Source: Xanthomonas campestris pv. campestris str. ATCC 33913
GTDB taxonomy: Bacteria > Pseudomonadota > Gammaproteobacteria > Xanthomonadales > Xanthomonadaceae
Length of the DNA: 32,000 nt
Reading direction: 5' to 3'
Assembly (NCBI RefSeq): GCF_000007145.1
Contig: NC_003902.1
Span: forward strand, 4,406,497-4,438,496
Both the position numbers and the translations under genes were made by a program. Under the pieces are notes generated by a model that was given only the letters and a program-made list of their open reading frames with translations, was not told the DNA's origin and made no database searches. Shown here piece by piece: positions 1 through 32,000 of the stretch. Positions within the stretch are counted from its first letter, which is position 1. Each line of letters starts with the position of its first letter.

Positions 1-77
1 CCTTCGTAGCTTGTGGTACCTACGCACGTGCAGTGATCTGGATGCAATCGATGCCCTCGAATGCGATCTGCCTACGC

Positions 78-109
78 GAAAAGAACAAGGGCGACCGTGG
101 CCGCCCTTG
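78..109 (-). terminator. Rho-independent terminator downstream of the DUF3606 gene
   Basis: 8-bp GC stem CAAGGGCG (86-93) / CGCCCTTG (102-109) with an 8-nt loop. On the minus strand the hairpin is followed by TTCTTTTC (85-78). Confidence 0.5.
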
Positions 110-207
110 CTTCCCATCACTTCCACTACTGATCAACTCAGCAGGCACCCGGTCACACACACCTACAGTTCGGCTAGGCGCAGCCTGCGGTCAGGTATCA
201 GGCTACC

Positions 208-387
208 TCAATGCGGCGGCCGATAATCCCGCAGCTTGGTGGTGACGTTGCCGACCTCCTCAACCGCAGCCCGCAGATCGTCTTCAGACATCCCCAGTTC
301 GCGGGCCCAATACTGCAGCTCCCATTCCTCGCTGATGCTCACGTGTTCCATGTCGGTGGGTTTGCGGTTTGCGTCTGCTGTGCTCAT
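208..387 (-). CDS. DUF3606-like small protein (59 aa)
   Basis: Below the ORF-track length cut-off; found by hand. ATG at 387, TGA at 210-208. Translation: MSTADANRKPTDMEHVSISEEWELQYWARELGMSEDDLRAAVEEVGNVTTKLRDYRPPH. The E-x-x-YW-x-x-x-LG-x-S-x-x-x-L-x-x-AV-x-x-VG pattern is typical of DUF3606 (from memory). High GC3 and a terminator about 100 nt downstream. Confidence 0.7.
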   Translation of the reverse strand: MSTADANRKPTDMEHVSISEEWELQYWARELGMSEDDLRAAVEEVGNVTTKLRDYRPPH

Positions 388-434
388 TGGCGTATTCCGT
401 TGGCGTATGTCTGCCAGGTGCGCTGGTGGTCAGA

Positions 435-905
435 TCAATGCGTCTGCGTGCGCTTGGCCTTGAGCCCGCGCGCATGCTCCAGGTGTTCGGCAATCATGTC
501 GCGCTCGCGCTTGAGCTCCTTGCCCAGGTCGCTGGAGCCCGGCTCGCTGCTGACCTGCGCGTCCAGCACGGCGAGCGCCTTTTCATGACTGATCACCGAT
601 GCCTGCAGGTATTCGCGCTCGAACTCCTGTGCATGCAATCCGTCCAGACGCTTGCGACCGGTTTCGAACTGGGCAAGCGTGGACTTGGCCTGCGCACTGC
701 TGCGATCCGGCCCGAAGCGGCTGAGGTCGGTGAGTGCGGCGCTGTGCGCCTGGTCCATCTTGCGGGCGAACTCCAGCACCTCGCCAACCGCGCCCTTGGT
801 GACGGCCAGCTGCGCCAGGGTGCGCTCTTGCTCGTGGAACACCGACAACGCACCGAGCGCCTGCAGCGTGCTGCGTATCGCGCTGGGCGTCATTCTGCAG
901 GGCAC
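435..905 (-). CDS. DUF4142-like domain protein; probably the 3' part of a frameshifted gene whose start and membrane anchor lie at 1056 in another frame
   Basis: Track ORF 435..905. Helical repeat text (ALGALSVFHEQERTLAQLAVTKG...EFARKMDQAHS...YLQASVISHEKALAVLD) resembles DUF4142. It has no signal peptide of its own. An AGGAGA-N6-ATG start at 1056 opens a frame encoding MGSILKLVTAGAVGVIAYKAW... that is offset by one base from this ORF. Confidence 0.6.
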   Translation of the reverse strand: MPCRMTPSAIRSTLQALGALSVFHEQERTLAQLAVTKGAVGEVLEFARKMDQAHSAALTDLSRFGPDRSSAQAKSTLAQFETGRKRLDGLHAQEFEREYLQASVISHEKALAVLDAQVSSEPGSSDLGKELKRERDMIAEHLEHARGLKAKRTQTH

Positions 906-1297
906 CGCGCAGCGGGTCGCCGTGCGGCGGCGTGCTGCCGTCCTGCTGCGTATCGCCCTGCTGCGTATCAGTCGCCAACCCCTGGCGGCGCTGCCAGGCC
1001 TTGTAGGCGATGACGCCCACGGCGCCGGCGGTCACGAGCTTCAAGATGCTTCCCATTGCGGTCTCCTGCAGAGTGTGGATTGTTGAAGATGGCCAGCGGC
1101 GCGAGCTGCTTACAGCCACCGTGCGAGTCGATCCAGCCTGCGAGCGGCGGGGTTAGCCACGCGTGACCTGCGCATCAACACCGCGTCGCTGCGCGTGCGC
1201 GTCCACATCACACGCACGCGCCGTGCTGAGGTTTTTAACGCCGCCCCATCAACACTGCGTGCGTTGCCGCTGACCGCCGGCCCTCACGGAGAACTGC

Positions 1298-2461
1298 ATG
1301 CTCGCCCTCAACTATCACGGCTCGCGCGATGTGCGGGTTGAAACGGTACCCGACCCGTTGCTGGTGGAACGCGACGACCTGATCCTGCGGGTGACCGCCA
1401 CCGCGATCTGCGGTTCGGACCTGCATCTGTATCACGGCAAGATTCCCGACCTGCGCCCTGGCGACATTCTCGGCCACGAATTCATGGGTATCGTGGAAGA
1501 GGTGGGCCCGGATGTCACCGCAGTGCGTCCGGGCGACCGTGTGGTGATTCCGTTCGTGGTGGCGTGCGGCCAGTGCTTCCACTGCCTGCTGCAGGAATTT
1601 TCGGCCTGCGAAACTACCAACACCGGCAAGGGTGCGGCGCTCAACCACAAAGACATGCGCCCGCCTGCGGCATTGTTTGGCTTCAGCCATCTTTATGGCG
1701 GTTTGTCTGGTGGGCAGGCGGAATACGTGCGCGTACCCAAGGCCAACGTCGGCCCGCTGGTGGTGCCCGATGCCCTGCACGATGAGCAGGTGTTGTTCCT
1801 CTCCGACATCCTGCCCACCGGCTACCAGGCGGTGGTGGACGCAGGCGTCAAGCAGAGGTCCACCGTGGCCATCTTCGGCGCTGGCCCGGTCGGCCTGATG
1901 GCCGCGGCGTGCTGCCGCATGCTGGGCGCCGAACGGGTGTTCATGGTCGACCGCCACGCCTACCGGCTGGACTTCGCATCACGCACCTACGGTGTCATCC
2001 CGATCAACTTCGACGAGATCGACGACCCGGCCGACATCATCGTCTCGCAGACCGATGGCCGCGGCGTGGATGCCAGCATCGAGGCAGTGGGGTTCGAAGC
2101 CGAAGGCAGTGCGCTGGAAACCGCGTTGACCACCTTGAAGCTGGAAGGCAGCAGCGGCGTGGCGTTGCGCCAGTGCATCGCCGCCACCCGCCGCTGCGGC
2201 ACGGTGAGCGTGCCCGGCGTGTATGCCGGTTTCATCCATGCCTTCATGTTTGGCGATGCGTTCGACAAGGGGCTCACCTTCAAGATGGGCCAGACCCACG
2301 TGCAGAAGCACATGCCCTACCTGCTGGAGCGCATCGGCAATGGCGAGCTCAAGCCCAGCGCCATCATCTCGCACCGGTTGCCGCTGGCCGAGGCCGCGCG
2401 TGGCTACGAGGTGTTCGACAAGAAGCAGGACGATTGCCGCAAGGTGGTGTTGACGCCCTGA
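1298..2461 (+). CDS. Zn-dependent alcohol dehydrogenase family protein (glutathione-independent formaldehyde dehydrogenase-like)
   Basis: Track ORF, 387 aa. GGAG lies 6 nt before the ATG. Motifs: CGSDLH, GHEFMG, structural-zinc Cys cluster [25 protein letters not shown], Rossmann GAGPVGL. Overall layout matches medium-chain dehydrogenases of the formaldehyde dehydrogenase type. Confidence 0.9.
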
Positions 2462-2476
2462 TCGGCACACGCATCC

Positions 2477-2530
2477 TGCAGGAACGACAACGGCGCGGTC
2501 CCCGAGGGCCGCGCCGTTGTCGTTCCTGCA
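2477..2530 (+). terminator. Long perfect hairpin after the dehydrogenase gene (terminator-like, no U tract)
   Basis: 22-nt arms TGCAGGAACGACAACGGCGCGG (2477-2498) / CCGCGCCGTTGTCGTTCCTGCA (2509-2530). Starts 16 nt after the stop codon. Confidence 0.5.
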
Positions 2531-2567
2531 CTTGATGCTGAGTGACGCGTACAGCGCGCGTGGACTG

Positions 2568-3633
<1,066 letters not shown>

Positions 3634-3642
3634 GGATTTGCG

Positions 3643-3870
3643 ATGAATAATTCCCGCCGCCAGTCGATGACCGTCAGCAACCAGCCGGGCAAGCCGCGTT
3701 TGTCCGAACAGCGCCTGGCCGCCGATCTGGAAGAATTCCACAAGTCCGGCGGTGCGATCGAGCGCCTGGGCGACACGCCGCTGCGCCGTGAAAAGAAGCG
3801 TGGCGCGCCGGAGACCCCGGCTGCAGCAGCTGCGCCCGCCAAGGCCGCCGCGGACGCGGACACGGAATAA
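3643..3870 (+). CDS. Small hypothetical protein (75 aa), probably co-transcribed with the YkgJ-like gene
   Basis: Track ORF. GAGGA lies 7 nt before the ATG, and the gene starts 9 nt after the upstream stop. High GC3. Ala-rich, charged C-terminus. No family recognised. Confidence 0.55.
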   Translation: MNNSRRQSMTVSNQPGKPRLSEQRLAADLEEFHKSGGAIERLGDTPLRREKKRGAPETPAAAAAPAKAAADADTE

Positions 3871-3882
3871 GCACGCCGCAAG

Positions 3883-3910
3883 ACGACAGCCGGCCAGGCG
3901 CCGCTGTCGT
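3883..3910 (+). terminator. Weak hairpin after the 75-aa ORF
   Basis: ACGACAGC (3883-3890) / GCTGTCGT (3903-3910) with a 12-nt loop, 13 nt after the stop. No U tract. Confidence 0.3.
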
Positions 3911-4234
3911 GCCGTATGCGCTTTGCGGTTGAGGCGAGCAGTCGCTGTGCCTACCGATGCATCTGCTGCCTGCGCCGCACCACTGCCGCGCACGGCGCCT
4001 GTCACCAACATCAAACGTTGATCATCGCTGCAGGCTGTGCCGTTTCTGCTAGACGAGCCGGCCAGCGGGAAATCCGCTGCACTTGGCACGGCCAGGGCAG
4101 GTAGAGCAGCTCAACGTCATCAAGCGCATTGCGGGCAAACAGTCGCGCAATGACCAAGCGAAACCTCAACGACAACGGCTGCAGCAATCGAACGCTTGCG
4201 CTGCGGAATGCCGGGTCGAACAGCGCCCTGCCCG

Positions 4235-4382
4235 CTTGGAGCGGCTAACAAAACGTAGCGAGCAGTCGTCAGGTGGGTGCGGACGGCGCGGAGGAACCGG
4301 AGTGTACGGGGGTACATGCCGATTCCGAGCACCGGCCGCGCCCGCCTGGCGGCTGCGCAGTCGTGTTGATAGCTGCTCTTAG
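4235..4382 (+). repeat. MITE-like palindromic repeat, copy B (core 4240-4377; flanks CTTGG / CTTAG)
   Basis: Near-identical to copy A over the central part (CAGGTGGGTGCG..GGCGCGGAGGAACCGG.GTGTACGGGGGTAC.TGCCGATTCCGAGCACCGGCCGCGCCCGCCTGGC.GCTGCGC). Its right flank supplies the TAA of the minus-strand gene ending at 4379. Confidence 0.8.
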
Positions 4383-4660
4383 TCCTCCTGCCGCCGCAGC
4401 ACCAGATACCGCCGCCAGTGCACGCCCAGCGCGTCATGCACGTCGCCTTCGGGCATCGAATCATGTGGGCAGGCCAGATTGAGTTCGTGCCGCCAGTGGA
4501 TGCCGAACTCGCCGCCGGGCCACGGTGAAATCTGATACCCCTCGGGGATCAACAATTCCGGCGCCGAATCGGCCTGCAGCGTCTGCCCATCCTGCGGGCC
4601 GCCCACCAGATGCAGACGCACGCACCCTTCTTCTTCATTCACGACCGTACTCCTCAACAT
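4379..4660 (-). CDS. Hypothetical small protein (93 aa from ATG 4660; 87 aa from GTG 4642, which has a GAGGAG RBS 7 nt upstream)
   Basis: 3' part of track ORF 4379..4843: (MLRSTV)VNEEEGCVRLHLVGGPQDGQTLQADSAPELLIPEGYQISPWPGGEFGIHWRHELNLACPHDSMPEGDVHDALGVHWRRYLVLRRQED. Protein-like composition and high GC3. No family recognised. Confidence 0.45.
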   Translation of the reverse strand: MLRSTVVNEEEGCVRLHLVGGPQDGQTLQADSAPELLIPEGYQISPWPGGEFGIHWRHELNLACPHDSMPEGDVHDALGVHWRRYLVLRRQED

Positions 4661-4918
4661 GGCGGGACTGGTCGCATCCAGCGGGTTGGGGCGGCGCGCT
4701 GCGCAAACGGAAGCATGCAATGGCAACGGTGCACTGCACGGTTGCCAGACGACGCCCCGACTGGCAGTGCTCGTGTTTCCACCAGCGCGTGCCATCGATT
4801 GCATGGAGTCTAGAAGCAGGCGCCGCAGGCAGAGCGTGAACACTGCGGCAGCGTGGAGTGAGCCGTGTAGCGGCAGCGCGCATGGCGCTACGCCATAGCG
4901 CCATGCGCGCTCAGCGGA

Positions 4919-5131
4919 TTACAACAGCTGCGCGCGGCCGACCGCGCCGAGACCTTGTGCCAGCGCAGCCATTTCGTTGGCCAGCGCGATGACGTCGCCA
5001 CCGGCCTGTGCGGCGGTGGTCATGATGCGTTGATAAGCGTCCCAGAAGTCCGGTCCACTGCCATAGGCGTCGTGGAACCCTTGCAGCTCCAAGACCAGCA
5101 GATCGGACACTTGCATGTCAGAGCGGTCCAT
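4919..5131 (-). CDS. Hypothetical small protein (70 aa)
   Basis: Track ORF. GAGG lies about 8 nt before ATG 5131. Helical-looking text MDRSDMQVSDLLVLELQGFHDAYGSGPDFWDAYQRIMTTAAQAGGDVIALANEMAALAQGLGAVGRAQLL. No family recognised. Confidence 0.45.
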   Translation of the reverse strand: MDRSDMQVSDLLVLELQGFHDAYGSGPDFWDAYQRIMTTAAQAGGDVIALANEMAALAQGLGAVGRAQLL

Positions 5132-5728
5132 TGTGTTTACCTCGTTGGGGAATGTCCCCGGCCCGCAGCTTATACCCGTTCACCTTACAAAACCGGGTCC
5201 ACCAGGCGACAGCGGCGGCGAACCTGAATCGGTTAAATTGCTGGCGTCGCGTGGCCTGAAACAGTGTGTCTGCGGCCGCCAACACCGCGATTCTGCAGCG
5301 CTTTTTGACACGGAGGACACATCCGCAGCAGAGCATGTCCATCCGCATTATCCAAATGCATTGTTGACGCTGCAGGCGCACTCAACTGTGGAACCAGTTG
5401 CATGGCCAGCAGGCACGCTCGCATCTGCTCGTAGTGCGAGCACTCGCGATACGCGCTGCAGCTTCCCAAGCTACGGCTCTACTCTCGAACCGCCTGGCCA
5501 CGCATCTGCGTTTGGAATGAACGAATTTCCCGCTTCAAGTGCGTTGGCGAGCACCCTACTTGCCCACTCAAATGCAGCACGTCTAAACCCCGGTCAGGCG
5601 GGTGTGCCAGGACTGCTTCTTGCGGCGTCTTCGTTGCAAGACAGCTCCGGCAACACCTGTGACCGACCCAGATCACGACGCAATCAGCTCACTGCGCACT
5701 GCCGCAGCACACCACGCGCAACCACCAC

Positions 5729-7942
5729 TCATCCCGCACGCCGGGGCAGTTGCGCCAACAACTTGTCCAGCGTAATCGGGTAGTCGCGCACGCGGATGCC
5801 GGTGGCGTTGTAGACCGCATTCGCCAGCGCCGGCGCCACGCCGGTGAGCCCCAGTTCGCCCACGCCTTTGGCTTTCAACGGCGACATGGTCGGGTCCACC
5901 TCGTCGATGAAATGCGCCTCCAGATGCGGGATATCCGCATGCACCGGCACCTCGTAACCGGCCAGGTCGTGATTGACGAAAAATCCCAGCCGGGTGTCCA
6001 CCACCATGTCTTCCATCAACGCCGCACCCACGCCCATCACCATGCCGCCGATCACCTGGCTGCGTGCGGTCTTGGGATTGAGGATGCGCCCGGCCGCGCA
6101 CACCGCCAGCAACCGGCGCACGCGGATTTCGCCGGTGTCGGCATCCACCGCAACCTCGGCGAAATGCGCGCCGAAGGTTTGCTGCGCGTACTGCTGTTTG
6201 AGCGTGCCGAACTCCATCGCGTCTTCGGCCACCAGCTCGCCGCCGGCGGCCGCCTGCGCCAGCGCAATGGAACGCGGGCCGGCGTGCACCTGGCCGTCGG
6301 CAAAGCGGGCCTGGTCCACCGGCATGCCCAGGCGCTGCGCCACCGTCGCGCGCAACTGCATGCAGGCGGCATACACGCCGGCAGTCACCGAGGCGGCACC
6401 TTGCTGCCCGCCGGAACCGGGCGTTTCCGGAAAGCTGGAGTCGCCCAGCCGCACCACCACCTGGTGCAACGGCAGGCCGAGCAGCTCGGCCGCGGTTTGC
6501 GCCACGATGGTGTAGCTGCCGGTGCCGATGTCGGTCATGTCGGTTTCGATGGTCAACGTGCCGCTGCGGTCCAGCCGCGCACGCGCAGCGGCCTTGGAGA
6601 TCGGCGCGCCGCGAATGGCCGCAGCCATGCCCATGCCGATCAACCAACGGCCGTCGCGCACGCTGGCCGGCGTGGGGTTGCGTCGCGACCAGCCGAAGCG
6701 CTGCGCGCCGCTGCGCAGGCACGCGATGAAGGGCCGCGTGGAGAACGGCCGCTGCGGCTGTTCCGGGTCCACCTGGGTGTCGTTGACGATGCGCAGCTGC
6801 ACCGGGTCCATGCCCACGCGTTCGGCCAGTTCGTCCATGGCCACCTCCAGCGCCATCATCCCCGGCGCCTCGCCGGGCGCGCGCATGGCATTGCCTTCGG
6901 CCAGGTCCAGCACCGCCAGCCGCACCGCGGTCATGCGGTTGGCGCCGGCGTAGAGCGCGCGCGTGGACAAGGGGGTGGGCTCGCTGCGGCCGCCGCGCAG
7001 ATTGCCGGACCAGCTTTCATGGCCGATCGCGGTGAGCCGCCCGTCGGCGCCGGCGCCCAGCCGCAGGCGCTGGATGGTCGCCGGCCGGTGGATGGTGCTG
7101 TTGAACATCAGCGGGCGCTGCAGGGCCAGCTTGACCGGCCGCCGGGTGATGCGCGCGGCCAGCGCCGCCAGCACCAGATCCGCCTGTGCGGTGCCCTTGC
7201 CACCGAAGCCGCCGCCGATGAACGGCGACAGCAGCCGGATGCGCTCCTTGGGCATGCCCAGCGCCTTGCCCAGGTCGCGCGTGCCCCAGTTCATCTGCTG
7301 GATCGCGGTGTGGCAGATCAGCTGCTCGCCTTCCCAGCGCGCGATGGTGGCGTGCGGCTCCAGCATCGCGTGCGCCTGGTCGGGCGTGCGAAAGGTGGCA
7401 TCCACGGTGAACGGCGCGGCGGCATAGGCGGCGGCGAAGTCGCCCTGGGCGGTCTGTGGCGGCCCGCCGAACGGCGCCTGTGGCGCCACCGGGGCACTGG
7501 CCTGCTGGGCGGCGAGGTCGTAGTGGCCGCGCTCACGCGCGTAGCGCACCCGCACCAGCGCCGCACCGGCGCGGGCCTGTTCAAAGCTCTCGGCCACCAC
7601 CACCGCCACCGGCTGATGGTAGTGGTCCACCTGCGGCGCGGCCAGAAACCGCTGCACATAGAAGTCGCCGGTGCCCAGCGCGGGCACGTTCTGGTGGGTG
7701 AGCACCGCGATCACCCCGGGCGCGGCGAGTGCGGCGGCAGTGTCCAGTGCGGTGATGCGCCCCTTGCCGATCGCCGCGCCGAGAATGTAGCCGTAGGCCA
7801 TCTGCCCGGGCTGGTCATGCCATTCATAGGCGTAGTGGGCCTGCCCGGTCACCTTGAGCGGCCCGTCCACGCGATCGACCGGCTGGCCCAGCACTTTGAG
7901 CTGGTCGGCGGGCGTGGCGCCTGCGGGGGTGTCGAACTTCAT
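5729..7942 (-). CDS. Xanthine dehydrogenase-family molybdopterin-binding subunit (PaoC/YagR-like aldehyde oxidoreductase large subunit), 737 aa
   Basis: Internal start of track ORF 5729..8128. AGGAGC-N6-ATG at 7942. The N-terminus MKFDTPAGATPADQLKVLGQPVDRVDGPLKVTGQAHYAYEWHDQPGQMAYGYILG... closely parallels E. coli PaoC as I recall it. Length and the C-terminal Moco-domain text fit. Confidence 0.88.
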   Translation of the reverse strand: MKFDTPAGATPADQLKVLGQPVDRVDGPLKVTGQAHYAYEWHDQPGQMAYGYILGAAIGKGRITALDTAAALAAPGVIAVLTHQNVPALGTGDFYVQRFLAAPQVDHYHQPVAVVVAESFEQARAGAALVRVRYARERGHYDLAAQQASAPVAPQAPFGGPPQTAQGDFAAAYAAAPFTVDATFRTPDQAHAMLEPHATIARWEGEQLICHTAIQQMNWGTRDLGKALGMPKERIRLLSPFIGGGFGGKGTAQADLVLAALAARITRRPVKLALQRPLMFNSTIHRPATIQRLRLGAGADGRLTAIGHESWSGNLRGGRSEPTPLSTRALYAGANRMTAVRLAVLDLAEGNAMRAPGEAPGMMALEVAMDELAERVGMDPVQLRIVNDTQVDPEQPQRPFSTRPFIACLRSGAQRFGWSRRNPTPASVRDGRWLIGMGMAAAIRGAPISKAAARARLDRSGTLTIETDMTDIGTGSYTIVAQTAAELLGLPLHQVVVRLGDSSFPETPGSGGQQGAASVTAGVYAACMQLRATVAQRLGMPVDQARFADGQVHAGPRSIALAQAAAGGELVAEDAMEFGTLKQQYAQQTFGAHFAEVAVDADTGEIRVRRLLAVCAAGRILNPKTARSQVIGGMVMGVGAALMEDMVVDTRLGFFVNHDLAGYEVPVHADIPHLEAHFIDEVDPTMSPLKAKGVGELGLTGVAPALANAVYNATGIRVRDYPITLDKLLAQLPRRAG

Positions 7943-8248
7943 GTGGGTGCTCCTGAGGGGGACGGGCGGGCGGCGCGCCACCGCGCGCCTGGGCGCTGGC
8001 AAGGGCCTGGCACTGCCAGATCGGCCTGAATCAGCCGGCGCACGCGGCGGCTCGGACAGCCGCCAATGCCTACCCGTTTGTAGCAAACGCAGGCGCCGCC
8101 CGGAGCTCGTTTCCCGGCATGGGGTCATGAACAGGCCTCATGAATCGGCCGGATGCAGGCGCTGCGGGCAAGGCTGCCTCTCCCTGCAGCCATTGCCCGC
8201 GCTGCGACCGGCAAAGCTTGCATGGTCAAGCAGCCGCCTGGAGGAAAG

Positions 8249-8362
8249 CCCATCCCCTCCCATCCCCCTCCCATCTCCCCGCGATCTCCCCGCGCCCCGA
8301 CGAATCCCGATTCCCCATTCCCGATTCCCCATTTCCCATTCCCGACTCCCCATTCCCCCTCC
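8249..8362. repeat. C-tract / G-tract microsatellite-like repeat (units ATTCCCC, GATTCCC, CCCATC); G-quadruplex-prone on the minus strand
   Basis: I count 16 runs of 3-5 C within 114 nt, separated by 1-7 nt: cccatcccctcccatccccctcccatctccccgcgatctccccgcgccccgacgaatcccgattccccattcccgattccccatttcccattcccgactccccattccccctcc. Lies in the 512-bp divergent intergenic region. Confidence 0.85.
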
Positions 8363-8454
8363 ATGAACGCCACCGCCCGCCGCAGCGCCCGCCCGCCCAG
8401 GCAAAGGGAGCGGCTGTCATTCCCGTGTAAAATGCGCGGTCTTTGACCGGAAGA

Positions 8455-9189
8455 ATGGCGAAAGCTCCTCCACGGGCGCCCCTCTCGGGCCCGGCGTTCA
8501 TTCGCCTGCTCGCTCGCCTCACCGACGTCCACGTCGCGCAGTCCAACCACGCGCTGGCCGATCGGCTGAGCCAGTGGATCGACTGGACGCGCGCCGTTGC
8601 CGTGTCCAAGGCACTGGACGGCAAGCTGCCCGACGCCGAAACGCTGCCCGAGGTGAACGCCATCGGTGCCGACGACTGCGCGCGCCTGCGCGCCACCCTG
8701 GCCACCAGTTGCGTGACCGAGCTGGACACGCTGCTCACCCGGCTGCGCAGCGAGGCCCGCGCCGCCGCGGCCGCAGGCGCCCCCGCACCACTGGCCGACT
8801 ACGCACCGTTCCGGCAGCACTACCTGGCCATGCAGCGCGGCATGCGCAGCACCACCGGCGATTTGCGCGGCCGGCTGCGCGACATGCTGGCGCAATCGGG
8901 CAACGGCGAGATGGCGCGCCTGGCCGAAGTGGACGCGGTGATGGAACTCACCCTCAGCCCGCGCGAGCAGAGCCTGCTGGCCACCGTGCCCACCCTGCTC
9001 GGCACCCATTTCGAACGCCTGCGCGCGGCCCACCACCCCGCGCAGGACACCGACACCGCGCCAGCACGCCCCGGCTCGGATGCCTGGCTGGACGTGTTCC
9101 GCAACGATTTGCAGAGCGTGTTGCTCGCCGAACTGGAAGTTCGTTTTCACCCTATCGAAGGCCTGCTTGCAGCGCTTCGCACCCGCTAA
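8455..9189 (+). CDS. DUF3348-like protein (244 aa); first gene of the motor-like operon
   Basis: Track ORF 8443..9189, with ATG at 8455 preferred. High GC3. Helical text (FIRLLARLTDVHVAQSNHALADRLSQWIDWTRAV...). The family assignment is from memory of DUF3348 proteins, which neighbour DUF802/OmpA/DUF2894 genes. No signal peptide, TM segment or NTPase motif seen. Confidence 0.7.
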   Translation: MAKAPPRAPLSGPAFIRLLARLTDVHVAQSNHALADRLSQWIDWTRAVAVSKALDGKLPDAETLPEVNAIGADDCARLRATLATSCVTELDTLLTRLRSEARAAAAAGAPAPLADYAPFRQHYLAMQRGMRSTTGDLRGRLRDMLAQSGNGEMARLAEVDAVMELTLSPREQSLLATVPTLLGTHFERLRAAHHPAQDTDTAPARPGSDAWLDVFRNDLQSVLLAELEVRFHPIEGLLAALRTR

Positions 9190-9199
9190 TTGGGACGTC

Positions 9200-11857
9200 A
9201 TGTTCAGAACTCTCGTGTCCGTTTTCGTGTTTCTTGTTGGCCTGCTGGCGGTGTGCTGGGTCGGCATCGGTTACCTCGGCTCCAACCCGCTCGGCGCATT
9301 GGTCGCCGCGGTCATCGGGGCGTGCTACATCGCCGGTGCGCGGGAGCTGTACCACTACCGCCAGGCCACCATCGCGCTGGAGCAGGCGCTCGAAGGTGTG
9401 AGCAGCGCACCCGCTGCGTTGGCCGACTGGCTGCAGACCGTGCCCGCCGGGCTGCGCAACGCCGTGCGCCTGCGCATCCAGGGTGAACGCGTGGCGCTGC
9501 CGGCGCCGGTGCTCACGCCGTATCTGGTTGGCATGCTGGTGCTGCTGGGCATGCTCGGCACCCTGCTTGGCATGATGGCCACGCTCAAGGGCACCGGTTT
9601 TGCACTGCAGAGCGCCACCGACCTGCAGGCCATCCGCGGCTCGCTGGCGGCACCGGTGGAAGGCCTTGCGTTCGCGTTCGGCACCTCCATCGCCGGCGTT
9701 GCCACCTCGGCCATGCTCGGGCTGCTGTCGGCGCTGTGCCGGCGTGAGCGCCTGCAGGCCGTGCAACAGCTCGACCTGAAGATTGCCACCGCGTTGCACA
9801 CGTATTCGGACGCGCACCAGCGCGGCGAGACCTTCAAGCTGCAGCAGCAACAAAGCGCGCTGATGCCGGCCCTGATCGACCGCCTGCAGGCATTGATGGC
9901 CAGCATCGAGCAGCACAGCGCCGCCGCCGATGCACGGCTCACCGCGCAGCAGGCCGAATTCCATGCGCGCACTGAAACCGCCTACCTGCGCCTGGCCGAC
10001 TCCCTGCAGCAGTCATTGCAGGCCGGTGTGGCCGACAGCGCCCGCGCGGTGGGCGATGCATTGCAGCCGGCGATGGCCGCCACCATGGCCGGCATCGCGC
10101 AGGAAACCACCGCCCTGCATGCGCGCATCAGCGACGCGGTGCAGCAGCAGCTGGAAGGCATCAGCACCGGCTTTGCGCACAGTGCCAGCGCCGCCAGCGC
10201 GCACTGGAGCACGGCGATGACCGCGCAGGAACGTGCGCAGCAGGCGCAGACCGAACAGCTGCAGCACGCGCTCGCACAGATGGCGCAGCAGACCACCGCG
10301 CTGCAGGACAGCGTGGGCCAGGCCGTGCAGCAGCAGCTGGGCGTGCTGACAGACGGATTCGAACGCAGCACCAGCGCTGCCGCCGCCAACTGGCAGGCCG
10401 CGCTCACCGCGCAGGAACAGGCCCAGCAGGCGCTCACACAACAACTGCAGAGCACCCTCGCACAACTCGCCGCGCAAACCACCGCACTGCAGGACAACCT
10501 TGGCCAGGCGGTGCAGCAGCAACTGGCTGCGCTCAACGATGGCGTTGCGCACAGCACCGCCGCGGCGGCCGCAGGCTGGGCCGCGGTGCTGGCCGAACAC
10601 CAGCAGTCCACCCAGGCGCTCAGCGCGCAGTTGCAGCGCACGGTGGAGCAGATTGCCGAGCACAGCACCACGCTGCAGGATGGCGTGGGCCAGGCGGTGC
10701 AGCAACAGCTCGACGGGCTCAGCACCGGCTTCGCCGCCAGCACCGCCACTGCCGCGCAGACCTGGACGGCGGCAGCGAGCGAACAGCAACGCGCCAACCA
10801 GAGCCTGACCGATGCACTGCACACCACGCTGACGCACTTCGCCAGCACGTTTGAAGCACGCTCCGAAGCCTTGGTGGATGCGGTGTCCGCGCGCCTGGAA
10901 CAGTCCAGCAGCCAGACCGCCGATGCCTGGAATGCCGCGCTGGCGCAACAGCAGCAGGCCAGCGCGGAGCTGGCCGCACAGCACCAGGGCGCACTGAGCG
11001 CAGCCACCGCCAGCAGCGAGGCGCACGCCGCCGCGTTGATCGGCACGCTGCAGCAGGCGCATATTGAGTTGCAGGCCGCACTGGAAGCACGCGACGACAC
11101 CCGCCTGGCGCTGTGGAGCGAGCGCTTCACCGCGATGAGCACGCGCCTGAGCGCGCAATGGGAACACACCGGCCAGCAAGTGGCGCAGCAGCAACAGGCC
11201 ATCTGCGACACCCTGGCCGCCACCGCCAGCGAGCTCTCCACGCAGGCGCAGGCACAGGCCAGCGCCACCATTGCCGAAGTGTCGCGCCTGATGCAGATCG
11301 CCGCCGAAGCCCCCAAGGCCGCTGCCGACGTGGTGGCCGAGCTGCGCCAGAACCTCTCCGAAAGCATGGTGCGCGACACCGCGATGCTGGAAGAGCGCAG
11401 CCGCTTGCTCGCCACGCTGGACACCTTGCTCAACGCGGTCAATCACGCCTCCACCGAACAACGCGTCGCCGTCGATGCACTGGTCAGCACCTCGGCCGAT
11501 CTGCTGCAGCGTGTGGGCAGCCAACTCACCGAACAGATCGGCACCGAGACCAGCAAGCTCGAAGCGGTGGCCGCGCAGGTCACCGGCAGCGCGGTGGAAG
11601 TGGCCAGCCTGGGCGATGCGTTCGGACACGCGGTGCAGTTGTTCAGCACCTCCACCGGCGAGCTCAACGACCGCCTGCAGCACATTGCCGGCGCACTGGA
11701 TGCCGCGCAGGCGCGCAGCGACGATCAGCTGGCGTATTACGTGGCGCAGGCGCGCGAAGTGGTGGACCTGAGCATGCTCTCGCAGAAGCAGATCATCGAA
11801 GAACTGCGCCTGCTCGATGACCGCCGCGTGGACGCCAACGGAGCGCAGCCGGCATGA
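9200..11857 (+). CDS. MotA/ExbB/TolQ-like channel protein fused to a ~700-aa repeat-rich helical tail (DUF802-like), 885 aa
   Basis: ATG 9200 lies inside track ORF 9080..11857, 10 nt after the upstream stop. Four hydrophobic helices: LVSVFVFLVGLLAVCWVGIGYL, LGALVAAVIGACYIAGA, LVGMLVLLGMLGTLLGMMATL, GLAFAFGTSIAGVATSAMLGLLSAL. The last pair matches the MotA_ExbB signature (compare ExbB LGLLGTVWGIM...ALLATAIGLVAAIP). The rest is Ala/Gln/Leu-rich with a 62-aa periodicity. Confidence 0.8.
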   Translation: MFRTLVSVFVFLVGLLAVCWVGIGYLGSNPLGALVAAVIGACYIAGARELYHYRQATIALEQALEGVSSAPAALADWLQTVPAGLRNAVRLRIQGERVALPAPVLTPYLVGMLVLLGMLGTLLGMMATLKGTGFALQSATDLQAIRGSLAAPVEGLAFAFGTSIAGVATSAMLGLLSALCRRERLQAVQQLDLKIATALHTYSDAHQRGETFKLQQQQSALMPALIDRLQALMASIEQHSAAADARLTAQQAEFHARTETAYLRLADSLQQSLQAGVADSARAVGDALQPAMAATMAGIAQETTALHARISDAVQQQLEGISTGFAHSASAASAHWSTAMTAQERAQQAQTEQLQHALAQMAQQTTALQDSVGQAVQQQLGVLTDGFERSTSAAAANWQAALTAQEQAQQALTQQLQSTLAQLAAQTTALQDNLGQAVQQQLAALNDGVAHSTAAAAAGWAAVLAEHQQSTQALSAQLQRTVEQIAEHSTTLQDGVGQAVQQQLDGLSTGFAASTATAAQTWTAAASEQQRANQSLTDALHTTLTHFASTFEARSEALVDAVSARLEQSSSQTADAWNAALAQQQQASAELAAQHQGALSAATASSEAHAAALIGTLQQAHIELQAALEARDDTRLALWSERFTAMSTRLSAQWEHTGQQVAQQQQAICDTLAATASELSTQAQAQASATIAEVSRLMQIAAEAPKAAADVVAELRQNLSESMVRDTAMLEERSRLLATLDTLLNAVNHASTEQRVAVDALVSTSADLLQRVGSQLTEQIGTETSKLEAVAAQVTGSAVEVASLGDAFGHAVQLFSTSTGELNDRLQHIAGALDAAQARSDDQLAYYVAQAREVVDLSMLSQKQIIEELRLLDDRRVDANGAQPA
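10106..10849 (+). repeat. Four tandem 186-bp (62-aa) intragenic repeats inside the tail of the MotA-like protein
   Basis: Repeat starts at 10106, 10292, 10478 and 10664: TTALHARISDAVQQQLEGISTGFAHSASAASAHW... / TTALQDSVGQAVQQQLGVLTDGFERSTSAAAANW... / TTALQDNLGQAVQQQLAALNDGVAHSTAAAAAGW... / STTLQDGVGQAVQQQLDGLSTGFAASTATAAQTW... Degenerate copies flank them on both sides. Confidence 0.9.
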
Positions 11858-12501
11858 GCGATGAGATCGACCTCGATGGCGAATCCGCCGCACCGATCTG
11901 GGCCGCGTTCGGCGACCTGATGTCGGTGCTGCTGGGCGCGTTCGTGCTGATCCTGGTCGGCGTGATCGGCGTGCAGTTGCAGCTGTCCAGCCGCCTGGAC
12001 GACGAGGTCAAGCAACGCCAGGCCGAAGCGCAGCGCCGCAAGACCCTGGAACAGGCGTTGGCCGCACCGCTGGCCGCCGGCCGCGTCACCCTGGTCAACG
12101 GCCGCATCGGCATCCGCGGCAGCGTGCTGTTTGCGCTCAATTCCGACCAGCTGCAGCCGGAAGGCCGCGAGGTGTTGAAGAGCCTGGCCGCGCCACTCTC
12201 CGAGTACCTGGTGTCGCGCGAAGAGATCCTGATGATCAGCGGCTTCACCGACGACCGCCCGGTGCTGGACAGCAACCGTCGCTATGCCGACAACTGGGAA
12301 CTGTCCGCGCAACGCGCGCTCACCGTCACCCGTGCGCTAATCGCCGAAGGCGTGCCCGCCTCTTCGGTGTTCGCGGCCGCTTTCGGCTCGCAGCAGCCGG
12401 TGGATTCCAACGCCGACGAAACGCGCCGCGCCAAGAACCGCCGTGTGGAAATCGCGCCGATTCCGCGCCCGTCGGCCACCGCTACTGCCGCACCACGATG
12501 A
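11854..12501 (+). CDS. MotB/OmpA-family peptidoglycan-binding stator-like protein (215 aa)
   Basis: Track ORF. The start overlaps the upstream stop (ATGA). Single N-terminal TM with an embedded Asp (PIWAAFGDLMSVLLGAFVLILVGV, D21), as in MotB/ExbD/TolR/ZorB. C-terminal OmpA-like domain motifs: ISGFTDDRPV, NWELSAQRALTVTRAL, NRRVEI. Confidence 0.88.
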   Translation: MSDEIDLDGESAAPIWAAFGDLMSVLLGAFVLILVGVIGVQLQLSSRLDDEVKQRQAEAQRRKTLEQALAAPLAAGRVTLVNGRIGIRGSVLFALNSDQLQPEGREVLKSLAAPLSEYLVSREEILMISGFTDDRPVLDSNRRYADNWELSAQRALTVTRALIAEGVPASSVFAAAFGSQQPVDSNADETRRAKNRRVEIAPIPRPSATATAAPR

Positions 12502-13211
12502 GCCGCACCGCGTCATCCACCCAGGCTCAGCTGGAACAGTGGCGCGCGCAAGGCGCCGACCAGCGCGACCCGGTGCGCTTCCATCTGATGCAGACCTTGC
12601 AGGCACGTGCCGCCACGCAGCCGCCGGCCGTGCGTCAGGTGCTGGAAGACAAGCTCGCCGCGTTGGTGACGGCCTATGCACAGGCGCGGCAGCCGGCGCC
12701 GGTCTCCGTGCCCGTACCTGCGCCGGCACAACCACCGGCCGCGCCCAAATCGCGCGCGCGCAACAAGCGCAGCGCCGCACCTGCGCCTGCACCGGTCTCC
12801 GCACGCCAGGCACTGAGCGAGCTGCTCACGCAGATGGCCGGCCACACCGCACTGCTCAGCGACAGCAGCACCGGCAATGCCGCGCATGCTCCGCAATTCC
12901 CCGAGTTGCCGGCGCTGGACGACTTCCGCCGCACCTGGGCCACCGTGCGCACCGCCAGCCAGGTGCGGCAATCGCTGCAGGACGCACCCGCCGATGCCGG
13001 CCCGCTCAATTCCAGCGTGCTGGTGCATCGATGCATCAGCCTGATGCGCGCGCAAGCGCCCGGCTATCTGCAGCACTTCCTCGCCTACGTCGATGCCTTG
13101 TCGTGGATGGAGCAGCTGCAGCACGGCGGCGCACTGGCCACTGAAGCGCCGGCACCGGCATTGCCGGGCAAGAAACGCAGCCGCAGCGCGGCGCCGAAGC
13201 GACGCGCTTAG
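12498..13211 (+). CDS. DUF2894-like protein (237 aa); last gene of the motor-like operon
   Basis: Track ORF. The start overlaps the upstream stop (ATGA). Two helical segments separated by a Pro/Ala-rich linker (QPAPVSVPVPAPAQPPAAPKSRARNKRSAAPAPAPVSA). Conserved-looking PGYLQHFLAYVDALSWMEQL and a basic C-terminal tail GKKRSRSAAPKRRA. Family assignment is from memory. Confidence 0.7.
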   Translation: MSRTASSTQAQLEQWRAQGADQRDPVRFHLMQTLQARAATQPPAVRQVLEDKLAALVTAYAQARQPAPVSVPVPAPAQPPAAPKSRARNKRSAAPAPAPVSARQALSELLTQMAGHTALLSDSSTGNAAHAPQFPELPALDDFRRTWATVRTASQVRQSLQDAPADAGPLNSSVLVHRCISLMRAQAPGYLQHFLAYVDALSWMEQLQHGGALATEAPAPALPGKKRSRSAAPKRRA

Positions 13212-13354
13212 AGCAGCGATCAAACCGACTGCGCAGCCGCCAGGCGGGCGCGGCCGGTGCTCGGAATCGGCACGTACCCACGTACATTCCGTTTCCTCCG
13301 CGCCGTCCGCACCCACCTGACGACTGCTCGCTACGGTTTGTTAGCCGCGCTTAG
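13207..13354 (-). repeat. MITE-like palindromic repeat, copy C (inverted; core 13212-13349; perfect CTTAG / CTTAG flanks)
   Basis: The reverse complement aligns end to end with copies A and B. The left CTTAG contains the TAG stop (13209-13211) of the DUF2894-like gene. Confidence 0.85.
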
Positions 13355-13364
13355 CCGCACGAAT

Positions 13365-13387
13365 GCGATGTGCGTAACGCACGTCGC
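13365..13387. terminator. Short hairpin between convergent genes
   Basis: GCGATGTGCG (13365-13374) / CGCACGTCGC (13378-13387), 3-nt loop, one G-T pair. Lies between MITE copy C and the 3' end of the TonB-dependent receptor gene. Confidence 0.3.
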
Positions 13388-13514
13388 CATCGCGGCGCGC
13401 GCACTATCGCCTTCTGGGGACTCTTTCGATCCGGTCTCGCGTGCTATGCAGCGCCCGCTGCAACGGCGCAGCGTCCTGCACGGCGACCGCGCAGCAGACG
13501 AACGGGCGCGCACC

Positions 13515-15653
13515 TCAGAACCTCAGCCGTGCGCCCACCGTCCAGGTGCGCGGCGCGCCCGGATACACCCATTGTTCGCTGTATGAAAACGCGGCGTAGC
13601 GGCGGTCGGTGAGGTTTTCCACCTTTGCATACAGCCGCAGACGCTCGCTGAGGTCGTAATGGCCTACCAGGCGCCACACCGTGTAGGCCGGCAACACGAA
13701 GCCGGTGTTGCTGTCGACCGACCCCAGCCGCTCACCGGTGCGCGACACGCCCACCCCCACCGCGGCGCTGCGCGTGCCGCTCAACGGTTGCGCGTAGTTG
13801 ACGAAGGCATTGCCGCTGAAGCGTGGCACGTTCGGAAAGCGGCGCCCTTCCGCCAGCCCGGTGCCCATTGCAGCGGCGCTGCTGCGGGTCACCTGCGAAT
13901 CGGTATAGGCCAGGCCCACCGAGGCGGCCAGGTGCGGAGTGAGCCTGCCCAGCAGATCCAGTTCTGCGCCTTCGCTACGCATCTGCCCCACCGGCAACGA
14001 AAAACTGGTGTCGGCCGGATCCAGGCTCAACACGTTTTCCTTGTCGATACGAAACACCGCCAGCGTCGCTTCCAGGCCCTCACCGGGCTGCACGTATTTC
14101 AGGCCGGTTTCCAGCGAGCGGCTCTTCTCGGGCGCGAAGCTTTGCCCGTTGGCACCCACGCCGCTATTGGGCCGAAACCCGGCCGCCGCACTGGCGTATA
14201 GCGACAGCGTGTCGTCCAGATGCACGGTGAGCCCGGCACGCGGGCTGATGACACCGTCGGAGGCTTGCTGCGTGGTTGCGCGCAGACGGTTGGCAATGTC
14301 CTGCTGATAGTGGTCGTAGCGCACGCCGAGCAAGGCCTTCCAGCGCGCGCCCAGATCGATCTGGTCCTGCGCATAGACGCCCCACACCTGTTGTCGCTCG
14401 TCGGTATCGGTGATCGGCGCCAACCGCCCGGGTTGCGCCACGCCATAGCGCGGTGCCAGCACGTCGATGCTGTAGGGCGTGGCCGCCGAGCGCGCGCGCA
14501 GCTGGTAGCGACTGTCGTTGAAGCGGTTGCCATCGATGCCGAACAACACGTGATGGGCGACCTTGCCGCTGCCGAGCGTGCCCAGCAGTTCGGCGCGCGC
14601 GGCGATGTCGCGGCCCTGGTAGTCGCGGTAGCGGCGCTCGCGCCGCAGCGTGCGATCGTCGGCCTGCAGCGTCCACGGCTCGGTGGAAAAGCCGCGCATG
14701 CCACTGTCGCGATACGTGGCACCGCCCTGCAACGACCAAGTCTGATTCAAACCATGCACCGCGAACACCTGGTGGCCGGTGGAATGCAGATCGATGTCGC
14801 CATCACCCGGCTCGCCCAGAAAGCGCGACGCCGGCAAGCGATTGGCATCGCCATCGATCGCGGTCACACCGCGATCGAACGGGGTGTGGATGCGCAGCAG
14901 TTCCAGCTCGTAGGACACCGTAGTGTCGGGCGTGGGCATCCACAGCAGCGACGGCGCCAGCAGCGTGGCGTCGCTATCGACCGTGTCGCGAAAGCTGTGC
15001 TGGTCCTTGTGCATGAGATTCACGCGGTAGGCCACGGTTTCGCTGAGCGGGCCGGTGCTGTCCAGCGCCGCGCGGTAGCTGTCAAAGCGCCCCGCAGACA
15101 GGTCCACGCTGTGCTGCGCATCGAACAAGGGTTTCTTGGTGACGATATTCACCGCACCACCTGGCTCGCCGCGCCCGTACAACGCAGACGCTGGCCCCTT
15201 GATCACTTCCACGCTCTGCGTGTTGGCGCCATCGCGCAGGCCGTTGTAACCGCGGCTGGCGTTGAAGCCGTTGACCATGTAGTCGGAACTGAAGTTGGGG
15301 TCGCCGGTGAACCCGCGGATCGAATAGCTGTCCCACAGCCCGCCCAGGTTATTGGCCTTGGTGATGCCGCTGGCCATGTCCAGCGCGCCGGCCAGATCGG
15401 TGACGCCGGCATCCTCCAGCAAGCTGTGGTCGAGCACGCGTGCACTGATCGGCAGATCGCGCAGCGGTGCTTCGGTCTTGGTGGCGCCGGTCACCGTCAG
15501 TGCGCGGTACGGTGCGTAGTCGCTGCGTACTTGCACCGCGTCCAGGCTGCGCGCCTGTGGCTCGGCCGCAGTGGCCGGCGCGGCGGCGCAGGCGAGCACG
15601 CCAAGCAGCGGCAGCGCCGAGACAACGTGGCGGCGTGGAAGAAGACTGGACAC
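13515..15653 (-). CDS. TonB-dependent (siderophore-type) outer-membrane receptor, 712 aa
   Basis: Internal GTG start at 15653 (AGGAG 9 nt upstream) of track ORF 13515..15725. Signal peptide ...LPLLGVLACAAAPATA/AEP. Plug-domain text (VTGATKTEAPLRDLPISARVL, VEVIKGPASALYGRGEPGGAVNIVTKKP). Beta-barrel text ends in the terminal aromatic ...TVGARLRF. Confidence 0.9.
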   Translation of the reverse strand: MSSLLPRRHVVSALPLLGVLACAAAPATAAEPQARSLDAVQVRSDYAPYRALTVTGATKTEAPLRDLPISARVLDHSLLEDAGVTDLAGALDMASGITKANNLGGLWDSYSIRGFTGDPNFSSDYMVNGFNASRGYNGLRDGANTQSVEVIKGPASALYGRGEPGGAVNIVTKKPLFDAQHSVDLSAGRFDSYRAALDSTGPLSETVAYRVNLMHKDQHSFRDTVDSDATLLAPSLLWMPTPDTTVSYELELLRIHTPFDRGVTAIDGDANRLPASRFLGEPGDGDIDLHSTGHQVFAVHGLNQTWSLQGGATYRDSGMRGFSTEPWTLQADDRTLRRERRYRDYQGRDIAARAELLGTLGSGKVAHHVLFGIDGNRFNDSRYQLRARSAATPYSIDVLAPRYGVAQPGRLAPITDTDERQQVWGVYAQDQIDLGARWKALLGVRYDHYQQDIANRLRATTQQASDGVISPRAGLTVHLDDTLSLYASAAAGFRPNSGVGANGQSFAPEKSRSLETGLKYVQPGEGLEATLAVFRIDKENVLSLDPADTSFSLPVGQMRSEGAELDLLGRLTPHLAASVGLAYTDSQVTRSSAAAMGTGLAEGRRFPNVPRFSGNAFVNYAQPLSGTRSAAVGVGVSRTGERLGSVDSNTGFVLPAYTVWRLVGHYDLSERLRLYAKVENLTDRRYAAFSYSEQWVYPGAPRTWTVGARLRF

Positions 15654-15671
15654 GGGGCAGGACTCCTGAAA

Positions 15672-15695
15672 GACAGCCGCCTGTTGGCGGCTGTC
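15672..15695 (-). terminator. Perfect 10-bp hairpin between the permease gene and the receptor RBS (intra-operon terminator or attenuator)
   Basis: Minus strand: GACAGCCGCC-AACA-GGCGGCTGTC followed by TTTCAGGAG, which is the receptor RBS. Lies about 50 nt after the stop at 15747. Confidence 0.5.
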
Positions 15696-15746
15696 GCGAT
15701 GAAGGCACACGAAACATCGATGCAACGGTGATACGGGAATGCGCCG

Positions 15747-17015
15747 CTAGGACGCCGGGTCTGCCATTGCTTCAAAGCGCGGTGCGCGTGCGAAGTCGTT
15801 TCCGGTAAACGCGCGATCGCGGAACAGGAACCCGTAGTAGTAGGTGCGCAGTGCGCGGTGGTAGTCGCGGATGCGGTCCTGGTAGGCCAGCTGCGCCTGC
15901 AGATCGGTGCCGGCCAGACGCGTCAATGCGGCCTGCAGCGCCACCGGTGGCAACACCGCGGCTACGCGTTGCGCCAGCGCTTCGCGGCGGAGCAGGCCTT
16001 GCCGGTACGCGCTCACCTGCGGTGCCACCTGCGCATCGCCGTTGGCGTGGAAGGCGAAATACCACTTGTAGTGGAATGCATCGGTCAGCGGAGGCGAATC
16101 CGCCCACTGCGGATGGCGCGCGTAGAACGCCTGCATGGTGTGCTGGCGCGGAATGTCCCAGGCGTGGTTGACCGCTTCGCGCTGCAGCCGCGCAATCTCG
16201 GCGCCTTGATTGACCGGCACCGCCTGGTTGATCGCCACATGCGCCAGCGCCGGTGCCACCAGCGCCAGCACCACCCAGCACGTGGCCAGCGCAGTGGCAT
16301 GCGCGGCCGGCCGCCATGGCAGCCGCCCCACCAGCACCGCCACCACCACCCAGAACAACAGGTAGGCGCAAGTCAACGCCTGCACCGCCAGTTGCTGGCC
16401 CAGCGGCACGCCATTGAGCGTGGCGGCCACCGCAAACGGCAACGCCAGGCACAGCAGCACCGCCAGCGCACGCACCGTCACCCGCCGCGCCAGCAGCGCC
16501 GTGCCGGATCCGGGCAACGCTGCCAACATGCGCGCGCGCCCGGCCGCGTGTTCACCCGAGCGCAGGTCGAACAACAACGCAATGACAAACAGCGGCAACA
16601 GAAACACCACCACGAATGCGTAGTCGAAGCGGCCAGCCAGCGCGAGTTCGGGGTTGTAGCTGTCACCGTCATGGATCTGCGCCTCCAGGCCCAGCGCACG
16701 CACGCGCAGGATGTACGGCGACACATCGCGCATGCCCACCGCAGCAAACGCCAGTGGCGCAGGCGGATCCCAGGTGGGATGGAAACTGTAATAGGCCGCG
16801 CTGCCGGCATCGTTGCTGCGCGCCACATACGCCTGCACCGCAGCGATGTCTTCCTGCTGCAAGGCCGCGATGCGTGCGATGTTGTGGCGCTGTGTCTGCA
16901 TGAGGTGGTGCCCGGAAACCAGGCTGCACACGCCCAGCAGCACCAGCAAGGCCAGCCCTGCCACCGCCGCGCGTGCACGCAGCAGCAATAGCCATTCGTA
17001 GCGCCACACGGCCAT
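15747..17015 (-). CDS. DUF3526-type ABC-2 transporter permease (422 aa)
   Basis: Internal ATG 17015 of track ORF 15747..17522, overlapping the upstream stop (TGATG). Translation begins MAVWRYEWLLLLRARAAVAGLALLVLL... Multiple TM helices, then a soluble C-terminal part (AFHYKWYFAFHANGD...). Sits beside an ABC ATPase and a TonB-dependent receptor, the usual context for this family. Confidence 0.75.
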   Translation of the reverse strand: MAVWRYEWLLLLRARAAVAGLALLVLLGVCSLVSGHHLMQTQRHNIARIAALQQEDIAAVQAYVARSNDAGSAAYYSFHPTWDPPAPLAFAAVGMRDVSPYILRVRALGLEAQIHDGDSYNPELALAGRFDYAFVVVFLLPLFVIALLFDLRSGEHAAGRARMLAALPGSGTALLARRVTVRALAVLLCLALPFAVAATLNGVPLGQQLAVQALTCAYLLFWVVVAVLVGRLPWRPAAHATALATCWVVLALVAPALAHVAINQAVPVNQGAEIARLQREAVNHAWDIPRQHTMQAFYARHPQWADSPPLTDAFHYKWYFAFHANGDAQVAPQVSAYRQGLLRREALAQRVAAVLPPVALQAALTRLAGTDLQAQLAYQDRIRDYHRALRTYYYGFLFRDRAFTGNDFARAPRFEAMADPAS

Positions 17016-18451
17016 CAGCGTGCCACTCCCATGCGCCGCGCGGCGACCGTGACCAGGCACAGCGACAGCAGCAACCAGCCGGCGAGCAAGGCAAGGCTGG
17101 CACGCCCTGCGTGCAGCAACTGCGCCGTGGCCGATGGCTCGAATGCAAACACAGGAATGCGGTGCCAATGCGCTGCATCGATGCGCTTGCGCTGGTCGGC
17201 ACCGGCATCCTTGGCGGTGTCGTCGGCCAGGCTCACCGCATCGGCCTGCAATTGATTGAGCTGCTGCACCAGGCCATAGCGATACCGCTCGGCCTGACTG
17301 AGAAAACGTTCGTGCGCGCGCAGATCGGTCTGGGCCACCGTCATCGAGACCTCGCGCAAGGCCACCGTGGGGCTGAGCAGCGCAAACACGCGCACCAACA
17401 GATTCTGTTGCTGCTGGATCGCCGAATCGCGCGCCGCGTAGCGTGCGAACAGGCTGGCGGTCAGGCGTTCGCCTTCCAGTGCCAGCAGGCCCTTGTAGTT
17501 CACCGGCAGGTCTTCCACCCACTGCACGCCGTACTGCGCCAGCACTTGTTGCTTGAACTGCGCAAAGTGCGGGTCATCGGGGTTATGGCTGTCGCCGAGT
17601 GTGCGCAGATCGCGCTGGATCGCCACGTCCGTTTCCAGCCGCGTGGGCAGGCGATACGCGGCATTGGCGACATCCGGCGCCACCCGCGGTACCAGCAGGG
17701 CCAGCCAAACCCACAGTGCCAGCGCCACCAGCAAGGCGTCGCGGCCACGCCGGCACAGCACCGACACCGTCAGCACCAGCGCGCACCATGCCAGCAGATA
17801 CGCCGCATACGACAGCACCAGTACCGCCACCCGCACGCCCTGCCCCGGCAGCACCGCCACCGGCACCAAACCGACCAGCGCCGGCAACAGGCAGGCCGCC
17901 GCTACTGCGGTCAGGGCCAGATATTTTCCGCTCAGTATTTGCATCCGCGTGGCGCCCTGCAGCAACACCACGCGCAAGGTGCCGGTTTCCTGTTCGCGCG
18001 CCACTGCGCCGTAGCCCAGGAACACCAGCAGCAGCGGCGCCAGCACCTGCAGCACGAACGCAGGCGTGAGTTGCCCGAAGCGCACCAGCAACGAGCTTTG
18101 CCGCACGTCGCCGAAATTGGCGGTGTTCTGGCGGTGGCCTTCCAGAAACATGCTGTTGCCGGTGAAGGCATCCACGCCGGCATCGAAGGCCGCCAGTGCC
18201 GGCAACGGGCGATAGATGAAGTGCCCGTAATGCACCACGCGGTGCGGGTGCCGGTCTGGCTGTGCTTCGAACGCCTGCTGCGCGGCCTGTTGTTGCCGGG
18301 TGCGGAACTCGGAGACCTCGCGCTGGTGCTGCGCGGCGGTCAGCGCGGCCACCAGCGTCAACGCCATCAGCAGCACCAGGCCGATGGCCGCGGACCGGTT
18401 GCGTGCCATGTAGCGCAGTTCTTCGCGTGCCACCCACAGCACAGCACTCAT
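17015..18451 (-). CDS. DUF3526-type ABC-2 transporter permease (478 aa)
   Basis: Track ORF. The start overlaps the ATPase stop (ATGA). Six or so hydrophobic helices plus a long helical soluble insertion. Paralogous in layout to the downstream permease. Confidence 0.75.
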   Translation of the reverse strand: MSAVLWVAREELRYMARNRSAAIGLVLLMALTLVAALTAAQHQREVSEFRTRQQQAAQQAFEAQPDRHPHRVVHYGHFIYRPLPALAAFDAGVDAFTGNSMFLEGHRQNTANFGDVRQSSLLVRFGQLTPAFVLQVLAPLLLVFLGYGAVAREQETGTLRVVLLQGATRMQILSGKYLALTAVAAACLLPALVGLVPVAVLPGQGVRVAVLVLSYAAYLLAWCALVLTVSVLCRRGRDALLVALALWVWLALLVPRVAPDVANAAYRLPTRLETDVAIQRDLRTLGDSHNPDDPHFAQFKQQVLAQYGVQWVEDLPVNYKGLLALEGERLTASLFARYAARDSAIQQQQNLLVRVFALLSPTVALREVSMTVAQTDLRAHERFLSQAERYRYGLVQQLNQLQADAVSLADDTAKDAGADQRKRIDAAHWHRIPVFAFEPSATAQLLHAGRASLALLAGWLLLSLCLVTVAARRMGVAR

Positions 18452-19188
18452 GCGGCGCGGTCCTGCGGCCGCGCAAAGCGCGCATGCAGGGTGCGCACGT
18501 CGAAGCCGCTGTCACCGGCGCCGACTTCATCGACGATGCGCCCGTTTTCCAGAAAGCCGATGCGGTCGGCCACGTCCACTGCACCGAGCAGATCGTGCGT
18601 GACCATCAGCACCGCGCCGCCGCGCGCACGCACGCTGCTCACCAGCTGGTTGAAGTCGCCGATGGCGCGCGGGTCCAATCCGGAGGTGGGTTCGTCGAGC
18701 AACAGCACCGGCACCTCGCGCAAGGTGGCCACGGCGATCGCCACCTTTTGCCGCATGCCCTTGGAAAAACCACCCAGGCGCTGCGTCCATGCCTCGCGCT
18801 GCAGCCCGGCCGCGGCCAGCGCAGTGCCAATCGCCTCCGGGCTACGCCGCTGCCCGGCCAGCGCCAGCAGGTAATCGGCATTTTCCAGCGCGCTGAGGTG
18901 CTCGTAGAGCGCCACGTTTTCCGGCAGATACGCCAGGCGCGCCCGCGCCAGCCCAGGGTTGGCCACCGGGTCCACACCATCCACCTGCAGTTGCCCGGAC
19001 ACCGGCAGCACAAAGCCCAGCAACGCCGACAGCGTGGACGACTTACCCGCGCCGTTACCACCCAGCAGCGCATACACACTGCCAGGCGCCACCTGCAGGT
19101 GCAGCCCCTGCAATACCGCGCGGCCGCGGTAGGACACGTGGACGTCGACAAGGGAAATGGCGGAAACAGGCGGCGCGGCAGAGGACAT
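18448..19188 (-). CDS. ABC transporter ATP-binding protein (246 aa)
   Basis: Track ORF. Walker A GGNGAGKSS, signature-like FSKGMRQKV, Walker B VLLLDEPTSGLD, H-loop VTHD. Confidence 0.9.
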   Translation of the reverse strand: MSSAAPPVSAISLVDVHVSYRGRAVLQGLHLQVAPGSVYALLGGNGAGKSSTLSALLGFVLPVSGQLQVDGVDPVANPGLARARLAYLPENVALYEHLSALENADYLLALAGQRRSPEAIGTALAAAGLQREAWTQRLGGFSKGMRQKVAIAVATLREVPVLLLDEPTSGLDPRAIGDFNQLVSSVRARGGAVLMVTHDLLGAVDVADRIGFLENGRIVDEVGAGDSGFDVRTLHARFARPQDRAA

Positions 19189-19212
19189 GGCAAGCGGTCA
19201 TTACAAATGAAT

Positions 19213-19225
19213 TGATACGTTATCA
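19213..19225. promoter_or_regulatory. Palindromic operator-like site TGATA-CGT-TATCA in an AT-rich patch upstream of the ABC/receptor operon
   Basis: tgatacgttatca lies 25 nt upstream of the ATPase start, inside acaaatgaattgatacgttatcacattg. This is the only AT-rich patch in the 315-bp divergent region. The half-sites resemble Fur-box halves but the spacing is not canonical. Confidence 0.25.
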
Positions 19226-19503
19226 CATTGCGCCCCGCGCTCGCGGCGTCGGGGCGATGGCCGCCTGCTGTGTCATCGGTGGCGCAGTGATGCAGCGGCT
19301 TGCGTTGCTCCAGGCACACCGCTTTTTAAAGCTCGGCGCGCGCCATCTGCATGCATTCGACCTGCAAAGCGTACGCGGCTGGCTTTGGAGCGACGCCCAC
19401 CGGCTCGCCGGCACTACTGAAGCACCAAGAATTGCAATGTTATTCTGTTACGAAATATCGCTGCATCGACACCGTATTCGTCAACGAGACCACTGATCAC
19501 CGC

Positions 19504-21345
19504 ATGCCTTCTCCCCAGCACAGCCGCCTGCCCCGCACCTCCACCCGCAACCCCATCGGCGGTGACGCCGCCACCGCGCCGCGCTGCGCACACGCCCGTG
19601 CCAACCTGCTCGCGCTGACCTTGCTGGCCAGCCTGCACGCGTCCGCGCAGCCAGCCCTGGATACCCGCGCGCCGCTGCCGCCGGTGCGCGCCTGGCATGG
19701 CGCCAGCGAGTCGCTGGTGATGAAGGCGAACGCCGAGTGGGCAACTCCGGCCGAACGCAGCGACTTCGTCAGCACGCCCAGTTATGCGGACACCCGCGCG
19801 TGGCTGAAGCGCCTGGTCGCCGCCTCGCCACTGTTGTCGCTGGAGGTGTTCGGCACCAGCAGCGAAGGCCGCGACCTGTTGCTGGTGCGCGCCCGCAAGG
19901 GAGCAGCCGGCAAACCCGTGGTGCTGGCGCAGGCCGGCATCCACGCCGGCGAGATCGATGGCAAGGACGCCGGCCTGATGCTGTTGCGCGACATCGCGCA
20001 GGGCGGCAAGGGCGCGCTGCTGGACCAGGTGGATTTCGTGTTCGTGCCGATCCTCAATGTGGATGGCCACGAGCAGCGCGGCCCGCTGGTGGGCGCGGCC
20101 CTGCGTGGCCCGCAGGGGGCGGGCTGGAACAGCACCCCGCGCGGCATCAACCTCAATCGCGACTATCTCAACCTCGAGACGCCGGAAGCCCGCGCGGTGG
20201 TGGCGCTGCTGCACCGGCTGGACCCCGCGCTGTACATCGACCTGCATGTCAGCGAAGGGCTGGATCATCAATACGACATCACCTACACCTTCGCTGGCTG
20301 GGGCACGTATGCACGCTCGCGCGCCACTGCCGGCTGGCTGCAGCAGCGCTTCACCCCGGCGGTCGATGCCGCGTTGCGCACGCAGGGCCACACCCCCACC
20401 ATCTACCCCAGCCTGATCGACGAAAACGACCCGCGCTCGGGCCTGCGCTACTCGCCGGAAGGCCCGCGCTATTCCACCGGCTACGGCGACTTTGCCGGCA
20501 TCCCCACCGTGCTGGTGGAGAACCACCGGCTCAAGTCCTATCGCCAGCGCGTGCTCGGCGACTACGTGCTGCTGGAAGTGGCGCTGCGCGTGGTGGCCCG
20601 CGATGCCACGCGCATTGCCGCCGCCAAACGCACCGACCGCGCCGCGCGGCCCGCCGAACTGATGGTGGCCTGGGAGCGCCTGGAGCAGCCGATCGCGCAG
20701 CTGCCCTTCAAGGGCGTGACCTACACGCGTGCGCTGTCGCCGGCATCGGGCCGGCAGGAGCTGCGCTGGGAAGGCCGCGATGCCACCTGGACCATGCCGG
20801 TGGTCGGCTATCGCCAGACCCAGGCGGTGACCTATCCGCAGGCCTGGTGGATTCCGCCCGGCAACGCCGATGTGGTCGCGCGATTGGATGCCCACGGCAT
20901 TCAGTACGAGCGCCTGCAGCAGCCACGCCAGTTGCGCGTGGAGCGCACCCGCATGGTCAAGCAGTCCGGCAGCAACACCCCGCACAGCGCGCAGGTGGAA
21001 GAAACCTTTGCGCCCGGCAGCATCCGCATTCCTTCCGACCAGCCGATGCGCATGCTGGCCGCCGCCTTGCTGGAGCCGCAAAGCAGCGACTCGCTGCTGG
21101 CCAGCGGCCTGTTCCGCCACGCCGGCAACCCGGACAGCGGCCTCTACGGCGCCGAGCTGGTGCGTTTCACCGAACGCATGTTGCAACACGACGCAGCCTT
21201 GCGCAGCGACTTCGAACGCAAGCTCGCCGCTGACCCCGCGTTTCGTGCCGATGGCGACGCGCGCCTGCAATGGATCTACGCACGTTCGCCGTACGCCGCT
21301 CTGAGCGGCTGGCAATATCCGGTGCGACGTGAGCTGCGCGAGTGA
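19504..21345 (+). CDS. M14-family zinc carboxypeptidase, secreted (613 aa)
   Basis: ATG 19504 inside track ORF 19351..21345. Signal-like ANLLALTLLASLHASAQPA. Zinc and catalytic motifs: GIHAGEIDG (HxxE), NLNRDY, IDLHVSEG. Confidence 0.85.
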   Translation: MPSPQHSRLPRTSTRNPIGGDAATAPRCAHARANLLALTLLASLHASAQPALDTRAPLPPVRAWHGASESLVMKANAEWATPAERSDFVSTPSYADTRAWLKRLVAASPLLSLEVFGTSSEGRDLLLVRARKGAAGKPVVLAQAGIHAGEIDGKDAGLMLLRDIAQGGKGALLDQVDFVFVPILNVDGHEQRGPLVGAALRGPQGAGWNSTPRGINLNRDYLNLETPEARAVVALLHRLDPALYIDLHVSEGLDHQYDITYTFAGWGTYARSRATAGWLQQRFTPAVDAALRTQGHTPTIYPSLIDENDPRSGLRYSPEGPRYSTGYGDFAGIPTVLVENHRLKSYRQRVLGDYVLLEVALRVVARDATRIAAAKRTDRAARPAELMVAWERLEQPIAQLPFKGVTYTRALSPASGRQELRWEGRDATWTMPVVGYRQTQAVTYPQAWWIPPGNADVVARLDAHGIQYERLQQPRQLRVERTRMVKQSGSNTPHSAQVEETFAPGSIRIPSDQPMRMLAAALLEPQSSDSLLASGLFRHAGNPDSGLYGAELVRFTERMLQHDAALRSDFERKLAADPAFRADGDARLQWIYARSPYAALSGWQYPVRRELRE

Positions 21346-21376
21346 GCGGCCGCACTGCGGCCGCACTGCGGCCGCT
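21346..21376 (+). repeat. Tandem GCGGCCGCACT x2 plus GCGGCCGCT immediately after the peptidase stop (slipped-hairpin terminator candidate)
   Basis: gcggccgcact gcggccgcact gcggccgct: three GCGGCCGC palindromes in 31 nt. AGCGGCCGCA (21345-21354) can pair with TGCGGCCGCT (21367-21376). Confidence 0.5.
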
Positions 21377-21538
21377 GGCGTGCGGCAGCGCCTGGCGAGG
21401 CTGAGTCACTGCATACAGCGCAGCGTGCACCACGCAAGCGCGCAGGAAGGCGCACCTCACCGGCGATGACGTCGCCCGACACGTCGCTTCCCACGGATGC
21501 GCAGTGATCACCATGATCACCACATCGCCCGTAGACCG

Positions 21539-22471
21539 TTACGCCATCGGTCGCTGCACTACCGGCGCATGCTCGGCCATCAACGCAATCACCCAATCGA
21601 TGAACACGCGGAGCTTCGCGCTCACGTGCCGGTTGGGCGGGAAGGCGATCGAGAGCGGCATCGGGTCCAGCTGCCAGTCCGCGAACACCGGCAGCAGCTC
21701 GCCGCGGCTCAGCGGTGCACGCGCCATGTACTGCGGCAACCACAACACGCCCATGCCGGCCAGCCCCGCGGCCAGGTAGGCATTGCCGTCGTCGCTGGCC
21801 ACCACGTAGCGACCGTGCACCTGCACGTGTTCGCCATCGCGCTGCATCACCAGTGGCCACGGCACGCCATCGCCCCAGCGCATGAAGCCTACGGTGCGGT
21901 GGGCGGTGTCTTCTAGCTCGCGTGGATGCGCAGGCATGCCCAGGCGTGCGAGATAGCCGGGCGCTGCATACACGCCCGCCTGCAGGTCACCCACGTGCCG
22001 CGCCACCAGCGATTGATCAGTGATGGTGCCGCCGCGCACCACGCAGTCGATCTGCTCGCCGATCAGATCCACGCGGCGATCGCTGGCGCCCATGTGCAAC
22101 TGGATATCCGGATACCGCGCATGAAAGTCCGGCAGCGCGGGCATCAGGATCAGGCGCGCCAGCGGGCTGGGCACATCCACGCGCAAGCGCCCACGCGGCA
22201 CGCTGGATGCCACCGACAAACTGGTTTCCGCATCGTCCATGTCGGCCAGCAAGCGCACCACACGCTCGTAATAGGCCGCGCCATCGGCGGTGACCGCCAC
22301 ACGGCGCGTGGTGCGATTGAGCAAGGTCACCCGCAGGCGCGCCTCCAGCTGTTGCACCAGCTGGGTCACCGTTGCCCTGCTGATCTGCAGGGTGTCGGCG
22401 GCCTTGGTGAAGCTGCCGGACTCGACCACACGTGCGAATGCCTGCATTGCATCGAACCGATCCATCGCCAT
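21539..22471 (-). CDS. LysR-family transcriptional regulator (310 aa)
   Basis: Track ORF. N-terminal HTH text MDRFDAMQAFARVVESGSFTKAADTLQISRATVTQLVQQLEARLRVTLLNRTTRRV. Divergent from the RidA-like gene. Confidence 0.92.
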   Translation of the reverse strand: MAMDRFDAMQAFARVVESGSFTKAADTLQISRATVTQLVQQLEARLRVTLLNRTTRRVAVTADGAAYYERVVRLLADMDDAETSLSVASSVPRGRLRVDVPSPLARLILMPALPDFHARYPDIQLHMGASDRRVDLIGEQIDCVVRGGTITDQSLVARHVGDLQAGVYAAPGYLARLGMPAHPRELEDTAHRTVGFMRWGDGVPWPLVMQRDGEHVQVHGRYVVASDDGNAYLAAGLAGMGVLWLPQYMARAPLSRGELLPVFADWQLDPMPLSIAFPPNRHVSAKLRVFIDWVIALMAEHAPVVQRPMA

Positions 22472-22600
22472 CCTGCGGTCTGCTCAATTGTTTGGATTCT
22501 ACAAATAGTCATGTGCGCTGGCAGGGATTTATCCGCTGCCGCGCGCTGCTTACTGTGGCTGCACGTTCGATGGGCACGTTGCCCACATAGGAGATACCCC

Positions 22601-23005
22601 ATGGCAACACGTGACGCTGTTTTCCCCGCAGGCCGTCAGGCGCTGTATGAGCGCAACCGCTACTCGCCCGCCCTCCGTGCGGAGGGCCTGCTGTTTGTCT
22701 CCGGCCAGGTCGGCAGCCGCGACGATGGCTCGCCCGAACCCGACCTGGACGCCCAGATCGCACTGGCGTTTTCCAACCTCGACGCGGTACTCGCCGCGGC
22801 GGGCTGCACGCGGGACGACGTCATCGACGTCACCTGGTTCATGGTCGACCCGGACACCATCTTCGACGTCGTGTTCAAGCAGTGGGCCACGCACTGGGGC
22901 CCGCCGCCCTACCCGACCGTCACCGCTGTGGGCGTGACCTGGCTGTACGGCTTCCAGTTCGAGATCAAGGTGATTGCCAAGCTGCCGGAGCAGGCGGCGG
23001 CGTGA
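22601..23005 (+). CDS. RidA/YjgF-family (reactive intermediate deaminase-like) protein (134 aa)
   Basis: TAGGAGA-N5-ATG at 22601 inside track ORF 21926..23005. Family-typical text includes PALRAEGLLFVSGQVG..., DVTWFMVD and FEIKVIA. Confidence 0.8.
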   Translation: MATRDAVFPAGRQALYERNRYSPALRAEGLLFVSGQVGSRDDGSPEPDLDAQIALAFSNLDAVLAAAGCTRDDVIDVTWFMVDPDTIFDVVFKQWATHWGPPPYPTVTAVGVTWLYGFQFEIKVIAKLPEQAAA

Positions 23006-23012
23006 TCGCAAA

Positions 23013-23041
23013 TGCAGGGGCCGCGTATGGCGGCCCCTGCA
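23013..23041. terminator. Bidirectional hairpin terminator between convergent genes
   Basis: TGCAGGGGCCGC (23013-23024) / GCGGCCCCTGCA (23030-23041), 5-nt loop. Lies 8 nt after the RidA-like stop and 13 nt before the SDR stop. Confidence 0.6.
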
Positions 23042-23053
23042 TCGTCTCACCCC

Positions 23054-23956
23054 TCAGGATGTTGACGACTGCGTTGCCACACTGCGCAGGCGCTCCATGC
23101 CCATGATGCGGAACACGCGCTCGGTCTGCGCCTCCACCACGGCGTTGATTGCCTCCGCACCGTAATCGGCAAAATCCACGGTGATTCGCAGTGGTTTGGC
23201 ACCTACCGGCAAGGCCAGTACGCGGGCAATCGCATCGGCCACCGCCTGCACCGGCGCCGGCTGCGCATCGCGGAACAACCGGCGCAGGCCAGGCGAATAG
23301 TTGTCGAATTCCGGCTGCACGGCGGCATAGCCGTCCACGGCCTGGGTGTCCTGCGGATGCACCGCGGTCTGGAAGTGCGAGGTGCCGTCCATAAAGGTGC
23401 CGGGCATGACGATGACGGTTTCGATGCCCAGCGGCTGCACTTCGTAGGCGGTCGTTTCGGCCACTGCATCGAGTGCATATTTGCCGGCAACGTACGGCAT
23501 CATGAATGGCGCAACGATGCGGGTGATGGTGCTGCCCACATACAGCAAGGTGCCGTGGCCCTGCTTGCGCAGCTGCGGCAATGCCGCGCGATTGAGCCGG
23601 TGGGCGCCCACCGCGTTGGTGTTGAAACTGTCGGCCAACTGCTCGGCAGTGAACCCTTCTGCCATGCCGATATACAGATGCGCCGCGTTATGGATCACCA
23701 CATCCAGATGACCGTGCTCGGCCACCACCTGTTCCACCGCGCGCTGGCAGGACGCCTCGCTGTGGATGTCCATGTCCACTACCCGCACCTGCGCGGCGTG
23801 CGCACGTGCGTAGTCTTCCAGCGCATGCCGGCGTTCCTTGCTGCGCCCGTCGGGGTCGCGCACGCCGGCATACACCACATAGCCCGCGCGCATGAGCGTT
23901 TGCGCCGTGAGCAGGCCCATGCCCGATCCGGATCCTGAAATCAGCACTGTCTTCAT
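23054..23956 (-). CDS. SDR-family oxidoreductase (300 aa)
   Basis: Track ORF. Glycine-rich MKTVLISGSGSGMGL, NAA at HNAAH, catalytic YVAGKYAL (YxxxK). Confidence 0.88.
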   Translation of the reverse strand: MKTVLISGSGSGMGLLTAQTLMRAGYVVYAGVRDPDGRSKERRHALEDYARAHAAQVRVVDMDIHSEASCQRAVEQVVAEHGHLDVVIHNAAHLYIGMAEGFTAEQLADSFNTNAVGAHRLNRAALPQLRKQGHGTLLYVGSTITRIVAPFMMPYVAGKYALDAVAETTAYEVQPLGIETVIVMPGTFMDGTSHFQTAVHPQDTQAVDGYAAVQPEFDNYSPGLRRLFRDAQPAPVQAVADAIARVLALPVGAKPLRITVDFADYGAEAINAVVEAQTERVFRIMGMERLRSVATQSSTS

Positions 23957-24124
23957 GTTGTCTCCGATGCAATGACGCCTCCGGATTGCGCGCAGGCTTT
24001 GCCACCGGCGCGGAGGCGAAGGCCGGAGCAGAGATTCAACGGTGCGTTGCGCTGCGGGTTGAAGCGGTGTGTCTGGTCACGCACGCTGCAGTGGCATTCC
24101 ACACTGCAGCGCTGTGTGGCTTCG

Positions 24125-24514
24125 TTACTCGCCAGTTTCGCGATAGAAGACCATGCCACCGTGATGCAGTTCATCGGCGGTGACGAACGTGCCATCGGCG
24201 GTGAAGCCGGTGTCGTCCCAATACTGGATCCGATTGCCTTCCACTTCATAGCGGCCTTGATAGGCACTCTTGCGTGTGCCGCGGGCTTCGTCGTAGCGGC
24301 CGGTGGGCAGTAGCTCCTGACGGATGCGGCCGTCGCCAGTGACCCACATGCCCAAGTACGGATGGTGTTGCATGAGATGCTCCGAGGGAGAAGAAGAGGC
24401 TGCGCTGCTGACGCCGGATGCATCGCCGCGCCATGCGCTGGTGGGCCCGCACAGCACGGCAGCGCCGGCGCCGATGGCCACCGCAACAGCGAGCTGCATT
24501 CGGGTATCGTTCAT
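24125..24514 (-). CDS. Atu4866-domain protein with N-terminal signal/anchor (129 aa)
   Basis: ATG 24514 inside track ORF 24125..25198, overlapping the upstream stop (ATGA). The C-terminal ~75 aa (YLGMWVTGDGRIRQELLPTGRYDEARGTRKSAYQGRYEVEGNRIQYWDDTGFTADGTFVTADELHHGGMVFYRE) match my memory of the Atu4866 domain. Confidence 0.7.
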   Translation of the reverse strand: MNDTRMQLAVAVAIGAGAAVLCGPTSAWRGDASGVSSAASSSPSEHLMQHHPYLGMWVTGDGRIRQELLPTGRYDEARGTRKSAYQGRYEVEGNRIQYWDDTGFTADGTFVTADELHHGGMVFYRETGE

Positions 24515-25056
24515 GGGCTGCCCGCGCGTGCAGCCGTGTCCGGGATGCGTTGCAACACATCGGTGTAGTGCGGCAAATCCAGGAAGGCGTTGACCTCCAC
24601 CACCTTGTCGTCGCGCATCCGCATGATCCACGCATACCGATTGCGGTACGGGGCACCATCGCGCGCAGTGGCCGCGCCTTCCCATTGCACGATCACATGC
24701 GCGCCATCGGCCCACAGCTGCCAGTGCAGCGGCCGCAGCGGCGTGGACAGGCGGCTGGCCAACGGGCGCACCGCCTTGTCGACCAGCGCGTCGCGCCCAT
24801 GCACGGTGCCGGCGAACGGGCCGGAGCCTTCGATGGTCCAGGTGACGTCGCTGGCCAGCAGCGTGTCGAACAACCCGCTGCCGCCGGCCGCCCACTGCTT
24901 GAACGCGATATCGACCAGCTGCTTGTTGTGCGCAGCCATGTGCGGGGTGTCGTGCTGTGCGGCTGCGGCGGGGGCGGCCACGCTGGCCGCCTGTGCGCCG
25001 GGCAGCCACAGCACGGCCGCCAGCAGGACGGCAGGCAATGCGGTGTGTGTGCTCAT
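24511..25056 (-). CDS. NTF2-like (SnoaL-type) protein with Sec signal peptide (181 aa)
   Basis: AGGAG-N7-ATG at 25056 inside track ORF 24511..25299. Signal MSTHTALPAVLLAAVLWLPGAQA/A. NTF2-like text: NKQLVDIAFKQWAAGG...TWTIEGSGPFAGT...YAWIMRMRDDKVVEVNAFLD. Confidence 0.7.
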   Translation of the reverse strand: MSTHTALPAVLLAAVLWLPGAQAASVAAPAAAAQHDTPHMAAHNKQLVDIAFKQWAAGGSGLFDTLLASDVTWTIEGSGPFAGTVHGRDALVDKAVRPLASRLSTPLRPLHWQLWADGAHVIVQWEGAATARDGAPYRNRYAWIMRMRDDKVVEVNAFLDLPHYTDVLQRIPDTAARAGSP

Positions 25057-25073
25057 GTGCGGTACTCCTGTGC

Positions 25074-26144
25074 TCAACGGCGCAGCTGCACGCTGCCGGT
25101 GCCGTAGATGAGTTGCTGCGCCATCGGCCGGCCGATGAATCGCTCGGGAAAGATCGGCGCCGGCGCACTGGCGGCATCCAACCGCTGCAGTTGCGCATCG
25201 CTGAGCGTCAGGTCGAATGCGCCGAAGTTGTCCAGCGCCTGCTCCAGCGTGCGCGCGCCCATCACTGGCGCAACCACCGCCGGGTTGCGCAAGGTCCACG
25301 CCAATGCGACCTGCGAGCGTGAGGCACCCAGTTCGTCGGCGACCTCGCCCACCACATCGGCGATGTCCAGCGAGCGCGCGTTGAGATGCCCGGTGGAGGC
25401 AATCACGCCCTTGCGGCTGGCAGCCACCTCCGCGCCGTTCTCGTCGGAGAGATCTGCGCGCGTGTACTTGCCGGTGAGAATGCCGCCGCCCTGCGGCGAC
25501 CAGGGCATGACACCCAAGCCCAACTCACGCGCCATCGGCATCAGCTCATGCTCGACCGTGCGTTCGACCAGGCTGTACTCGATCTGCAGGGCCACCAACG
25601 GCGACCAGCCACGCAGGTCCGCCAGCGTCTGCAGCTGCGCCACGCGCCAGGCCGGCGTGTTGCAGATGCCCAGGTACAGCACCTTGCCGGCACGCACCAG
25701 ATCATCCAGCGCGCGCATCACTTCGTCCGGCGCGGTGGTGAAGTCCCAGGCGTGCAGGTACAACAGGTCGATGCGGTCGGTGGCGAGCTGGCGCAGGCTG
25801 GTTTCCACCGAGCGCATCAGGTTGAGCCGGTGATTGCCGCCGGAATTGATGTTGCCCGGGTCGCGCGCCATGGTGAACTTGGTCGCCACCACCACACGCT
25901 CGCGCTTGTCGGCGATCAGCCGGCCCAGCATGCGTTCGGACGCACCGTTGGTGTAGTTCACCGCGGTGTCGATGAAGTTGCCGCCACGCTCGACATATGC
26001 ATCGAAGATGCGCGTGGCGTCGGCTTCATCGGCACCCCAGCCCCATTCCTTGCCGAAGGTCATCGTGCCCAACGCCAGCGGCGAGACGCGCAGACCGGAG
26101 CGGCCGAGCAAGCGATACTGATCCAGAGACGTTGCGTGCTGCAT
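25074..26144 (-). CDS. Aldo/keto reductase (356 aa)
   Basis: AGGAGG-N7-ATG at 26144 inside track ORF 25074..27479. Family-typical text: YRLLGRSGLRVSPLALGTMTFG, FIDTAVNYTNGASE, DLLYLHAWD, SPLVALQIEYSLVER. Confidence 0.92.
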   Translation of the reverse strand: MQHATSLDQYRLLGRSGLRVSPLALGTMTFGKEWGWGADEADATRIFDAYVERGGNFIDTAVNYTNGASERMLGRLIADKRERVVVATKFTMARDPGNINSGGNHRLNLMRSVETSLRQLATDRIDLLYLHAWDFTTAPDEVMRALDDLVRAGKVLYLGICNTPAWRVAQLQTLADLRGWSPLVALQIEYSLVERTVEHELMPMARELGLGVMPWSPQGGGILTGKYTRADLSDENGAEVAASRKGVIASTGHLNARSLDIADVVGEVADELGASRSQVALAWTLRNPAVVAPVMGARTLEQALDNFGAFDLTLSDAQLQRLDAASAPAPIFPERFIGRPMAQQLIYGTGSVQLRR

Positions 26145-26567
26145 GGGAATTCCTCCTGTTGAAGTAACGCGCGGTACTGCACTGCGCTGGGGAACACTGT
26201 GCTGCAGGCGTGTGCGGAGCCGGTAGCCGCATCCTCCGCAATCCTTGCCTGATCCGCCGAGCGCACAACCGGCCGCTACACCGTGGCAGACGCGACCGCA
26301 TCGCAAGCGCGCAACCACATCAGCGCGACCAACCTGTGCATCGCCGCGTTGTGGACACCCAGCACAACCGGTGGCGCTGCGCACCGCCGCAGAGGCTGCA
26401 TTCCAGCGCTGTCTTCGCCCACACGTGATGCGCACAACGGCACCAAGCGATCTCAGCGGTAGGTGCTGTTCGCCTGCATGTGGCATCACTGCAGAGCAGC
26501 GCAAGAGTGCCGTTGCAGCGGCTAGCATGGAACTGACAAAACATGCCCAGCCGCCGGAAAACTTTTT

Positions 26568-27494
26568 ATGAGTCACGACATCGCCTGGGAAGATCAACGC
26601 ACCTTCCTGGCGGTTCTCGACACCGGCAGTCTCTCGGCTGCCGCGCGCCAGCTGGGCGTTACCCAGCCCACCGTGCGTGCACGCATCGCTTCGCTTGAAG
26701 CCGCGCTGGGCACCACCTTGTTCACCCGTGCGATCACCGGCCTGATCCCCACCAGCGAAGCGCGCGGGCTGGAAGCGGCGGCCCGCACCATGGCGCGTGC
26801 CTCGGCGATGTTCGTGCGGTTGGCGTCTGCACCGCCCGGGCTGGTGGCCGGCACCGTGCGGATCAGCGTGTCGGACTTTGTTGGCGTCGAAGTTTTGCCG
26901 GCGATGCTGGCGCGCTTGCGCCAGGTGCATCCGCATATCGTCACCGAGCTGGTGCTCAGCAACACGCCGGCGGATCTGCTGGAGCAGGAAGTCGATATTG
27001 CCGTGCGCATGCAGCCGCCCACGCAAGGCGCGTTGGTGGCACGCAAGGTCGGTGCGATCGCCCTGGGCTTGTTTGCGCACCGCGATTACATCGCGCGCCG
27101 TGGCGCGCCGGCCACGGTAGAGGCACTGCTCGAACACGAGCTCATCGGCCCCGCTCGCAACCGCGCCGACCTGAGCCTGGCCCGCGCGCTGCATCCGCAC
27201 CTGCTGCGTGACCGCCTGGCCACCCGCACGGACAGCCACCCTGCGCAACTTGCGCTCGCACGCGCCGGCCTGGGCATCGCCATTGCGCAATGCCCGATCG
27301 CCCAGGCAGACCCATGCCTGGTGCAGGTGCTGCCCGAGGTCGCACTGCCCGCACTTACCACCTGGATCGTGACCCACGAAGACCTGCGCGATGTGCCACG
27401 CATCCGCGCCACCTTCAATCACCTGGTCACCGCGTTCGAACGCTATCTGGCAGTACCGCCTCAGGTCATGTCCGAGCAATATGCACCGGCCTGA
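26568..27494 (+). CDS. LysR-family transcriptional regulator (308 aa)
   Basis: Track ORF. HTH text WEDQRTFLAVLDTGSLSAAARQLGVTQPTVRARIASLEAALGTTLFTR. Divergent from the AKR operon, with a 423-bp spacer. Confidence 0.9.
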   Translation: MSHDIAWEDQRTFLAVLDTGSLSAAARQLGVTQPTVRARIASLEAALGTTLFTRAITGLIPTSEARGLEAAARTMARASAMFVRLASAPPGLVAGTVRISVSDFVGVEVLPAMLARLRQVHPHIVTELVLSNTPADLLEQEVDIAVRMQPPTQGALVARKVGAIALGLFAHRDYIARRGAPATVEALLEHELIGPARNRADLSLARALHPHLLRDRLATRTDSHPAQLALARAGLGIAIAQCPIAQADPCLVQVLPEVALPALTTWIVTHEDLRDVPRIRATFNHLVTAFERYLAVPPQVMSEQYAPA

Positions 27495-27499
27495 CGGCG

Positions 27500-28018
27500 C
27501 TACACACGCACCTCAGGCCGCCACGGCGCGGGCTCGGCAAGCAAGCGCGCCGCCACATCGCTCACGTGGTTGAAGCGATGCCGCTGGATGGCATAGATCA
27601 CGCCCAGCAAGACCGTAAATGCCAGCACTGGCAGCGGCACCACCGGCAGCGCCTGGACGAGCATCAGCGCCACCCACAGCATGCTCCAGTTGCACAGGCC
27701 CACGATGCGGATTTCACGATCGCGCTTGTCCACGACCACCACGCCACGCATCACCGGCGCGTAGTTCGGCTTGACGCGCATCCACACGCTTTCACGAAAC
27801 GCACTGCTTGTTTCCGACAGCGGGTGGAACACCAGCGGCGCCCACGCGGAGTCATCCAGCGTCATCTCGATGCGGCCCAACGGGAAGTGCGCCAGCGCCG
27901 TTGCGGTGGCCGGGATGCGCCGCACATACAGGGGCACGCCCCAGCGGCAGTACCAGCGGTTCCAGCACAGCATCAGCACCGCTTCGATCAACAGCAGCGC
28001 GATCAGCACGTACAGCAT
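27500..28018 (-). CDS. Hypothetical membrane protein (172 aa)
   Basis: AGGA-N7-ATG at 28018 inside track ORF 27500..28126. One N-terminal TM (MLYVLIALLLIEAVLMLCW) and two C-terminal TMs (WSMLWVALMLVQALPVVPLPVLAFTVLLGVIYAI). No family recognised. Confidence 0.55.
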   Translation of the reverse strand: MLYVLIALLLIEAVLMLCWNRWYCRWGVPLYVRRIPATATALAHFPLGRIEMTLDDSAWAPLVFHPLSETSSAFRESVWMRVKPNYAPVMRGVVVVDKRDREIRIVGLCNWSMLWVALMLVQALPVVPLPVLAFTVLLGVIYAIQRHRFNHVSDVAARLLAEPAPWRPEVRV

Positions 28019-28242
28019 GGGTCCGTCCTGTGTGTGGTCCGGGCGGACCGTGTCCTGAGCATGCCTGAGCACTGGACGCCCGTGCGGCTGCGCCAGGCGA
28101 TGGCAGCGCAACGCTAACCGCTGCACCGGCTGGCGTACACCTGCACAGCCAGATCGGGCGGTGCTGCGTAGCGCTTGCAGCGGTCACCATACTGCATGGT
28201 ATGTTTCGACCATCCCGCCCTCACACACAGCGAACGCAGCAC

Positions 28243-28719
28243 ATGGACACGCAATCGCAGACCCTCAACATCTGGACACGGCTAAGCCCGCTGCCGGGCG
28301 GCAAATGGCTGTTTTCCCGGCTGCTGTGCCTGAAGGCGCCCTACTTCGGCTCGATCTCCCCGCGCTTCGAGGTGCTGCGCCCCGACCAGTGCGTGGTGGC
28401 CGTGCGCAAGCGGCGCAAGGTGCTGAACCACATCGGCACCGTGCATGCGATTGCCATGTGCAACGCGGCCGAACTGGCCGGCGGCACCATGACCGAGGTG
28501 ACCGTGCCCGCCACGCATCGCTGGATCCCGCGCGGCATGGACGTGCAGTACCTCAAGAAAGCCACGACCGCGGTGGTGGCCGAAGCCCGCCCGCTCGACC
28601 CGTCACCCACCTTCGATGTGGCCAGGGAGTACCCGGTGGAAGTGCTGATCAAGGACACCGCCGGAGACACCGTCTTCCGCGCAGTGATTGCGATGTGGGT
28701 GTCGCCAAAGAAAGCGTAG
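28243..28719 (+). CDS. DUF4442 hotdog-fold (thioesterase-like) protein (158 aa; alternative start 28201)
   Basis: Track ORF 28201..28719. LPGGKWLFSRLL...APYFGSI...VLNHIGTVHAIAMCNAAELAGG...GMDVQYLKKA matches my memory of DUF4442 proteins. Confidence 0.75.
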   Translation: MDTQSQTLNIWTRLSPLPGGKWLFSRLLCLKAPYFGSISPRFEVLRPDQCVVAVRKRRKVLNHIGTVHAIAMCNAAELAGGTMTEVTVPATHRWIPRGMDVQYLKKATTAVVAEARPLDPSPTFDVAREYPVEVLIKDTAGDTVFRAVIAMWVSPKKA

Positions 28720-28759
28720 CCACACGCCCCCACGCCGCTGCACGCGCCACCCGCAATCG

Positions 28760-28924
28760 TCAGCCCTGCAACACCAGTGACCCGTCCGGGTAGCGCGCAC
28801 ACAGAAAATCCACGAACGCGCGTACCTTGGGCGCGGCCAGCCGCCGCGAGGTGTGCAGCACCCACAGCGCCGGCGTCACGCCGGACACCATTCCCCACTG
28901 CACCAGTTCCCCGCGCGCCAGCGG
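28760..28924 (-). pseudogene. 3' remnant (last 54 codons) of a LysR-type regulator gene, truncated at the low-GC junction
   Basis: Hand translation: PLARGELVQWGMVSGVTPALWVLHTSRRLAAPKVRAFVDFLCARYPDGSLVLQG*. This is the classic LysR C-terminus (L-x-x-G-x-L-V ... P-S-R-R-x-x-x-P-K-V-R-A-F-V-D-F-L). There is no start codon or upstream part, because the frame runs directly into the TAG of the GGDEF gene at 28925-28927. Confidence 0.75.
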
Positions 28925-30430
28925 CTACGCGCTCAAGCGCGCGCGATTGCGTCCAGCCTGCTTTGCCGCGTAAAGCGCATCGTCGGCGCATTTCAATAGT
29001 CCGCTTGCATCGACCTCCTTGTTGAACGCGCTATAGCTATATGCCCCGACGCTGACAGTGAGGTAGCCCTCCGGACTGTCGTCGTGCGCAATCTGCAGCC
29101 CACGAATACTCTCCACAATGCGCTCGGCTGCTGCCAGCACCGCAGCCTGGTCGCATGAGGGAAGTAACACAGTGAGCTCTTCTCCACCGTACCTGGCAGC
29201 GAGATTGCCAGCGCGCCGCGTGTGGTTCTTCAGCACATTGGCGATTGCCTTGATGCAGAGGTCGCCTGCAGGGTGGCCATAATAGTCGTTGTACCGCTTG
29301 AAATAATCGATATCGACCATGATCACGCCGAGCGGCTGCGATGTTCGCTTTGCGCGCTTGATCTCGGCGGGCAACACCACATCAAGCTGCCTGCGGTTCG
29401 CCAGACCGGTCAGGCTGTCCTGCATGGCAATGGCTTCCACTGCGGCATAGGCCAGTCGCAGCTCATCTTCGACTTTCAGCGTTGTCTTTATCTGGCGCGA
29501 AATAAGCGTCGCAAAGAGGACTGGAATCGGAAGGATCAGACAGAGCATGATCAATGAGCCATACAAACTCTCGTACCACGACCCGAGAATTGCACGCTTT
29601 GACTTGCCGGCCAGTACGACAAGCGGATAGCGATTGAGGCGTTCGTAGCCATACATACGCTCCACCTTGTCAGTGATCGCAACCACCATGTGCACGCCCC
29701 GCGATGCATGCGGCAGGTACTTCGAAAAGATATCCCCCTTGGCGATATTTCTACCAATCATGTTCGTGTCGAATGGATGACGCACCATGATGGTTCCGTT
29801 TTGATCTGCGAGAACGATCACACCTTGCTCGTCCATTCTGAAATCGGCATAGAACCTACTGAAGTACTGCACGCGAAGAGTCACTAGAAAAACCCCTCCG
29901 AAGTTTCCATCCTTGTTATTGATTCGCCTGGACACCGGAATAACCAGCTCGCCGGTCGAACGACTTGTAATCACAGGTCCGACGTGCACACGCTCACCCG
30001 CATGCGCCTTGTGATAGTGGAAATATTCCCTGTCAGCATTGTTGGCTGACGCAGGAACCTTGTCCTTGTCGGTGACTATCCAGTTACCCTTTTCGTCGTA
30101 AACGAAGATTCCGTGCAATTGCGGAAGGCTGCGTACCTGACGCTGGAAGAGAAGATGGAGCCGATTCCTGTCGATGTTCTCGAATCCGTCGCCTTCAATT
30201 CGCTCCACCACGCTCATGGAGAGTATGTCGGCGTCCTTGATTGCATCATCCGCATGTTGCCCCACGGAGTGGGCAAGATTCTCAGTTGTGCTACGGGCCG
30301 CGTCCAATGCGGAACGGTATCCCGTCCATGTCTGGTAGGCGTTGGTGCCGACCATCAACAGGATCATTGCCGCCGCAAAATAGGGAACAGATCTTAGAAT
30401 GACGCGTTGCCAATTGAAGGGAACTACCAT
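28925..30430 (-). CDS. Membrane sensor diguanylate cyclase (periplasmic Cache-like domain + GGDEF), 501 aa
   Basis: Track ORF. TM1 VPYFAAAMILLMVGTNAY, a ~255-aa extracytoplasmic region, then TM2 LYGSLIMLCLILPIPVLFATLI. GGDEF domain text: DSLTGLANRR, VDIDYFKRYNDYYGHPAGD, RYGGEELTVLL. The I-site position reads RAGN, not RxxD. GC is lower than in the flanks. Confidence 0.9.
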   Translation of the reverse strand: MVVPFNWQRVILRSVPYFAAAMILLMVGTNAYQTWTGYRSALDAARSTTENLAHSVGQHADDAIKDADILSMSVVERIEGDGFENIDRNRLHLLFQRQVRSLPQLHGIFVYDEKGNWIVTDKDKVPASANNADREYFHYHKAHAGERVHVGPVITSRSTGELVIPVSRRINNKDGNFGGVFLVTLRVQYFSRFYADFRMDEQGVIVLADQNGTIMVRHPFDTNMIGRNIAKGDIFSKYLPHASRGVHMVVAITDKVERMYGYERLNRYPLVVLAGKSKRAILGSWYESLYGSLIMLCLILPIPVLFATLISRQIKTTLKVEDELRLAYAAVEAIAMQDSLTGLANRRQLDVVLPAEIKRAKRTSQPLGVIMVDIDYFKRYNDYYGHPAGDLCIKAIANVLKNHTRRAGNLAARYGGEELTVLLPSCDQAAVLAAAERIVESIRGLQIAHDDSPEGYLTVSVGAYSYSAFNKEVDASGLLKCADDALYAAKQAGRNRARLSA

Positions 30431-30529
30431 GCGTTTCCCGCCCTATGAGGTGTGTCGCTCATGCATCTACTTGTCGACAGGAAAGGAATCTGAATCCGAA
30501 GAGGCGGCCCAGCCCGTCGCGCGCAGAGT

Positions 30530-31390
30530 CTAGAGCTTCGACCACGACGCACCCACGTTTTCTGGAAAGAGAAGTGCAACAAAAGACGGTGAGGTTTGCG
30601 CATTCGTCACCACCTGCAGCAAGATCCGCTTGCCCGAGAAGCTGCCCGCGTTCAAGGTGACGGGAAGGACACCGCTATCGTGGGCGCGCGTTTTCAAGCT
30701 TAAGCGTTCGTTCGAATCGCCTTTCCAGAGTGCGTTGGCGGAAGAAGCAACCAACGCTGCCTTGGTCATTCCCAATAAGTCGCAACACGCTGTGTTGACA
30801 GCGACCAGCGCCTCATCGGCACCGAACACCGCCATGGCGATTGGCGAGAAGTCGAAGCCTATCTGCTTCGCATCCGCTTCCAGGTTCGATGACAGGTCGC
30901 TCTTCAAACGGCTAAAGACATAATGGCTGGCCTTTTCCGCCAGCTGATTCATCAACCGCAGCTCGTCCTCATTCAGCTCTTTTGGCTGGGCGTCGAGGGC
31001 GCAGAGGGTTCCCACGACCAGACCGTTTTCGCTGCGTAGCGGTATCCCTGCATAGAAGCGAATGTAGGGCGGCCCTTGGACGAGCGGGTTGTCCTTGAAT
31101 CGAACATCGGTCAAGGCATCATGCACAAACAGCGCCTCCCCCGCACCCACTGCATGCGCGCAAAAAGACACGTCCCGCGATGTTTCGCAGGCATCGAGAC
31201 CGACTCTGGATTTGAACCATTGCCGGTCTGCGTCCACCAGCGAAATCAATGCGGTGGACACCTGCAATTTCTCGGCCAGTTCGCGCGTGATCTCGTCAAA
31301 GACCTCTTCTGCCGCTGTGTCCAGGATATCGAGCTGACGCAGGAGGCGAAGGCGCGCCTGCTCATTTTTCGGATACGGTGCAATGAGCAT
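30530..31390 (-). CDS. GAF + PAS-like sensor protein without output domain (286 aa)
   Basis: Track ORF. N-terminal text PKNEQARLRLLRQLDILDTAAEEVFDEITRELAEKLQVSTALISLVDADRQWFKSRVGLDACETSRDVSFCAHAV...FYAGIPL...GTLCALD is the GAF type that often precedes GGDEF/EAL or kinase domains. The C-terminal ~110 aa look PAS-like. Confidence 0.85.
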   Translation of the reverse strand: MLIAPYPKNEQARLRLLRQLDILDTAAEEVFDEITRELAEKLQVSTALISLVDADRQWFKSRVGLDACETSRDVSFCAHAVGAGEALFVHDALTDVRFKDNPLVQGPPYIRFYAGIPLRSENGLVVGTLCALDAQPKELNEDELRLMNQLAEKASHYVFSRLKSDLSSNLEADAKQIGFDFSPIAMAVFGADEALVAVNTACCDLLGMTKAALVASSANALWKGDSNERLSLKTRAHDSGVLPVTLNAGSFSGKRILLQVVTNAQTSPSFVALLFPENVGASWSKL

Positions 31391-31645
31391 AGTCGAGGAC
31401 CAGGGAAGCAGCCCCGATCATAGCGCCCTGCATGCTACCCATACGGTCGTGCTCGTTTGACAGCAAAGACCGCGAACCCAAGACGCATGCAGGCTAGTGG
31501 CATGCCGACCACGAAGCGCTTCTGCAGATCCGTCTCCGGCTAGGGCTGTGCTCTATCAGCTTTGAATCTAGGCGACATCACCACACGTATCGGAGTCGGC
31601 GTCAGCAGTGCGGGACGCGATCAAAAAACACAACCTCGCATCGTG

Positions 31646-31690
31646 TGGTGGGCCCACCAGGATTCGAACCTGGAACCAAAGGATTATGAG
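31646..31690 (-). tRNA. 3' half only of a CAT-anticodon tRNA (Met/Ile2-type): anticodon loop to CCA; att-site-like fragment, not a functional gene
   Basis: Minus strand: CTCATAA TCCTT TGGTT CCAGG TTCGAAT CCTGG TGGGCCC A CCA. This gives an anticodon loop with CAT, a 5-bp T stem with a TTCGAAT loop, a 7-nt acceptor 3' strand, a discriminator A and an encoded CCA. The upstream sequence (GACGTCAAA...) cannot pair with the anticodon or acceptor stems. Confidence 0.7.
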
Positions 31691-31750
31691 TTTGACGTCA
31701 ACGCGCCATGCCTAGGAAAACCACGCATAAGACAACGTAAGCAGCAGAAC

Positions 31751-31786
31751 AAAAAAGTAAGCTGCGACAGCAGTTTAGCGCAGCTT
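31751..31786 (-). terminator. Rho-independent terminator for the minus-strand unit entering from the right edge
   Basis: Minus strand: AAGCTGCG (31786-31779) / CGCAGCTT (31766-31759), 12-nt loop, followed by AC-TTTTTT (31756-31751). Confidence 0.6.
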
Positions 31787-31860
31787 GGCGATGACGGGCA
31801 AAACTCAGCCCTGTATCGCTTGAGTACCGCTATTGGAGACAATCTTGAACTCGTAGGCGT

Positions 31861-32000
31861 TCATGGCGACTGCTCCCACGGGTTGACGATAGTCACTCCT
31901 GTCGGCTGAAATTGGCCGCGTTGCGGGTGACCACTGCCGTGCCCTGCACTAGCATCTTCAGCGCATAAGGATTGGTACACAAGGTTCGGCAAGGATTCGT
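31861..32000 (-). pseudogene. VapC-like PIN toxin 3' end, partial at the window edge and apparently frameshifted
   Basis: The frame ending at 31893 reads ...ALKMLVQGTAVVTRNAANFSRQE*. The frame offset by one base continues PTGVTIVNPWEQSP* (stop at 31861-31863). Joined, they give the typical VapC C-terminus (G-x-x-x-VTRN-x-x-x-F ... G-x-x-x-x-NPW). Confidence 0.3.

Follow-up and report, generated by a model that had tools for sequence, protein, structure and literature searches.

Four genes on the forward strand, at positions 8455–13211 of the window (the whole 32,000-nucleotide stretch of Xanthomonas campestris DNA that was analysed), encode a stator-like pair of membrane proteins and two small partners. 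The question raised by this locus is whether it is a new system, one that has already been catalogued, or a device serving the cell envelope. Gene 1 (8455–9189, 244 aa, with a TAA ending at 9189) encodes a DUF3348 protein, gene 2 (9200–11857, 885 aa) the ZorA protein of Zorya type III, gene 3 (11854–12501, 215 aa) the corresponding ZorB and gene 4 (12498–13211, 237 aa) a DUF2894 protein. As given in a preliminary description made from the letters of the DNA, genes 1 and 2 are separated by 10 nt, TTGGGACGTC, and ATGA overlaps couple gene 2 to gene 3 (11854–11857) and gene 3 to gene 4 (12498–12501). All four frames have the coding signature GC3>GC1>GC2, with GC3 values of 0.81–0.85. An alternative TTG start for gene 1 at 8443 would give a protein of 248 aa, the length of a 99%-identical NCBI protein; the consensus start in the alignment of gene 1 homologues is the ATG at 8455. 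Scans for sigma-70 promoters and intrinsic terminators produced nothing usable for defining the operon boundaries.

Assignment of the operon to Zorya type III

All four proteins matched the PADLOC type III models nearly end to end: gene 1 with ZorG3 (9e-88, residues 1–243), gene 2 with ZorA3 (E=0, 1122 bits), gene 3 with ZorB3 (1.5e-116) and gene 4 with ZorF3 (2.3e-68). The locus therefore belongs to Zorya type III, and its best explanation, which we regard as very probable, is that it is a complete type III anti-phage system of X. campestris. PADLOC-DB names the DUF3348 protein ZorG3 and the DUF2894 protein ZorF3, whereas Payne 2021 (PMC8565338) calls them ZorF and ZorG, respectively, in its text.

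The proteins and their arrangement have the features of the type. ZorA consists of a MotA/ExbB-like membrane head and then a long helical cytoplasmic tail, and ZorB of one transmembrane (TM) helix with a conserved Asp and an OmpA/MotB-like peptidoglycan-binding domain. The DUF3348 gene adjoins zorAB, 10 nt upstream of zorA, and the DUF2894 gene adjoins it on the other side through the ATGA overlap with zorB, so that the same-strand order DUF3348, zorA, zorB, DUF2894 is the canonical one (zorGABF/zorFABG; PMC11946911). In PADLOC, genes 1 and 4 matched solely the ZorG and ZorF models; genes 2 and 3 also matched type I and type II models weakly (for gene 2 with ZorA1, 5.1e-11 over residues 111–195). 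Neither the ZorC and ZorD proteins of type I (a DNA-binding protein and a helicase-nuclease) nor ZorE (HNH) was found with zorAB by PADLOC.

The preliminary description had named the families DUF3348, DUF802, OmpA and DUF2894, and Pfam found each of them (3.8e-91 in gene 1, 2.9e-45 in gene 2, 2.1e-19 in gene 3 and 8.8e-65 in gene 4, respectively). It had also expected MotA_ExbB on gene 2 and MotB_plug on gene 3, and here the matches fell below the cutoffs (16.8 bits over residues 110–186 against 22.9, and 12.7 bits against 24). Its reading of the locus as ZorAB without a Zorya-type effector, and hence as a potentially new system whose function had not been assigned, did not survive comparison with the literature: the four-gene set is Zorya type III, defined by Payne et al. 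from 6,401 RefSeq instances, and DUF3348 and DUF2894, which had been thought to be without an assigned role, carry the names ZorF and ZorG as accessory proteins of that system (PMC8565338; PADLOC). Profile searches thus place genes 1 and 4 in a known system, an outcome that the description had itself set against its reading. That the locus is a truly new system for defence or signalling, with only a resemblance to ZorAB, might be suspected from public resources, as the genome annotation labels the four proteins merely DUF3348, DUF802, OmpA and DUF2894, NCBIfam has no model covering genes 1 or 4, and gene 2 scores 32.9 bits against the cutoff of 100 for ZorA_2. However, with dedicated type III models matched by all four proteins, a type published in 2021 together with an activity test, and later Zorya papers that list it as the third subtype with Xanthomonas among the main hosts (PMC11946911), this reading is refuted and has a negligible probability. 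By its sequence, the locus is a textbook copy of an already catalogued system.

The activity test concerned the Zorya III operon of Stenotrophomonas nitritireducens DSM 12575 (PMC8565338). [quoted passage not shown] The X. campestris locus comes from a different species of the same order, Xanthomonadales, and has the same four families in the same order and on the same strand, with coupled frames. Against the closest of the Stenotrophomonas loci compared, identity was 52–57% for DUF3348, 68–73% for the ZorA head, 73–83% for ZorB and 36–65% for DUF2894. Extrapolating from the S. nitritireducens operon in E. coli, the X. campestris copy would be expected to confer phage resistance.

As a discovery the find is ordinary, since an automatic PADLOC call would recover the locus and the main hosts listed for Zorya III already include Xanthomonas. 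Type III is, at the same time, the sole Zorya subtype without a structure, mechanism or recognisable effector. New here are the all-helical partners with no PDB match, the variable spacer and conserved tip of the ZorA tail, and the mostly shared chromosomal position in Xanthomonas; the fold-orphan partners, the spacer and tip, and the core-gene-like behaviour in Xanthomonas are also handles for solving type III.

The ZorAB motor and its tail

Hydropathy placed four hydrophobic segments in gene 2 (residues 5–23, 29–47, 109–127 and 158–180, the second marginal), one in gene 3 (residues 22–40) and none in genes 1 and 4, in agreement with the preliminary description. The ZorA head (9200–9754, forward strand; residues 1–185) contains all four of its segments, the last two with the channel signature, and the motifs that had been quoted for it, LLGMLGTLLGMMATL and FAFGTSIAGVATSAMLGLL, are present. 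The head profile matched the solved type I ZorA (8vvn_C, 2.9e-5). Among 79 Xanthomonadales sequences, identity over residues 81–200 was 81–90%, and many columns of the head alignment were invariant.

The motifs quoted for gene 3 were likewise found: FGDLMSVLL, which carries Asp21 beside the TM helix, and GFTDD...NWELSAQRA...NRRVEI. The OmpA-like peptidoglycan-binding domain occupies residues 92–196 and retains the conserved Asp133 and Arg154. Asp21 was invariant in 78/78 sequences, and D21, D133 and R154 were all conserved at ≥97% in this set. NCBIfam PRK09040 matched gene 3 with 388 bits (cutoff 194), and a PDB search returned the peptidoglycan-binding domains of MotB/PomB as well as the type I ZorB (8vvn_B, 4.5e-5, residues 12–173).

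The MotB/PomB matches, together with the weak MotA_ExbB match on the channel helices, could also suggest that the operon encodes an additional flagellar stator (MotAB/PomAB) or an energiser of the Tol-Pal/ExbBD type. By homology, the operon shares with MotAB/PomAB and ExbBD/TolQR a 5:2-type ion-channel architecture in which the B subunit has an essential Asp; the OmpA-like anchor of ZorB recurs in MotB and PomB. In contrast to those complexes, it lacks a rotor-interaction loop and has gained a helical tail of ∼700 aa, which is Zorya-specific and foreign to a stator or ExbB. The generic family models also remained below their cutoffs: NCBIfam MotB, MotD and MotS were far short (for MotB, 58 bits against 301), Pal_lipo scored 44 bits against 125, and TolQ, TolR and ExbD gave no match. 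In neither the window nor related loci were flagellar, Tol or TonB genes linked to the operon. On the grounds of the cutoffs and the gene context we reject both the stator and the Tol/Exb readings, giving them almost no probability. The data support what had been proposed from the letters alone, a ZorAB-like motor that is anchored to peptidoglycan, bears a long tail and is accompanied by two small proteins.

The tail had been described as a series of helical repeats. Self-alignment of the protein revealed four clear tandem repeats of 62 aa at residues 312–559 (the spacer, 10133–10876, forward strand; DUF802-type), Pfam found five DUF802 stretches in the tail, and in the DNA the repeats were detected by TRF with a period of 186 and 2.3 copies. 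In the alignment of 79 Xanthomonadales sequences the spacer had an occupancy of just 40–67% and an identity of 23–39%, and its length differed between species; relatives have ZorA proteins of 625 to 893 aa, and the X. campestris protein is a long-tail form. The distal tail or tip (11240–11839, forward strand; residues 681–880) had full occupancy in the same alignment and an identity of 66–89%, approaching that of the channel. Hydrophobic residues in the tail recur with a periodicity of 3.66 residues, ∼10 sd above shuffled sequences, and there are only three Pro in 700 aa. The tail is thus predicted to be an almost proline-free amphipathic helix of ∼700 residues, with a spacer of 62-aa repeats that varies in copy number and a conserved tip. 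An increase of ZorA length in steps of 62 aa was not borne out: the counts from a repeat HMM did not track length cleanly, because this HMM was derived from the repeats of the X. campestris protein and is less sensitive for distant species.

Zorya type I (E. coli/Shewanella ZorABCD, PDB 8vvn; Hu et al. 2024, PMC11946911; Mariano et al. 2025, PMC11890865) shares with the X. campestris operon homologous ZorA channel helices, a ZorB combining a TM Asp with a peptidoglycan-binding domain, and a ZorA tail that is long and helical. Type III differs in having four hydrophobic segments in ZorA rather than three TM helices, in a tail made of DUF802 repeats, and in its partners, both of which are small and helical in X. 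campestris and have no recognisable catalytic fold. In type I, the tip of the ZorA tail is required to recruit soluble partners (PMC11946911); by analogy, the partner proteins of type III may dock at the conserved tip of its tail.

The helical partner proteins and a possible mechanism

The AF2 model of the gene 1 protein (mean pLDDT 80, pTM 0.75) has seven helices. That of the gene 4 protein (mean pLDDT 73, pTM 0.37) has an N-terminal helical region at residues 3–64, a non-helical region of low confidence at 65–101 and helices at 102–209; the linker of this protein is rich in Pro/Ala and its C-terminal tail is basic. Foldseek searches gave no match below E=0.25 for the gene 1 model in PDB and BFVD or for the gene 4 model in PDB, and TM-scores were ≤0.3 except for one 43-residue coiled-coil fragment. 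Sequence searches of PDB with genes 1, 2 and 4 returned nothing meaningful. Neither model has a significant PDB match, and both partners are predicted to be soluble, all-helical proteins with no recognisable effector or catalytic fold, which bears out the earlier claim that no enzymatic effector is recognisable. The two are not paralogues, given an hhalign probability of 1.4%. In a search of 1.84 billion representatives, the DUF2894 family comprised 2,182 representative clusters; the best 150 of these contained no domain fusions, all being stand-alone single-domain proteins of 180–322 aa.

By analogy with type I Zorya (Hu et al. 2024; type I/II cryo-EM), five ZorA would surround two ZorB in the inner membrane. 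Perturbation of the envelope by a phage would cause ZorB to anchor to peptidoglycan, proton flow via Asp21 would rotate the ZorA ring and its long, putatively coiled-coil tail, and the conserved tip may relay the signal to the partner proteins. What would follow is the most speculative step: because there is no nuclease or other enzyme, we propose that the helical partners might gate or amplify the output of the motor itself, a proton leak that would give population-level (abortive-type) protection. Alternatively, the partners could obstruct or tether incoming DNA non-enzymatically. The DUF2894 protein is net basic (K+R 27 against D+E 15) and could bind DNA or the tail of ZorA, a protein that is net acidic as a whole (D+E 81 against K+R 47).

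A broader and doubtful version of this scheme concerns Zorya III both in Xanthomonas and on the chromids of Ralstonia/Burkholderia. There it might be a vertically inherited core component at a fixed locus, without an enzymatic effector, in which the motor would be the output, either through a peptidoglycan-triggered proton leak or through the mechanics of a length-tuned tail, gated by the pair of helical proteins at the conserved tip. Natively, it might serve not just phage defence but also a general sensing of envelope integrity.

Genomic position and distribution

The earlier claim that the four families recur together in Xanthomonadales and Burkholderiales holds: among the Xanthomonadales loci that were uncut, 77/77 kept the gene order, as did three from Burkholderiales (Burkholderia, Pigmentiphaga and Ralstonia). 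In the window the operon is flanked by housekeeping genes and does not lie in a defence island; PADLOC matched none of ten flanking ORFs, among them every one that lacked a Pfam match, and no other defence gene and no tRNA was found in the window. Most of 37 Xanthomonas-labelled loci share one chromosomal position among housekeeping genes, with the same ADH, TonB-receptor and ABC flanks. The TonB-dependent receptor next to the operon is encoded on the opposite strand, and ∼11 of the 37 loci lack it in the flank. This core-gene-like behaviour in a major genus of plant pathogens is relevant to phage biocontrol of Xanthomonas.

Plasmid matches numbered 166, all to Burkholderiales genera. The 25 records listed were replicons of 1.5–3.2 Mb, such as the Ralstonia megaplasmid, and they do not indicate that small mobile plasmids carry the operon. 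The operon was present in 135 Ralstonia megaplasmid records, and the Ralstonia and Burkholderia copies are on chromid-size replicons. A phage genome collection had no match to the operon and PHROGs no family for genes 1, 2 or 4. The position shared by most Xanthomonas-labelled loci, the chromid carriage and the absence from phages are atypical of a mobile immune gene set.

These features would suit a housekeeping device that senses or repairs perturbation of the envelope or peptidoglycan, or performs some other mechanical task between envelope and cytoplasm, with the phage protection in E. coli being a side effect of over-expression. The lack of an effector fold in the partner models, the 73–92% conservation of ZorB and the ZorA channel, and the mostly metabolic or regulatory families, few of them matching PADLOC models, that neighbour the operon in 36 diverse loci also favour such a device. 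Nevertheless, we consider it improbable, and prefer a Zorya type III anti-phage system, as the homologous operon significantly cut plaquing and averted culture collapse at low MOI. The partner proteins also diverge much faster than the flanks (36–62% identity for DUF2894 against 91–94% for ADH), a pattern that an arms race would explain no less well, and a few relatives adjoin AbiL, MADS or other ATPase defence genes. In addition, phage exposure alters the transcripts of ZorG3/ZorF3 or of the first genes of the operon in S. maltophilia and B. cenocepacia.

Assignment of the operon to Zorya type III

The four genes lie on the forward strand exactly as the preliminary description had placed them: g1 at 8455–9189 (244 aa), then a 10-nt gap, g2 at 9200–11857 (885 aa), g3 at 11854–12501 (215 aa) and g4 at 12498–13211 (237 aa), with ATGA overlaps at 11854–11857 and 12498–12501. 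All four frames have a high-GC coding signature (GC3 0.81–0.85). The peptide motifs quoted from g2 and g3 were all found, and the four families that had been proposed were recovered by Pfam: DUF3348 in g1 (3.8e-91), five DUF802 matches in g2 (2.9e-45), OmpA in g3 (2.1e-19) and DUF2894 in g4 (8.8e-65).

The PADLOC defence-system models identified g1 as ZorG3 (9e-88, residues 1–243), g2 as ZorA3 (E = 0, 1122 bits), g3 as ZorB3 (1.5e-116, residues 1–211 of 215) and g4 as ZorF3 (2.3e-68). Because these models match all four proteins, we regard the identity of the locus as settled; it is almost certainly an ordinary member of the catalogued Zorya type III system. The system is therefore already known. 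It was defined from 6,401 RefSeq instances in which zorAB is flanked by DUF3348 and DUF2894 genes (Payne et al. 2021, PMC8565338). In the same study, the Stenotrophomonas nitritireducens operon, placed in E. coli BL21-AI, lowered the plaquing of at least one phage and averted culture collapse at MOI <0.1, and ZorF and ZorG were proposed to regulate ZorAB. Later Zorya papers treat type III as the third subtype, with Xanthomonas among its main hosts and a canonical gene order of zorGABF/zorFABG. Thus, the architecture recognized from the sequence holds, but the suggestion of a new system does not, the type having been published in 2021. In the public genome annotation the proteins still carry DUF names, and NCBIfam lacks models for g1 and g4, which is why the proteins had appeared unassigned. 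The g1 protein shares 99% identity with one from X. campestris pv. raphani, and g4 shares 96–99% with X. campestris proteins.

Naming of the partners varies between sources. In their text, Payne 2021 and Mariano 2025 use ZorF for DUF3348 and ZorG for DUF2894, whereas PADLOC-DB swaps the two relative to Payne 2021 (DUF3348 as ZorG3, DUF2894 as ZorF3); Hu 2024 gives both zorFABG and zorGABF.

The ZorAB motor and the ZorA tail

The Pfam families predicted for the motor proteins were matched, but both below cutoff: MotA_ExbB on g2 residues 110–186 (16.8 bits, cutoff 22.9) and MotB_plug on g3 residues 14–34 (12.7 bits, cutoff 24). On g2, the NCBIfam ZorA_2 model reached 32.9 bits, short of its cutoff of 100. 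Even so, a profile built from 32 type III ZorA heads matched the cryo-EM-solved Shewanella type I ZorA (8vvn_C) over the two channel helices (2.9e-5). ZorB aligned with type I ZorB (8vvn_B; 4.5e-5, residues 12–173) and also with MotB/PomB peptidoglycan-binding domains. Among 78 Xanthomonadales ZorB sequences, Asp21 is invariant and the OmpA-type residues Asp133 and Arg154 are conserved. By hydropathy, g3 has one hydrophobic segment (22–40), immediately C-terminal to Asp21, g2 has four (5–23, 29–47, 109–127 and 158–180), and g1 and g4 have none. The extra N-terminal segment of g2 is a small architectural difference from type I ZorA with its three TM helices (Hu et al. 2024, PMC11946911).

Between residues ∼185 and 885, g2 contains only three prolines and has a hydrophobic periodicity of 3.66 residues, ∼10 standard deviations over shuffled controls. 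This fits a very long amphipathic helix or coiled coil, in agreement with the tail solved in type I Zorya. Four tandem 62-aa repeats (DNA period 186) occupy residues 312–559. When 79 Xanthomonadales ZorA proteins were aligned, identity was 81–90% in the channel region (81–200), 23–39% in the repeat region (321–560), which was occupied in only 40–67% of sequences, and 66–89% in the distal region (681–880), with full occupancy. Lengths in Xanthomonadales loci ranged from 625 to 893 aa. From this identity and occupancy profile and the length range, the tail is, as judged by sequence, a variable spacer bearing a conserved tip. The homologue in the Pigmentiphaga litoralis locus (L082, 3668–7321) reaches 1217 aa, ∼330 aa more than ours and far beyond the Xanthomonadales range. 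In type I Zorya, recruitment of the soluble effectors needs the tail tip (Hu et al. 2024, PMC11946911); by analogy, the conserved tip is likely to be the contact for the g1 and g4 proteins.

Partner proteins and a possible output

From an 80-sequence alignment, AlphaFold2 modelled the DUF3348 protein with seven helices (mean pLDDT 80, pTM 0.75). The model of the DUF2894 protein (pLDDT 73, pTM 0.37) runs from an N-terminal helical region through a non-helical, low-confidence Pro/Ala-rich region and a second helical module to a basic C-terminal tail. Neither protein has sequence relatives in the PDB, and Foldseek returned no match below E = 0.25 for the DUF3348 model against PDB and BFVD or for the DUF2894 model against PDB; the initial impression that no effector is recognizable is borne out by these searches. 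By profile comparison, the two partners are unrelated. The DUF2894 family comprises 2,182 representative clusters, the best 150 of which are stand-alone proteins of 180–322 aa. With 27 K+R and 15 D+E, the DUF2894 protein carries a net basic charge and ZorA (81 D+E, 47 K+R) a net acidic one, which is compatible with, and not proof of, electrostatic contact.

All four type III components are complete in the operon: Asp21 is invariant, ZorB has a peptidoglycan-binding domain, the helical ZorA tail carries a conserved tip, and neither partner has a recognizable catalytic fold. If the structures of types I and II are a guide, ZorA and ZorB would form a ZorA5B2 complex, envelope perturbation would lead to peptidoglycan anchoring, and proton-driven rotation would be passed along the tail. 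Speculatively, the partners might then gate the proton leak of the motor itself, or amplify it, and so protect at the population level; alternatively, the basic DUF2894 protein might tether DNA non-enzymatically. We favour the motor leak because the operon contains no enzyme, and it is in line with the regulatory role proposed by Payne and with the protection at low MOI (PMC8565338). Any specific output step nevertheless stays speculative and rather doubtful.

Inheritance and surroundings of the operon

Scanning the DUF3348 alignment over one genome per species matched 545 genomes. Among the best 80, which were fetched, the four genes were adjacent and in the same order in all 77 loci uncut by a contig end; Burkholderia alba, Pigmentiphaga litoralis and the Ralstonia solanacearum megaplasmid share the arrangement. 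In most of the 37 Xanthomonas-labelled loci, the operon is still preceded by the alcohol dehydrogenase (ADH) gene and followed by the TonB-receptor/ABC-transporter genes, and the chromosomal site is therefore fixed there. The operon's flanks in the window consist of housekeeping genes and contain no PADLOC match, tRNA or mobile-element gene. Of the 131 ORFs that neighbour the system in 36 diverse loci, only a handful match defence models (such as AbiLi, MADS or PtuA-like ATPases), and the common Pfam families are metabolic or regulatory. No copy was found in the phage genome collection. Plasmid matches all came from Burkholderiales genera, the 25 records listed being 1.5–3.2 Mb replicons.

An immune system would not usually show the core-like inheritance seen in Xanthomonas, and the fixed site, housekeeping flanks and lack of phage copies would suit a conserved housekeeping envelope device for which phage protection is a side effect. 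However, divergence is far quicker in the partners than in the flanks (identity across related loci of 36–62% for DUF2894 and 52–78% for DUF3348, against 91–94% for ADH), and in S. maltophilia and B. cenocepacia the homologous system responds to phage at the transcript level. Defence is probably the native role. The fold-orphan partners, the variable spacer with its conserved tip and the core-like inheritance provide handles on the type III mechanism.

The only fetched locus on a replicon annotated as a moderate-size plasmid (L057, 10001–14402, Dyella sp. 20L07 plasmid unnamed1, 371,618 bp) carries the four-gene system and may be an instance of its horizontal movement.

The left flank of the operon is an indel-prone spot, since the ADH-to-g1 distance differs among Xanthomonas species and the dehydrogenase gene at 5729–8128 lies upstream of g1 only in three fetched loci (L009, L012 and L013). 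A weakly coding stretch of ∼3.3 kb (2461–5729) runs from the ADH gene to this Mo-binding dehydrogenase gene, and none of its ORFs matches a Pfam or PADLOC model. The intergenic region that separates the operon from the divergent xanthine-dehydrogenase-family gene contains a shorter CCCATCCCCCT repeat (8249–8279) and a pyrimidine-rich (TCCCCAT) microsatellite of 7.7 copies with a nested 21-nt period (8301–8358, + strand), ∼100 nt upstream of g1. No comparable repeat preceded g1 in 45 related loci checked, which makes the microsatellite lineage-specific, and it might represent a VNTR-type locus or influence expression.

Three copies of an element resembling the Xanthomonas sRNA sX9 (Rfam) lie at 13272–13346 (+, 80 bits), 4243–4317 (−, 96.7 bits) and 2577–2650 (−, 54 bits), the latter two inside the weakly coding stretch. 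The copies, each of ∼90 nt, have 93% mean column identity when aligned, and an exact 27-nt core is missing from all 83 fetched loci; the element looks like a dispersed repeat. The first copy, which shares the strand of the operon, starts 61 nt past the g4 stop, forms a long hairpin with its upstream sequence (−71.9 kcal/mol, z = −4.8) and may mark the 3′ boundary of the operon. At 29001–32000, where a dCache-GGDEF diguanylate cyclase (28925–30442, −) and a GAF-domain protein (30530–31417, −) are encoded, G+C falls from ∼0.67 to 0.55–0.56, and this segment may have been horizontally acquired.
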